Origin: an uncultured Armatimonadetes bacterium
GTDB lineage: Bacteria > Armatimonadota > UBA5829 > DTJY01
Assembly: GCA_963717145.1 (NCBI GenBank)
Contig: OY970325.1
Coordinates: forward strand, 3,520,001-3,584,000
Length of the DNA stretch: 64,000 bases
Direction: 5' to 3'
Position 1 is the first letter of the stretch. Each line of letters starts with the position of its first letter. Positions 1 through 64,000 of this stretch are shown piece after piece. The translations under genes and the position numbers were made by a program. The notes beneath the pieces are model-generated. The model was not told the origin of the DNA and did no database searches. It was given only the letters and a program-made list of their open reading frames with translations.

Positions 1-1167
1 ACGGCGCGACTCGGGTCGTCATCATTTCGTGCGACCTGCTCTACCTGCCGATCGAGTTCACCGACGAGGTGCAGGCGCTCTGCCACGAGCGGTTCAACAT
101 CCCGGCGCGCTCCGTCCTGATCGCATGCACGCACACGCACGTCGGCCCCTGCACCAACACACGTTCCGTTCGGCGAGGTGAGTCCGGAGTACATGGACGG
201 GCTGCGGGCCTCGCTCGTCGAGGTGATCGGGCGAGCGCTCGATGACCTGGAAGAGGTGACTCTCTACGCGGGGACCGGCCGGCTCGACGAACTCGGCTTC
301 AACCGCCGCGGATGCCATTCCGACGGCCGGGCGGACATGTATCACGGAAGCTGGAACGATAACTTCGACGGCCTCGAAGGCCCGCGCGACGGGCGGCTTC
401 CCGTGATCTTCGCGCGGAGGTCCTCTGACGGCGGGCTGAAGTTCGTGATCCCGTCGTTCGCCACCCACCCGACCACGATGGAGGGCGACTGCTTCTACAG
501 CGCTGACATCCCTGGCTCCTTGCGCAACTTCCTCAGGCGAAACCTCGGCGACGAGATTGGCATCGTGTACCTCACCGGCGCCGCGGGAAACACTTCCCCC
601 ATGCAGCTCGAGGACAACCCCGACCGTGACCGGCCCTGGTACGACGAGGAGGGCTGGGAGCGGTGCGGGACCTACATCGGCGCGGAAGTCCTGAAGGTGA
701 TTGCCTCGACAACCGAGCCGATGGCCGACCCCGAGATCCGTCTGGCGCAGGCGGTCGAGAAGATACCGATCCGCCCGTATCCGTCCGATTTCGACCCCGA
801 GAAGCTCTCCTGGGGCAGGGATTACTTTGCGCCGTATCGTGACGACTGGCCGAGGATGCTTCGAGAGGAGAGCCCGGTCGATGTGCGGCTGAACGTCCTG
901 CGGCTTGGGGACGCGGTCATCTGCACGAACCCGGCGGAGTTGTACGTCGAGCACGGCCTCGGGATCAAGGATGCGTCGCCCGCGCGCGTCACCATCGTGA
1001 GCGAGCTGACCGACGGACACGTCGGCTACGTTCCGACCACAGAGGCGTTCGCGCACGGCGGATACTCGGTGTGGCCGGCGTGGTCCAGCAAGCTCGCGGA
1101 GGATGCGGGCGACAGAATCGTGGAGTCCACACGCAGCCTGCTCCGGGAGGCCTTCCCCGAGGGCTGA
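1..1167 (+). CDS. Neutral/alkaline ceramidase-like hydrolase, 5' partial, apparent frameshift near 160-178
   Basis: Frame 3 from the window start reads ...VIISCDLL...SVLIACTHTHVGP (ceramidase-type THTHxGP motif). It continues in ORF 178..1167 with FATHPT, SADIPG, GAAGN, PAELY and GYVPT..AF..GGY. Confidence 0.7.
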
Positions 1168-1242
1168 CCATCTCTAACTGAATCACCGTTGCACGTTCGG
1201 GGTATGACTGTAGCACGGTTATTCAGTGAGGAGGTCAGTACC

Positions 1243-1644
1243 ATGAGATTCGCCGGATATTCCGCGATCGCGGCATTGCTGTTGATTGCGCTTCTGCTGG
1301 TGGGCTGCTCGCGTTCGACCTCGCCAACCACCACGAGTCCGCCTCCAATGGGCAAGGCAACCGCCGGCCAGGTGATGGTCATGGAGAAGGAATGGTCCAT
1401 CACCCTTGACCCGGACACAGTGAAGGCGGGAAGCATTGAGTTCCATGTCATGAATGAAGGCAAGTATGCACATTCGATGGAGATCGAGGGACCGGGAGTT
1501 GAACAGTCGCTCCCGAGCAACGTGGATCCCAGCCAGTCCACGACCTTGACCCTGGACCTGAAGGCCGGGAAATACAACGTCTACTGCCCGATCGGCGGGC
1601 ATGCCGGCAACGGCATGAAGGCGACGCTGACCGTCATGGAGTAG
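1243..1644 (+). CDS. Cupredoxin-domain lipoprotein (blue-copper type)
   Basis: GAGGAGG before ATG 1243; lipobox LVGC; type-1 copper ligands H...YCPIGGH...GM. Confidence 0.8.
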   Translation: MRFAGYSAIAALLLIALLLVGCSRSTSPTTTSPPPMGKATAGQVMVMEKEWSITLDPDTVKAGSIEFHVMNEGKYAHSMEIEGPGVEQSLPSNVDPSQSTTLTLDLKAGKYNVYCPIGGHAGNGMKATLTVME

Positions 1645-1647
1645 GCA

Positions 1648-1694
1648 ATGGTTGATGGTTAATGGCGGACTGGCCCCGGTCAACCATCAACCAT
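1648..1694. repeat. Inverted repeat built from 7-bp units (TTGATGG-like); possible terminator
   Basis: ATGGTTGATGGTT (1648-1660) and AACCATCAACCAT (1682-1694), just after the cupredoxin stop. Confidence 0.6.
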
Positions 1695-1721
1695 GAACCG
1701 TTCCTCATCTCCGCCTGCATT

Positions 1722-3188
1722 GTAACAGTTCAGGCTTAGGGATTATTTTGTCTGTAAGAAGAAGGAACCTGCTGGGAGCGTCTCGAACCAAGGAGTGTGA
1801 GCGAGCAATCCAAGCCGACATACGAGGAGCTTGAGGCCAGGGTCAGCCAGTTGGAAGGTCTAGTTCCCCAACTCGTGGCGCGTATCGGCGACCTGGAGAA
1901 GGAGAACGAAGACCTTCGCGCCAGGCTTTCCGGCGGTGATGGCAGTTCCCCATCCGTGCCTGACTGGGTGAAGCCGAACCGCAAAGAGCGCCGGGCAGCT
2001 GAACGAAAGAAGCGCAAGAAGTCGTTCGTGCGCAGGCGGGAGACACCCACCCGTGTAGTCGAGCACGCGCACTCGAAGTGTCCGGACTGCGGCCGAGCGC
2101 TCACAGGGGGCACGGTAAAGAGACTCCGCCAAGTCATCGACATCCCCATCGTGCCTGTGGACGTAGTCGAGCACAGGTTCATCGCCAGAAGATGCGGATA
2201 CTGTGGCAAGAGTCATGTGCCGAAGGTTGACCTTTCCGGCCAGGTTGTAGGCAAGCATCGGGTAGGCGTGAACCTGATGAGCCTGATATCGTATCTTTCG
2301 ACGGTAGGTCGCATGACAAAGCGGACGATACAGGGATTGCTGAAGGCTCTGTATGGTCTTCAGCTCTCTGTGGGAGAGATAAGCGAGATATTGCACACGG
2401 TGGCAGACTGTGGCAAAAAAGAGAAAGAGCGGCTACTCTCGCTTGTACGTGGAAGCCCATACATAAACGCAGACGAGACGGGCTGGAGAGAGGATGGGCT
2501 GAACGGATACATCTGGACCTTCTCCACTAAGAACGTGCGCTACTTCATCTACCGGCGGAGTCGGAGTGGAGAGATCCCGAAGGAAACGATAGGCGGCGAC
2601 TACGAAGGGGTAGTGGTAACGGATTGCTATGCCGGATACAACCCGGTAGTTGCAGACCGCCAGATATGCTGGGCACATCTGGCCAGGGATCTGCACAAAC
2701 TGAAGGAGAGGAACGCGGACGACACGGGCGTCATCGCATGGGCGGATGCGGTGAAGGGTGTTTACGATCGGGCAAAGGAGTTCCGGAGCAAGAAGGCGGA
2801 GGTTCGCAAGTGGAAGCGAGTACTCTTCGAGGAAGAGGTAGAGGCGCTCTCAGGTCCGTATGTCGGCTCAGATGCTCCACAGCAGACGCTGGCAAAGAGA
2901 TTCATAGATCGCTTGCACGAGTTGTTCATGTTCGTAGAGTACCCGGAAGTACCGTCGGACAACAATGGCGCAGAACGAGCGCTGAGGCCGTGTGTGATCG
3001 CCCGCAAGGTATGCGGAGGCACACGAAGCGCGAAGGGTTCCGAGACAAAGATGACGCTCATGAGTCTGTTTGGCACATGGCACGTCAGGGGTCTGGACAT
3101 GCTCGAATCATGCAGGCAACTGCTCGCAGGCAAGTCTGTCCTCTTCCCTGCCTGATCAAACTCGTTATCCCCAAGCGTGAACTGTTAC
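1722..3188 (+). mobile_element. IS66-family element (single-ORF ISBst12-like group), copy 1
   Basis: Terminal IRs GTAACAGTTCAGGCTTAGGGAT and ATCCCCAAGCGTGAACTGTTAC; 8-bp TSD CCTGCATT at 1714-1721 and 3189-3196. Confidence 0.95.
1797..3155 (+). CDS. IS66 family transposase
   Basis: Coiled-coil N-terminus, CPDCG and CGYCG zinc finger, ADETGW, TDCYAGY, QICWAHL, DNNGAERALRP. Confidence 0.95.
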   Translation: MSEQSKPTYEELEARVSQLEGLVPQLVARIGDLEKENEDLRARLSGGDGSSPSVPDWVKPNRKERRAAERKKRKKSFVRRRETPTRVVEHAHSKCPDCGRALTGGTVKRLRQVIDIPIVPVDVVEHRFIARRCGYCGKSHVPKVDLSGQVVGKHRVGVNLMSLISYLSTVGRMTKRTIQGLLKALYGLQLSVGEISEILHTVADCGKKEKERLLSLVRGSPYINADETGWREDGLNGYIWTFSTKNVRYFIYRRSRSGEIPKETIGGDYEGVVVTDCYAGYNPVVADRQICWAHLARDLHKLKERNADDTGVIAWADAVKGVYDRAKEFRSKKAEVRKWKRVLFEEEVEALSGPYVGSDAPQQTLAKRFIDRLHELFMFVEYPEVPSDNNGAERALRPCVIARKVCGGTRSAKGSETKMTLMSLFGTWHVRGLDMLESCRQLLAGKSVLFPA

Positions 3189-3250
3189 CCTGCATTGACT
3201 CCGGCATGGCCGCCTGTTAGAATGCGGACGAGAGGATTCTGACAGTGGCC

Positions 3251-4804
3251 ATGCCCGGACAATCCCAACCTCATCAGGAAGTCGCCGAACGCCCGTATCG
3301 CGGCATCGATCGGTTCTTCCGGAGACACGAACTCGCTATCATACTCTCGCTCTGCGTCCTCGCCGCCATCCGCGTGCTCGCATTCAGTGCGGGCTTCCCG
3401 CCGTTCACCAATATCGACGAGCAGGCGCACTACAGCTTGGTACTCGACTATGCCGAGGGGCGCATCCCGGCTAATCTCGAGAGGTACAATCCGCAAGCCG
3501 GAGGGGTCATCGCGAGGTATGGCTCGCCGGAGTATCTCGCCTCTCAGGAGAGGTTCGACCAGGGACTCGTGCGGCCACCTTTGAAAGACCTTCCGCCGGA
3601 ACTGGCCGATGCGATCGCCGCCCGGGCTACGGAGGAGTGGAGATCGCGAACGAATCTCGAAAGTACGCAGGCGCCCGTATACTACGCCGCCGCCGGAGCG
3701 TGGTACCGGCTCGGGGAGCTATTCGGCATCCATGATATTCGTCTGGCCTACTGGATACGGTTCCTCAACGTTCTGATCTGCGGGCTGTTGGTGTGGACCG
3801 CCTATGCGTTCATCCGCCAGCTCTATCCCGGCAACCTGCTCCTGCGAACGGGAGTTCCGCTCCTGCTGGCCTTCTTTCCACAGGATGTGTTCTACAGCAT
3901 CAACAACGACGTGATGACTCCGCTTCTATATGCCGTAGCGTTCTACTCGCTGCTCAGGATCGGCCTGGAAGAGAGCAGGACTCGCGGCCCATATCTGGTC
4001 GCCGGGCTCTCGATTGCCGCCGTGATTTTGGTCAAGATGGGCAACGTTACGATCCTTGTGCCCATGGCGCTCGTGATATTGGCCCTGCTTCGGAAAGCGC
4101 GCTCAGAGGGCCGACTCAGGGAGACACTTCGCCTCATCGGGCTGATGGTTGGGGCGGCAATCATACCGATCGCAGTCTGGATGGCGCGAAACTACATCGG
4201 TTCCGGCGATCTGACCGGCGCGAGCGAGAAGATCAGCGCCCTCACGTGGACCTACAGGCCACTGGATGCGATCTTCGATCATCCGGTGTTCGGACCTGCC
4301 GGGGCGTGGACGTTCATCAGCGGACTTATCGTGACGTTCTGGCGGGGCGAACTCGTATGGCACATGGTCCGCATGGCGATGCGATCGGCCGACATCTTCT
4401 ATATCGCATCGACGCTGCTGTTCACCACGGCCGCGGTCGTCGCCCTGATATGGAGGCGCGGAGAGCAACCGGCCGGCGAACGGTATGCGGGATGGATGGG
4501 GATATCCGCTCTGGCGGCCTCCGTGGGATTGATGTTCATGCTGTCGATCATGTTCGATTTCGGATACTGCTTCTATCCCTCGTGCGAGGCGCCGTTTCTG
4601 ACGTCGGGCCGGCTCATGTCGGGGGTGATGGTCCCGTTCCTGGTGCTCTACATCACCGGCCTCGACTGGCTAATGTCGCGCGCCCGGCTCCCGATCAGCC
4701 GATTGTGGGTGCTGCTGGTGATCGTCGCCCTGATCACGGCCTCCGAGATCGCGATCAACCTTCCGGCATTCCACAGCCCGTACAACTGGTTCCACTTGTC
4801 CTGA
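3251..4804 (+). CDS. Multi-pass membrane protein, GT-C/DUF2142-like glycosyltransferase
   Basis: PPFTNIDEQAH after the first TM helix, QAPVYY, INND motif, many TM segments. Confidence 0.65.
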   Translation: MPGQSQPHQEVAERPYRGIDRFFRRHELAIILSLCVLAAIRVLAFSAGFPPFTNIDEQAHYSLVLDYAEGRIPANLERYNPQAGGVIARYGSPEYLASQERFDQGLVRPPLKDLPPELADAIAARATEEWRSRTNLESTQAPVYYAAAGAWYRLGELFGIHDIRLAYWIRFLNVLICGLLVWTAYAFIRQLYPGNLLLRTGVPLLLAFFPQDVFYSINNDVMTPLLYAVAFYSLLRIGLEESRTRGPYLVAGLSIAAVILVKMGNVTILVPMALVILALLRKARSEGRLRETLRLIGLMVGAAIIPIAVWMARNYIGSGDLTGASEKISALTWTYRPLDAIFDHPVFGPAGAWTFISGLIVTFWRGELVWHMVRMAMRSADIFYIASTLLFTTAAVVALIWRRGEQPAGERYAGWMGISALAASVGLMFMLSIMFDFGYCFYPSCEAPFLTSGRLMSGVMVPFLVLYITGLDWLMSRARLPISRLWVLLVIVALITASEIAINLPAFHSPYNWFHLS

Positions 4805-4904
4805 CGAAGCCTCCGTAACTTCGGCGATCCTGAACCGTATAACCGCATGGTTGCTGGGAATTTGGATTGATTTGGGAATCATCAACGTCGCAGGGAGGTT
4901 TGAT

Positions 4905-5999
4905 GTGAGAAACTTCGTGGCCGTGGTCTTACTCGTGCTGATCATCTCGGCGCTGGGGTACTTGGCACCACCCGCCAAGTACACCCTCTACTACATCGAC
5001 ACTACGCACAACGTGTCGAAGGTCGGGATCGACTCGACCGGCCATCCGGTCGGGAAGCCAAAACGGCTCACGTCGGGCGGTAAGTACGACGCCTACAGCG
5101 TTTCTCCGGATGAGAAGTATGTCGTGGGGATACAGAATGTGAAGCCGATGAGCAACCTCGATGGCCATTGGACTCAGTACATCGAAGTCACCGGCGGCAG
5201 TCGCGTCACTGCACTGATGAATGGAAAGGCTATCTGGGCGGATGGCCTGCCCTCGGTCAGGTGGGCGCTTTCTCAGGGGATCATTGTGTACGACCTTCCG
5301 GGCAATGTGGGGTACTCCTCCTTGCTCTTCACCATCAGCGGCCGCAAGCTGCCTTTTGAGTCCGAGACCGACTTCATCGAAGCCTTATCATCCGATCAGA
5401 GGCTTGCCTTCGTAAGGGAGTTGGTGTGCTGTGGCAACACATATCCAGGGGATTTCGGTATCATTGATCTCCGCTCCGGCAAGCGGACCATGCTCATGAA
5501 GTCGGATTCCCAGGAAGCGACGGTGTGGTTTGGCAAGACTCATCGATTTGCCTTCATAGACGGCGGAGGTCGCGCCTGGGCAGGCGAGGTATATCCTTCC
5601 GACGGGAATCCCAAGGTCACAAAGTGGCCGCTAACCCGCTACGGCGGATGCACCGATCTGCGGTACATAGCTGGGAAGGGCATCTACTTCGTGCAGAGGT
5701 CGAGTGATCGTAGCACCAGAGCCTACCTTACCTCAGACCTGAGAGACCTGAGGAAAACATCGGGTCTTCCAATGCCTGCCATGCCAAACACACGTCAGAT
5801 TGCCATAGACCGAATGCTGACCGGCATTCGGGGCGCATGGACGAGCACCGTGAGCCTGACTTCCGACCTCAAGCTCCTGGCCGTTCCGGTTGACGTGCGG
5901 CAGGGAGGGATGCCGGAGATCCGCGTCGTCACCCGTGACGGCAAGTCGGTCACCATCGCGCGAGGGAAGTTCCCGCACTGGACAGGCGACCTGGAGTAA
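4905..5999 (+). CDS. Exported hypothetical protein, possibly TolB-like beta-propeller
   Basis: GGGAGG before GTG 4905; signal peptide; SVSPDEK and SSDQRL repeats. Confidence 0.5.
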   Translation: MRNFVAVVLLVLIISALGYLAPPAKYTLYYIDTTHNVSKVGIDSTGHPVGKPKRLTSGGKYDAYSVSPDEKYVVGIQNVKPMSNLDGHWTQYIEVTGGSRVTALMNGKAIWADGLPSVRWALSQGIIVYDLPGNVGYSSLLFTISGRKLPFESETDFIEALSSDQRLAFVRELVCCGNTYPGDFGIIDLRSGKRTMLMKSDSQEATVWFGKTHRFAFIDGGGRAWAGEVYPSDGNPKVTKWPLTRYGGCTDLRYIAGKGIYFVQRSSDRSTRAYLTSDLRDLRKTSGLPMPAMPNTRQIAIDRMLTGIRGAWTSTVSLTSDLKLLAVPVDVRQGGMPEIRVVTRDGKSVTIARGKFPHWTGDLE

Positions 6000-6010
6000 G
6001 CACCTTCGCA

Positions 6011-7885
6011 TCATGCCTCCAGGAGCGGGAACTCCGTGATCCGGAGCTTCGCGCAGCCGTAGGGGATGAGCGTCAGCTCCTCGACCGGCTCGGATGACTT
6101 CGCCGGGCTCTGCGGGAGCGGGCCGGCTTGGTTGTCGACCAGCTGCCACTCCGGGAGCTTCCGCCCCTTGACCCTCAGCTCGATCGGCGCGAACTCCGGG
6201 CCGTAGACCACCTCACCGACCGACTTCTTCACCACCTCGACCTGCCGGCTTCTCTGGGTCGAGCAGCAGCCCATAGTTCCACGGCGTCGTCGGATGGACC
6301 GCATAGTCCGGCAGCATGGATCCTCCCCTCTGATCTTCTCCCACCGCTCGCCGATCTTGAGCGAGTAGACGAGCGGCCCGCGCTTGAGCGTCACCGAGTC
6401 GTTGAACCGGCGCTCGACCGCGACCTTCATCGGGAATCGAAGCTCGACCACATCGCCATCGTGCCACTCGCGCTCGATCGAGTGAAACGTCCCCGGCTCG
6501 GCATGGTCGGCCTCCCCGTTGATATGGACGCTCACTCCCTCGGCCCACGCGGGAATCCGGAACCTGAGCGGGAAGGCTGCCGCGTGCTCGAGAGGTGGAC
6601 GGTCACCTTGATCGTCTCGTCGAACGGGTAGTCGGTCTCCACGTCGACGGTGACGCTTCCTGCCCGCCTCGGACCTTTGCCTTCACCTGGCACGGACCGT
6701 ATGCCACCGCCGCGAGACCCTCATCGGGCGTCGCCATCCAGAGGTTGGCGGCGAACTTCGGCCAGCCCTGGTGCAGGTTCGCCGTGCAGCACCCGTAGTT
6801 CGGCTCGAGGCCGAAGAGGTTGGACGTCATCGCTGTTGTTCGTCCAATGACGCTTGTCGATCGTGCAGAGCACCTGGTTCGCCTGCTGATCGTATTGATG
6901 CTGCCACATGTCGGCGGTGAACGTGCCGGGGAGCGCGTTGTAGGCGATCTTCTCCAGCCGGTCGCCGAACGCCGGGTCGCCGAGCATCTGCATCAGGTTC
7001 TCCAGCGAGAACATGTACTCCACGACCGCGCACAGCTCCGTGCCCTGGGTCGGATTCTTGCCGGCATAGTGCTCGTCGCCGGTGAAGATGCCGACCGCCG
7101 TGCCGTGATACTTGTCGAGCATCTCGATGCGTCTTTCCGACCGCGTCCTTGTGCTCCTCCCAGCCGGTCAGGACGTACTGCACGCCGGGAGTCTTCGCCG
7201 CCATGCCGTTGTTCACGACGTGCGTGCGCATCCCGAAGGCAAGCGTCTGCTTCTGGGTGTGAGCGAAGTCGGTGAAGTGGTAGCTCCAGTCGTAGCCCTG
7301 GCGCATGATGTCGTTCGCGAGTTCGATCAGCTCGGGGTCGCCGTTGCGGTTGTAGAGCCAGATGATGCTGAGGACGCGTATCCGCCCAGCGGACCTTCGC
7401 CCAGGTGTACAGATGCCGGTTGTTCGGAAGCTCGCGCTTCATGTACTTGAAGAACCGCTCCATCAGCGGGATCACGCGCGGGTCGCCGGTCGCCTCCTGA
7501 TACTGCGTGAGCACCTTGAGGATGATCCCGAACGGCCACCAGTCGTTGAGCGACTTCGGGCCGAAGTGGCCGCGCTCGTCCTGGCTGTCGAGAGTCCAAT
7601 CCATCCATTGCTTCGCGATGCCGATCAGCTTCTCGTCGTCCAGGAGGATACGCGAGCGGAACGAGGCCGTCGAGGTAATACGGCCCGCGCTCCCAGCTCT
7701 CGCCCGTGCCGCCGAGCCACCCGCTGTTCGGCCCGAGCGACTCCCAGAACTCCGGCAGCATGCCCGGTCTGCCCATTCGCCTGTATCGCGAGTTGTCTCT
7801 TCAGCCATCCCTTCGGCTTGACGCTCCCCAGCGGCAGGAAGCTGAACGCGGTCTCCTGCAGCGGTTGGCGGTTCGATGTATGCAT
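6011..7885 (-). CDS. GH127 (DUF1680) beta-L-arabinofuranosidase-like glycoside hydrolase, several frameshifts
   Basis: Fragments in different frames join into one GH127: [66 protein letters not shown]. Confidence 0.8.
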
Positions 7886-7906
7886 CCTGAAGGCCTCCGA
7901 TTCCGG

Positions 7907-8003
7907 TCGGGAGGGCGAGGCTCCGTCCGAGCCGGATGCTCCGGTAGCCCCACTTCGTTCTGCTGCCGAAGCATCCGGCTCGGACGGAGCCTCGCCCTCC
8001 CGA
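7907..8003. repeat. Long inverted repeat (REP doublet/MITE-like)
   Basis: Perfect 34-bp arms: TCGGGAGGGCGAGGCTCCGTCCGAGCCGGATGCT (7907-7940) and its reverse complement (7970-8003). Confidence 0.9.
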
Positions 8004-8004
8004 C

Positions 8005-8043
8005 TACTCCCACACTCCCATACTCCCACACTCCCATACTCTC
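8005..8043. repeat. 8-bp tandem repeat (CTCCCAYA)n
   Basis: tactcccacactcccatactcccacactcccatact; the same unit recurs at 19942-20002. Confidence 0.85.
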
Positions 8044-8086
8044 CTCCCCGGAAGGACATCCGGTCGATCGAATAGAAATCAACAGC

Positions 8087-8740
8087 ATGCAAGCGGACAG
8101 AATGTGCGCCATTTTCGGTGATATCGTCAAGTCGCGAGTGACCCTGGAGCGGGCCGAACTGCAGAAGCGCATCCATGTGGCGGTCGGTCAGGTGAACGAA
8201 CGCTTCCGGGACCACATTGCCATTCCCTTCCGCATCATCGCCGGCGATGAGATCCGCGGCCTGCTCAGGGATGACACGTGCAGCTACGAGTTGATCCTCA
8301 CGATCGAGAGGGCGATCTGGCCCGCTCGAATGCGCTACTCCATCGGCATCGGAGGCATCACCACGGACCTGTCGGAGAGCATCGACGCCATCGACGGGCC
8401 TGCGCTCCACAGGGCGAGCGAGGGCATGGACCTCCTCAAGAACAGGAAGCGCGCTCATGGCCGATTGATCCTCTTCCGCTCGGACGATCAGGCGCGTGAT
8501 GACCTGCTCAACGCGCTGACGTTTCTCGTAGATTCGATCAAGAGCCGCTGGACGGCCGAGCAGTTCGAGCGCGCGTTATTGGCTCAGTCAGGCCTGTCTG
8601 TGGCCGAGATTGCTTCGCGACTCGGGATCAAGCAGCAAGCCGTAGCCAGGTCCATCTCCACGGCGATGTACCCGACCGTGGAGGAGGGGTCCAGGCAGAT
8701 CGGCCTGCTGCTCAAGAATAACAACGCAAATGCGTTGTAA
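8087..8740 (+). CDS. satD: SatD family protein (nucleotidyl-cyclase-like N-terminal domain plus C-terminal HTH)
   Basis: [28 protein letters not shown] and DGPALHRA motifs; C-terminal [22 protein letters not shown]. Alternative start at 8102. Confidence 0.85.
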
Positions 8741-8883
8741 TCAGGATAACAACGCAAATGCGTTGTTATCTGGGTTGAAACGCATCTGCGTTGCAATCCG
8801 GATAGCAGCCAGATGTGGCTGCGAACCCGATGACACCCTGTGGCGGGTGTTATCCGGATAACACCCGAACTCGGGTGTTATCC
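8716..8883. repeat. Array of six contiguous 28-bp palindromic units
   Basis: Units start at 8716, 8744, 8772, 8800, 8828 and 8856. Consensus is roughly GGATAACA-N12-TGTTATCC and each unit is self-complementary. Confidence 0.9.
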
Positions 8884-8900
8884 ACTGCGGAGGACCGAAG

Positions 8901-9668
8901 ATGGTACGCCAACTCCTGCTGATCCTGCTGATATCCCACATCATCGCCGACTTCGCCGTTCGTCGGGAGGTCCTGGGGCAGAAGAACGGCGCGCGGACGA
9001 GCGCCTCATGGCCGCACCTCTTGGTCTTCGTCGGCCTCAACTCCCTCGCGTTTCTCTGCATCGCGTTCCTGAACGGCAGTATCTCCGCAGTTCCCTGGAT
9101 GGCATACTCGCGCCTCGTCCTGGGGGTCGCTCTGTTCCATTGGCTAGTCGACCGCGTCTTCCAGCGCACCGGCCTGTGGGATAGGGAGAAGGTCGGATCG
9201 CGGCAAAGATGGCTCTACGTGATCCAGCAGGCACTCAAGATCGTCTTCATACTCCTTGCGGCCGGCGCCGGCGGGACCGTCAGCTTTCCCGGGGATGGCA
9301 TCAAGCCGCTCGCATACGTGTTTGGGTACGCATTCTCGTTGTTCGCCGGGGATGCGTTCGTCTGCCTGGTATTGACCAAGCTCACCTGGACCACTGATAA
9401 GGAAGCGGTCTCCGAATCAGTCGCGGGAGGCGGGCGGCTGATTGGAGTCTTCGAGGCGATTCTGGTCACCACCTTTGTGATAGCGCATCAGTACGCAGCG
9501 ATCGGGGTCATACTTGCGGCGAAGTCACTCGCGCGGTTCGAATGGCTGAAAGACCACGAGGGCCGAGCCGAGTACTTCCTCGTGGGCACGCTCGCGAATC
9601 TGACCTGGTTGGCGCTCGGAGGGCTGCTCGCCCTCTGGTTCGCGGGCCGTGCACTCTTCCCCGGCTGA
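8901..9668 (+). CDS. DUF3307 (SatE-like) membrane protein
   Basis: GGAGG RBS; LLISHIIADF and HWLVD motifs; C-terminal GRLIGVFE...AAKSLARF...AEYFLVGTL. Confidence 0.8.
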   Translation: MVRQLLLILLISHIIADFAVRREVLGQKNGARTSASWPHLLVFVGLNSLAFLCIAFLNGSISAVPWMAYSRLVLGVALFHWLVDRVFQRTGLWDREKVGSRQRWLYVIQQALKIVFILLAAGAGGTVSFPGDGIKPLAYVFGYAFSLFAGDAFVCLVLTKLTWTTDKEAVSESVAGGGRLIGVFEAILVTTFVIAHQYAAIGVILAAKSLARFEWLKDHEGRAEYFLVGTLANLTWLALGGLLALWFAGRALFPG

Positions 9669-9763
9669 TCGTCCCGAAACCAGCTCTTAACCTCCCCGAA
9701 ACACGGATGAAACGTCGCGTCGGTATCATATGCGTGACTGAACACATCGAGGAGGACGCGCAC

Positions 9764-10420
9764 GTGAACAAGAGAGCAGTTCTCATAGCTTTGATGGCTT
9801 CCGCCATGATGGCGATCGGAAGCGCCGCCTATGCCACGCCATCCACACTGATCTGGATACCATCGACCGACATCCAGAGCGGCTCGATGCACCTCGGGAT
9901 CGATATCTACGAGGCATCCGGGGATGGCGACCTTCCGACCGACTACGGGCTGACGTTCGGCAACGGGGAGTTCGAGTATGGTGTGGACTACTTCGAGGGG
10001 ATCGACGATCCGGTCTTCTTCAATGCCAAGGCGCTGCTCATAGACGAGTCGCCGACATCGCCCCGACTGGTCGCCGGAGTCTACGGCCTGGGGACCAGGA
10101 GCGCCACATCCTCCAGTATCATCTATCTACTTGGCAGCAAGACCTTCCCCATCGGGCGCTTCACCGCCGGCTATGGTGTCGGCAGGAAGGCGGCTCTGGG
10201 TGAGGACAACGCGATGATCCTGCTCGGATTCGACAAAGCCTTGAGCGACAGATGGTGGGCAGCCGTCGACTACCAGGGTGGCAAGAGCGCATTCGGCGCG
10301 CTGAACGCGGGCGTGGCGTACACCTTCAGCCCGACTACCAGCGTCATAGTCGGTCGGGACTGGTACAACGATCGCTCTATCCCGGATACACTCACCGCTC
10401 AGCTCGACATGAACTTCTGA
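9764..10420 (+). CDS. Exported protein, probable outer-membrane beta-barrel
   Basis: GAGGAGG RBS, signal peptide ending AYA, alternating beta-strand pattern, C-terminal Phe. Confidence 0.55.
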   Translation: MNKRAVLIALMASAMMAIGSAAYATPSTLIWIPSTDIQSGSMHLGIDIYEASGDGDLPTDYGLTFGNGEFEYGVDYFEGIDDPVFFNAKALLIDESPTSPRLVAGVYGLGTRSATSSSIIYLLGSKTFPIGRFTAGYGVGRKAALGEDNAMILLGFDKALSDRWWAAVDYQGGKSAFGALNAGVAYTFSPTTSVIVGRDWYNDRSIPDTLTAQLDMNF

Positions 10421-10422
10421 CG

Positions 10423-11553
10423 CTACTGGTTCTGGGGTCCCTGGTTCTGCGGGTCGGCCGCTATCTGCGCCTGAACATCCCGGCCAACGACCCGCTCGCC
10501 GAGCTTCTCCAGGATCTCCTCCGGCTTGTCGGCGGCGCGGAGCATCTCCGCTCGGTCAAGCAGTCCCTTCTGGTACGCGTCGAACAGCGAAGCGTCGAGC
10601 GTCTTCATGCCGAGCTGCTGCCCGGTCTGGATGGCAGATACGATCGAGTGGGTCTTCTTCTCGCGGATCATGTGGGCGATCGCGGGAGTCGAAAGCATGA
10701 CCTCGAAGCAGGCGACGCGTCCACTGCCTCCCTTCTTGGGGAGAAGGAGCTGCGAAATGACGGCGATGAGGTTGCCACTGAGCTGAGTCCGGATCTGCTC
10801 CTGCTGATCGAACGGGAACACGTCGACGATTCGATCGACGGTTCGCGCAGCGCCGGTCGTGTGCAGGGTCGAGAATACGAGGTGGCCGGTTTCAGCAGCG
10901 GTGACCGCCGCTGAGATCGTCGCCAGGTCGCGCATCTCACCGACGAGGATGACGTCCGGGTCCTGGCGCAGGGACTTGATGACTCCTGTGGCGAAACTGG
11001 GAACATCCTTGCCGACTTCGCGCTGGGAGATGATTGACTTCTTGGCCTGGTGATAGTACTCGATCGGGTCCTCGATGGTGATGATGTGGCAGTCCCGGTT
11101 CTCGTTGATGAAGTCGATCATCGTGGCGAGGGTGGTGGTCTTGCCACTTCCGGTCGGCCCGGTTACCAGGACCAGTCCCCTGGGAGCGTAGAGAAGTCGC
11201 TGGAGTCGCTTGTCGAGGCCGATCTCCTCGAACGTCAGCAGCGTGAAGGGGATCAGGCGCATGTTGATGGCGATGGTGTCTTTCTGCGTGAAGACGGCGC
11301 ACCGGAAACGCGCGCGGTCGCCGAACGAGAAACCGAAGTCCGCGCCCTGCACCTCTTCGACCTCTGCCAGCGACCTCGGCTTGGCGATCTGCCTCATCAG
11401 GTCATCGGTGGTCTTGGCATCAAGCACGCCGAACTCATCGAGCCTCTTGAGCCGGCCATGCAGGCGCAGGGTTGGCGGCTCACCGACAACCATGTGGATG
11501 TCCGACCCGCCGAGATCAACTGTCCGGTCGAGAATATCGTTAATGTTCAGCAT
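10423..11553 (-). CDS. pilT: Type IV pilus retraction ATPase PilT
   Basis: GSDIH, Walker A GPTGSGKTTT, TIEDPIEY, LRQDPDVILVGEMRD, AAETGHLVFSTLHT, GMKTLD. Confidence 0.93.
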   Translation of the reverse strand: MLNINDILDRTVDLGGSDIHMVVGEPPTLRLHGRLKRLDEFGVLDAKTTDDLMRQIAKPRSLAEVEEVQGADFGFSFGDRARFRCAVFTQKDTIAINMRLIPFTLLTFEEIGLDKRLQRLLYAPRGLVLVTGPTGSGKTTTLATMIDFINENRDCHIITIEDPIEYYHQAKKSIISQREVGKDVPSFATGVIKSLRQDPDVILVGEMRDLATISAAVTAAETGHLVFSTLHTTGAARTVDRIVDVFPFDQQEQIRTQLSGNLIAVISQLLLPKKGGSGRVACFEVMLSTPAIAHMIREKKTHSIVSAIQTGQQLGMKTLDASLFDAYQKGLLDRAEMLRAADKPEEILEKLGERVVGRDVQAQIAADPQNQGPQNQ

Positions 11554-11589
11554 CCGGTCCCCCCTTGTCAGCGAACTCCAGTCGAGCCA

Positions 11590-11618
11590 GGTATAACACA
11601 ACGAGCCGGGCTTGTCAA
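11590..11618 (-). promoter_or_regulatory. Sigma70-type promoter for pilT
   Basis: Minus strand TTGACA-N17-TATACC with TG extension. Confidence 0.55.
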
Positions 11619-11763
11619 CGTGCGGGACTCCTCTTGCTACTGCTCAGGGAAAATGTCCCGTGCAGGAACTCAACCTGGACATCAAGGACAACGCTTCCCA
11701 GGCATCGAACCATTAGCACTGAGCCCGGCTCCGGCAGGAACGAGCCGGCATAGGAGGAAACGA

Positions 11764-13264
11764 TTGCATAGTACCCACCACATTCTGTCCGCCGCACTCT
11801 TACTGCTCATCGTCGGATCGGCCTATGCCGCATACTCGCCGCCGGGGTTCGCGCTCGATATGTGGTTTATCAAGGAGAAGGGGGTCTGGCATCAGTTCGA
11901 GCTGAACGGCCCGCATCCGAGCGACTGGGACAAGCAGTGGCCGCCGCTCAATCAGCCCGACCGGCCACCGTTGGCATGGTTCGAGCAGGGCGTCTTCCAC
12001 TCGACCTCCAAAGACCTCATCACCTGGAAGGACGAGGGGGTCGCCATCACCATCGGGAAGCCGGGCGAATGGGACGACGGCAAGATCGCGAGCGGCAACA
12101 TCGTCAAGCACGAGGGCACATTCTACCTCTTCTATCCGGGCATCCGCGAGCACGTGAGGTCCGGGCGAGTGCTTTACCCCGATCGGCGTGGCGACCTCGA
12201 AGGATATGGTTCACTGGACGAAGCATCCCGACAACCCGGTGATGGTTCCCGACGGCAAGATCTACGATCCCGCAGGCAATTGGCGCGACTGCAGCTTCCT
12301 GTGGGACTCGAAGCAGAAGGTGTGGTACACGGTGGTATGCGCGACTGCGATGGGAGAAGGCCCGATCGAGAGCCGGGGGTGCATCGCCCTGTTGAAGTCC
12401 GCAGATCTGATCCACTGGGAGGCGCTCCCGCCGCTCGTGGTGTCGGACCGGTACACTCTCGGCATGGAGCTTCCGTTCCTCTTCAAGCACGGGAGCAAGT
12501 GGTATCTCGGCCATTCGATGTACAGCAACTACTTCTCCAAGGACTGGCTCGCGAAGCACCCGGAGGTCGAGGCCAGGGGCGGCGTCCACTACATGATCGG
12601 CGACAGCATGTTCGGCCCGTTCACGATCCCCGAGGACGACTGCCTCGGATGCCAGCCCGATCCGCCGCCGTATGCCATGCAGCTCATCGACGAGGGCGGA
12701 GAGAAGCTCTTCATGCACTGGGGGCCGGTCCGATATGCCACCGCCCTGCCGAAGAAGATCGAGTTCCTGCCCAGCGACCTGATGCGGCTGGTCTACTGGA
12801 AGGGGACCGAGAAGGCCCGGAAGGAGTCGCTGCTCGAAGACGGACCACGCGAGTTCGAGTTGGAGGGGGCGTCGTCCGCAGATGTCGGCGCTCCGGTGAC
12901 GGACTGCTTCTTTGAGGGGACGGTCTCCGGCGGGACGGTCGGATTCGCGCTGGGGGACGCGCTCCTGATCTCTGTCGATGCATCCACCGGCGTCGTGAAG
13001 TCGCTCACTCCGGCGGATCGAAGTCCACGCGCAGGAAGATCAGCCAAGTCGTCCGCCGGCCCGATCCGCGTGAGGCTCGTCGTGGACGGCTCGGTCACCG
13101 ATGTCTACGCGAACGACATCTGGCTCTTCGCCGAGCACTGCGGCCGCCCGAATCCCGACCAGGCGCGCCTTATCGCCCTCAGCGGCAAGTCCACCGTGGA
13201 CAAGGTCCGCCTCGACCGCCTGGTGACCGGCAACCCGATCCATCACTACGGGTTCAACTACTAG
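11764..13264 (+). CDS. Secreted five-bladed beta-propeller glycoside hydrolase (GH32/GH43-like), frameshift near 12160-12190
   Basis: AGGAGG then TTG start and signal peptide; DMWF, SKDLITW, WRDCS, SADLIHW, MELP; C-terminal beta-sandwich VVDGSVTDVYAN. Confidence 0.7.
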
Positions 13265-13303
13265 GCGAGTCTCCAGTGTCCGCAGGGACACTTCGTGCAG
13301 TTG

Positions 13304-13332
13304 TTGCCGTGGTTTCAACCGCCTGGTATAAT
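13304..13332 (+). promoter_or_regulatory. Sigma70-type promoter
   Basis: TTGCCG-N17-TATAAT with TG extension, directly before ATG 13342. Confidence 0.65.
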
Positions 13333-13341
13333 ATGTCGACT

Positions 13342-13659
13342 ATGCGCAAAGAAACCAAGCAGAATAGCCAACCTGATACTCTCGCCGAAGATGAGGCCGC
13401 TCGGAAGGCTGTAAAAGCCTGGATACCTGAGTTCCGTAACATCGAGGAAATGGATGCCTGGTGGGATGCGCAGGAGAAAGTCGAGGCGAATGTTGACCCC
13501 CGTCTGCTTGAGCGAGTCAAGTCATCGATCAGACTGTCTCGCAGGGCCATCGACGGCTACAACTACCTTGCGAAGGAGAAAGGCCTCCGCTCAGGTCAGA
13601 CGCTGATGAAGATCGTGCTGGGCAACTATCTGGCGAAGAACCTGCCCGAAGATTTCTGA
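13342..13659 (+). CDS. CopG/BrnA-like antitoxin (RHH)
   Basis: IPEFRNIEEMDAWWD...SIRL...AKEKGLRSGQTLMK resembles CopG-type antitoxins. Confidence 0.6.
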   Translation: MRKETKQNSQPDTLAEDEAARKAVKAWIPEFRNIEEMDAWWDAQEKVEANVDPRLLERVKSSIRLSRRAIDGYNYLAKEKGLRSGQTLMKIVLGNYLAKNLPEDF

Positions 13660-13696
13660 CGACGGAGCACATCCACTGGTTCGTGGAGGTAACGAC

Positions 13697-14126
13697 ATGA
13701 TACGATTCTTCAGGCCCACAGGACGTCAAGTCGCCATTGCGTGCCTGTCGGGAGGCGCGGTGGGAGGTATCACGGTCATCGCGTTGATCCACTTGTTCGG
13801 CCGGTTTGCCCGAGCAACCCTGGCAACACCAGGTTGCCTTTCTCGGTATCTTGGTGCTCGCGAGCGTCCCGGTAACAGTCATAGTCAGCGGACGGGCGGC
13901 GATCACCCATCCCGGCGGTCCCGGCACGTACCTGGACAACGTACCGTACTCGCTCGTGGGGGTCTCACAGGGCATCATTCTCGTCAACACGTTTGATAGG
14001 ATTGCCCGTTGGAGAGACGGCTGGCCGTCAGGCGTCGCCACGCTCCTCGTTGTCTCTATCTGCGCCTACATTGGCGCATTGGTGACGGTGGCGTGGCTGC
14101 TGGTTCACTGGTCGCGGAAGGCCTAA
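13697..14126 (+). CDS. Small membrane protein, apparent frameshift near 13800
   Basis: GGAGG then ATG 13697; hydrophobic segments continue in ORF 13806..14126. Confidence 0.4.
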
Positions 14127-14127
14127 C

Positions 14128-16062
14128 TTGCATTTCGGACTTCAGACTCGTGTTCTTCTCATTTTGATGCTCATCGGATGCGCGACATCCGCGAGGTGCG
14201 ATATGCCTTCTCCGTGGAAAGCCTGGCAGCCGATCGCGGTCCGGGGACGAGAGGCCCGCGTGTGGGGGCGCGAATACCGGCTCAATGAGATCGGCCTCCC
14301 CGCGCAGATCACGTCCGCGGGCGTCCCACTGCTCGCCGAACCCACGAGCCTCGACATCGTCGCCGACGGTCAGGCGGTCGGATGGAGCAAGACATCCGGC
14401 CACTGGACTCGGGTCGGTTCGACGAGCGCCCGGTACGCCTTCAGCGCCGATTCGCCCCACCTGACGCTCAGGATCGCCGGACTGATCGAGCCGGACGGGA
14501 TGTGGCGCATCGATCTCGACCTGATCCCGAAGCATCCGATCAACCTCGACCGCATGCGTCTCGTGATCACGCTCGACCCTGCGCATGCGGGGCTCATGCA
14601 CTGGTATCCCCTGCCGAGGAACTGGCCGAACGTCACGTTCTTCGACCGCGCGTTCCAGAATTCCGGCGCTCGTCCCAGGGAATGGGAGTCACCGTTCACG
14701 CCTCTGGTGTGGATCGGCGATGAAGAGCGCGGCCTCGAGTGGTTCTGCGAGTCGGACGAGACCTGGAGGCCCGAGGGATCGGCGCTCACTGTGCGGGAAC
14801 TCGGCGGGTCGGTCGCCTTCACCGCCCACGTGATCGAGCGCCCGATCGAGCTGTCGTCGCCCTATCGCCTCACGTTCGGGCTGCAGGCAGGCCCCGTCAA
14901 GCCGAAGTCGCCGCTGGTCGTTCAGGGCGATGTCGGCTATGGGCACTGGGCGACGTATGAGAATACGGACGCCGCTCGGCTCGAGGTGCTGAAGGGCCAG
15001 GGGATGAAGTTCGTCGGCATGCACGAGGATTGGACCGACCTCCAGGGGATGCCGAGGGTCACTCAGCCGGAGAAGCTGCGCCGCCTGGCGGACGACGTCC
15101 ATCGCGCGGGGATGGGCCTGGTGCTCTACCATTCGCTCGCGCTGCCGGACATCGCGCCGGAGTTCGGCGCGCTCGCCGACGACGCCCTCTGCGAGCCGAG
15201 GACCGCGAACTATGTTCATTCGCGGCAGCCCGATCAGCGCGATTACCCCGTCTGCCATCGGAGCGCGTATCCCGCGATCTGGGCCGAGGGGATCGCCGGC
15301 CTCTTTGCGGATTACGGCATCGACGGCCTCTATCTCGACGGAGCGGCGTGTCCGATCCCGTGCGCGAACGGGCGGCATGGGTGCGGCTACACCGATGCTC
15401 AGGGGAAGCTGCATCCCACGTATCCGATATTCGCGGCGCGGGAGACGATGAAACACCTGCGGACGATCTGCGAGTCGCAGTCGAGGCCGACGCTCATCGT
15501 GGCGCATATGTCCGCCATGATCACGCTGCCCTCGCTCTCGTTTGCCGACGTGCTGCTCACGGGCGAGCAGTACTGGAAGTCGCCGGAGGACTACCGCCCG
15601 CCGATCGAGTTCTTCCGCGCGGAGTGCATGGGGCACAATCACGGGATTCCGACGCACTTCATCGGTTATCCGCCGCTCGGTGGGGATTACGCGCGCACGA
15701 TGATCGGGCTGCACAACGCGCCGAGCCCGTGGTGTCCCGGCGGCGTGGACATGTGGCGCATCTATAAGGAGTTCGACGCCGACGGCGCGAAGTTCACGCC
15801 CTACTGGGTCCCGAAGTCACTCGCCTCCGCCGATGTCCCGGACGTGCTGGTATCGGGCCTGGTGCATCCGGATGGAAGGGCACTGCTGGCGGTCGGCAAT
15901 CTGCGGCAGTCCCGTCAGACGGTGACGATCACCCTCGGAGCGGAGGTCGGCGGGTTCCGGTCCGCGAGGGATCCGCAGACCGGCGCGAAGTTCGACATCG
16001 TCTCAGGCCGCATCCGCCTCGACCTCAGCCCGGAAGCCCTTCAGTGGCTCCTCCTCGACTAG
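14128..16062 (+). CDS. Secreted glycoside hydrolase-like protein (DUF6067-type TIM barrel)
   Basis: Signal peptide; WIGDEERGL, FGLQAGPVK, GIDGLYLDG, R..MK.L, AHMS, GEQ, FTPYW. Confidence 0.6.
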   Translation: MHFGLQTRVLLILMLIGCATSARCDMPSPWKAWQPIAVRGREARVWGREYRLNEIGLPAQITSAGVPLLAEPTSLDIVADGQAVGWSKTSGHWTRVGSTSARYAFSADSPHLTLRIAGLIEPDGMWRIDLDLIPKHPINLDRMRLVITLDPAHAGLMHWYPLPRNWPNVTFFDRAFQNSGARPREWESPFTPLVWIGDEERGLEWFCESDETWRPEGSALTVRELGGSVAFTAHVIERPIELSSPYRLTFGLQAGPVKPKSPLVVQGDVGYGHWATYENTDAARLEVLKGQGMKFVGMHEDWTDLQGMPRVTQPEKLRRLADDVHRAGMGLVLYHSLALPDIAPEFGALADDALCEPRTANYVHSRQPDQRDYPVCHRSAYPAIWAEGIAGLFADYGIDGLYLDGAACPIPCANGRHGCGYTDAQGKLHPTYPIFAARETMKHLRTICESQSRPTLIVAHMSAMITLPSLSFADVLLTGEQYWKSPEDYRPPIEFFRAECMGHNHGIPTHFIGYPPLGGDYARTMIGLHNAPSPWCPGGVDMWRIYKEFDADGAKFTPYWVPKSLASADVPDVLVSGLVHPDGRALLAVGNLRQSRQTVTITLGAEVGGFRSARDPQTGAKFDIVSGRIRLDLSPEALQWLLLD

Positions 16063-16094
16063 GCCTCACCATCAATGGCGAGTCTAGCGGGCAG

Positions 16095-16149
16095 GAAGCA
16101 TGCTGAAGCAAGCTGATCCATGTGGGCCGAGCTTGCTTCAGCATGCTTC
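16095..16149. repeat. Inverted repeat (REP-like or terminator)
   Basis: Perfect 20-bp arms GAAGCATGCTGAAGCAAGCT and AGCTTGCTTCAGCATGCTTC. Confidence 0.8.
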
Positions 16150-17208
16150 GGAGCTAGCCTGATGCTTGAACATCAGGGCACTCGCGTGAACGGAGTAGCG
16201 GTTGTCGTTACCGCATAGCAAACCCAGCTGCTGTCTACCGGTATTATTACCAGTTTTTCACCATCATCGAGCTTGATTTCCAGAAAACCGGTGTATTGCC
16301 CCTTGACAAATGCGCAGGTGCTGGATACCTTGTGCGCAACGGCAAGCTGCCACAGAGCAGCCGCCATAACGACAAGGAGGAGTAGAGATGAACACGAAAC
16401 AGATTCTGGCAGTATCGGTAGTGGCGATAGCAGTGGCGTTCACGTCGCTGTCCACCGCGCAAGCAACCTCGCTGAGGTACAACGTTATTGACCTCGGCAC
16501 ACTCGGGGGGATCAGCAGTTCAGCGACCGCCATCAACTCAAGCGGTCAGGTCACAGGGTATTCGTACGCTCCCGGTGATTCGCGCGGGCATGTCTTCCTG
16601 TACAGCGGAGGCGGACCGATGCAGGACCTGGGGAGACTCCCCGGCTCAGATCCCGATCAGGCCTCGGTGGGCGAAGCCATCAATGATTCGGGAGTTATCG
16701 TGGGTTACGGAGGCTACTATCCCTGGCGTGCTCTGATATGGGATTCCGCGAACGGGATGAGAGTGCTCGACGTGCCGGGATCGCAACCCTATAAAGAAGC
16801 CTACGACATCAACAACACCGGACACGTGGTCGCGAACGAGGAGGCCCATAATGGAAACCCCGCCAATGCTTACATTCAGAGGAACGGTTCGTGGACACAG
16901 ATTCCCGCTCTCTCCGGTTACCCGAACATGGTTCCACATGCCATCAATAATCAAGACCAAGTCGTAGGGATGGCGAGGCCAGGTGCCTGGCCGTCGACGT
17001 CATATCACGCTTGGATGTGGGATGAGTCCGGCGGCACGCGCGACCTGGGTGCTCTAGGAGGGGCGCAATCGGGTGCTGTGGACGTGAACGATGCAGGTGA
17101 CGTCGTCGGGTGGGCAGACACAACCTCAGGCGACAGACACGCATTCCTCTACAGTGGAGGGACCATGCGGGACCTGGGCACACTGGGAGGTACATATAGT
17201 CAGGCTAG

Positions 17209-18796
17209 CAGCCTGTCCATGAAATAACCTCTGGCGCAAGGTGCCAGGTATGTAGTAAAATACGGGTATGAGCAAGCCATACCTTCCTTATCAACCTGAC
17301 CAGATATTGCTGTTGCCGCCCTTGATGTCGGAGTGGCTGCCCGAGGGACATCTCGCATACTTTGTGAGCGATGTCGTAGACAGTCTCGACCTTTCCGCGA
17401 TATACGCCTCATACGAGAAAGAGGCCCGAGGAGCGCCGCCGTTCCATCCGGCAATGCTTACAAAGATCATATTCTACGGTTTGTGCCGGGGAGTGTATTC
17501 ATCTCGAAAGCTCTCCCTGGCCACGTATGAAGATGTAGCCTTCCGGGTGCTTGCGGCAGGAAATCATCCCGACTTCCGCACGATAAGCGAGTTCAGGAAG
17601 AGGCATCTCAAGTCCCTTGCGGACCTGTTTGTGCAAGTGCTCAGGCTATGCGCAAGCGCCGGGCTTGTGTCGATGAAACACATAGCCATAGACGGAACAA
17701 AGCTGCTTGCCAACGCAAGCAAGCACTCCGCCATGAGCTACTCTCGGATGGTCGAGAAAGAAAAAGAGCTTCAGGCTGAGATCGAGGCGCTCCTTGCGAA
17801 GGGTCTTTCTGTGGACGACCAGGAAGACGCGGAATATGGTCTTGACCGCCGAGGAGACGAACTCCCGGAGGAACTCGCAACCAGAGAGAAGCGGCTCGCC
17901 AAGATCAGGGAAGCAAAAGAAGCGCTGGAGCGCGAGGCCAAAGAGCGAGCATCAGCCGAAGAAGCGATGCGAGCCCAAGAGAAGGCGGAGCAGGAAGCAT
18001 CCGGGAAGAAGCCTCGCGGCAGAGAGCCGGGGCCCGTAAAGACAGAGCCGGAAGGGAAGGCACAGCGGAACTTCACAGACCCGGAAAGCCGGATAATGAA
18101 GGACGCAAAGAAAGCCTTCGTGCAGGCATACAACGGACAAGCTGCGGTAGACGCAGATCATCAGATTGTAGTGGCGTGTGATCTCACGAACCAGGCAGCG
18201 GACTCACCGCATCTTAGTGACATGATCGAGGCAATCAAGGAGAACACCGGAAAGAAACCGGAAGAAGTATCCGCCGATGCCGGATACTTCAGCAGCGACA
18301 ACATAGAGATGGTCGAGCAGCAAGGGATCGACGCTTATATACCGCCTGACAGACAACGTCATGGCAAAGAGCCGACGGCGCCTTCCTGCCTTGATCCGGC
18401 AAAGCAATCCGCCGCAGATCGCCAGAGAGCAAAGCTCTTGACTCCTCTTGGCCGAAAGATCTACGGGAGGCGGAAGGAGACGGTAGAGCCGGTGTTCGGC
18501 CAGATCAAGAGCGCACGGAACTTCCGAGGCTTCCTACTCCGAGGCCTTGCGAAAGCGAAGTCGGAGTGGACGCTTGCGTGTCTTGGGCACAACATGCTGA
18601 AGCTATACCGATACGGCGACCGGAAATCGATCTTCGATACGTAGATATATGACCTGGATCAGGCTGATTATCAAGGTACAAGGGGTCTTTACAGACCCTC
18701 GCCGGAAATCCGGCGAAAAACACTATCGAACAGCAGCCAGCGCGACCCCGCAGATGGGAAACTCACCCACATAGCGGGGAATTCTCAGACAGGCTG
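17209..18796 (+). mobile_element. IS1182-family insertion sequence
   Basis: Ends CAGCCTGTC and GACAGGCTG; CTAG duplicated at 17205-17208 and 18797-18800. Confidence 0.9.
17268..18644 (+). CDS. IS1182 family transposase
   Basis: WLPEGHLAYF, PFHPAML, PDFRTISEFR, IDGTK, NFTDPES, ADAGYFS, VEPVFGQIK. Confidence 0.93.
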   Translation: MSKPYLPYQPDQILLLPPLMSEWLPEGHLAYFVSDVVDSLDLSAIYASYEKEARGAPPFHPAMLTKIIFYGLCRGVYSSRKLSLATYEDVAFRVLAAGNHPDFRTISEFRKRHLKSLADLFVQVLRLCASAGLVSMKHIAIDGTKLLANASKHSAMSYSRMVEKEKELQAEIEALLAKGLSVDDQEDAEYGLDRRGDELPEELATREKRLAKIREAKEALEREAKERASAEEAMRAQEKAEQEASGKKPRGREPGPVKTEPEGKAQRNFTDPESRIMKDAKKAFVQAYNGQAAVDADHQIVVACDLTNQAADSPHLSDMIEAIKENTGKKPEEVSADAGYFSSDNIEMVEQQGIDAYIPPDRQRHGKEPTAPSCLDPAKQSAADRQRAKLLTPLGRKIYGRRKETVEPVFGQIKSARNFRGFLLRGLAKAKSEWTLACLGHNMLKLYRYGDRKSIFDT

Positions 18797-19242
18797 CTAG
18801 GGGCATCAACCTCAGCGGCCGGGTAGTGGGCGGGTCGTACATCGCCTCTGACTCGGCAGCACACGCCTTCGTCTACGACAATGGTTCGATGTATGATCTC
18901 AATGGCCTGATCGACCCATCGTCGGGTTGGGTACTAAGCTGGGCCACAGCCATCAACAAGAACGGCTGGATTGCGTGTGATGGTATCACTGCTGACGGTC
19001 AGACCCACGCTCTTCTGCTGAAACCTGTTCCCGAACCATCATCCCTACTTGCCCTTGCAGGCGGTCTTGGATTCCTGGTCCCGATGTTTCGCCGTCGCAA
19101 GTAATCCCACACAGCACCCTGGATCAGGCCGGGCACCAAGTCCCGGCCTGACCCTTCCCAGATCTCTGTTCTGCTGTACCCGTATCTCCGACTCCGCCTT
19201 GGCCAGCCTGGAGAAGGGAGAACAGACACCCTTTTCCTCGTG

Positions 19243-19932
19243 TTAGAAGCGCCAAAGTGCTGCCTCGAACCGCTCGGAGTAGATGCCGTCCGCGCGGCGG
19301 TTCATCCCCAGTATCCTCTCGGCGAAGGTGATCCCTCGGGTCGCCTGGTTTCGCGCGCTCTGCGACCGATGGCACTCCAGGAGCGACGACTTCCATAGCG
19401 CTTCGTCTTCGCCGAATGTCACCTCCACGTTCGGATGGAAGTCCTCGGACTTCGGATCCTCGTTGCCGAGCGCCAGGAGCGGCCGTGTCACCGAATCGGC
19501 CCACTGAGCGAACCACTCGTACACCAGGCGGTGAGTTGGATTGGAGTCCTTGCGGTGGGGCAGGAGCACCACATCAGGCTGCAGGGTGTCGAGCAGATAG
19601 GTCATTGCACGGCGATTCGCCTCAGTCGGGGCCAGCTCGCCTTCGTCGGTTTCCTCAGCCGCGAGGAAGTAGAGCCGGTCCGGTGGCAGGCCGAAGAGGC
19701 GGGCCGACTCGCGTTGTTCGGCCATACGCGCTTCGGTCTTCATCCGCCGATCGGGGCCACAGAAGTCGTCGCTCACCCCGGACCAGCCCGACGTGACGAC
19801 CGCCCAGTGCAACTCCCAGCCCCGATCGGCCAGGAGGCGAAGGGTCACCGCGATCACATCCGGATCGTCCGGATGAGGGGCCAGCGCCAATGCGATCCCC
19901 CGACCCCACACGACCGGATCCGTCAGCCGCAC
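19243..19932 (-). CDS. PIG-L/LmbE family deacetylase
   Basis: LAPHPDD, R..EQ, D..PTH, HRSQ. The track start lies inside the 8-bp repeat, so GTG 19932 is preferred. Confidence 0.75.
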   Translation of the reverse strand: MRLTDPVVWGRGIALALAPHPDDPDVIAVTLRLLADRGWELHWAVVTSGWSGVSDDFCGPDRRMKTEARMAEQRESARLFGLPPDRLYFLAAEETDEGELAPTEANRRAMTYLLDTLQPDVVLLPHRKDSNPTHRLVYEWFAQWADSVTRPLLALGNEDPKSEDFHPNVEVTFGEDEALWKSSLLECHRSQSARNQATRGITFAERILGMNRRADGIYSERFEAALWRF

Positions 19933-19941
19933 AAACTCCGG

Positions 19942-20002
19942 ACTCCCACACTCCCATACACCCATACTCCCACACCCCCACTCCCCCATTCTCCCATTCC
20001 CA
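19942..20002. repeat. 8-bp tandem repeat (CTCCCAYA)n, degenerate
   Basis: actcccacactcccatacacccatactcccacaccccc...ctcccattccca between divergent genes. Confidence 0.8.
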
Positions 20003-20054
20003 CCGTCGCCCCTCCTGTGCTACAATCAGCCATCGCCAACCAGGGAGGATTCCC

Positions 20055-21122
20055 ATGCTGCCCAAGACGATGAAGGCCGTCGTCACATACGGCCCGGAGG
20101 ACTACCGGCTCGAGGAAGTGCCGACCCCGCAGGCCGGCCCCGGCGAGGTCATCATCAAGGTCGATCACGCGGGAGTCTGCGCGAGTGACGTGAAGTGCTT
20201 CACCGGCGCTCATCACTTCTGGGGCACTGGTGGCGCGTGCGAGCCGCCGATCATCGCGGGCCACGAGTTCGCCGGTGAGGTCGTTCAACTCGGCGAAGGC
20301 GCGGGGGAGAAGCACGGCCTGGCGATCGGCGACCTGGCGGTCTCGGAGCAGATCGTCCCCTGCTGCGAGTGCCGATACTGCACGACCGGCAAGTACTGGC
20401 TCTGCAGGCGAGCGGACGTCTACGGCTTCCACCAGAATGTGCCGGGCTCGTGGGCCGAGTACATGAAGTTTCCCGCCAACTCGCGCAACTACAAGCTGCC
20501 CGCGGGAATCTCCCGGACCGCCGCCGCCGCGATCGAGCCGCTCGCGTGCTCGATCCACGCCGTTCAGCGCGCCCAGATCCAACTCGGCGATGTCGTGGTG
20601 ATCGCGGGCGCGGGGACTCTCGGCCTCGGGATGGTCGGCGTGGCAAAGCTGCTCACTCCATCGCTGCTGATCTCGATCGACCCGAAGGACTACCGGCTCG
20701 AAGTCGCGAAACAGCTAGGCGCGGCCCTCACGCTGAACCCCGACCGGGAGGATGTCGTCGCCCGCGTGCTCGATCTCACTCAGGGCTACGGGTGCGATGT
20801 CTTTATCGACGCGACCGGCTACCCGGAGTCGGTGCTCCCCGGCCTGCTGATGCTCCGGAAGCTGGGCACGTTCGTGGAGTACGGCGTCTTCCGCGAGCCG
20901 GCGACGATCGACTGGACGATCATCGGCGACAAGAAGGAGCTGAGCGTCCTCGGAGCGCACCTCGCGCCGTACACGTTCCCGCTCGCGATCGACTACATCA
21001 TGCAAGGCCTCGTCGATGTCTCGCCGATCGTGACCCACGAATTGCCGCTCGAAGACTACGAGGCCGCCCTCCACATGGTCCACGAGGCGACCGTCTCGAT
21101 CAAGGTGCTCCTGAAGCCGTAG
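20055..21122 (+). CDS. Zn-dependent polyol dehydrogenase (erythritol/L-threitol dehydrogenase-like)
   Basis: GVCASD, GHEF, structural Zn CxxCxxC...C, GAGTLG; WTIIGDKKEL segment as in EltD-type enzymes. Confidence 0.8.
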   Translation: MLPKTMKAVVTYGPEDYRLEEVPTPQAGPGEVIIKVDHAGVCASDVKCFTGAHHFWGTGGACEPPIIAGHEFAGEVVQLGEGAGEKHGLAIGDLAVSEQIVPCCECRYCTTGKYWLCRRADVYGFHQNVPGSWAEYMKFPANSRNYKLPAGISRTAAAAIEPLACSIHAVQRAQIQLGDVVVIAGAGTLGLGMVGVAKLLTPSLLISIDPKDYRLEVAKQLGAALTLNPDREDVVARVLDLTQGYGCDVFIDATGYPESVLPGLLMLRKLGTFVEYGVFREPATIDWTIIGDKKELSVLGAHLAPYTFPLAIDYIMQGLVDVSPIVTHELPLEDYEAALHMVHEATVSIKVLLKP

Positions 21123-21130
21123 GAATTCTG

Positions 21131-21167
21131 TTGACAAAAGGTTTGCTTTATGCTATATATGGAATAA
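21131..21167 (+). promoter_or_regulatory. Toxin-antitoxin promoter with overlapping imperfect palindrome (putative operator)
   Basis: TTGACA-N17-TATATA with TG extension; TTATGCTATATATGGAATAA (21148-21167) is 16/20 self-complementary. Confidence 0.6.
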
Positions 21168-21191
21168 TCAGATTGGAGCGCAGCGCCCATC

Positions 21192-21569
21192 ATGACAATC
21201 GTCTTCTTCCGAGATCATGACGGTTCGGTGCCTGTCAAGGAGTGGTTGGATGGCGAAGTGGCAAAGCGAGATAGCCGTATTGCCGCCAAGTGCCGAGTTC
21301 GTATCGCTCTGCTCAAAGAACAGGGTCACTCGCTCCGCCGACCATTTGCCGATTATCTACGTGACGGGATCTATGAGTTACGGATAGCCTTCGGACGAGT
21401 CAACTACCGTATACTCTACTTCTTCCAGAAGGATAATCAAGCGGTCGTTCTCGCGCACGGACTCACCAAGGAAGACGATGTGCCGGATAGGGATATTGAC
21501 CTTGCCATGCAACGGAAGGCGATCTTCGAATCTGATCCGGAAAGGCACACTTACTATGAAACAGGATAG
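21192..21569 (+). CDS. RelE/ParE-superfamily toxin (HigB/Gp49-like)
   Basis: G..PVKEWL...RRPFADYLRDGIYELR...YRILYFF...VLAHGLTK. Confidence 0.85.
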   Translation: MTIVFFRDHDGSVPVKEWLDGEVAKRDSRIAAKCRVRIALLKEQGHSLRRPFADYLRDGIYELRIAFGRVNYRILYFFQKDNQAVVLAHGLTKEDDVPDRDIDLAMQRKAIFESDPERHTYYETG

Positions 21570-21882
21570 AAAGCGAATGACAGATGCTGTCGAGATAATG
21601 GATCGCAGCTACGGCGGGAGCCCGGATTGGGACAGGCTTGTTGCAGAAGAAGCACTCAAAGTGAGTGTTGGGCAGCTAGTCTATGACCTCCGGCAGGAAG
21701 CCGGGCTTTCGCAGACAAAGCTTGCCGATCTCGTGGGCACCAGCCAGTCGATCATTTCCAAGGTCGAGAATGCGGACTACGAAGGCAGCGCCCTGGAGAT
21801 TCTCTCGCGCGTCTGCTTTGCCCTCCATCGAAGCATAAGCGTCGGGCGGAAGAAAGACGGCCCGGTTGCCGTTGCCTGCTAG
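21556..21882 (+). CDS. XRE-family HTH antitoxin (HigA-like)
   Basis: LRQEAGLSQTKLADLVGTSQSIISKVEN; overlaps the toxin 3' end. Confidence 0.85.
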   Translation: MKQDRKRMTDAVEIMDRSYGGSPDWDRLVAEEALKVSVGQLVYDLRQEAGLSQTKLADLVGTSQSIISKVENADYEGSALEILSRVCFALHRSISVGRKKDGPVAVAC

Positions 21883-21894
21883 CTGTTTCATTGG

Positions 21895-23262
21895 CTACTT
21901 CGCCTGGGGCGCCTTCTTCAGGAAAAAACTCGGCAGAGGCCCGTTATCGACCTCCGCTAGCTCAGCGCGAAAGGAGTATTCCACATCCTTGTTACCAGGA
22001 TCGGCTTTCCCTTTGCTCGATCTAAACGCGAGGTCGAATCTCCTCAACTGCCCCCGTTCATTCACCCACAATGTCAGAGTGTTAACGCCGGACACCCAAT
22101 AGCCGGCCGGACCTGGTAAGTCCCTTTCGAGGACCATTACATCGGTCTTTTCCCCACCAATAGATTCCTGACCCTGATGTGACACTTTGGAAAATGTGTC
22201 GGCAATCTGGAACCCCTGGAACAATTGGGGGATGATAATGAGGTAGCCGAACGCGGGATCGACCAATGCACCGCCGTATTGGTCTGCATCACTCTTGGAT
22301 AGGGGTGACAACCTGCGAGGCTCTTCAATGTCGCTGCCATACAAATCGGGGGATTGGAAATACACCTGGTAAGTGCCGAACTTCCGATCATCCAGAGTCT
22401 TGGCATCAAGGCCCATGTTTCTCGTCATGCTGACGGTAAGCACGGCTGTTTTCAGGCCGGTATAGTGTTTTGTCATCCGCCGCATCACTTCCTGACCCGT
22501 CGGCGTGCTCCCCGGCATTGTTCCTGGTAGCGATTTGCTCCCTTGCACTTTGCTCAGGAATGAACTCGGCAGAGGACCGTCTTCAACTACGCTGATGTCC
22601 GTACGGTATGAGTTGATGAGGTCCTTGGCCTTGAGATTGGGGTTGCTGAATGTGGCAGTGAGGGCGACCTCGAACCTCTTCAGCTGCCCCAGTTGGTTTA
22701 CCCACAGTGTGACGACTGTTGAGCCCCCAACCCCGAAGTTGGTTCCCTCATCTCTCTCGAAAACGACCACATCCGCCCTTTCCCCGCTTAAGGGCTTCTG
22801 ACCTTTGTAGGCCACTTTGGGAAATGTTTCGGCGATCTGGAAGCCCTGGAATAACTGGGGGATAATGATCAGACGGCCGACGGCCGGATTCTCCAGGGCA
22901 CGGCCTAGTTCGTCCACCTGGCTCTTCGACAACGGTGACAATCTCCGAGGCTCTTCAGTGTCGCTGCCATACAGATCGGGAGACTGGAAACAGGCCCGGT
23001 ATGGGAGAAGTTTCTCCTCGTCGCCAGCCTTGCCGTCAACGACCGAGCTTGTGATCGTCTCTGCAGTCAACACCGCCGTCTGCAGGCTGGCATAGTGCTT
23101 TCTCATCCGCCCCATCACTACCTGAACCCTGGATGAGCCTCCCTGGACAGTCTCTTTGACGGCGTTCACCTCCTGGCTGCACACTCCGACACTCCCCGTC
23201 GCGACCACCAAGCACACGCATACGGTGAGCCACACTAGCGAAAACAAGCAAACGCTTTTCAT
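21895..23262 (-). CDS. Exported protein with two tandem homologous domains (possibly LolA-like)
   Basis: GAGGAGG RBS, signal peptide; FQSPDLYGSD.EEPRRLSPLSKS and IIIPQLFQGFQIA each occur twice. Confidence 0.6.
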   Translation of the reverse strand: MKSVCLFSLVWLTVCVCLVVATGSVGVCSQEVNAVKETVQGGSSRVQVVMGRMRKHYASLQTAVLTAETITSSVVDGKAGDEEKLLPYRACFQSPDLYGSDTEEPRRLSPLSKSQVDELGRALENPAVGRLIIIPQLFQGFQIAETFPKVAYKGQKPLSGERADVVVFERDEGTNFGVGGSTVVTLWVNQLGQLKRFEVALTATFSNPNLKAKDLINSYRTDISVVEDGPLPSSFLSKVQGSKSLPGTMPGSTPTGQEVMRRMTKHYTGLKTAVLTVSMTRNMGLDAKTLDDRKFGTYQVYFQSPDLYGSDIEEPRRLSPLSKSDADQYGGALVDPAFGYLIIIPQLFQGFQIADTFSKVSHQGQESIGGEKTDVMVLERDLPGPAGYWVSGVNTLTLWVNERGQLRRFDLAFRSSKGKADPGNKDVEYSFRAELAEVDNGPLPSFFLKKAPQAK

Positions 23263-23311
23263 GAGAGCCTCCTCTTCTGAGAACATATTCGGGCTCCATG
23301 CCGGAGTTCCC

Positions 23312-24778
23312 GTAACAGTTCAGGCTTAGGGATTATTTTGTCTGTAAGAAGAAGGAACCTGCTGGGAGCGTCTCGAACCAAGGAGTGTGAGCGAGCAATC
23401 CAAGCCGACATACGAGGAGCTTGAGGCCAGGGTCAGCCAGTTGGAAGGTCTAGTTCCCCAACTCGTGGCGCGTATCGGCGACCTGGAGAAGGAGAACGAA
23501 GACCTTCGCGCCAGGCTTTCCGGCGGTGATGGCAGTTCCCCATCCGTGCCTGACTGGGTGAAGCCGAACCGCAAAGAGCGCCGGGCAGCTGAACGAAAGA
23601 AGCGCAAGAAGTCGTTCGTGCGCAGGCGGGAGACACCCACCCGTGTAGTCGAGCACGCGCACTCGAAGTGTCCGGACTGCGGCCGAGCGCTCACAGGGGG
23701 CACGGTAAAGAGACTCCGCCAAGTCATCGACATCCCCATCGTGCCTGTGGACGTAGTCGAGCACAGGTTCATCGCCAGAAGATGCGGATACTGTGGCAAG
23801 AGTCATGTGCCGAAGGTTGACCTTTCCGGCCAGGTTGTAGGCAAGCATCGGGTAGGCGTGAACCTGATGAGCCTGATATCGTATCTTTCGACGGTAGGTC
23901 GCATGACAAAGCGGACGATACAGGGATTGCTGAAGGCTCTGTATGGTCTTCAGCTCTCTGTGGGAGAGATAAGCGAGATATTGCACACGGTGGCAGACTG
24001 TGGCAAAAAAGAGAAAGAGCGGCTACTCTCGCTTGTACGTGGAAGCCCATACATAAACGCAGACGAGACGGGCTGGAGAGAGGATGGGCTGAACGGATAC
24101 ATCTGGACCTTCTCCACTAAGAACGTGCGCTACTTCATCTACCGGCGGAGTCGGAGTGGAGAGATCCCGAAGGAAACGATAGGCGGCGACTACGAAGGGG
24201 TAGTGGTAACGGATTGCTATGCCGGATACAACCCGGTAGTTGCAGACCGCCAGATATGCTGGGCACATCTGGCCAGGGATCTGCACAAACTGAAGGAGAG
24301 GAACGCGGACGACACGGGCGTCATCGCATGGGCGGATGCGGTGAAGGGTGTTTACGATCGGGCAAAGGAGTTCCGGAGCAAGAAGGCGGAGGTTCGCAAG
24401 TGGAAGCGAGTACTCTTCGAGGAAGAGGTAGAGGCGCTCTCAGGTCCGTATGTCGGCTCAGATGCTCCACAGCAGACGCTGGCAAAGAGATTCATAGATC
24501 GCTTGCACGAGTTGTTCATGTTCGTAGAGTACCCGGAAGTACCGTCGGACAACAATGGCGCAGAACGAGCGCTGAGGCCGTGTGTGATCGCCCGCAAGGT
24601 ATGCGGAGGCACACGAAGCGCGAAGGGTTCCGAGACAAAGATGACGCTCATGAGTCTGTTTGGCACATGGCACGTCAGGGGTCTGGACATGCTCGAATCA
24701 TGCAGGCAACTGCTCGCAGGCAAGTCTGTCCTCTTCCCTGCCTGATCAAACTCGTTATCCCCAAGCGTGAACTGTTAC
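23312..24778 (+). mobile_element. IS66-family element, copy 2
   Basis: Same 1467-bp length, ends and ORF translations as copy 1; its own TSD GAGTTCCC at 23304-23311 and 24779-24786. Confidence 0.95.
23387..24745 (+). CDS. IS66 family transposase
   Basis: Protein identical to 1797..3155. Confidence 0.95.
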   Translation: MSEQSKPTYEELEARVSQLEGLVPQLVARIGDLEKENEDLRARLSGGDGSSPSVPDWVKPNRKERRAAERKKRKKSFVRRRETPTRVVEHAHSKCPDCGRALTGGTVKRLRQVIDIPIVPVDVVEHRFIARRCGYCGKSHVPKVDLSGQVVGKHRVGVNLMSLISYLSTVGRMTKRTIQGLLKALYGLQLSVGEISEILHTVADCGKKEKERLLSLVRGSPYINADETGWREDGLNGYIWTFSTKNVRYFIYRRSRSGEIPKETIGGDYEGVVVTDCYAGYNPVVADRQICWAHLARDLHKLKERNADDTGVIAWADAVKGVYDRAKEFRSKKAEVRKWKRVLFEEEVEALSGPYVGSDAPQQTLAKRFIDRLHELFMFVEYPEVPSDNNGAERALRPCVIARKVCGGTRSAKGSETKMTLMSLFGTWHVRGLDMLESCRQLLAGKSVLFPA

Positions 24779-24817
24779 GAGTTCCCTGCCGGGCGGGCGA
24801 TCGGGTATAATGAGCGC

Positions 24818-26209
24818 ATGAGCAGGCAGGGACCGAACGTCATATTCATCACCACCGACCATCAGCGCTATGATTGTGTGGGCGCGAACGGCAACCCGCA
24901 GATCCGGACGCCGGTGCTCGACCGCCTGGCGTCCGAGGGAGTCAGCCTCGACCGGTGCTACGTCCAGAACCCGCTGTGCATGCCGTCGCGCGCCTCGATC
25001 TGGACCGGCAGATACCCGCAGAACCATCGCGTGACCGACAACGGCATCGCGCTCCCCAAGCACGAGATGACGATGCCGCGCGCGTTCAGTCAGGCGGGCT
25101 ATCGGACCGTGAACATCGGCAAGCTCCACTTCCTCCCGCACTACGGGCGAGATCACACGCAGAACGACCGCGAGTACTCCGGCTACGGCTATGACACCAA
25201 CCTGCTCTCCGACGAGCCGGGCTGCTACCGTGATGCCTACATCCGCTGGATCGAGAAGGTCGCCCCGGAACACCTCGAGGCGGTCCGTGTGCCGGTACCA
25301 GTCCCGGGCAAGGAGAATGGGCGGAACCACTTCCAGGGATGGGTCTTCGGCGCGCCGGAGGAGTTCAGCCATCCCGCGTGGATCGCTCACGAGGCGTGCA
25401 AGTTCATCTCGGCGTATGAGGATAGGCCGTTCTTCCTGAGCCTCGGGTTCTACGCGCCTCATCCGCCGCTCAATCCGCCGCAGCGGTATCTCGATCTCTA
25501 CGATCCGAAGTCGCTCCCTCTGCCGAAGCAGCATCCGGCTGATATGGAGAAGAGCGCGCTCCGGGACATCACTCCGCACCAGTGGCGGGAGGATATCGCG
25601 TACTTCTACGCCATGTGCAGCCTGGTGGATCACCACGTCGGCCGCGTGATCGAGGCCCTCGATGAGAACGGCCTGCTCGACGACACGCTCATCGTGTTCA
25701 TGAGCGATCACGGGGACGCGCTCGGCGAGCATGGGATGGTGAACAAGGGTCCGTCGAACTACGAGTCGATCGTGCGGGTGCCGTGCATCATGTGCTGGCC
25801 GGATGGACTTCCGGCAGGGAGGCGCGTCTCGGGGCTGGTAGAGGCGGTGGATATCTTCCCGACTCTCTGCGAGCTGACCGAGGTGCCGATACCCAAGGGC
25901 GTCAAGGGTCGAGACATGGCATCACTCCTGAGGGGCGAAACCGATCAGGGCCGGGAGAGCGTCCTAATCGAGCACAAGAACCCGACCACCGGCTTCTCGG
26001 TCAAGACGCTTCGGACGGAGGAGTTCAAGTATTTCCGCTACAACGACGACCGCGAGGTGCTCTACGACCTGCGCGAGGAGGACGAGGAGGTCTTCAACCG
26101 CGCGGACGACCCGAAGTACGCCTCCGACATCGCGCTCCTCCGCGGCCAACTGCTCTCCCGCCTCATCGCCGCCGAAGAGGACCTCCCTGAGAAGACGCAT
26201 CCGTACTAG
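24818..26209 (+). CDS. Sulfatase (formylglycine-dependent)
   Basis: PNVIFITTD, CMPSRAS (CxPxR), GKLH, PHPP, SDHG. Confidence 0.92.
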   Translation: MSRQGPNVIFITTDHQRYDCVGANGNPQIRTPVLDRLASEGVSLDRCYVQNPLCMPSRASIWTGRYPQNHRVTDNGIALPKHEMTMPRAFSQAGYRTVNIGKLHFLPHYGRDHTQNDREYSGYGYDTNLLSDEPGCYRDAYIRWIEKVAPEHLEAVRVPVPVPGKENGRNHFQGWVFGAPEEFSHPAWIAHEACKFISAYEDRPFFLSLGFYAPHPPLNPPQRYLDLYDPKSLPLPKQHPADMEKSALRDITPHQWREDIAYFYAMCSLVDHHVGRVIEALDENGLLDDTLIVFMSDHGDALGEHGMVNKGPSNYESIVRVPCIMCWPDGLPAGRRVSGLVEAVDIFPTLCELTEVPIPKGVKGRDMASLLRGETDQGRESVLIEHKNPTTGFSVKTLRTEEFKYFRYNDDREVLYDLREEDEEVFNRADDPKYASDIALLRGQLLSRLIAAEEDLPEKTHPY

Positions 26210-26325
26210 CTGTCGGACCAGTCTGACATGTCCGACCTGTCCCCCTCGGAAGGAATCCCTGCTCGCCAACCCGAACTAACCAGAAAGCCATTTGCGGTGG
26301 AAAACCCTATCTCGGAGGAATCATA

Positions 26326-27423
26326 GTGCTCGATATCACACCACGCGTGCTCATGGGCCCGGGCCCGAGCAACTGCGACCCGCAGGTCCTTCAGGCGATG
26401 GCGATGCCGACCCTCGGCCACCTCGACCCTGATTTCATCAAGATCATGGAGAACACCAAGGCGATGCTCCGCCGGGTCATGCTCACGGAGAACGAGCTGA
26501 CGATCCCCGTCTCCGGCACCGGAAGCGCCGGCATGGAGGCCGCGATCTGCAACCTCGTCGAGCCGGGCGACCGCGTCGTCGTCTGCGTGAACGGAGTCTT
26601 CGGCACGCGCATGGTCGACGTCTGCGGACGATACGGCGCGGAGGTCATCCAGGTCACTGCGCCCTGGGGAGAGCCGATCGATCCCAAGGATGTTCAAAAG
26701 GCGGTCGCGGGCGGTGGAATCAAGCTGGTCGGGATCGTCCATGCGGAGACCTCGACGGGCGTGCTCCAGCCGATCGAGGAGATCTCGAAGATCGTCCACG
26801 ACGCCGGCGCGCTCTTCGTGGTCGATACGGTCACATCGCTCGGAGGCCATCCGGTCCGGGTCGATGACTGGAAGATCGACGCGTGCTACTCCGGCACCCA
26901 GAAGTGCCTCAGCATCCCGCCGGGCCTCGCGCCGATCTCGTTCTCACCGGCGGCGGTCGAGGTGCTCTCGAACAGGAAGACCAAGGTCGCGAACTGGTAT
27001 CTCGACATGAATTTCATCAAGAGCTACTGGGGGCAGGACCGGGTCTACCATCACACCGCGCCGATCAACGCGATTTACGGCTTCCATGAGGGCCTGCGCC
27101 TGATCCTCGACGAGGGCCTGGAGGCTCGATGGGCGAGGCACAAGGCGAACCACAAGCTGCTGGTCGCCGGCCTGTCGGAGATGGGCATGGGGATGTTGGC
27201 CGAGCATAAGTACCGCCTCTGGAGCCTGAACGCGGTCTGCATTCCCGACGGAGCGGACGACGTGGCGGTCCGGAAGCAGTTGCTCACCGACTACAACATC
27301 GAGATCGGCGGCGGACTCGGCGACTTGAAGGGCAAGGTGTGGCGCGTCGGCCTGATGGGTGTCAGCTCGACGCCGAACAACGTGATCCTTCTCCTCGGCG
27401 CGCTGAAGACGATACTCGGATAG
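26326..27423 (+). CDS. Alanine-glyoxylate/serine-pyruvate aminotransferase (class V PLP)
   Basis: [43 protein letters not shown]. Confidence 0.92.
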
Positions 27424-27437
27424 GTCACAGGCAATAC

Positions 27438-27534
27438 CGTGTAGCCTAGCCCTTTATGGGCGTTCGCCGTGAGACAAGGACACCCATGATAGGCCAGGCT
27501 CACGGCGAACGCCCATAAAGGGCTAGGCTACACG
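27438..27534. repeat. Long inverted repeat (GTAG-type REP doublet)
   Basis: Perfect 36-bp arms: CGTGTAGCCTAGCCCTTTATGGGCGTTCGCCGTGAG and its reverse complement. Confidence 0.9.
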
Positions 27535-27541
27535 TTCTCAG

Positions 27542-29628
27542 ATGCAGGTTATGTCCAAAGCTATGGCAAGTCTTACTGACCGCCTGCGCGCGGTGATGCC
27601 CCATGACGCCGTGGTGGACGATCCCCTGCGGCTGTCGTTCTACGGCTACGACGGCACGTTCTACGAGGGGATGCCGGATGTCGCCATCCTGCCCGAGACG
27701 ACCGAGCAGGTCTCCGCGGCCGTCAAGCTGTGCGCTGAAGCGGGGATCCCGATCGTCCCGCGTGGAGCGGCGACCTGTCTCAGCGGCGGGCCGGTCCCTG
27801 TGCGGGGCGGGGCGGTGTTTTCGTTCACACGCATGGACCGCATCCTCGACCTCGACTATGCCAATCAGCGCGCGGTCGTTCAGCCCGGAGTCGTCAACCT
27901 CCAGTTCCAGAACATCCTCGCGAAGAACCGGTTCTTCTACGCGCCCGATCCCGCGAGCCAGTGCGTGTGCACCCTCGGCGGCAACGTCGGCGAGAACTCC
28001 GGCGGCCCTCACTGCCTGAAGTACGGAGTGACCGCCAACCATATCCTCGGCCTGACGATGGTGCTGCCCGACGGATCGATCCTGCGAGACCGCCCTCGAT
28101 CAGCCGGGATACGACCTCACCGGCGTGATCGTCGGCAGCGAGGGGACATTCGGCCTCGTGACCGAGATCGTCTGCCGGATCATGCCGCTCCCCGAGGCGG
28201 TCGTCACTATGCTGGCGGTCTTCGATACCCTCGACGGCGCGAGCCGTTCGGTCTCGGGCATCATCGCCGAGGGGATCATCCCCGCCACGCTCGAGATGAT
28301 GGACAACACGACGATCCGCGCGGTCGAGAAGCATCTCAGCGCCGGGTATCCGGTCGACGCGGAGGCGGTCCTGCTGATCGAACTCGACGGGCCCGAAGGG
28401 AACGCTCCCGGACCAGGTGAACCGGGTCGCGCAGGTCTGCAACAAGAACGCGGTCCGCGACTTCCGGGTCGCTGAGGATGAGGCCGAGCGCGCGCTCCTC
28501 TGGAAGGGTCGAAAAGGCGCATTCGGGGCGGTCGTCAACATCGCGCCGAGCAAGATCTGCACCGACATCTCAGTCCCGCGCACCGAACTCCCGAAGGCGC
28601 TGGCGGCCGTGGTCGAGATTGGCCGAAAGCACGACATCCCGATCGCGAATGTGTTCCATGCGGGTGACGGAAACCTCCATCCGCTGATTCTCTTCGACCC
28701 GCGCGATGAGGACCAGCTGCGAAGGGCGAGGGCCGCCGATCAGGAGATCACGCAACTCGCCCTCGATTACGGGGGTGTCCTCACCGGCGAGCACGGGATC
28801 GGCTGCGGGAAGCGCAAGCACATGACGCGGATGTTCGGCCCGTCGGAGCTTCGGCTGATGCACCGGATCAAGGATGTCTTCGACCCGGAACACCGCTGCA
28901 ACCCCGACAAGATCCTCCCCGATCTGAGCGAGATCGCCGAGCCGGACCTGCCCGATCTGACCATCCGCGCGCTCGATCTTCAGCCGCTCGATCAGGATGC
29001 GGTCAGGATCACACTCGCGGTGGCGAATCGCGATGGGAAGAGGCTCTTCATTCGAAGCTCGGCCGCGAGGTCGTCTGCGCCGGATGACAGGCTTGTGCTG
29101 CACCTCGACCGCTTGAACCGGATCATCCGGCACGACCATGAGAACCTGACTGTCACCGCCGAGTGTGGAGTAACCCTGCGCGCGCTTGATGAGATGCTTG
29201 CCGCCAAACAGCAGATGCTCCCGTGCCGGCCGCCCTTCTCTGAGCATGAGACTCTCGGCGGAATGATCGCCGCTCAGGAGTCCGGGCCGAGTCGGCTGCT
29301 CTACGGTACGCCCAGGGACTTCGTCACCGGTATCAAAGCGGCTCTCCCCAGCGGCGAGATCGTCTCGTTCGGCGGATCGTGCGTGAAGAACGTTGCGGGA
29401 TATGCGGTCGAGAAGCTGCTAATCGGGTCGAGGGGGACCCTGGCGGCGATCCTCGAGGTCACCTTGCGAACCGTGCCTCGGTCTGCTATGGAGTGCGGAA
29501 GCGAAGTCTGCGGAGCTTCCGCTTTTGACATGCAACCGACTGAAAGCGGAAGCTCCGCAGACTTCGCTTCCGCACTCCATACGCGAATCAAGCGCGCATT
29601 CGACCCGAATGGGGTTCTACCGGAATGA
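27542..29628 (+). CDS. glcD: Glycolate oxidase subunit GlcD fused to a shortened GlcE-like FAD domain; frameshifts near 28090 and 28410
   Basis: PDPASQ, GGPHCLKYGVT, GSEGTFG, HAGDGNLHP, GEHGIG, then a second FAD domain ENLTVTAECG...VKNVAGY...GSRGTL. Confidence 0.8.
29487..29581. repeat. Long inverted repeat inside the glcD/E coding frame
   Basis: Perfect 39-bp arms: TATGGAGTGCGGAAGCGAAGTCTGCGGAGCTTCCGCTTT and its reverse complement. Confidence 0.9.
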
Positions 29629-30899
29629 GAGACCCGGACTTCATCGAATCTGAGCTGAGCAGGTGCAACAAGTGCGGCTACTGCATGCAGAGTTGCCCGA
29701 TCTACCGCACGACTCGCAGGGAGTCGCAGGTCGCGCGCGCCCGGAATCAGACCGTGCGAGCGATCACCGAGGGCAACGCGGAAGTCACCCGCGAGATGCT
29801 CGAGCCGTTCTTCGACTGCCTCCTCTGCGGCGCGTGCACTACCGACTGCTTCGGGCGGGTCGAGACGAAGGAGCTGATGGTCCGCGCACGCGAGGCTTTC
29901 AACGCCGAATTCGGCGACCCGGCGGTCCGGAAGTACATCTTCCGGACACTCCTCGCCGATCCGCAGATGCTCTCCACGATGGTCCGGCTGGCGAGGCTCG
30001 GCAAGCGGACCGGCATCTCGACCACCGCTCGGAACCTTGGACTCCTGCGCTGGCTCGGTCCCTCGCTCGACGCCGCGGAGGGCCTGGTGACCTCGATGCC
30101 GCCCCAGTTCCTGCGAGAGAAGCTCGTCGGCCTGGGCTTCAAAGACGTCGAGGGAGTCATGCGGCTCGATCCCGAGCACGCCACCGGTCCGCACGTCGCA
30201 TACTTCATTGGTTGCGCCACGAATTTCCAGCTCCCGGGCATGGGTGAGGCGGCGATCAGGGTGCTCTCCGCCGCCGGATGCCGGGTCACGATCGCCCCGA
30301 ACGTCTGCTGCGGGCTGCCTCCATACTCCTACGGCGACATCGAAGGCGCGCACGACCTCGCCCGAATGAACGTCGAGCTGTTCGCCGGCCTCGACTTCGA
30401 TCTGCTGGTGACCGAGTGCGGGAGTTGCAGCAGCTTCGTGAAGGAGTGGGCACGCCTGCTCCCGGATTCCCCCGAGGCCGCGGACCTGTCCGCCCGGACC
30501 CGCGACCTGACCGAACTCCTGGCGACTCTCACGCTGCCCAAGCCTCAGACCACCGGCGGGATCGTGACCTACCACGACCCGTGTCATCTCGGACGCGGGC
30601 AGGGAATCACCGACGCGCCGAGGAAGCTGCTCGTCGATGCCGGCGGTTTCGAGCTGGTGGAGATGGCGGAGTCGAACTGGTGCTGCGGGGGCGCGGGGTC
30701 ATACAACCTGAGCCATCCGGAGCTGTCGAAGGAGGTCCTCGCGCGCAAGATGAGCCGAATCGAGGAGACCGGCGCGGAGATCATCTCGACCGCGTGCCCG
30801 GCCTGCATCATCCAGCTCGACTTCGGCGCGCGCTCCCACTGCCCTCAGCGCCCTGTCCGGCACATCATCGAACTCCTCGCCGAACGCCTCGGGCTCTGA
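29625..30899 (+). CDS. glcF: Glycolate oxidase iron-sulfur subunit GlcF
   Basis: Two CxxCxxCxxxC motifs, two CCG domains, YHDPCHL, TACPAC. Confidence 0.88.
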   Translation: MRDPDFIESELSRCNKCGYCMQSCPIYRTTRRESQVARARNQTVRAITEGNAEVTREMLEPFFDCLLCGACTTDCFGRVETKELMVRAREAFNAEFGDPAVRKYIFRTLLADPQMLSTMVRLARLGKRTGISTTARNLGLLRWLGPSLDAAEGLVTSMPPQFLREKLVGLGFKDVEGVMRLDPEHATGPHVAYFIGCATNFQLPGMGEAAIRVLSAAGCRVTIAPNVCCGLPPYSYGDIEGAHDLARMNVELFAGLDFDLLVTECGSCSSFVKEWARLLPDSPEAADLSARTRDLTELLATLTLPKPQTTGGIVTYHDPCHLGRGQGITDAPRKLLVDAGGFELVEMAESNWCCGGAGSYNLSHPELSKEVLARKMSRIEETGAEIISTACPACIIQLDFGARSHCPQRPVRHIIELLAERLGL

Positions 30900-31014
30900 T
30901 CTAAGGCACGCCGGGTTCACGTCTTCGCCAGCCATGGTGGTTTCGACGTGTCAGCGGCAGGGCACTTGGCGGAAAGTCGGGTCGCCTACGACTGGATATC
31001 AGACGGGCAGGGGA

Positions 31015-32337
31015 TCAAGTCCGGGTGCTCTTCCCTCTGTGCGGCTTTCGGAGACCCGCCAGGATGTAGTCCTCGTGGCCTACCACCGGCACCAGTGATT
31101 TCTGAGCCCTATCCACTGCGTACGAGATGACAGTCCCAGATCCCACGGAAGGAGGTAAGCCAATGTACGCCAGGATAACTGGCGCAGCCACGTCACCGAG
31201 TAGCCCGATGAAGAATGAGAGGCACTGCCCGGTTCGTCGCTGATCGGCTTCCGCGTGGTCTATCATCTCCGCAAAGCGGCGACCGACCCATTCATCAAGC
31301 TTCTGGCTGAAGCCACTGTCATTCGGCAGTGACGCGCACTTCTGCACAAGGTTAAATCCGCTCAGAGCGTCTGGGCTGGTACCGTAGAGCAACGTTTGCA
31401 GAACCTCTTGGTCCCTCGGAGTGATCCGTTCTATTGCCAAGGTAGCGAACTCCTCCGCGCTAATATCGAATAGGCTTCCGGCAAGCGGCATCTCCAGCGG
31501 GCCTGAGCGCTGGCTCTCCTTCCGCTTGATGATTCTGCACAGCCCTCTGAGAATCTCGATCTCAAGCGAGTCGACAGCCCCTTGGCAGGCCGCATGACCA
31601 TAGGAATGGGCCTTGAAGCTGCCAGGACGGAGTTCACTGATCTGTCCACCGAACTGCCGGGCGGTACATGCTGCTGAGACGAGCGTCAGCTCTTCCTGAC
31701 ACTCGTGGATGAACTCGGACCGATACTCACCGATTTCTGGTGCCCACTTCTCTTCTATCAATTCCCACAGGTCGCCCCGTGATTGGACTCGTATGCCGCT
31801 CGCCAAGAATTCCGCCATACACGTGTTCCGAAAACTGTCCGGTCCGAAGAACGTCACGCCAACCCCAGTGAGGCACTTACGGAACTCATCGTTGAGATAA
31901 CTATTATAATCTCGTATCGGGTATTGCTTCGAAGCCCGCATCCACCCAGCATCCTCGAGAAGCTCTGCCCGTTCCTCGCATCGCCCGCGAATCTCGTCTT
32001 GCTCCCTCTTGCTCTTGATCGTCCTGCCTTGATGTACGACGGCGGGCTTCTCCTCAAACTTCCATCGGATGCGGTCCGCGAGTGTATCCTTGCCTCTGAG
32101 GTCCAAGCTGGCCCAACCGGCCTTCATGAGATGGAACAGGTGACCGTCTGGTGAAACCGCGCTCTGATAGAAGTAGTCTCTGCCTTCAAGGATCTCAGCG
32201 ACGCGGACCACCACGCGGCCCCCGATGAGCCGCGTAGCGATGATCTTCCGCTTGAGTGCTGCCGCATTCCGCGAAAGGCTCACGGTGCCATCGGCAGCTG
32301 TGTCCCATAGGAGAATCTGGTTTGCTGGTTTGCTCAT
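31015..32337 (-). CDS. Hypothetical protein with C-terminal hydrophobic hairpin
   Basis: AAGGAG before ATG 32337; 440-aa ORF; no family recognised. Confidence 0.55.
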   Translation of the reverse strand: MSKPANQILLWDTAADGTVSLSRNAAALKRKIIATRLIGGRVVVRVAEILEGRDYFYQSAVSPDGHLFHLMKAGWASLDLRGKDTLADRIRWKFEEKPAVVHQGRTIKSKREQDEIRGRCEERAELLEDAGWMRASKQYPIRDYNSYLNDEFRKCLTGVGVTFFGPDSFRNTCMAEFLASGIRVQSRGDLWELIEEKWAPEIGEYRSEFIHECQEELTLVSAACTARQFGGQISELRPGSFKAHSYGHAACQGAVDSLEIEILRGLCRIIKRKESQRSGPLEMPLAGSLFDISAEEFATLAIERITPRDQEVLQTLLYGTSPDALSGFNLVQKCASLPNDSGFSQKLDEWVGRRFAEMIDHAEADQRRTGQCLSFFIGLLGDVAAPVILAYIGLPPSVGSGTVISYAVDRAQKSLVPVVGHEDYILAGLRKPHRGKSTRT

Positions 32338-32490
32338 ATGATGAGTCTCCTTCCGACATAATACGCCGACCCGCACATCAAGTGGGCGCATAGCGGGCGA
32401 AACTTGCGGTATCAAAGTGCCCGTCGAAGCCGAGGTAGTGGCTGGTGTTCAGCTCACCCATCACAGCAAAGCTGAGTGCATCAGCCCCGC

Positions 32491-32633
32491 TCAAAGCTAC
32501 TTCACGTATTCCAGCACATCGGCGGCGTGGTCGGCGACAGTCACCTTGCGCCAGATCCTGCGGATGATGCCGGCTCTGTCGATCATGATGGTCATGCGCT
32601 CGATTCCGAGGAACGTCTTCCCATACATCGACT
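32491..32633 (-). pseudogene. 3' fragment of a bcp peroxiredoxin gene
   Basis: 143 bp colinear with 56443-56585 (about 16 mismatches by eye); encodes SMYGKTFLGIERMT...VADHAADVLEYVK. Confidence 0.85.
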
Positions 32634-32898
32634 CCACGTTGATGTCATCGCGCCAAAACATGGCCGCTCGATGCGACGCCTTATTTTACCTCAAGGTCAT
32701 TCAGCAAAACAAGAGCAATGGTCATCAGTTGGTATATCAGTCGGGTGAAACAGCGCGGCCCACGAGTTCCGCCGCGGTCATGCCGGCTATCCCTCGGGAC
32801 TCAGACGAATCGTCCAGGTGCTCGTGCAGTCGTGCAGCAATGTACGCAACACCCCCTCGGTCCGGAGGCCGGTCCCCCTTGTTAAGGAGATATGTGTG

Positions 32899-34326
32899 TC
32901 ACGGCGACAGGTGACTGACGACCTGCTCGACGAGGTGTACGAGCGGGGATGGATAGACACCGAGGGCGAGGAGCGCCGCGACCGACGCTCCGAGCGCGAT
33001 GGCCGCCGTGAAGCTCGGACCGGGCAGGGCTTCCCGGTCGGACTCCGGCGCGGAATACATGGCGATAATCACCCGCAGGTAGTAGAACGCCGAGATCCCG
33101 CTGCTCACCACTCCGACTATCACGAGCGCCCACAGATCGGCCCGAATCGCCGCCGAGAAGATGTAGAACTTGGCGATGAACCCGGCGGCCGGCGGAATCC
33201 CCGTGAGCGAGAGCAGGGCGGCGGTGAAGATCAGGGCCAGAACGGGATGACGGCCCGCGAGCCCCCGGTATTCGTCCAACTCCTCAACATCCCCCATCCG
33301 CCTATGTGAAGAGAGCACGGCGATCACACCGAAAGCGGCGATGGTTGCGGCGAAGTACGATGCCAGGTAGAAGGCGATCGACGCCGGCCCGAGAGGAGCG
33401 CCCGCGAGCAGAGGGATCAACAGGTAGCCGATGTGGGCGATGGATGAGTAGGCGAGCAGCCGCTTCACGTTGGTCTGCAACAGGGCGAGCAGATTTCCGG
33501 CCAGCATTGTGGCGATCGCCAGGATCGAGATCATCAGCACAAACGTCGGACCGGCTTCCACATGCCACATGTACACGAGCCGGAGCAGCAGGGCGAACAC
33601 CGCTCCCTTGGATCCGGTCGCGATCAGAGCGGTCACGGGAGCGGGAGCGCCTTGATAGACATCGGGCGACCACATGTGGAACGGCACGATGGCTAGCTTG
33701 AATCCGAACGCCACCACGATCAGCGCCAATCCGAGGAATGACACCGCCGGGAGTCCGTTGGCCGCGAGCCGGCGGAAGTCCATCGTCCCCGAATCCGCAT
33801 AGACCAGCGCAATCCCGAGCAACAGGAACGCCGATGCCGCTGCTGCCAGGACCAGGTACTTGATCGCGCCCTCCAGCGACGGCCGGTGGTCGCGGGTGTA
33901 GCCGATCAGCCCGTACAGCGACACGCTGAGTATCTCGATCCCCAGGAAGAACGAGGCGAAGTGTACGCTGCATGTCAGCGTCTCCATGCCGAGCGCCGCC
34001 AGGAGAAGCAGTATGTAGAACGCCGAGCTTCGCCTCTCGTGTGCATGCAAGTAGCTCGCGGAGAGCAGCGAGACCAGGATCGTCGCCGCCAGGACGAGTC
34101 CCATGAAGTAGATGGAGTAGCCGTCCACTCGGATGAGCGTAGTGACCATCCGGGGAGCATATGGGAGTGCGACCGAAACCGACACAAGGGCCGCCGCAAG
34201 ACCGGCGAGCGTGAGAACGAGCGCCACCGCGTGCTTCGGCCGGAACGCGGCAACGAGCATGAGGGCAACGGCGGCGTAGCCGGTTATCAGCAGCGGGAGG
34301 AGGGCCATCAGGTCGCGATGATTCAC
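32899..34326 (-). CDS. nuoN: NADH-quinone oxidoreductase subunit N
   Basis: EGAIKY, FKLAIVPFHMWSPDVYQGAP, KRLLAYSSIAH. Confidence 0.95.
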   Translation of the reverse strand: MNHRDLMALLPLLITGYAAVALMLVAAFRPKHAVALVLTLAGLAAALVSVSVALPYAPRMVTTLIRVDGYSIYFMGLVLAATILVSLLSASYLHAHERRSSAFYILLLLAALGMETLTCSVHFASFFLGIEILSVSLYGLIGYTRDHRPSLEGAIKYLVLAAAASAFLLLGIALVYADSGTMDFRRLAANGLPAVSFLGLALIVVAFGFKLAIVPFHMWSPDVYQGAPAPVTALIATGSKGAVFALLLRLVYMWHVEAGPTFVLMISILAIATMLAGNLLALLQTNVKRLLAYSSIAHIGYLLIPLLAGAPLGPASIAFYLASYFAATIAAFGVIAVLSSHRRMGDVEELDEYRGLAGRHPVLALIFTAALLSLTGIPPAAGFIAKFYIFSAAIRADLWALVIVGVVSSGISAFYYLRVIIAMYSAPESDREALPGPSFTAAIALGASVAALLALGVYPSPLVHLVEQVVSHLSP

Positions 34327-35804
34327 TACATCCCCCTCCCTTCTTGAAAGTTCAGGGCCGCGCCTACGGTCTCGAGCGATCGGGCCGCTGTGGTGAATAT
34401 CGGTCGCGGATAGAGGCCGATGAAAAGGATCACCACCGCCAGGATGCCCAGGATCGCAATCTCCCCGAATGACAGTCTCTGCAGCGACCGGTTGTTCTCG
34501 TTCGGTCCCAGCACCGAGGCCCGCACCAGTCGCGTCCCGTAGATCACTGAGACCACGAACCCCAGAGCCGCAACCGATGCGATGGCCGGACTCACCTGGA
34601 ATGTGCCGAGAAGCACCAGGAACTCGCCAATGAAGTTCCCGAGCCCCGGGAGGCCGATCGCCGCCAGCGCGAACAGGAGTGTAAAGCCGCCGAGCCTCGG
34701 TTCAGCCGCCCACAGCCCACCCAGCTTCGACAGCTCTCGCGTATGGGTGCGCTCCTGAACCATTCCCGCCACGAAGAACAGCGCTCCCGTCGAGATGCCG
34801 TGAGCGATGATCTCCACAACCGCGCCCTGCAGGGCGAGCGCACTGCCCGAATAGACGCCGAGCAGCACGAAACCCATGTGACTCACGCTGGTGTACGCGA
34901 TCATGCGCTTGAAATCCGTCTGCGCGAACGTGAGCACCCCGCCGTATAGTATCCCGATCGTCCCGAGGATCATCGCCACCGGTGCGATCTGTGCCGAAGC
35001 GGACGGGAAGAGCGGGATGGCAAAGCGCAGGAAACCGTATGCCCCGGTCTTCAGCAGCAGCCCGGCAAGGATGACGCTGCCGGCGGTCGGCGCCTCCGTA
35101 TGAGTGTCCGCCAGCCATGTGTGCAGCGGAACGACCGGTAGTTTGACCGCGAAGCCGACGAAGAATCCCAGCATCAACCAGAGCGCATGGCGGTCGGACA
35201 GCGGCGTACCGACGAGCGCCCGGTAGTCGAACGTGTAGACCCCGGTTGCCTTCCCGTGAGCGATGTAGAGCCCGATGATCGCGACCAGCATGAACAGACC
35301 GCCGATGAATGTGAACAGGAAGAACTTGATCGCCGCGCGGATCCGATCCTCATGTCCCCACACGCCGACCAGGAAGTACATCGGCACCAGCATGATCTCC
35401 CAGAAGATGTAGAACAGCAGCAGGTCGAAGGACAGGAACACGCCGGTGATCCCCGAGAGCAGGATCAGCAGCGAGAAGTAGAATGCGCCCGCTCGATCGG
35501 TTATGTTCCTCCACGAGTAGGCGACGGACAGCGCTCCGAGGAGTGCCGTCAGGGTTACCAGAAGCAGACTCAGGCCGTCCATTGAGAGATGGTATCGAAG
35601 GCCGAACTGCGGTACCCAGGCGAGGTTCTGCTCGGCGATCGTGAGATTCGACCCGCGCGTGATCCACAGAGCGATGACCAGCCCGAGATCGGCGAGGCAA
35701 GCCAGCAGCGCGATCCAGCGGGTGGCGATCACACTCCACCGGCTCGCCGTCCATGCCAGCGCGCCGCCGACTGCGGGTATCACGATCATCCAGGTCAGTA
35801 TCAT
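34326..35804 (-). CDS. nuoM: NADH-quinone oxidoreductase subunit M
   Basis: FWEIMLVPMY, KLPVVPLHTWL, AYTSVSHMG, GLPGLGNFIGE. Confidence 0.95.
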   Translation of the reverse strand: MILTWMIVIPAVGGALAWTASRWSVIATRWIALLACLADLGLVIALWITRGSNLTIAEQNLAWVPQFGLRYHLSMDGLSLLLVTLTALLGALSVAYSWRNITDRAGAFYFSLLILLSGITGVFLSFDLLLFYIFWEIMLVPMYFLVGVWGHEDRIRAAIKFFLFTFIGGLFMLVAIIGLYIAHGKATGVYTFDYRALVGTPLSDRHALWLMLGFFVGFAVKLPVVPLHTWLADTHTEAPTAGSVILAGLLLKTGAYGFLRFAIPLFPSASAQIAPVAMILGTIGILYGGVLTFAQTDFKRMIAYTSVSHMGFVLLGVYSGSALALQGAVVEIIAHGISTGALFFVAGMVQERTHTRELSKLGGLWAAEPRLGGFTLLFALAAIGLPGLGNFIGEFLVLLGTFQVSPAIASVAALGFVVSVIYGTRLVRASVLGPNENNRSLQRLSFGEIAILGILAVVILFIGLYPRPIFTTAARSLETVGAALNFQEGRGM

Positions 35805-35814
35805 CGGAGAATCC

Positions 35815-37695
35815 TCACCTCAGGATAACAATCAAGACCACGGCAACTGCCCCGAGCACCAGCCCGACCGCGTAGTCACGGAGGCGGCCGGTCTCAGTTG
35901 CCGAGAGCGCCACGTGGGTCATGCGGGCAGTCCAACCAAGCCCGACGTAGAACCGGTCGATGACGTCCGAGCGGTTGGCGCGAGCAATCGCCTTGAACGG
36001 GAGCACGAACAACCTGTCGTAGAGCCAGTCGAATCCCCAACCGATGAGCAAGAATCCGTGTAACGCTCGCGCTACGGGTGACCTCTCCACAACGGTCGCC
36101 CAGCGTTGGCGCTTGAAGTACAGATAGGCCAGCCCGATCCCCACAAGGCATGCCACCATCGCAACAGCGAGCAGCGTCCACTCCGTCGTCTCCCCTGCCC
36201 TTCCGACGGCGACATGCAATGGTGGCAGCGCGCTCGACATCAGCCGCGCGAAGGGGTCGAAGTGGCCCATCACCTCGGGCATCCCGATGAATCCGACGGT
36301 GATCGAGAAGAACGCCAGCACGATCATCGCCAGCCTCATGAGCGCGCCGGAGGGCTTGTGGACGGGTGTGCGCTGCGGGCCGTAGAACGTCAGGAACACC
36401 AGGCGGAATGAGTAGCCAGCGGTTATCAGCGTGCCGAGAGTCGCCGCCAGCCAGAACCAGGTGCTGCCCAGTACCGATGTCCAACTCGCAGATACGATCG
36501 CTTCCTTGCTGTAGAAGCCGGCGGTGATGATCGGGAGAGCCGACAGTGAGGCGGCGCCGATCAGAGTCGTCCAATAGGCCACCGGGAGTTGTCGGCGCAG
36601 GCCACCCATCTTGAACATGTCTCGCTCCTCGTCCAACGCGTGCACGACCGCGCCTGCCGAGAGAAAGAGCAGCGCCTTGAAGAAGGCGTGCGTCACGAAA
36701 TGGAAGATCGCCGCGGTCCATGCGCCGACTCCGAGCGCGAGGAACATGTATCCGATCTGGCTCATCGTGGAGTACGCCAGAACGCGCTTGATGTCCCGCT
36801 GCACGAGCGCGCTCATCCCCGCATAGAGCAGGGTCACGGTCCCGATGACGGCGACGGCGTGCTGCGCGACGGGCGCAATCGAGAAGAGCACGTTCATGCG
36901 GGCGATCAGATACACCCCGGCGGTGACCATCGTGGCCGCGTGTATCAGGGCACTCACCGGCGACGGGCCCGCCATGGCGTCCGGGAGCCAGGTGTGCAGC
37001 GGAATCTGGGCCGATTTGCCGACCGCGCCGAGGAGGAGCAGGAGCGCGATGGCAGTGGCAGTGCCGCCCGCGATCGTCAAGACGCTTGGCGCGGAGATGA
37101 GTATCGACTGGATGTCGAGAGTCCTGAAGTGCACGAACAGCATGAACAGGCCGATGACAAGCGCCGTGTCGCCGACGCGGGTCATGATGAACGCTTTGGC
37201 CGCCGCGATGTTGTTCGCCCGCTCTTTGTACCAGAAGCCGATGAGCAGGAACGAGCAGAGCCCGACGCCCTCCCATCCGAGGTAAAGAAGAAGCAGGTCG
37301 GCGGCGAGCACGAGCACCAGCATCGAGCCGACGAAGAGGTTCATGTAGCTGAAGAACCTGCTGTACCCGTCCTCTTCGTACATCGACTGCGCCGAGTAGA
37401 GGTGGATCAGAAACGCGACGAACGTGATCACGCAGACCATCACGAGCGACAGCGCATCGAGATGCAGCCGAGCCAGGACCTGCAGGCCGTTGACCTCGAT
37501 CCACGGATAGAGCGTCGCGTCGATGCCTTTGCCCTCGAACTCCATGGCCGCGGCCATCGAAAGCAGCCACGACGCGCCTATCGACGAGCACCCGATCGCT
37601 CCCGCGACCTTCTTCGGCAGCGAGGCCCCGAATATCGCCAGTATCAGCGCGCTCAGGAACGGCAGCAGGACTATCACCCAGAGCAGAACGTTCAA
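35815..37695 (-). CDS. nuoL: NADH-quinone oxidoreductase subunit L
   Basis: [37 protein letters not shown]. Confidence 0.95.
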
Positions 37696-37698
37696 CGC

Positions 37699-38008
37699 CT
37701 ATCCTTTCATGAGGGAGACTTCGTCCGAATCGACGTTCCCCCAGTGATGGAAGATCCTGAGCACGAGCGACAGGCCGACCGCGACCTCGACCGCGGCGGT
37801 GACCAGGATGAAGATGACCATGACCTGTCCGTCGGGCTGTTTCCACTTCGATGCGGCGGCCACGAATGCCACGCCCGACGGAACTGAGCATGATCTCCAG
37901 CGACATCAGCACGAAGACCAGGTTTCGGCGTATCATGACGCCGAGCAAACCGAGCACGAAGAGGATTCCCGCCACTATCAGAGCGTGGTTCACCGGTATG
38001 CTGCTCAT
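37699..38008 (-). CDS. nuoK: NADH-quinone oxidoreductase subunit K, frameshift near 37880
   Basis: [15 protein letters not shown], then in another frame AAVEVAVGL...SLMKG*. Confidence 0.88.
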
Positions 38009-38508
38009 TCCTCTTCCTCCCGCCTGCCCGAGAAGACGCCGAAGTGAAATCCCGCGACCAGGCCGGCGATCAGGAGCAGCGACGACAGCTCGACCCCGAT
38101 AAGGTAATCGGTGAACAGGCTGATGCCGACTGCCTTCGGGCCGACCACGGACGCTGATTGCCCGATCCCCCTGCCGGCCAGCACGGATACGAACTGCACC
38201 AGGAGCACCGCCGCCAGTATCAGCGGGAGAACCAATGCGGCGATGCGGAGCCTTTTGCGAGGTTGCCCTTCGGACCTGCGCAGGTCGAGTATCAGGACCG
38301 CGAAGACGAACAGCACCATGATCGCGCCGGCGTATATGACAATCTGCAGCACCGCCGCGAATGGAGCGCCCAACGTGAAGAACATGGATGCGATCGCCAG
38401 GAACACGAGCACCAGGTACACCAGCGCGTGCATGGCATTTCTACGCGTCACCACCATACCGGCGGCGATCACCGCGACGGCCCCTGAGATGTAGAAAAGC
38501 GTATTCAT
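38005..38508 (-). CDS. nuoJ: NADH-quinone oxidoreductase subunit J
   Basis: [15 protein letters not shown]; position in the operon. Confidence 0.93.
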
Positions 38509-39018
38509 GGCATCAAGTCCCTCACATCGACGGGCGGCAACTCGTCAACCGCATCGCCCTTGCCCTTTCCCCCGATCGCCACCCCGGCGTGGTGGTAGAA
38601 GTTGTAGTCATGGTATTTCCCCGTGCCGCTGATGAGGAGGTCCTCCTTCTCGTAGACGAGACTGGCCCGGCGGTACTCGCACATCTCGAAGTCGGGCGTC
38701 AGTTGGATGGCGTAGGTCGGGCACGCCTCCTCGCAGAATCCGCAGAATATGCACCGGCGAAATTGATCCGGAACCACTCCGGGTACCGCCTGCCGTGCTC
38801 GTCCTCCGTCGCCTGCAGCTCGATGCAGTCCACCGGGCAGACCGCCGAGCACAGATAGCAGCCCACACATCGTTCCACCCGTCCGGATCGCGAGTCAGGA
38901 CGATGCGCCCCCTCCATCGAGGCGGTATGTATGCCGTTTCCTCCGGGTACGGGACCGTCACCCGGCGTCTGAACAGATGGACGAATATGAGTCCCATGGA
39001 CCTGATGATCGATATCAT
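38505..39018 (-). CDS. nuoI: NADH-quinone oxidoreductase subunit I, frameshifted
   Basis: [46 protein letters not shown]. Confidence 0.9.
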
Positions 39019-39020
39019 CT

Positions 39021-39975
39021 CTACCTCACGATGAGCGCGATCGCTCCCGTCGCCATAATGTTGAGCAGCGATAACGGCAGCAGCCACTTCCATCCCAGAT
39101 CCATCAACTGGTCGTATCTCAGGCGTGGCAGCACCGATCTCAGCCAGACGAAAAGGAATATCACGGCCCCCGTCTTGAGCAGCGAACCACACCAGCGGAG
39201 GGAGAACCGGCCCGCATCCATCCGCCAAGAAAGAGTACCGTCGTCATCGAGCTTATAAGTATGACGTCCAGGTATTCGCCCATCAGGAAGAGCGCGAACT
39301 TCATCGACGAATACTCCGTGTGATAGCCCGCGACGATCTCGCTGTCGGCCTCGGGCAGGTCGAACGGCGTGCGTCGCGCCTCTGCGATGCCGGCGATCAG
39401 GAAGACCAGGAACCCGATCGGCTGCAGCACGCAGAACCACATCCTGGACTGCGCCTCCACGATATCGCTGAGTCTCATCGAGCCTGAGAACATCACAACG
39501 CCGACGAGCGACAGCGCGATCGGGATCTCATAGCTGATCATCTGCGCGGCGCCTCTCATGCCGCCGATGAGCGAGTACTTGCTGTCCGGATGCCCATCCC
39601 GCCAGCACGATGCTGTAGACTCCCAGCGATGTCATCCCAAGGAAGAACAGCAGGCCCACATTCGCGTCGGAAACGACGATCGTGCGGGTGAACGGGACGA
39701 CCGCAAACGCGACGAGTACCGTTACGACGACGATCGCCGGCGCGAGGATGAAGATCAGCTTGTCGGCGAAGGGCGGTATCCAGTCCTCCTTCATGAACAG
39801 CTTGATGACGTCCGCAACCGGCTGCAGCAATCCCAACGGGCCCGACGCGATTGGGGCCGATGCGGTCCTGGAAGCCCGCGAGAAGCCGCCGCTCGACCCA
39901 TATCATGGCCGTCGTCAACGTCAACAACGCCGCGATCACACCTATGCCGATTCCGACTGCCATCCAGGCGCTCAT
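39021..39975 (-). CDS. nuoH: NADH-quinone oxidoreductase subunit H, frameshifted
   Basis: ERRL...[40 protein letters not shown]. Confidence 0.9.
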
Positions 39976-42463
39976 GCTTTCGTCAACCTCGATATGATTG
40001 GTGCAATGATGCCGATGGCGCCATCCACGTTTGCCGGCACCGTCGCGACATCCACGGGAAGTGATGCGTCCATGCGGACGGGAAGCGTCCACGTGCCGCC
40101 GGCGAATCCGAACTCCACAGACTGCCCCTCCGCGATGCCGAGTCTGTCAGCCAGCGCGGGGTTGATCGCCAACGCCGCTTGTGGCGTGAGACTCGCGATC
40201 CCCGGCGCGAGTCGAGACAGCTCCTCCGACCCGAAGATGCAGGGACGCGGCACGATCCGGACCTCGGACTCGCCGAGCGCGACGGCCTCTCCCCTCTCAG
40301 GCAGTTCGGGCGCGCCGCCCGTCGGCTCGATCAGGCGACTGCCCGAGTTGCCGTTCTGGAGCGGACCGTTCACCTCGATCTGGAACTTGGTGACCGAGTT
40401 CACCGAGTTCCATCCGGGCCACCAGGACTTCCGCGTCCTCGGGTCCGCATCGAGGGCGCCCTCGAAGATCGGAATGCTCGAGGCCAGGTCGCGGAGGACA
40501 TCCTGGTAAGCCGCCCACTTCGAGCCGGCGCCGAGGTCCTGAAGCGCGGACCATGCGGGTCGCGTCTCTCCCGGCGGCGTGAAGACCTGGAGGAAGCCCT
40601 GCGCTCGTCCTTCGTTGTTCACGAACGTGCCGTCGGATTCTACACATGCTCGCGTGGGGAGGACGATATCCGCATCGGCGGATGTCGCCGTTTCGATGCA
40701 GTCGAGAACGATCAGGTTGCGCACCTTCGCCCTCATGGCCTGCAACTGCGCGGGGTCGGTCCGGCGAGAAAGGTCGTTCTCCAGCACGATGAGGGTATCA
40801 GCCTCGCCCTGTTCCACGCGACGAAGGGCATCGCATACCGACATGCCGCTGAGCATGGTCACGCCCATTGTGTTCGCTTCCGGCACGATGACCGTGAGCA
40901 GGCAGTCCTTTCCCGCCGAATGGAGCGCCTCGGCGATCCGGTATGCGGCGGCGAGCACATCTTCGCCGGCGGAGATGCCCGTGACGATCAGCGGCCGTCG
41001 GGCGTCGGTTAGGGACTGGGCCACGGTCGAAACAAAGTCGGTCCCGTGCGATTCCCCTCGCAGTCGCCGACATATCTCCCCCGCGAGGTCGACGAGATCG
41101 GGCCCGGCGGCGTGAACGGCCCCCTCGGCGATCTCCTCCAGTTTGATGCCCCACGGAACGGCCGCGAACAGCGAGCCCTTTTCACCTTGCAGGGTGAACG
41201 CGACCGGCACGGCGTCCCAGTCGGGGATCTTGAGCTTTCGGGTCACATCGAGGCGCGCATTGCGCATCGCCTGGCGGATTGCGAGGTCGAGCATCGGCGA
41301 CTTCGTTCGTCGGATCCGCGCCCAGAATGAGGACCGCGTCCGCCGATTCGACCTCTGCGAGCGAGGGCGTCCTGAGCGGCCCCGCAGTCAGCATTCTCAA
41401 CGCGAGCCGGGACGCGTCATGATCGTGCCCCGAGAGGCCGGTGGAGAATGCGTCATCCCCAACGAGCTTCCTGAGGGCATAGTTGGCCTCCAGGGACGCC
41501 CTCGGGGAGCCGATTCCGATGATTCCCGTTGCGTCCCGGAGCATTGCCCTCGCCCGATCGACGGCTTCGTCCCACGATACCGTCTTCCGCTCGGCTCCAT
41601 CCGCGGAGACGCACGCGCGGATTCGCCGATCGCCGTTCACGAACTCGTAGCCGTACCGCCCTCGGTCGCAGAGGAAGTAGCCGTTCACATCGCTGTTGTA
41701 CCTGGCATGAACGCGTCGGAGCTGCGCCGTATCGAGCGCCGGGAGTCGTGTTGCAGCCGAGCCCGCAGTGAATGCATATCGAGGGCGCGGTCTGGAGGTC
41801 CCACTCGCGGGTGTAGTGCTGCTTCAGCGTCTTGTCCGTGAACACGCCTGTGGGACAGACCTCCACCAGGTTGCCGGAGAACTCCGATTCCAGCACACCG
41901 TCCGAATCCGCGGCCGAAGTACACATGATCGTGACATGCCGAAGACGTTCGAAGTCGCGCCCGCCCGCGTAAGTCCCTGTAGAACCGCACGCACCGGTAG
42001 CACTGGATGCAGCGGTTCATCTCGTGGTTCACGAACGGCCCGAGGTCCTGGTTGAGATGCGTCCGTTTCCGCCCATTGTAGCGCCGGTAGACGTGCCCGG
42101 TCATCGCGGTCATGTCCTGCAGGTGGCATTCTCCGCCCTCGTCGCAGACCGGGCAGTCGTGAGGATGGTTGATCATCAGCCACTCGATGACGTAGCTTCC
42201 TGAACTCCATGGCCTCTGGATCGCTTATGGAGATGCGCGTGCCATCGACGGCGGGGGTCATGCACGCCATCGCGATCCTGCCCTGCGTGTCCGATTCGTC
42301 TTTGAAGACCTTCACGGCGCACTGACGGCATGACGCCGACCGAGCCCATCGCCGGGTGCCAGCAGAAATACGGCAGGTCGAGCTTGTTGTCGAGGACGAC
42401 CTGGAGCATGTTCTTCCCGTCCTCGATCTCGTATTCTGTTCCGTCTATGAACACTTTGGGCAT
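39972..42463 (-). CDS. nuoG: NADH-quinone oxidoreductase subunit G, frameshifted
   Basis: [51 protein letters not shown]. Confidence 0.9.
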
Positions 42464-42486
42464 ATCACCCGGCCTCATCCATCATC

Positions 42487-42568
42487 CACGCGATGTCATT
42501 CTGAGCAAAGTGAAGAATCTGGCTGCGCGGAAACAGATTCTTCACTTCGCTCAAAATGACATCGCGTG
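42487..42568. repeat. Inverted repeat (GTCATTCTGAGC..GAAGAATCT REP-like) between nuoF and nuoG
   Basis: 35-bp arms at 42487-42521 and 42534-42568 with 2 mismatches. Confidence 0.85.
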
Positions 42569-42580
42569 AGTTCTGCACCG

Positions 42581-43871
42581 TCAGCTTCGGTATGGGCATC
42601 TCCCGAGGCGCACGTGCTCGTCGAAATCGTCACGGAACAGCTGAATCGCGCTCATCAGCGGCTGAACCGCGCCCATCGCTAGCGCGCAGTAGGTGTTCGG
42701 CCCGAGCGACTTCGCACTGCTCCATCAGCAATCCATCCACGTATTCCCGCTCGCCCTCGCCACTCTCGATCTGACCGAGCATCCACGCCGACCACGGCAG
42801 CCCCTCGCGGCATGGAGTACACCAACCGCACGACTCCCGGGCGAAGAACATCTCCAGGTTCCGGCACATCCCCACGGGGCAGGTCTTGTCGTCGAGCACG
42901 ATCGCCGTACCCGTGCCGAAGAAATGGTCCAATCTCCTTGAGCGACTCGAACTCCAGCGGCAGTATCGAGCAGGTCCTCGCCCATGAACTGAGTCGATGC
43001 CCCGCCGGGGAGCGCCGCTCGAAACGCATAGCCGTCGCGCATCCCGCCGGCGTGCTCCTCGACGATCTCTCGCAGCGTCGATGCCCATCGGCAGCTCGCA
43101 AGCGCCCGGGGCGGTTCACCTTGCCGCTCACGCCGTAGATCTTGGTGCCGGAGTCCTTGGCCTTGCCCGAGGCTCTTGAACCACTCCGCGCCGCGCTCCA
43201 CAATGTGCGGCACGCAGCACAGGGTCTCGACATTGTTGACGACCGTCGGCTTGCCCCAGAGCCCGGATGTGCCCGGGATACGGCGGCTTCGATCTCGGAT
43301 TCGCGCGGCTTACCCTCCAGGGCGTTCAGCAGGCCGGTCTCCTCGCCGCACATGTATCGTCCCGCGCTGGGGTGGATCGTCGACCTCGAAGTCCCAACCC
43401 TTGCCGAGCAGATTGCTTGCCGATGTATCCCTTGCCCCGTGCCTCGCGACATCGCGCGCTGGAGTATTCCCTGCGCCCGTTTGTATTCGTCGCGGATGAA
43501 GATGTAGGCGACATCCACCTGGCACGCGTACGATGCGATCGCGAGCCCCTCGATGAGCTGATGCGGGATCGCCCTCCACCAGGAAGCGGTCCTTGAACGT
43601 GCCCGGCTCCATCTCGTCGAAGTTGCAGACGAGGTACCGCGGTCCAGCGGACTCCTCGACCGGCGGCATGGTCGACCACTTCCTGCCGGTCGGGAAGCCC
43701 GCGCCGCCACGACCCCTGCAGGGCGGAATCCGACACGAGCCGGACCACCTCCTCCGGGCTCATCTCGGTGACCGCCTTGCGCAGGCCGGAGTAGCCGCCG
43801 TTCTTCTCGTAGGCCTCGATCCAGGTCGGCAGGTCGTTCTTGACTATGTTTTTGGTCAGGACAGGCTCCAT
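42581..43871 (-). CDS. nuoF: NADH-quinone oxidoreductase subunit F, frameshifted
   Basis: [44 protein letters not shown]. Confidence 0.9.
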
Positions 43872-44361
43872 GGCTCAAGCTCCCGGTCGGTTTCCTCGAC
43901 GCCTCCGCGAGGACTTGGTCGATCTTCTCCTCGGTCAGGTTGCCGACGATCTCGTCGTCGAGCATCATCACCGGCGCCTGCTCGCAGTGTCCCAGGCAGA
44001 CCGTCGGCAGCAGCGTGAACGTGCCGTCCTGCGTCGTCTGGCCGAGCTTGATGCCGAGCTTGCGCTCCAGGTAGTCCAGCACTCGTTCCTCGCCGGTCAG
44101 CCAGCAGCTCACGCTGTCGCAGACCAGGATCACGTGCTCGCCCACCGGCTTGGCGGAAGATCAGGTTGTAGAACGTCGCGACGCTGTCCAGCTCCGCGGG
44201 AGTCATCTCCAGCACCGACGCCAGGTCCGCGAGCGCCTCGTCGGACACGTACCGCTGATGCTCCTGGACGATCTTCAGCGCGTCGCACGCATCCCGACTG
44301 CCGAGTCGGCGAGGTCCTTCAGCTCTTCTTCGATTTCCTGTCTTTCGGCGTCGCTAAGCAT
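43870..44361 (-). CDS. nuoE: NADH-quinone oxidoreductase subunit E, frameshifted (3' end approximate)
   Basis: VATFYNLIFR, CDSVSC, VCLGHCEQAP. Confidence 0.88.
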
Positions 44362-44381
44362 CGGCTATCAGCTCCTCACGG

Positions 44382-46211
44382 TCAACGTCCTAGCGCACCT
44401 TCGGTCGCCGCGTCTCGCAGGCATAAAGCCTCGGCTACAATGCAGGTCGATGTCCATCGGTCTACGTCCCCCAGCACGTAGTCGAGGCTGCCCAGAATCG
44501 CGATGAGATCCGAGACCAGCAGCCCGCGCGAGAGCATCGGCAGCGTCTGCAAGTGCGGGAACGACGGCGTGCGGATGCGGCATCGGTACGGCCAGTTGCC
44601 GCCGTCACTGATTACATAATACCCATAGATCCCCTTGGGCGCCTCCGTCGATATCATGGCCTCACCCGCGGGCATCGGCTGTCCCCAGCTCACCGACAGG
44701 AAGTGGTTGATCAGCGTCTCGATGTCGACCATCGTCGATTCCTTGCGCGGCGGCATGGCGAGCGGGTGGTCGCTCTTGTACTCGCCCGTCGGGCATGTTC
44801 TCCGCCGCCTGCTCGACGATTCGCAGGCTCTGCCGCATCTCCTCGAGCCTCACGACGCATCGAGCGTAGCTGTCTCCCTCCGATCGCGGTGGGGACCTCG
44901 AAGTCGAACTGGTCGTAGGACGAGTAAGGCCGGCGTCTTGCGGAGGTCCCAGTCGAAGCCGGTCGCCCGCAGGTTCGGCCCGGTCACGCCCCACTCGATC
45001 GCCGATTCGGTGGAGTAGACGCCGACGCCCCCTGGTCCGCATCTTGAAGATTCGAGTTCCTGGCGAGCATCTTGTCGATATTCCGCAATCCGCGTCGGGA
45101 AGTAGCTCAGGAAATCGTCCACCAGGCCCTTCCAGCCCTCGGGCAGGTCGTCGGCAACTCCACCGATCCGGAACCATTCGGGGTGCATTCGACCGCCGCA
45201 GATCGCCTCGTATGATGTCGAATATCCGCTCGCGGTCGTTGAACGTGAAGAAGACGGGCGACATCGCGCCCAGGTCCGAGCCGAACGTGCCGAACCACAC
45301 GAGGTGGTTCGCGATCCGAAAGAGCTCGCAGAGCATCACGCGGATGACCTGCGCTCGTTCGGGGACTTCGATCCCGGCGAGCTTCTCGACCGTGAGCACA
45401 TACGGCAGGTTGTTCTGCACGCCGGAGAGGTAGTCGATCCGGTCGGTGTACGGGATGAACGTGTGGAACGTCTGGCGCTCAGCCATCTTCTCCGCGCCAC
45501 GGTGGTGCCAGCCGATGTCCACAACCGAGTCGACGATCTGCTCGCCGTCGAGCTGGAGGATGACCCGCAGTAGGCCGTGAGTCCCGGGGTGATGCGGCCC
45601 GAAGTTCAGAAACATGAGATCGGCGTCCCCCTGGGCGGAGCGAGAAACCGTACTCCTCCGGGCGAGCCTGCAGGTCGGTCTGCTCCTCCAGTTGCCTGCT
45701 CTCCGAGAGCGTGTACCCCTCCATCTCGGTCGCCCTGGACGGATGCTCCTTGCGCAGGGGATGGCCGACCCAACCCGGCGGCATCAGAATCCGGCGCAGG
45801 AACGGGTGACCGTCTACTCCGATCCCGAACATGTCCCAGATCTCCCGCTCGTACCAGTTCGCGTTCGGCCAGATATCGGTGATGGTCGGGATCGTCGGGT
45901 GCTCCCCCTGCAACGGCGTCTTCAGGCGGACGTCGCTGTTGCGCCCGAACGACAGCAGGTGGTAGACCACGCTGAAATCGCAGTGCGGCTGCTCGGGCGT
46001 CTCACGTCGAACGCGCTCGTCGATGGCGGTCAGGTCGTAGAGCATCTCGAATGGAGAAGGCGACTCGCCCTTGAGGTAGGTGAGCACGTCGCGCACATGT
46101 TTCGCGATCGATCCACAGGGTCGGCGTCCCGTCACGCGTGGCCTGGGAGGTGAAGTCGATCGCGGGGAAGCGCTGCCTCAACTCGTCTACGATTGGCTCC
46201 TGGACCGGCAT
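44382..46211 (-). CDS. nuoCD: Fused NADH-quinone oxidoreductase subunit C/D, frameshifted
   Basis: NuoC part ([22 protein letters not shown]) runs into NuoD part ([32 protein letters not shown]) without a separate gene start. Confidence 0.88.
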
Positions 46212-46214
46212 CGA

Positions 46215-46814
46215 TCAGACCTCCGTCATCGGCCGGATCTCCGTCGCAGAGCGCCGAACGTCTCGTTTGAGGTCACGCTGAGCCGGCATCTCGGCGCGTA
46301 CCACGCCTCCATCGCCGAGTACCCAGCTCAACGGTCGCTGCTCTGTGCCGATCGCCTTCTGAAGCAGCAGTAGACCCTCGAGGAACGCATCCGGTCGCGG
46401 CGGACAGCCGGGGATGTAGACATCCACGGGCAGGAACCGGTCCACGCCCTGCACCACGCTGTAGATATCGTACATTCCGCCGGAGTTCGCGCACGATCCC
46501 ATCGATATGACCCACCTCGGCTCCATCATCTGCTCGTAGAGTTGCTTGATGACGGGCGCGACCTTGATGAACACCGTCCCCGCAACTACCATCACATCGG
46601 CCTGTCTCGGGCTGGGCCGGATGACCTCGGAGCCGAAGCGGGCGATGTCGTACTTGCTGGTGAACGCGGTGGTCATCTCGACGAAGCAGCAGGACGTGCC
46701 GAACCCGAACGGCCAGACGGAATTCTTACGGCTCCATCCGATCAGGTCCTGCAGTCTGGCCATCACAAATCCGGCGCCGCCGCCCGGATCATTCGGCGTT
46801 GGTCTGATGCTCAC
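46215..46814 (-). CDS. nuoB: NADH-quinone oxidoreductase subunit B
   Basis: [32 protein letters not shown]. Confidence 0.95.
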
Positions 46815-47271
46815 TTGCGATCTCCTTCGTAAGACGGCGAGGGGTGCGATATACGTCCAGGCCGCCGAGTCGCCATATATACACCAGTCCGGCGACCAGG
46901 ACCGCCACGAACAGGAGTATCTCGATGTAGCCGGCCCAGCTCAACTCGCGAAAGGCGACCGCCCACGCGAGGATGAAGGCAACTTCAACATCGAAGAGGA
47001 TGAAGAACAGTCCGACCAGGTAGTATTTCGCATCGTAACGCAGGCGGGATGAGCCTGTAGGCACGATCCCCGACTCGTAGGGTTCGTTGCGCTCCCTCGA
47101 TCTGTGCCGCTCGCCGAGGGCATACGAAAGTACGAGCATCGCGACGGCAATCAGCGCCACGATCCCGCCATATACGAGGACCGGCCATATCGAAGGATTA
47201 TGCACGGTGTTCACCACGGCTGGAATATCCGCCACGGGGCGGACGATATAGTATGCGCTGACTCCATCCAT
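46789..47271 (-). CDS. nuoA: NADH-quinone oxidoreductase subunit A (start uncertain)
   Basis: [28 protein letters not shown]. Confidence 0.92.
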
Positions 47272-47350
47272 GCCACATTACCCGGTAATGGCACGCCATG
47301 AAACTCTACCGCACGACAGGCTAATGTTCAACGCGAACGCATCTAATCCT

Positions 47351-47451
47351 GTAGGAGGGATTTTCCGGGATGATTGTGCCCGGTAATCCCGAAGGTCGGC
47401 GCGTTGCGTTCGGGATTACCGGGCACAATCATCCCGGAAAATCCCTCCTAC
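47351..47451. repeat. Long inverted repeat (GTAG-type REP doublet)
   Basis: Perfect 43-bp arms: GTAGGAGGGATTTTCCGGGATGATTGTGCCCGGTAATCCCGAA and its reverse complement. Confidence 0.92.
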
Positions 47452-47556
47452 GCCGCTCTCGATAGGATGCGTTCGCCCTGGCTCATGTTTTGCGGCATCG
47501 AAGCAAGGGGAAAACCATTAGGCGAGCACTCCAAAATCCGCAGGGGGAAGCACATC

Positions 47557-49590
47557 ATGCCTGACGATCCGCATGGACTTGCCATCAATACTATCAGATT
47601 CCTCGCCGTCGACGCTGTCGAGAAGGCCAAATCGGGCCACCCCGGCACGCCGATGGGTGATGCCGAGATCGCATATGCGCTGTGGATGAACCACATGCGG
47701 TACAACCCGAAGAATCCCAAGTGGCCGAACCGGGACCGTTTCGTGCTGTCCGAGGGGCATGCTTCGATGCTGCAGTACGCTCTGCTTTACCTGACCGGAT
47801 ATGACCTGCCTCTCGAGCAGATCCAGCGGTTCCGGCAATTGGGAAGCCTGACGCCCGGCCACCCCGAGTATGGTGATACGCCCGGCATCGAGGCGACCAC
47901 CGGCCCGCTCGGCCAGGGATTCGGGATGGGAGTCGGGATGGCCATCGCGGAGAGGTACCTCCGCTCGTATTTCAACCGTCCGGGGCACACCATCGTCGAC
48001 TACCGTATCTACGAGATGTGCAGTGACGGCGACATGATGGAGGGCGTATCCTCGGAGGCCGCTTCACTCGCCGGGCATCTGAAGCTGAACAAGCTCATCT
48101 ACATCTACTCCGACAACCACATCTCCATCGAGGGGAACACCGACCTGGCGTTCAGCGAAGATGTCGGCAAGCGTTTCGAGGCATACGGCTGGTTCGTGCA
48201 GGAGATCGACGGCGAGGACGCGGGCCAAATCGCGGCGGCCATACGCGCGGCGGAGGATCAGACGAACGCCCCTTCACTCATCCGCGCGCGCACGCACATC
48301 GGCTACGGTAGCCCCGGAAAGCAGGATACCGGAGAGGCTCACGGCGAGCCGCTCGGCCCCGAAGAGGTCAAGCGAACCAAGGAAAACCTGGGCTGGCCGC
48401 TCGAGCCGGAGTTCTACGTACCGGACGAGGTACTGGCGCACACTCGGAGAATGATCGACCGCGGGCAGGAACTGGAACAGGAGTGGCAGCAGAGATTCGA
48501 TGCGTACGCCCGGGAGTATCCGGACCTGGCGGAGGAATGGCGCAGGGGAATGGAGGGCAAGCTCCCTCAGGATTGGCGGAAGAGCATCCCCGTAGTGGGC
48601 AAGCCCGGCGAAGAGATGGCGACTCGTGACGCCGGGGGAGTCGTCATGAACGCGATCGCGCCCGTGATGCCGTTCCTCATCGGTGGCGCGGGGGATCTAT
48701 CACCATCCACGAAGACATACCTCAAGGGATTTGGCGATTTCGAGGCCGATGAAACGGGCCGCAACCTGCATTTCGGCGTTCGCGAGCACGCGATGGGGAC
48801 GGCGCTGAACGGAATGGCGCTGACCAAGCCGATCATACCATTCGGCGCGACGTTCCTGATCTTCTCCGACTACATGCGGCCGTCGATACGGCTTGCGGCT
48901 CTGATGGGCGTACACGTGATCTACGCTCTCACGCACGACAGCGTGTTCCTCGGCGAGGATGGCCCGACCCATGAGCCGGTCGAGCACCTGGCGTCCCTGC
49001 GAGCGATGCCGAACATGACGGTCATCCGCCCGGCCGATGCCGGCGAAACTGCAGTCGCGTGGCGAATGGCGATCGAGCATCAGGGCGGGCCGGTAGCACT
49101 CATCCTCACCAGGCAGAAGTTGCCCGTGCTGGACCGCGAGCAGCTTGCTCCCGCTGAGCTGCTGGAGAAGGGCGCTTACGTGCTGTGGCAATCGGCGGAA
49201 GGCGTCCCGGACATCATCCTGATAGCGACTGGATCCGAGGTACACATTACGCTGGAGGGCGGGAAGCGTGTTGCCAAGGCCGGCCTGAAGGTCCGAGTGG
49301 TGAACATGCCGTGCTGGGAGTTTTTCGAGAAGCAGCCTCACGAGTACAGAGAGGAAGTGCTGCCGGCATCCGTCATTCCAAGACTCGCAGTGGAGGCCGC
49401 CGCGCCTATGGGGTGGCACAAGTACGTCGGGTCTTGCGGCGAGGTGCTGGGAATGACTCGCTTCGGGGAGTCAGCGCCCTATAAGGATCTGCAGAAGCAT
49501 TTCGGGTTCACCCCCGAGAATGTGGCGGATCGCGCCAGATCCGTCTACGAGCGAATCAGCAAAGAGAAAGGAGCCGCGATATGCGTGTAG
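47557..49590 (+). CDS. tkt: Transketolase
   Basis: [40 protein letters not shown]. Confidence 0.97.
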
Positions 49591-50036
49591 CGCTTGGCGC
49601 GGACCACGAGGGTTTCGATCTGAAGAACCAGATCGCCGAGATGCTCCGCCAGGACGGACATCAGGTCGATGACCTCGGCACGTGCAGCCCTGAACCGGTT
49701 GACTACCCCATCTACGCAAAAGCCGTGGGGGAGGCGGTCCGGAGCGGGACGGACACTCGAGGCATCCTCATCTGTGGGAGCGGCGTCGGCGTGACGGTTG
49801 CGGCGAATAAGCTCAGGGGCATCCGCGCGGGCCTCTGCCACGACGTTTTTTCGGCCCATCAGAGCGTCGAACATGACGATGTCAACGTCCTTTGTCTGGG
49901 GCCGAATGTGATAGGAACCAAGCTGGCGAAGGACCTGGTTCGCACGTGGTTGAACGCCAGGTTCACCGGTGAGGAGCGGCATGTGCGCCGCCTCGCCGAA
50001 GTCGCCGAGATCGAGAACATGGAGGTTAGAAGTTAG
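49581..50036 (+). CDS. rpiB: Ribose-5-phosphate isomerase B
   Basis: GADH.G, VDYP, CGSGVG, ANK, RH.RR. Confidence 0.95.
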
Positions 50037-51185
50037 ATGGTTACAGCAAATGTGAAGACAAATCCGCTGATCGAACTTCAGCAGGTTGGACAGAGTCCCT
50101 GGGTGGACAGCTTCAAGAGGGGATGGCTCACTTCCGGCGAGCTTCAGAGGATGATCAGGGAGGACGGCGCGCGCGGGGTGACCGTCAACCCGACCATCTT
50201 CGAGAAGGCGATATCCGGCAGCACGGATTACGACGATGCCATCCGCGAACTCGTGGCACAGGGAAAAGACTCCCAACAGGTATATGAGGCCCTGATGGTG
50301 CAGGACATCGGCATGGCTGCCGACCTCTTCCGTGAGGTGTACGACTCCGCCGATCGGTCGGACGGCTTCGTGAGCATCGAACTGCCGCCCAGCCTTTCGT
50401 ACGACACAGCCGGGACGATCAAGGAAGCCCACAGGTTCCGGTCGATGATCGACCGTGAGAACATCATGGTGAAGGTGCCCGGGACCGCGGAGGGAGTGCC
50501 CGCCGTGGAGGAGTTGACCTACGACGGGATCAACGTCAATATTACGCTGCTCTTCTCGATCGAGGACTATGAGAACGTGGCCTATGCGTACATCCGGGGA
50601 CTCGAACGCCGCCTCAGGGACGGCAAGCCTCTGAACAGCCTGGCTTCGGTTGCCAGCTTCTTCGTCAGCAGGATAGACAGCGCGGTCGATCAGCAGCTCG
50701 AGAAGATGATCTCCACGGAGACCGACCCGGATCGGCGATCGGAACTCGATTCACTCACAGGGAAATCCGCCATCGCAAACGCGAAGATCGCCTACCAGAG
50801 GTTCAAGGCTATCTTCTCCGAGCAGCGGTTCAAGGACCTGGAGCAGAAGGGCGCGCGAGTGCAGAAGGTCCTCTGGGCGAGCACCAGTACCAAGAGCCCC
50901 AAGTACCCGGACCTGTATTACGTCGAGAACCTGATCGGGCCTCAGACCGTCGACACGATGCCGCCGGACACCATTGCCGCCTTCAAGGACCACGGCCGGG
51001 TGCGCCTGACCATCGAAGAGAACCTCGATGAGGCAAACAGTGTTCTGCGCCGGCTGGGGGATGTGGGAATCGACTTCGCGGACGTCACCCACAAGCTTCA
51101 GGTCGAGGGAGTGGACAAGTTCCAGGCGTCCGTGGACCAGATGATGGCCGTTCTCGCGGCCAAACGGGATGCATCGGGAGGGTAG
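50037..51185 (+). CDS. tal: Transaldolase (long type)
   Basis: GQSPWVD, T.NPTIF, MVKVPGT, NITLLFS, ASFFVSRID, LWASTSTK. Confidence 0.95.
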   Translation: MVTANVKTNPLIELQQVGQSPWVDSFKRGWLTSGELQRMIREDGARGVTVNPTIFEKAISGSTDYDDAIRELVAQGKDSQQVYEALMVQDIGMAADLFREVYDSADRSDGFVSIELPPSLSYDTAGTIKEAHRFRSMIDRENIMVKVPGTAEGVPAVEELTYDGINVNITLLFSIEDYENVAYAYIRGLERRLRDGKPLNSLASVASFFVSRIDSAVDQQLEKMISTETDPDRRSELDSLTGKSAIANAKIAYQRFKAIFSEQRFKDLEQKGARVQKVLWASTSTKSPKYPDLYYVENLIGPQTVDTMPPDTIAAFKDHGRVRLTIEENLDEANSVLRRLGDVGIDFADVTHKLQVEGVDKFQASVDQMMAVLAAKRDASGG

Positions 51186-51188
51186 AGC

Positions 51189-52109
51189 ATGGAGATCGGC
51201 ATGGTCGGTTTGGGCCGCATGGGAGGCAACATGGCCCACAGACTGCACGACGCGGGACACGAGGTCGCGGGTTACGATGCCCGCCCTGAGACCGCCCGCG
51301 AATTCGAGGCCTGCCTGACGCGCGTCGCATCATCCCTGGAGCTTCTGGTGGATGGTCTCAAGGCGGCACGCGTGGTGTGGCTCATGGTGCCGGCGGGCGA
51401 GCCGACGGATGATGTGATCGCCAACCTGCTGACTCACATGTCCGCCGGCGACATCCTGATCGATGGGGGTAACTCGCACTTCAGGGACTCGATCCGCCAC
51501 GCCGAGGAGTCGTCACGCACGGGCGTCCGGTTTCTCGACATCGGGGTCAGCGGCGGGATATGGGGACTCAGGGAAGGTTACTGCCTGATGGCCGGTGGTG
51601 ACATCGAAGCGTTCAGGCAGGTCGAACCCATCTTGAAGGCACTCGCGCAGACTCAGGGCTATGCTCATGTCGGCCCGGCCGGGGCGGGTCATTACTCCAA
51701 GATGGTCCACAACGGCATCGAGTACGCGATGATGCAGGCGTACGGAGAAGGCTTCGAGGTGCTGAAGGCGTCGAGCTTCGATTTCGACCTTCAACAGCTT
51801 TCCGATCTGTGGATGCACGGAAGCGTGGTCAGGTCCTGGCTGCTCGAGTTGGCCGCGCGGTCGTTTGGCGAGGACCCCGATCTGAGCCGGATCAAGGGCT
51901 ATGTCGAGGATTCGGGAGAGGGGCGCTGGACGATCCATGAGGCGCTCGAGATGGGAGTGCCCGTGCCGGCAATGGCAGACTCGCTCTTCGCGCGCTTCAG
52001 GTCCCGTCAGAGTGAGTCCTTTTCGGCCAAGGTGATCGCCTCTCTTCGCCACCAGTTCGGCGGCCACGCGGTAGTTCGAGAGGATGACGGCGCGGACGGC
52101 GTCGCGTGA
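51189..52109 (+). CDS. gnd: 6-phosphogluconate dehydrogenase (short, decarboxylating)
   Basis: GLGRMG, IDGGNS, KMVHNGIEY, DSGEGRW, FGGH. Confidence 0.95.
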   Translation: MEIGMVGLGRMGGNMAHRLHDAGHEVAGYDARPETAREFEACLTRVASSLELLVDGLKAARVVWLMVPAGEPTDDVIANLLTHMSAGDILIDGGNSHFRDSIRHAEESSRTGVRFLDIGVSGGIWGLREGYCLMAGGDIEAFRQVEPILKALAQTQGYAHVGPAGAGHYSKMVHNGIEYAMMQAYGEGFEVLKASSFDFDLQQLSDLWMHGSVVRSWLLELAARSFGEDPDLSRIKGYVEDSGEGRWTIHEALEMGVPVPAMADSLFARFRSRQSESFSAKVIASLRHQFGGHAVVREDDGADGVA

Positions 52110-52116
52110 GGTGAAT

Positions 52117-53651
52117 ATGGCTGTCTCTAGTATCTCGGAAAACCCCTTCAGGGAGGGGCTTCTTCAGCACAAGCGGCGACCCGAGCCATCGGTGCTCGTG
52201 CTCTTCGGAGCATCGGGCGACCTGACTGAGCGGAAGATCATCCCGGCGTTCTACGAGTTGGAGAAGAGGAATCGCCTCCCGGACAGATTCGCCATTATCG
52301 GTTTTGCGCGGAGGGACTACTCCAGGGACCAGTTCCGCGACACGTTGCGAAAGTCACTCGACAAGTTCGTCCCCGCCGTGGACGCGAATGTCTGGTCCAA
52401 GCTGTCGGAGCGGCTGAACTACGTCTCCTCGGACTTCAACAGCGATGCCGGATACCAGGACCTCGGCACTATGCTTCAGCGACTTCACGACGATCTTCAT
52501 ACCGAGGGGAACACGATATTCTACCTGGCCAGCCCGCCCAGTTTTTTCCCCGCGATCGTCGAGCAGATCGACAGGGCCCAACTGACCCGGACGGAGGGCT
52601 GGAAGCGCATCGCCGTCGAGAAACCGTTCGGCCGGGACCTCCAATCGGCCCAGATCTGAACAACCTCATCGAAGGCGTCTTTGCCGAGTCGGACACTTAC
52701 CGAGTCGATCATTACCTGGGCAAGGATACCGTTCAGAACATCCTGGTATTCCGTTTCGCAAATGCGATCTTCGAGCCGATCTGGAACCGCCGATACGTCG
52801 ATCACGTGCAGATCACAACCGCGGAAACCCTGGGGGTCGAGACGCGCGGGAACTACTATGAGGAAGTCGGGGCGCTGCGGGACATGATCCAGAACCATGG
52901 TCTCCAGCTTCTCTCGCTGGTCGCCATGGAACCGCCCACTTCCTTCGAAGCGGATGCCGTGCGTGACGAGAAAGGGAAGGTGCTTCGTTCGATTCGTCTA
53001 TTCCCTCCAACAGAGGTCGACTCGCACGTCGCCAGAGGGCAATACGGCCCGGGATCCATCGAGGCGCGTGAGGTTCCCGGATATCGGCAGGAGTCGGACG
53101 TATCGCCGACATCGACGGTGGAGACATACGTCGCCGCCCGATTCTACGTGGACAACTGGCGGTGGCAGGATGTGCCCTTCTACGTCCGTACCGGCAAACG
53201 GCTCTCGAGGAAGAAGACCGAGATTGCCATTCAATTCAAGCCGGTCCCGCATGGGTTTCTCGGTCATGGATCATCCGAACGTCCGGCCCCGAACGTGCTC
53301 GTGATGCGTATTCAGCCGGATGAGGGAATCGCCGTGCGGGTGGGAACGAAATCGCCCGGACAGACGATGGCTCCACGACCCGTCGATCTCGATTTCCGCT
53401 ACCTGTCGTCACTGGGAGTTGTGCCTCCCGACGAGTACGAGACCCTCCTGCTGGACTGCATGCTCGGCGATCAGGTGCTCTTCGCCCGACGTGATGGTGT
53501 GGAGGCTCAATGGGCAGTGGTCGCGCCGATTGTGCAGGGCTGGGGACTATCGCCGGCGCCTGACTTCCCCAACTACAGGGCCGGCACATGGGGTCCGGCG
53601 GCATCCGACGCGCTGTTGGAACGAGAGGGACACAGATGGCGAAGACTCTAG
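52117..53651 (+). CDS. zwf: Glucose-6-phosphate dehydrogenase, frameshift near 52655
   Basis: FGASGDL, EKPFG, then RVDHYLGK and RDMIQNH, RTGKR in the next frame. Confidence 0.93.
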
Positions 53652-53661
53652 GAGAATCACC

Positions 53662-54795
53662 ATGAGCATGGCAGACGAGGCACAGATCGAACAGGTGTCA
53701 GTACCTTCGGACCTGAAGCTCTCCGATATCGAGAAGGGCTTCTCCGCACTCTGGAACAAAACGGCCGGCGAAGCGGGCGAGACGGCGGTGACTCGCGTCT
53801 GCACGATGAGCCTGATAGTCCACCTGCCGGGAAGATCATCTCTGGATCCGGCGATGGATGCCGTCAGGGTGGCCTCACTGGAGCATCCACTTCGCGCGGT
53901 CTTCCTGCTTGCCGAACCGGGGGAAACCGACATCAAGGGAAACATATCCGGATACTGCCAGGTAGCGCAGGGAGGAGATTTGCAGGTCTGCTGCGAGGAG
54001 ATAGTGCTCACCGCTACCGGCGAGGCTGCGCAGAACCTGCCGTCAGCCGCGATCGACCTGCTGGTGCCCGATCTGCCGGTTGCGCTCTGGTGGGTGGGAG
54101 AGCCTCAGTTCGGGACTGAGATGATGGACAGGTTGCGATCCGTCTCCGATAACCTGATCGTGGATTCCCATGACTTCGCGGATGCCCTTCGCGACATGAA
54201 GCAACTCGCCGCGAACATCGGAAGACAGCCGCATGCGGGTGTAAGCGACGTGAACTGGTCACGAATCACTCAGTGGAGAGAGCAGGTGGCGGACCTTTTC
54301 GACGATCCCACGGCTCGGAGCCACATCGGCCGGATCGAGAGCCTGCACATAGACTACGCCGGAGATACCGATCCCTCACAGGCGATCCTTTTCGCCGGCT
54401 GGTTCGGGGAAAGGCTCGACTGGTCTCGCTCGAGCGGGCCGGGCGACATGGGTGGAGGGAAGTTCGCTTCAGTGGTCACGAATACCTCCAGGAAAGAGAT
54501 CGAGCTGAAGATCAGTCCCACCGGCCTCCGACAGGTCGCGGAGGGCAACATCGTTGCAGTCGAGATCGAGGCGGGCGATGGCGCTTTCACGTTCCGCGTC
54601 GCGAGCGAGGATGAGCGGATGCGGCTGGAGGTCCGTGCCCAGGCCGAGGGAATGAATCCAGTGCACAGGACGTCCGCTCTCGAGGCGCAACGTCTCGGGG
54701 TTCTCCTCGGCCAGGAGATCGAGCAGTTCGGCCTCGGCATCTCGTACGCAGAGACGCTCCGCGCGGGATTGGCCTACGTGGACCGCGCGCCCTGA
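53662..54795 (+). CDS. opcA: G6PD assembly/effector protein OpcA
   Basis: Follows zwf; HP.R, VCCEEI, PDLPVALWW, DVNWSRITQWR. Confidence 0.88.
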   Translation: MSMADEAQIEQVSVPSDLKLSDIEKGFSALWNKTAGEAGETAVTRVCTMSLIVHLPGRSSLDPAMDAVRVASLEHPLRAVFLLAEPGETDIKGNISGYCQVAQGGDLQVCCEEIVLTATGEAAQNLPSAAIDLLVPDLPVALWWVGEPQFGTEMMDRLRSVSDNLIVDSHDFADALRDMKQLAANIGRQPHAGVSDVNWSRITQWREQVADLFDDPTARSHIGRIESLHIDYAGDTDPSQAILFAGWFGERLDWSRSSGPGDMGGGKFASVVTNTSRKEIELKISPTGLRQVAEGNIVAVEIEAGDGAFTFRVASEDERMRLEVRAQAEGMNPVHRTSALEAQRLGVLLGQEIEQFGLGISYAETLRAGLAYVDRAP

Positions 54796-54812
54796 CCCGC
54801 TCTCGGGCGGGC

Positions 54813-56348
54813 TTACTCCTCGTCGGTCTGCGCCTCCTGAGCGTGAACGCCCTGCCAGAATGGCCAGTCGTCGGTGCGGAAGGGTGATGCCGGCAGCCCG
54901 GCCTTGTTGATGAGATTGCAGTCCGGGTTCATCTCCCAGGCGTAGCGCACAGCCACGGGAGTCGCGATCTCCTTACTCGAAACGACGATCGAGTCGCCGT
55001 CGACAACTGCATCCGCGGGCACGAACTTGCGATCCGCGCCCGCGATCACGAATCCCCTGAGCGGTCCCCCACCCCTAACGGCCAGCCCGCCGCCCAGCGA
55101 CGTGAAATACAGGAGGATAGTATGGTAGTCGAGGTCCATCCCGGTGTAGATCGGCCCGTCCGCGACGACATCTATCCCATAGACCTTCGCCTTCGCCTGA
55201 AGTGCGAACCGCCGGGCGACCTCCTGCTTGTTTGTGAAGTGGATATTCTTAGGATCGCCGATATCTATGTCCACCACCATGCCCGTGTTGTTCAGATCCG
55301 TCGTCTTGAGCATCGACTCGCGCAGTTCCTCCCAATGCTCATTCGGGTCCTTGGACACCCAGTTCGCCATCTGGCACAGGAAGAAGGGGAAGTCGCCCAG
55401 GCCCCACGACTTGCGCCAGTCCTGTATCATGGCGGGCATGAGCACGCGATATTCCAGCGCGCGTCCACGATTCGCCTTCCCTCCGGCCCAGAGGACTCCG
55501 CGCATTCCGTAGGGGATGAGCGGGTGGATCATGGCGTTGTAGATCGAGGCGGGTCGGGCCTGATGGCCCTCGAGGGTGCGCATCTTCGGCGCGGGCTTCC
55601 CGGCGGCCTTGGCCTCTTCCGCTGCCTTCTGTGCCGCCGCGAGTTCGGCGGGAAACGCCGCCTTGCGCTCCTCCCAGAGCTTGAAATATGGCGCGGACTC
55701 GACGGGATGCGCCTTCAGTACGTCGAGCCGCATGAACGACTCCATGTTGCTCCCGCCCCACGCGCTAAGGATGATGCCGACCGGCACCTTCAGGCTATCA
55801 TGGATCTCGCGCGCGAAGAAGTATCCCGTGGCGGTGAACTTCCCCACGGTCTCCGGGCTGCAGACCTCCCACTTCCCGACGGTGTCCGTCTGGGGCTCGG
55901 CGCGCGCCTTCAGCTCGACCGTGTAGTTCCTTATCTCCGGGTAGCCCTTCGCACCGGCGATTTCCTTCTCTGCGTTGTCGCACTGCTTGACCGCCATCAC
56001 CATGTTCGACTGCCCCGCGCAGAGCCAGACTTCGCCGACGAGGATGTTGCGGACCGTGAGCCTGTTCTTCCCGGCGACCACCATCTCGAGCGGCCCCCCG
56101 GCCATCATGGGCGACAGCTTGACCTGCCAGCGTCCATCAGGTCCGGCCGTCGTGGACGCCGTCTGCTTGCCGATCGACACTTCGACGTGCTCTCCGGGGG
56201 ATGCCGTTCCCCAGATCGGCACGGGGATGTCCCGCTGGAGCATCATGTTGTCGCTGATCAGCGCGGGGAGCTTCACATCGGCGTCCGCGGTGGCGTTGAG
56301 CATCATCAGGATCGGGATCAAGGCAAGGGCGATGCGTCCGGTTCTCAT
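54813..56348 (-). CDS. Sialate O-acetylesterase family protein (SASA domain)
   Basis: Signal peptide, LPALISDNMMLQR, GEVWLCAGQSNM, NIH..NK, AVRYAW, GLPASPFRTD. Confidence 0.85.
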   Translation of the reverse strand: MRTGRIALALIPILMMLNATADADVKLPALISDNMMLQRDIPVPIWGTASPGEHVEVSIGKQTASTTAGPDGRWQVKLSPMMAGGPLEMVVAGKNRLTVRNILVGEVWLCAGQSNMVMAVKQCDNAEKEIAGAKGYPEIRNYTVELKARAEPQTDTVGKWEVCSPETVGKFTATGYFFAREIHDSLKVPVGIILSAWGGSNMESFMRLDVLKAHPVESAPYFKLWEERKAAFPAELAAAQKAAEEAKAAGKPAPKMRTLEGHQARPASIYNAMIHPLIPYGMRGVLWAGGKANRGRALEYRVLMPAMIQDWRKSWGLGDFPFFLCQMANWVSKDPNEHWEELRESMLKTTDLNNTGMVVDIDIGDPKNIHFTNKQEVARRFALQAKAKVYGIDVVADGPIYTGMDLDYHTILLYFTSLGGGLAVRGGGPLRGFVIAGADRKFVPADAVVDGDSIVVSSKEIATPVAVRYAWEMNPDCNLINKAGLPASPFRTDDWPFWQGVHAQEAQTDEE

Positions 56349-56442
56349 CACGGCCGTACCTCCAGGTGATGTGCGGGAAGATGGTATCCATCCAACAGAC
56401 CTGTTCGGTACCCTGCCCATGATTCCTGCGGAGGACATGCGT

Positions 56443-56904
56443 TCAAAGCTGCTTCACGTACTCCAGGACATCGGCGGCGTGGTCGGCGACGGTCACCTTG
56501 TGCCAGATCCGGCGAATGATCCCCGCCTTGTCGATCAGGAACGTCATGCGCTCGATCCCGAGGAACGTCTTCCCGTACATCGACTTCTCCTTCATCGCGC
56601 CATATGCCTGTAGGACCGTCTTCTCAACGTCGGAGAGCAGCGGGAACGGCAGATCGAGCTTTGCGGCAAACTTCTCGTGAGTCCGCGCGCTGTCACCGCT
56701 TACGCCCAGGATGACCGCTCCGGCCTTGTCGAACTCGTGTATTGCGTCTCGAAACTGAGCCGCCTCGGCCGTTCACCCGGATGTGAAATCCTTCGGGTAG
56801 AAGTAGAGAACTACGTACTTCTCCCTGAACTCCGCCAGGGATATCGTCTTTCCCCCGGTCGCCGGCAGGGTGAACTCCGGCGCCTTGTCTCCTTCTTGCA
56901 GCAT
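56443..56904 (-). CDS. bcp: Peroxiredoxin BCP/PrxQ, probable selenoprotein (U44); absent from the ORF track
   Basis: GGAGG then ATG 56904; MLQEGDKAPEFTL...VVLYFYPKDFTSG[TGA]TAEA...GVSGD...LLSD...ERMTFLID...H; the frame stays intact after the TGA. Confidence 0.9.
56744..56772 (-). promoter_or_regulatory. Putative bacterial SECIS hairpin
   Basis: After the UGA: ACGGCCGAG GCG G CTC [AGTTTC] GAG A CGC. The loop follows 16 nt after the UGA and has G at loop position 2. Confidence 0.65.
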
Positions 56905-57118
56905 CCCGCTACCTCCTGTTTGGTCTCCACATAGGCATGCTTCGATACCACTATTCAGTCTTCCGCTCGATCAGGCCTTCCCAAACAACACGGGGCACAA
57001 TCTTACGTCTGAGATCAAGCGTCGAAGATTCCCATGGAACAAAGAGGCAATGGCAGTTGCCCAATTCACTGTGAAGCGCTATAGTGAGGTCATTCACCGG
57101 ACAGTGGCAGTCCCTTCG

Positions 57119-59068
57119 ATGGAGTTTACATTGGCACGATACTGGTTGATCGCGTTTATCCTGGTCGCCTTCGCGACGAGAGCGGAAACCGTCGGCAACG
57201 TGCCGGGAGAGGTGGGTAAGGCTATGCGTTTCCCGATTGAGATCAAAGGCGGAGAGGCTCTTCGCGAGCGTCTGCGCGTTGACCTGGCCGCCGTGCGTCA
57301 GGCTGTGCAGGAAACTGCTCTGCCGGATGATGAGCGGAAGAAGGCCTTGCAGCAGGCCGATGAGCTTGCGGAACAGGTCGAGGCTCTACCGGCCGATCTC
57401 CCACCCGGCTTCCGTGCCATCTTCCCACTCAACGACATCCACGCGGGCATCTATGCACTGAACGCCCACGTCTTGCGCGCCAGGAAGTTTCCGCCCTTGA
57501 GCGTATGGACGCAGAACCGATGGGACCCGCTCTATCCGACCCAGGCTCCCGTCAAACCGCCCAAGGGTTCGCTCAACATCAGTGTGGCCATGATGCGCCG
57601 CGAATACCGGTCCGAGGCATTCAACCTCACCAACGCGACGGACAAGCCCATGAAGTGCCATCTCAAGCTCACCGGACTGCCCGGCGGCAACAACCCGGCT
57701 TGGGTCAGTGTCCGCGAGGTGCTCTTCACCGATACATACGTGCATCTTCCCATTGCCGCCGCGCTTCCCGAAGCCCGGCGAATCACCGGCGGATACGAGA
57801 TCACCATCCCCGCCGGGACGACCCGCCAGGTGTGGCTTGAGTTCCATCCGACGAGCCTGCACGCGGACACTTACCGTGGACAGATCGCAGTGACGGCTGA
57901 AGGTGTCAGCCCTATCTCGATCCCGCTGCAGGTACACTTGTATCCTCTCGAGTTCCCTGAAGAGCTCTCGATTGCAGTGGGCGGATGGGATTACGCGTTC
58001 GACAAGGCATCGGCTCGCGATGCGGCCATTCTCGACCTCTCTGTGTTCAGCCGCTTCCTGCAGGACTACTGGGTCAACACACCCTGGGCGCGGACGATCC
58101 CTCTCGATGGCTGCACGTTCGACGCCGATGGTCACCTTACCCATGAGCCGGACTACACCTTGTGGGACCGATGGGTTACTGAGTGGAAAGGCGCGCGCTA
58201 TTACGCCGATTTCCTTCAGTTCGAAGACAGCTTCTTCGGCGAGAAAATGGGTACTCCGCGCTTCAAGCGGATGGTCGGCGAATGGTTTGTCGCCTGGATG
58301 AGACACGCGAAAGCACAGGGGATTGAACCAGGCCGCATCCTTCTGCTGATCCTCGATGAGTCGAGGACTCCTGAGGAAGACGCGATCGTCATACCCTACG
58401 CCGAGGCGATCAAGGCCGTTGAGCCAAAGGCGCTGATCTACCAGGACCCACTTCATAAGGACCCGCGCGCAGTCGATCCGCGCTTCTACGATCTGTCCGA
58501 TATCATCTCTCCCATGGCCACGCGCTTTGTCTCAGGATCGGCCGAGTACCGCGATTTCTACTTGTCCCAGAAGGACGCCGGGCGCGAGCTTTGGTTCTAC
58601 TCCTGCACCAACGGCAAGCAACTGGACCCAATCACGTACTGGCGCGGGCAGTTCTGGCTCGCGATCGAGCATGGCGCGAAAGGCTCCTTCTACTGGTCAT
58701 TCGGCGACGAGGGGCGGTCCGGCGGGTCGTTCAACGCGTACACCTCGCCGGCGCATATGTTCTGCCCGTTCTTCATAGACCGCGAGATGGGCATCATCGA
58801 CGGCAAGCACATGCAGGCCATCCGTGAGGGCGCCGAGGACTACGAGTACTTCGCCATGCTGAGGCAGCGGGTTGCCGGCCTCGAAGCGCGAGGGGAGGAT
58901 TCCGCGGACCTACAGACGGCGAAGAAGCTGTTGGCGGAAGGGCCCTCGATGGTCACGCGCGAGATATCCGTGGACCGGATCGGATGGGATACTCCAAAGG
59001 ACCGGGCACTGATGGACGAGGTGCGGATCCAGGTGCTCGATGCTCTCAAGGCACTGAGCCCACAGTGA
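57119..59068 (+). CDS. Secreted GH123/DUF4091-like glycoside hydrolase-like protein (start uncertain)
   Basis: Hydrophobic N-terminus; EYRSEAFNL, ILDE, WFYSC, IREGAEDYEY. Confidence 0.6.
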   Translation: MEFTLARYWLIAFILVAFATRAETVGNVPGEVGKAMRFPIEIKGGEALRERLRVDLAAVRQAVQETALPDDERKKALQQADELAEQVEALPADLPPGFRAIFPLNDIHAGIYALNAHVLRARKFPPLSVWTQNRWDPLYPTQAPVKPPKGSLNISVAMMRREYRSEAFNLTNATDKPMKCHLKLTGLPGGNNPAWVSVREVLFTDTYVHLPIAAALPEARRITGGYEITIPAGTTRQVWLEFHPTSLHADTYRGQIAVTAEGVSPISIPLQVHLYPLEFPEELSIAVGGWDYAFDKASARDAAILDLSVFSRFLQDYWVNTPWARTIPLDGCTFDADGHLTHEPDYTLWDRWVTEWKGARYYADFLQFEDSFFGEKMGTPRFKRMVGEWFVAWMRHAKAQGIEPGRILLLILDESRTPEEDAIVIPYAEAIKAVEPKALIYQDPLHKDPRAVDPRFYDLSDIISPMATRFVSGSAEYRDFYLSQKDAGRELWFYSCTNGKQLDPITYWRGQFWLAIEHGAKGSFYWSFGDEGRSGGSFNAYTSPAHMFCPFFIDREMGIIDGKHMQAIREGAEDYEYFAMLRQRVAGLEARGEDSADLQTAKKLLAEGPSMVTREISVDRIGWDTPKDRALMDEVRIQVLDALKALSPQ

Positions 59069-60225
59069 CTGTTGAAGAGAAGAGCGCGGAGTTGACTTCA
59101 AAGGACCTGATATGCGACACGATAGCGCGAAGAAAGACAGACCGAATACCGCTGGTCGAACTCGCCTACTGGCCTGAGACGATCAGCAGATGGGAAGGCG
59201 AGGGATTACCTCCCGGCACCGATCCCCGCGACCTCTTCGGACTCGACCGCATATTCATCTACTACCCCGATGACTCCCCGAGGTTCGAGGAGAGGGTCGT
59301 CGAGGAAGATGAAGAGACAATTGTTGTGACGGACCGTTTCGGGCGGACCGTGAAGAAGTGGAAGCATTCGACCGCTACTCCAGTGAACCTCGGGTATGGC
59401 ATTGATGACATAGCAGACGCCGATGCCTACATGAGCCGCTATGATTCGCTCGATAATCGAAGCGCCGATGAGAAGCAGGTCGAGGAGTACAAGTCGTGCG
59501 CCGAGAGAGGGGACTTCACGGCTATATCGCCCCTCGAACCGGCCTGGTTCATCATCGAGCACCTTCTGGGCTTCGAGCAGGGTCTCATGGCATTCATGGA
59601 GCATCCCGATGAAGTCGCCGCGGTGATGAGGCGGCTGATGGATTACAGCCTGGCGCATATGGAATGGCTGATCGAGGCCAGAGGCATCAAGTTCGACGCA
59701 CTCTGGTTCTTCTCCGATCTGTGCTTCAAGAACGGCATGCTCTTTTCTCCAAGAATGTACCGCGAACTGGTCATGCCGATTCACAAGGAATACAAGCGCT
59801 TCTGCGATGAGCATGAGATGTTCCTGATGTTGCATTGCGACGGCGACGTGAGGAACTTCATTCCTTTGATCATAGAGTCGGGCTTCGACGTCATACAGCC
59901 TCTGGAAGCGAGGGCCGGCAACGATGTCAGAGAGCTGAAGGCATTGTACGGCGAAAGCATCACGTTCTTTGGAAACATCAATGCTGATGTAATCGCCGGT
60001 GGCACGAATGAGGAAATCAGAGAAGAGGTGGCATCAAAGGTGAATGCCGCAAAGCAGGGCGGCGGCTACATCTATCACATCGACCACTCCGTCCCGCCAA
60101 CGGTAAGCTTCGAGAACTATCGCCTCTTGATGAGAAATTCTCAAGGAGAACATGTGGATTCAGCAGAACGGCAGATCTCAAGCGTGAGATCTGCCGTTCT
60201 ATACCCTAAGCGGAGTAGTCGATAA
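59065..60225 (+). CDS. Uroporphyrinogen decarboxylase-like (URO-D/MtaA family) protein
   Basis: SDLCFK, LFSP, HCDG, QPLE, FFGNI, GGGYI..DHSVP. Confidence 0.8.
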   Translation: MTVEEKSAELTSKDLICDTIARRKTDRIPLVELAYWPETISRWEGEGLPPGTDPRDLFGLDRIFIYYPDDSPRFEERVVEEDEETIVVTDRFGRTVKKWKHSTATPVNLGYGIDDIADADAYMSRYDSLDNRSADEKQVEEYKSCAERGDFTAISPLEPAWFIIEHLLGFEQGLMAFMEHPDEVAAVMRRLMDYSLAHMEWLIEARGIKFDALWFFSDLCFKNGMLFSPRMYRELVMPIHKEYKRFCDEHEMFLMLHCDGDVRNFIPLIIESGFDVIQPLEARAGNDVRELKALYGESITFFGNINADVIAGGTNEEIREEVASKVNAAKQGGGYIYHIDHSVPPTVSFENYRLLMRNSQGEHVDSAERQISSVRSAVLYPKRSSR

Positions 60226-60619
60226 GCCGGGTTCTGTCGTGGATGATCATCTATCTGGGATGCGCGTTGCCGCGCACCTCGTGCGGCCTTTACCCGGAGG
60301 GTCGGCGGGCAGCTTCAACCCCTCCCTATTCGGCCTTGCTCCAGATGGGGTTTACCAAGCCTCCGCATCACTGCGGAGCTGGTGGTCTCTTACACCACCG
60401 TTTCAGCTTTGCCCCCCTAGCACCGCCGTAGGGGAGGCCTTCAACGGCCTCCTGAGCGGGAGGCCGTTGAAGGCCTCCCCTACGGCGTGCTAGGGCGTTT
60501 TCTTTTCTGTGGCACTTTCCGTAGGATCGCTCCCCCTCGCCGTTAGCGAGCATCGTGCCCTGCGGAGCCCGGACTTTCCTCCCCGTCCTCTCGGACAGGG
60601 CGACCATCTGACTTACTCC
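60212..60619 (-). ncRNA. rnpB: RNase P RNA (type A)
   Basis: Minus strand GAGGAAAGTCCGGGC, GAAAGTGCCACAGAAA, GGTAAACCCC, GAGCAAG, AGATAGATG, ACAGAACCCGGCTTA; P1 pairing GGAGTA..TACTCC; TG-N-TATAAT just upstream. Confidence 0.96.
60424..60487. repeat. GTAG-type REP doublet within RNase P helix P12
   Basis: Perfect 29-bp arms: CGCCGTAGGGGAGGCCTTCAACGGCCTCC and its reverse complement. Confidence 0.85.
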
Positions 60620-60661
60620 ATTGGTATTATATCACATTTGCACCACACGCTATCATCGATC

Positions 60662-63040
60662 TCAGCGCTCCCGCAGCTCGACGTTGGTCGCCCGGAGCAG
60701 GCGATACGTATGCGCTCCGATCTTGTAGCACGAACTGATCCCTGTGACCGCCACGTATTGGCCGACGGGGTCCGTTCCCTCTGGAACCGGCACAGCGCCC
60801 AGCACCTTCAGGCCCGATAGACCGTCGTTGAGGTTCGAGCCGTCACTCACGTAGAAGCAGCCTTCTCCCGTGGCCGTTACTTTTCCCCAGACCTTGATGA
60901 GCAGCCCGACGTTGTTCGTCCCGAGCCCGAGCGCTCCGCCGCCGACGTCGTTGCAACGCATTCCCAGAGGTGATGGCGCGGTTCCTGGACAATTGGTGGT
61001 TCCAACCTCTCCCGCCAGTATATAGCGCTCCCCGTCGTCATTGGTCCGCATCGTCCCCGAGACGTACACGATATCGTTCGTCCAGACCGGAGTCGTCGTG
61101 ACCACCTGGATGCCGGAAGCGCGGTTCTCCTCCTCGACATAGAAGAGACCCGGCAGGATCTCGTTCCCCGCTGTGACGACTTTGCCCTCTAACCTGACCT
61201 GCGATCCGTCCTCGATTTGCCGGCATGAGCCGATTGCAGACGAAGGCACCAGAATATTCACTCCTATGGCAGACGGCTCTGAGGTCCACTGGGGCCAGGG
61301 ATCAGGCCTGTTCAGTGTCACGACCGTGTTCACAGTACAATCCGCGCTGACATCAGACAGGTTGAACTGGTCTGTCGTTACCGACGTCAGATAGGATCTG
61401 GATTCGCCGGGCACGAGAACCTGATCATCAGTAACGGTGCAGATGACCGTGTCATCGTATCCATATGCCAAGTTGCCACTCAGAGTGCTCGTAATGGTGA
61501 AATCCGCCAGCGGTTCAGTCCCGCAGTTGCTCACTGTACTGCGGACATACATCCGATCGCCTGTCATCAGTGCGGCTGACTGCTTGAAGGGACCCTGTTC
61601 GCAGCAGGATGCGCCGGAATCCAGGCTCAGACATGTGAAGAAGGTGGAAGGCAGATCAACGGCTTGTCCGGTAATGTCATTGGCGCTCAGGTCACTGAAG
61701 GCGCCTGACATAGTCTTGATGGCAATCGGCAAGGCCTGTTGATACGGCGCGAGGGGGAACGCCGAGAGCACGCCGCGGATCGTCAGTTCCACATCCGATC
61801 CGGTGATGGCGGGATCTATCGATATTCCCGGAGCGGCAGCATCCATTCTGGTTGTGACCGTCGCTCCGCCGTTATGGCTTTCCACGAAGATCGAGATGTC
61901 GGTGGAACCATCCCGACCGATGTCAAGGTAGACCTCGTAGGCTTCCATACCGGTATCGCGGAATACATCCAGCAGAGTGAACCCTGGCACGATACTGCGC
62001 TTCTTAGTCAAGATGCCGCCGTCACCATCGGCGTCCCAAGCGATCTTGCCGCTTGCGATGTCGAGCCCGACGTAGAGAATGTCCTGATCGGAATCAAGCA
62101 GGCAGAGTACCTGACCGATGTTGAAACCCGAGGGAGGGATGATATTGGAGGCCGGGCGCGGGATCTCGAACGCATCGGGCCCAAGTGGCTCGTCCTCGGT
62201 ACCGGCCAGTCCGGTGCGCGAATCGCTCCATACGTCGGGACACGCTATGAGCCTGGGATCATCCTTGAAATCGGCCTCGACGTCCCCCGTCAGAGCCATC
62301 ATGATTGGATATGCCATTTCGACCACCGAGTCCGTATAGTCTTCTCCGCTGTAGTCGCTGTACGACCCCGATCTGGTGAGGATTCTGACTGGTATGCTGG
62401 TCTGCGACGGTAACTGAAGCGCTTGCGCCAGCCCGTGAATCGCGAGTTCGACGTCCGATCCGGTGAAAGTCGAGTCGACAGTGACGCCGGCAGGCCTGAT
62501 CGGCGCGACGGTCTGAACGGTAACGCCGCCGTCGTCACTCAGCACTAGTATCCTCATATCCGGAGAGTAGTACGCGCTGGGATTCACGTCAAGCTCGATC
62601 CGGTACTCTTCCATTCCGTCGTCCGAGAACATCTCGCGGAGCATGGAGCCAGGCACAATCGCAGGGTTGTGCGTCGTTATGTTGCCATTCCCATCCGCGT
62701 CCCAGGCGATCTTGCCATCAGCCACGTCCAGACCCAGATAGAGGGTATCGGTCGCTGACTCATAGAAGCTTACGACTCGCTCGAGGTTGAACCCTGATGG
62801 AGGTATCATCAACTCCGCTGGCGGCGGCGAGACGAACGCCGATTGGTCCAACGGCGCGTCATCAGTACCCGCGCCGCCGGCTATCGGATCAGCTACGACG
62901 TCAGGGCGTGACTGGATCAGTGGCAAGCCTGTGAAATCCGCGTCCACGTTGCCGGTGAAGGTAATCGGGAACGCCCCCGCGATCGGGGCAAGGCAGAGGA
63001 GCAGAACTGCGGACAGCATCACTACGAACTTCGTGTTCAT
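60662..63040 (-). CDS. Large secreted protein with two ~220-aa repeats and a C-terminal OB-fold-like domain
   Basis: Signal peptide; IPPSGFN...LY.GLD...GKIAWDADG twice; C-terminal FYVEEENRASGI...NNVGLLIKVWGKVT...FYVSDGS. Confidence 0.65.
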   Translation of the reverse strand: MNTKFVVMLSAVLLLCLAPIAGAFPITFTGNVDADFTGLPLIQSRPDVVADPIAGGAGTDDAPLDQSAFVSPPPAELMIPPSGFNLERVVSFYESATDTLYLGLDVADGKIAWDADGNGNITTHNPAIVPGSMLREMFSDDGMEEYRIELDVNPSAYYSPDMRILVLSDDGGVTVQTVAPIRPAGVTVDSTFTGSDVELAIHGLAQALQLPSQTSIPVRILTRSGSYSDYSGEDYTDSVVEMAYPIMMALTGDVEADFKDDPRLIACPDVWSDSRTGLAGTEDEPLGPDAFEIPRPASNIIPPSGFNIGQVLCLLDSDQDILYVGLDIASGKIAWDADGDGGILTKKRSIVPGFTLLDVFRDTGMEAYEVYLDIGRDGSTDISIFVESHNGGATVTTRMDAAAPGISIDPAITGSDVELTIRGVLSAFPLAPYQQALPIAIKTMSGAFSDLSANDITGQAVDLPSTFFTCLSLDSGASCCEQGPFKQSAALMTGDRMYVRSTVSNCGTEPLADFTITSTLSGNLAYGYDDTVICTVTDDQVLVPGESRSYLTSVTTDQFNLSDVSADCTVNTVVTLNRPDPWPQWTSEPSAIGVNILVPSSAIGSCRQIEDGSQVRLEGKVVTAGNEILPGLFYVEEENRASGIQVVTTTPVWTNDIVYVSGTMRTNDDGERYILAGEVGTTNCPGTAPSPLGMRCNDVGGGALGLGTNNVGLLIKVWGKVTATGEGCFYVSDGSNLNDGLSGLKVLGAVPVPEGTDPVGQYVAVTGISSCYKIGAHTYRLLRATNVELRER

Positions 63041-63256
63041 CTCGGAAGCCTCCTGTATGAGTTCTGGACGGGAGCAACTGCGAGTGGTCAACTGGCCAGG
63101 ACAGCTAACTGGTAGTATCTGCCAGCGTCGGGGATTATATCATATGTGTTACCATTCGCGCAAGCCATATATTCTAAGCTCATCTATATTCGGTGCATCC
63201 CGCGTGCGGTGATCGTGTCCGCTCTGCCCGCACCCAGGGAGGCAAAGGGCGCAAAC

Positions 63257-63991
63257 ATGGGTAAACTGACTCTGGGAATGTCATATACCTCCCAGGAAAG
63301 GCAGGCGGTCGAGGTGGCAAAAAGCATCGAGGCGATGGTTGGAGAACAGCTTTACCGTTCGCAGCTCGCAAGAAAAGAGCGTATCGAAGGGGGACACCCG
63401 GTAACGAACCCGGTGATCACCATATCCCGGACCATGGGCAGCGGCGGGCGGATCGTCGCCCGAAAGCTGGCTGATGACCTGGGATTCAGTCTCTGGGACA
63501 GGGAGCTGATCGACCTCATGGCGGAGGAGGCCGACGTGACATCGAAGGTCGTCGAGGCGTTCGACGAGAAAGCCGCGTCCGAGATCGAGCTGCTCATCCG
63601 CGGCGCGCTGGGCGATTATGAGTCCGCCGGCTTCATCTACCCGATGCACCTCGCCCGCGCGGTTGCAGTCATCGCGAGCGTGGGGAATGCGGTGATCCTC
63701 GGGCGCGGGGCGAACTACCTGCTCGGGAATGCGCTCAATGTGCGCATGGACGCATCGCTCGAGAAGCGCATCGAGAACATGATGCAGTACGAGGCGATCG
63801 ATCGCGAAGCAGCCGAGAGGAAGCTCAGGAAGTCGGACAAGGAGCGCGAGCAGTTTATCAACAAGGTGTTCGGCAAGGAGAAGATGAACTGCAGCCACTT
63901 CGACCTGTGCCTCTGGATGGACAGGTTCGACGCCGCCGACGCCGCGGAGATCATCAAGGTCGCCTACCGAAGACGGTTCAAGGTATCCTGA
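63257..63991 (+). CDS. Cytidylate kinase-like family protein
   Basis: VITISRTMGSGG..VA..LA..LG, VILGRGA, SD..R...FDL. Confidence 0.85.
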   Translation: MGKLTLGMSYTSQERQAVEVAKSIEAMVGEQLYRSQLARKERIEGGHPVTNPVITISRTMGSGGRIVARKLADDLGFSLWDRELIDLMAEEADVTSKVVEAFDEKAASEIELLIRGALGDYESAGFIYPMHLARAVAVIASVGNAVILGRGANYLLGNALNVRMDASLEKRIENMMQYEAIDREAAERKLRKSDKEREQFINKVFGKEKMNCSHFDLCLWMDRFDAADAAEIIKVAYRRRFKVS

Positions 63992-64000
63992 CAGAACGCT

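Follow-up and report, generated by a model that had tools for sequence, protein, structure and literature searches.

Type II toxin-antitoxin operons such as HipBA place the guard gene first, and that gene is essential only together with its partner; in HipBA-like operons, tandem phased palindromes are read by a helix-turn-helix (HTH) dimer, and the operons are patchily spread. The streptococcal sat operon, which carries the genes closest to those described here, was reportedly described in 2001 by Kremer with the order ffh-satC-satD-satE. SatD and SatE are spread over bacteria and archaea, and their "acid tolerance" label comes only from their place beside ffh; for SatD, it is repeated in the available part of PMC10326533. 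In the Panoptes system, according to the accessible text of PMC12657218, a minimal palm enzyme is enough to keep a membrane toxin silent.

We analysed a window of 64,000 nucleotides (the whole stretch of DNA presented above), in which satD precedes a SatE-type membrane gene. As in the streptococcal sat operon, the SatD (PF16264) and SatE/DUF3307 (PF11750) genes stand in the same order; unlike that operon, the window genes are not linked to ffh and lie 160 bp apart with a palindrome array filling the gap, whereas the streptococcal genes overlap. The module resembles HipBA-like operons in gene order, in its phased palindromes, in its patchiness and, for some streptococcal homologues, in the essentiality pattern of the guard. 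It differs from them in that SatD carries a nucleotidyl-cyclase-like domain, its partner is an 8-helix membrane protein rather than a kinase or RNase, and its operators may sit between the genes. By analogy, it also recalls the Panoptes pair OptS/OptE, in which a minimal palm-fold protein with two aspartates lies beside a membrane protein under a toxic-partner logic (PMC12657218, available sections). The features of the locus are as follows.

8087 to 8740, plus strand: satD, 217 aa, with a palm-fold domain at about residues 1-153, an HTH at 162-193 and a C-terminal helix (Pfam, structure model and fold matches)
8120 to 8122, plus strand: Asp12, first acidic residue of the palm site (GDIxxS), kept in 99% of 148 aligned SatD
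8246 to 8248, plus strand: Asp54, second acidic residue, in a beta-hairpin (GDE), kept in 99% of the 148
8576 to 8844, no strand assigned: variable block, comprising the HTH-coding 3' end of satD and array units 1 to mid-5
8633 to 8656, plus strand: HTH recognition helix, residues 183-190 (QQAVARSI), in a modelled helix spanning 183-192; positions 1-3 co-vary with half-site bases
8716 to 8771, no strand assigned: units 1 and 2, arms AACAAC/TACAAC and AACAAC twice; predicted cognate operators
8772 to 8827, no strand assigned: units 3 and 4, arms TGAAAC/TGCAAC and AGCAGC/CGCAGC; predicted non-cognate
8828 to 8883, no strand assigned: units 5 and 6, arms GACACC/AACACC and AACACC twice; putative weaker or other-allele operators
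8889 to 8893, plus strand: ribosome-binding site GGAGG of the membrane gene, from sequence
8901 to 9668, plus strand: SatE/DUF3307-type membrane gene, 255 aa, all helical

A sequence-only reading of this DNA had described a co-oriented module with an array that overlaps the satD stop codon and ends 17 bp before the DUF3307 start. These coordinates were confirmed: the stop (8738-8740) falls inside unit 1, and the array ends 17 bp short of the ATG at 8901. The satD start at 8087 is common to four relatives with 80-84% identity. Pfam assigns residues 8-161 of SatD to PF16264 (E 2.9e-27; 96.2 bits against a cut-off of 29), gives HTH matches below cut-off at residues 162-193, and assigns residues 5-120 of the membrane protein to PF11750 (E 9.6e-8; 32.5 bits against a cut-off of 23). 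The motifs singled out by that reading are present, namely GDIVKS, AGDE and the HTH in SatD and two HxxxD motifs (H13/D17 and H80/D84) in the membrane protein. Neither upstream of satD nor on the array did the window show a sigma-70 promoter consensus.

Directly upstream of satD (7906-8041), a 43-bp inverted repeat, whose arm has 17 near-copies in the genome, adjoins an 8-nt tandem repeat with 107 near-copies; these are REP-like elements unrelated to the satD array. Beyond them, a GH127-like glycosidase gene (6011-7885, minus strand; middle-domain match, E 3.9e-6) is spread over several frames and apparently frameshifted. An IS66-family transposase lies at 1797-3155 (E 3.8e-37), and a short tandem unit at 2269 that recurs at 23859 hints at a second copy. 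On the other side, positions 9764-10420 encode a protein predicted to be exported that ends in Phe and may be an outer-membrane barrel, for which Pfam and NCBIfam gave no match; a convergent PilT-type ATPase gene follows (10423-11601). Further on, a secreted repeat protein (16388-19104) is split by a DDE/DUF772 transposase (17268-18644); the tail of the repeat protein (18826-19104) ends in what we take to be a VPEP-type sorting motif.

The array comprises six head-to-tail 28-nt units at 8716-8883, each a 20-bp palindrome built as 6-N8-6 (a 6-bp arm, an 8-bp spacer and an arm). Units 1 to 6 have 20, 24, 22, 22, 18 and 26 self-complementary positions of 28, and the neighbouring 28-nt stretches, two per side, have 6, 10, 2 and 6. 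Scored over four units, the array reaches 0.79, the mean of the window being 0.26 (sd 0.06); no other period-28 match in the 5.37-Mb genome attains 0.70 over three units. Elsewhere in the genome, no array unit was found at up to 6 mismatches, and spaced pairs of half-sites number 0-11, at scattered positions, revealing no regulon beyond the array. The array is not one repeat, as its six units fall into four half-site types. A CRISPR or other repeat-spacer array was considered and rejected because the units abut without spacers, differ in type and yield no Rfam match at gathering score.

The sequence-only reading had proposed surveying satD loci for such arrays. We collected 164 satD loci, or 150 once identical ones were removed: the best 80 of 577 genome-contig matches (mostly Clostridia, a bias), 27 from metagenomes, 3 from plasmids and the remainder from whole-genome searches. 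An array was called when two adjacent 6-N8-6 palindromes with a period of 28-30 exceeded 40 dinucleotide shuffles at p ≤ 0.05. Significant arrays were found upstream of satD in 73/141 loci and downstream, between the genes, in 27/143, compared with 6/148 control stretches inside satD and 9/132 far upstream; 43 loci testable on both sides had none. A looser array score gave counts of 40/109 and 3/110. A period of 29 dominates in the family, and one array upstream of satD, that of L085, holds eleven phased units. The intergenic layout recurs both in the window's phylum (L004, L005, L118, L129, L131 and L132) and in the one to which L061, a Cloacimonadales genome, belongs (L146-L164).

The two layouts appear to differ in where promoters lie, although these are raw counts and weak. 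A sigma-70 match of at least 10/12 lies on the array in 0/22 intergenic-layout loci versus 16/52 upstream-layout loci, and upstream of satD in 7/21 intergenic-layout loci. This placement fits autorepression in the upstream layout and, in the intergenic layout, a roadblock that stops transcription ahead of the membrane gene; the common target in both would be the membrane gene. The module occurs in 6/301 and 13/401 genomes of the window's phylum and in 9/301 and 21/151 genomes of two other phyla, a patchy spread that suits a selfish or stand-alone guard. Three SatD relatives reside on haloarchaeal plasmids, and none was found in IMG/VR or in phage records.

Beyond recurring beside satD, the palindromes co-vary with its HTH. 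Across 65 period-29 loci with a score of at least 27, among which kin are not independent, mutual information peaked between helix position 1 and half-site base 2 (z 11), position 2 and base 3 (z 20), and position 3 and base 5 (z 16). For example, Gln at position 1 accompanies A at base 2 in 43/43 loci; Gln at position 2 accompanies C at base 3 in 22/24, and other residues accompany T in 41/41. Tree-based independent contrasts provided 1-5 pairs each, none significant, and the opposite direction almost never appeared. A control for distance supports the co-variation more strongly than these contrasts do: among pairs below 35% palm identity, drawn from 66 loci, those with 0, 1, 2 and 3 matching helix residues (663, 594, 179 and 31 pairs) shared 0.60, 1.52, 2.05 and 2.87 of the 3 bases at positions 2, 3 and 5. 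Six loci with SatD proteins only 22-31% identical to the window's in the palm combine a QQA helix with the half-site TACAA(C/G), the same half-site as in units 1 and 2. In the 434 repressor, Gln-Gln helices read ACAA.

We then derived a code from these pairings. For six loci outside the training set, including the window, it gave the right base in 16/18 held-out predictions, the sites being hand-picked. Trained without the window locus, it scored units 1 to 6 for the QQAV helix at 11.4, 11.4, -9.7, -13.5, 5.7 and 5.7. Overall, the palindromes are very probably DNA operators read by SatD, and the proposal that SatD dimers bind them is strongly favoured by the recurrence and the co-variation.

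The arrays are not always uniform. Units whose two arms leave the consensus alike occur in 6/74 arrays, and at least four such units occur in three: those of the window, L154 and L156, the last two being close kin. Arrays with at least four such units make up 3/22 of the intergenic and 0/52 of the upstream arrays; the L183 array likewise looks mixed. In L154 and L156, 6-7 units fall into three types, and the SatD proteins, identical at 197/222 residues, differ at helix position 2 (Q or K). The idea that the newest operator lies nearest satD fails in L154, where the helix fits distal rather than proximal units.

The recognition helix itself is hypervariable. The window SatD and four close relatives share 90-96% mutual identity over residues 1-163 and, in 9/10 pairs, only 31-54% over residues 181-193, with recognition helices SPAV, SQNA (twice) and RQAV in the relatives. 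In addition, one contig of run X2 matches the window at about 91% over 8324-8575 and 8845-9649 and carries 270 other letters in place of the 269 at 8576-8844, with the distal units (8845 onward) kept. Taken with the variation among the relatives' helices, this block swap indicates that the HTH and its adjacent operators turn over as a block, and the intergenic layout makes the two contiguous. We asked whether the relatives' helices fit the distal units, and this was only partly borne out. G at base 2 of the half-site pairs with R-Q or H-Q helices in L005, L194 and L157; for P0004 (RQAV), unit 3 was not favoured by the code, whose Arg training examples pointed to A, and L005 and L194 (R-Q, G at base 2) lay outside its training set. 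For P0003 and P0005 (SQNA), units 1-2 and 5-6 scored equally. The distal units are best read as putative operators of other or earlier alleles; possibly, they are instead graded-affinity sites or products of hairpin-driven symmetrising mutation.

A structure model of SatD, built from 148 sequences (pLDDT 95.3), shows a palm domain followed by the HTH. The likeness to palm-fold cyclases that the sequence-only reading cited is borne out by structure comparison, which gives a palm fold with both acidic residues in place. Class III cyclases were the top Foldseek matches (Ma1120, E 7.3e-5, TM 0.43), and VIA-align ranked GTP cyclohydrolase III 2qv6 (Z 10.4, rmsd 2.6, 111 aligned), cyclase 5mbg (Z 9.3), and Cas10 and GGDEF (both Z 8.7). 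Class III adenylyl/guanylyl cyclases, GGDEF, the Cas10 palm and GTP cyclohydrolase III thus share the fold and the two acidic residues with SatD, at an identity of only 10-21%, and no sequence-level PDB match to the palm part was found. In addition to the two aspartates, S16, R22, Q26, G53, D103 and G104 are conserved at 97-100% among the 148; the window SatD has Ser where 85% of SatD have Arg111. The palm domain likely carries a nucleotide site. Since matches to cyclases, GGDEF, Cas10 and GTP cyclohydrolase III tie, its substrate and product are not nameable. Several family members (P0148, P0154, P0029, P0040 and P0155) are tandem double-domain proteins or bear long C-terminal TPR-like tails.

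The membrane protein is modelled as all helical (pLDDT 89.2). In its N-terminal DUF3307 part, H13, D17, H39, H80 and D84 are conserved at 93-97%. The C-terminal part carries motifs common to 74 other partners, with G178, G182, E185, A207, K208, R212, E224, G229 and T230 invariant among the 75 sequences, and several partners consist of this part alone, lacking the N-terminal metal-type part. Foldseek returned no match at E ≤ 0.001; VIA gave a best Z of 9.1, to helical bundles and within the chance range, with the C-terminal half barely tested; Atlas matches were all below 0.9 and either nameless or DUF3307. Pfam and fold searches recognised no nucleotide-binding domain. A prediction of the complex with SatD returned no answer (score 0.00), which weighs neither way.

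That the two proteins form one unit, as the sequence-only reading assumed, is supported by their linkage. The partner lies directly downstream of satD in 92/101 loci. A search from the membrane side retrieved 45 of 47 matched loci, many already in the set, and yielded 40 genes with the C-terminal part, two of them lacking upstream DNA; 36/38 follow satD, counting one doubly broken case by its satD remnant. None of five N-terminal-only DUF3307 genes, two with little upstream DNA, follows satD. The exceptions are L202, a fragment, and L191, in which satD is reduced to a 26-codon stub, the array is gone, and an open 239-codon membrane gene stands behind a consensus promoter in a genome where no satD was found. 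In the L191 protein, the invariant Arg212 is replaced by Lys and Arg179 by Tyr, which may be a single, post hoc sign of decay. In G776 and G830 no satD was found, but their membrane genes sit at contig ends. SatD-like genes in L090, L091, L092, L094 and L097 are coupled to an upstream gene, with no array or SatE-type partner found; they possibly represent a different system using the same domain.

Transposon-insertion screens in streptococci provide genetic information on the family, as far as the available sections of the source papers go. Their SatD homologues are distant from the window SatD, and their downstream genes are presumed partners. The only accessory gene that is essential in S. 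pyogenes is satD, present in 178/249 genomes, with a score of 2 against 0 for its operon partner (PMC11323703); it is also essential, and its partner non-essential, in PMC5452409, although the two calls may share data. In S. agalactiae, the satD logFC values are -12.1, -9.7 and -9.8, and those of the downstream 774-bp gene, which overlaps satD by 11 bp, are +0.36, +0.57 and +0.28 (PMC4881062). Similarly, observed/expected insertions in S. mutans are 0.41, 0.21 and 0.21 for satD, which is depleted but not essential, and 1.46, 1.31 and 1.66 for satE (PMC5806208). The exception is S. equi, where satD (SEQ1218) tolerates insertions and is non-essential (PMC5452409); in the libraries of that study, the plasmid stays complete within the insertion and may silence the partner. 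Because the downstream gene is dispensable, polarity is not the cause of satD essentiality. Essentiality does not prove a dedicated toxin either, because over-production of any membrane protein can harm.

On balance, we favour an antitoxin-like guard that probably restrains a harmful membrane protein. From the computed array, its family-wide recurrence, the helix-site co-variation, the fold and the gene linkage, together with the published need for satD but not for its partner among streptococcal homologues, we infer the following course. SatD dimers would bind the 20-bp palindromes (6-N8-6), 28-29 bp apart, via the C-terminal HTH and keep expression of the membrane protein low, a protein that would harm cells if made without SatD. 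In most genomes, the operators would lie on the promoter of the two-gene operon, giving autorepression; in the window and its kin, operators between the genes would leave SatD to be made freely while array-bound SatD stops transcription from reaching the membrane gene. The HTH and the nearest operators would change fast and together, the distal units serving other or former SatD specificities. The palm domain would bind a nucleotide, probably also turning it over, and this nucleotide would modulate SatD or keep the membrane protein quiet. The S. equi exception, the depleted rather than essential satD of S. mutans, the non-significant tree contrasts, the 43 array-less loci, the missing promoter in the window, the distal fit in L154 and the open L191 membrane gene without satD count against this guard; the absence of the invariant Arg from L191, the only intact-looking orphan membrane gene, counts for it.

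A less probable contender is a Panoptes-like guard. Here the palm domain would produce a cyclic or linear nucleotide that keeps the membrane protein closed, and the cell would die once this signal disappears (through a phage sponge, host DNA degradation or displacement of SatD from the array); the array would mainly assemble SatD dimers or set the SatD level. The nearest folds are those of class III cyclases, GGDEF, Cas10 and GTP cyclohydrolase III; the near-invariant S16, R22, Q26, D103 and G104 exceed the needs of a bare dimerisation domain; and the 99% conserved D12/D54 are spaced like D6/D57 of OptS. Furthermore, a Panoptes effector is toxic alone and rescued by the active enzyme only (PMC12657218, in the sections available), which would give the same Tn-seq pattern. 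Those sections describe no HTH or operator array for OptS, whereas SatD has both. Repression alone explains the genetics, and the membrane protein, unrelated to the Panoptes effector, has no recognised nucleotide-binding domain. The window SatD has no PADLOC match, family members give weak HTH cross-matches, and mCpol is not among the 25 Pfam families listed for 148 SatD members. PADLOC neighbours are likewise few: at 1e-15, 6/100 neighbours of 27 loci matched (every second long locus of L010-L089; an uncontrolled count), four being glycosidase or ABC cross-matches and two coming from one locus. These neighbourhoods hold unrelated housekeeping genes, with no sign of defence islands. Such a nucleotide guard is compatible with the antitoxin-like reading as a second layer.

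A more speculative combination, to which we give a similarly low chance, is a DNA-gated nucleotide guard, in which the palm domains would function only with HTH dimers aligned on the module's own phased operators, so that the module would sense whether its DNA is intact and free of rivals. Host DNA degradation, a DNA mimic or a competing SatD allele would then lift the block on transcription, take away the quieting nucleotide and thereby free the membrane toxin, and the recognition helix would diversify under this conflict.

Somewhat less likely still is an ordinary regulator, in which SatD, on detecting a nucleotide through its palm domain, switches on a useful membrane protein, a metal-dependent hydrolase or transporter, under stress, satD looking essential only since derepression overloads the membrane. 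Housekeeping neighbourhoods without defence islands, the conserved H/D metal-type residues in the N-terminal part of the membrane protein, the S. equi and L191 exceptions and the link to ffh in streptococci agree with it. However, loss of the membrane gene is free of cost in the four streptococcal data sets, within the accessible parts of those papers; a few per cent of genomes carry the module; the N-terminal metal part is missing from several partners; and a single-target regulator gives no clear reason for a hypervariable recognition helix.

Most improbable is that the array acts as RNA hairpins (an attenuator, processing signal or small RNA) or as recombination sites shuffling the satD 3' end: it folds strongly as RNA (z -10.3), spacer bases pair at 0.43-0.67 in the intergenic layout versus 0.35-0.54 upstream, and the HTH-plus-array block is replaced in the X2 relative, but any palindrome folds, most family arrays lie upstream of satD on promoters and outside the intergenic part of the transcript, their bases follow the protein helix rather than a fixed consensus, the 28-29 bp period is kept while the sequence changes, and Rfam gives only generic hairpin matches far below gathering score. 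No RNA holder was found among the sequencing runs listed. Of the original three-part proposal, the palm fold, the recurrent co-varying arrays and the single unit are supported, and the RNA role is not.

The module is a catalogued gene pair with an undescribed design, real and family-wide. In the open-access papers listed by searches on SatD, DUF3307 and mCpol, no account of an array, operators, palm fold, mechanism or antitoxin role was found, nor any of the intergenic layout, the recognition code or the antitoxin pattern. The guard reading would explain a published puzzle, the essentiality of an accessory gene in S. pyogenes. It also points to a candidate toxin-antitoxin or guard family in which an operator array accompanies a cyclase-fold protein and a membrane protein. 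Should the DNA-gated reading be true, intergenic arrays would stack the operators of present and former alleles as a readable record of past specificities, and a palm domain that is active and DNA-dependent would connect operator occupancy with nucleotide signalling in a new way. The three-residue helix-to-base code across very distant proteins would amount to a natural library of orthogonal repressor-operator pairs.
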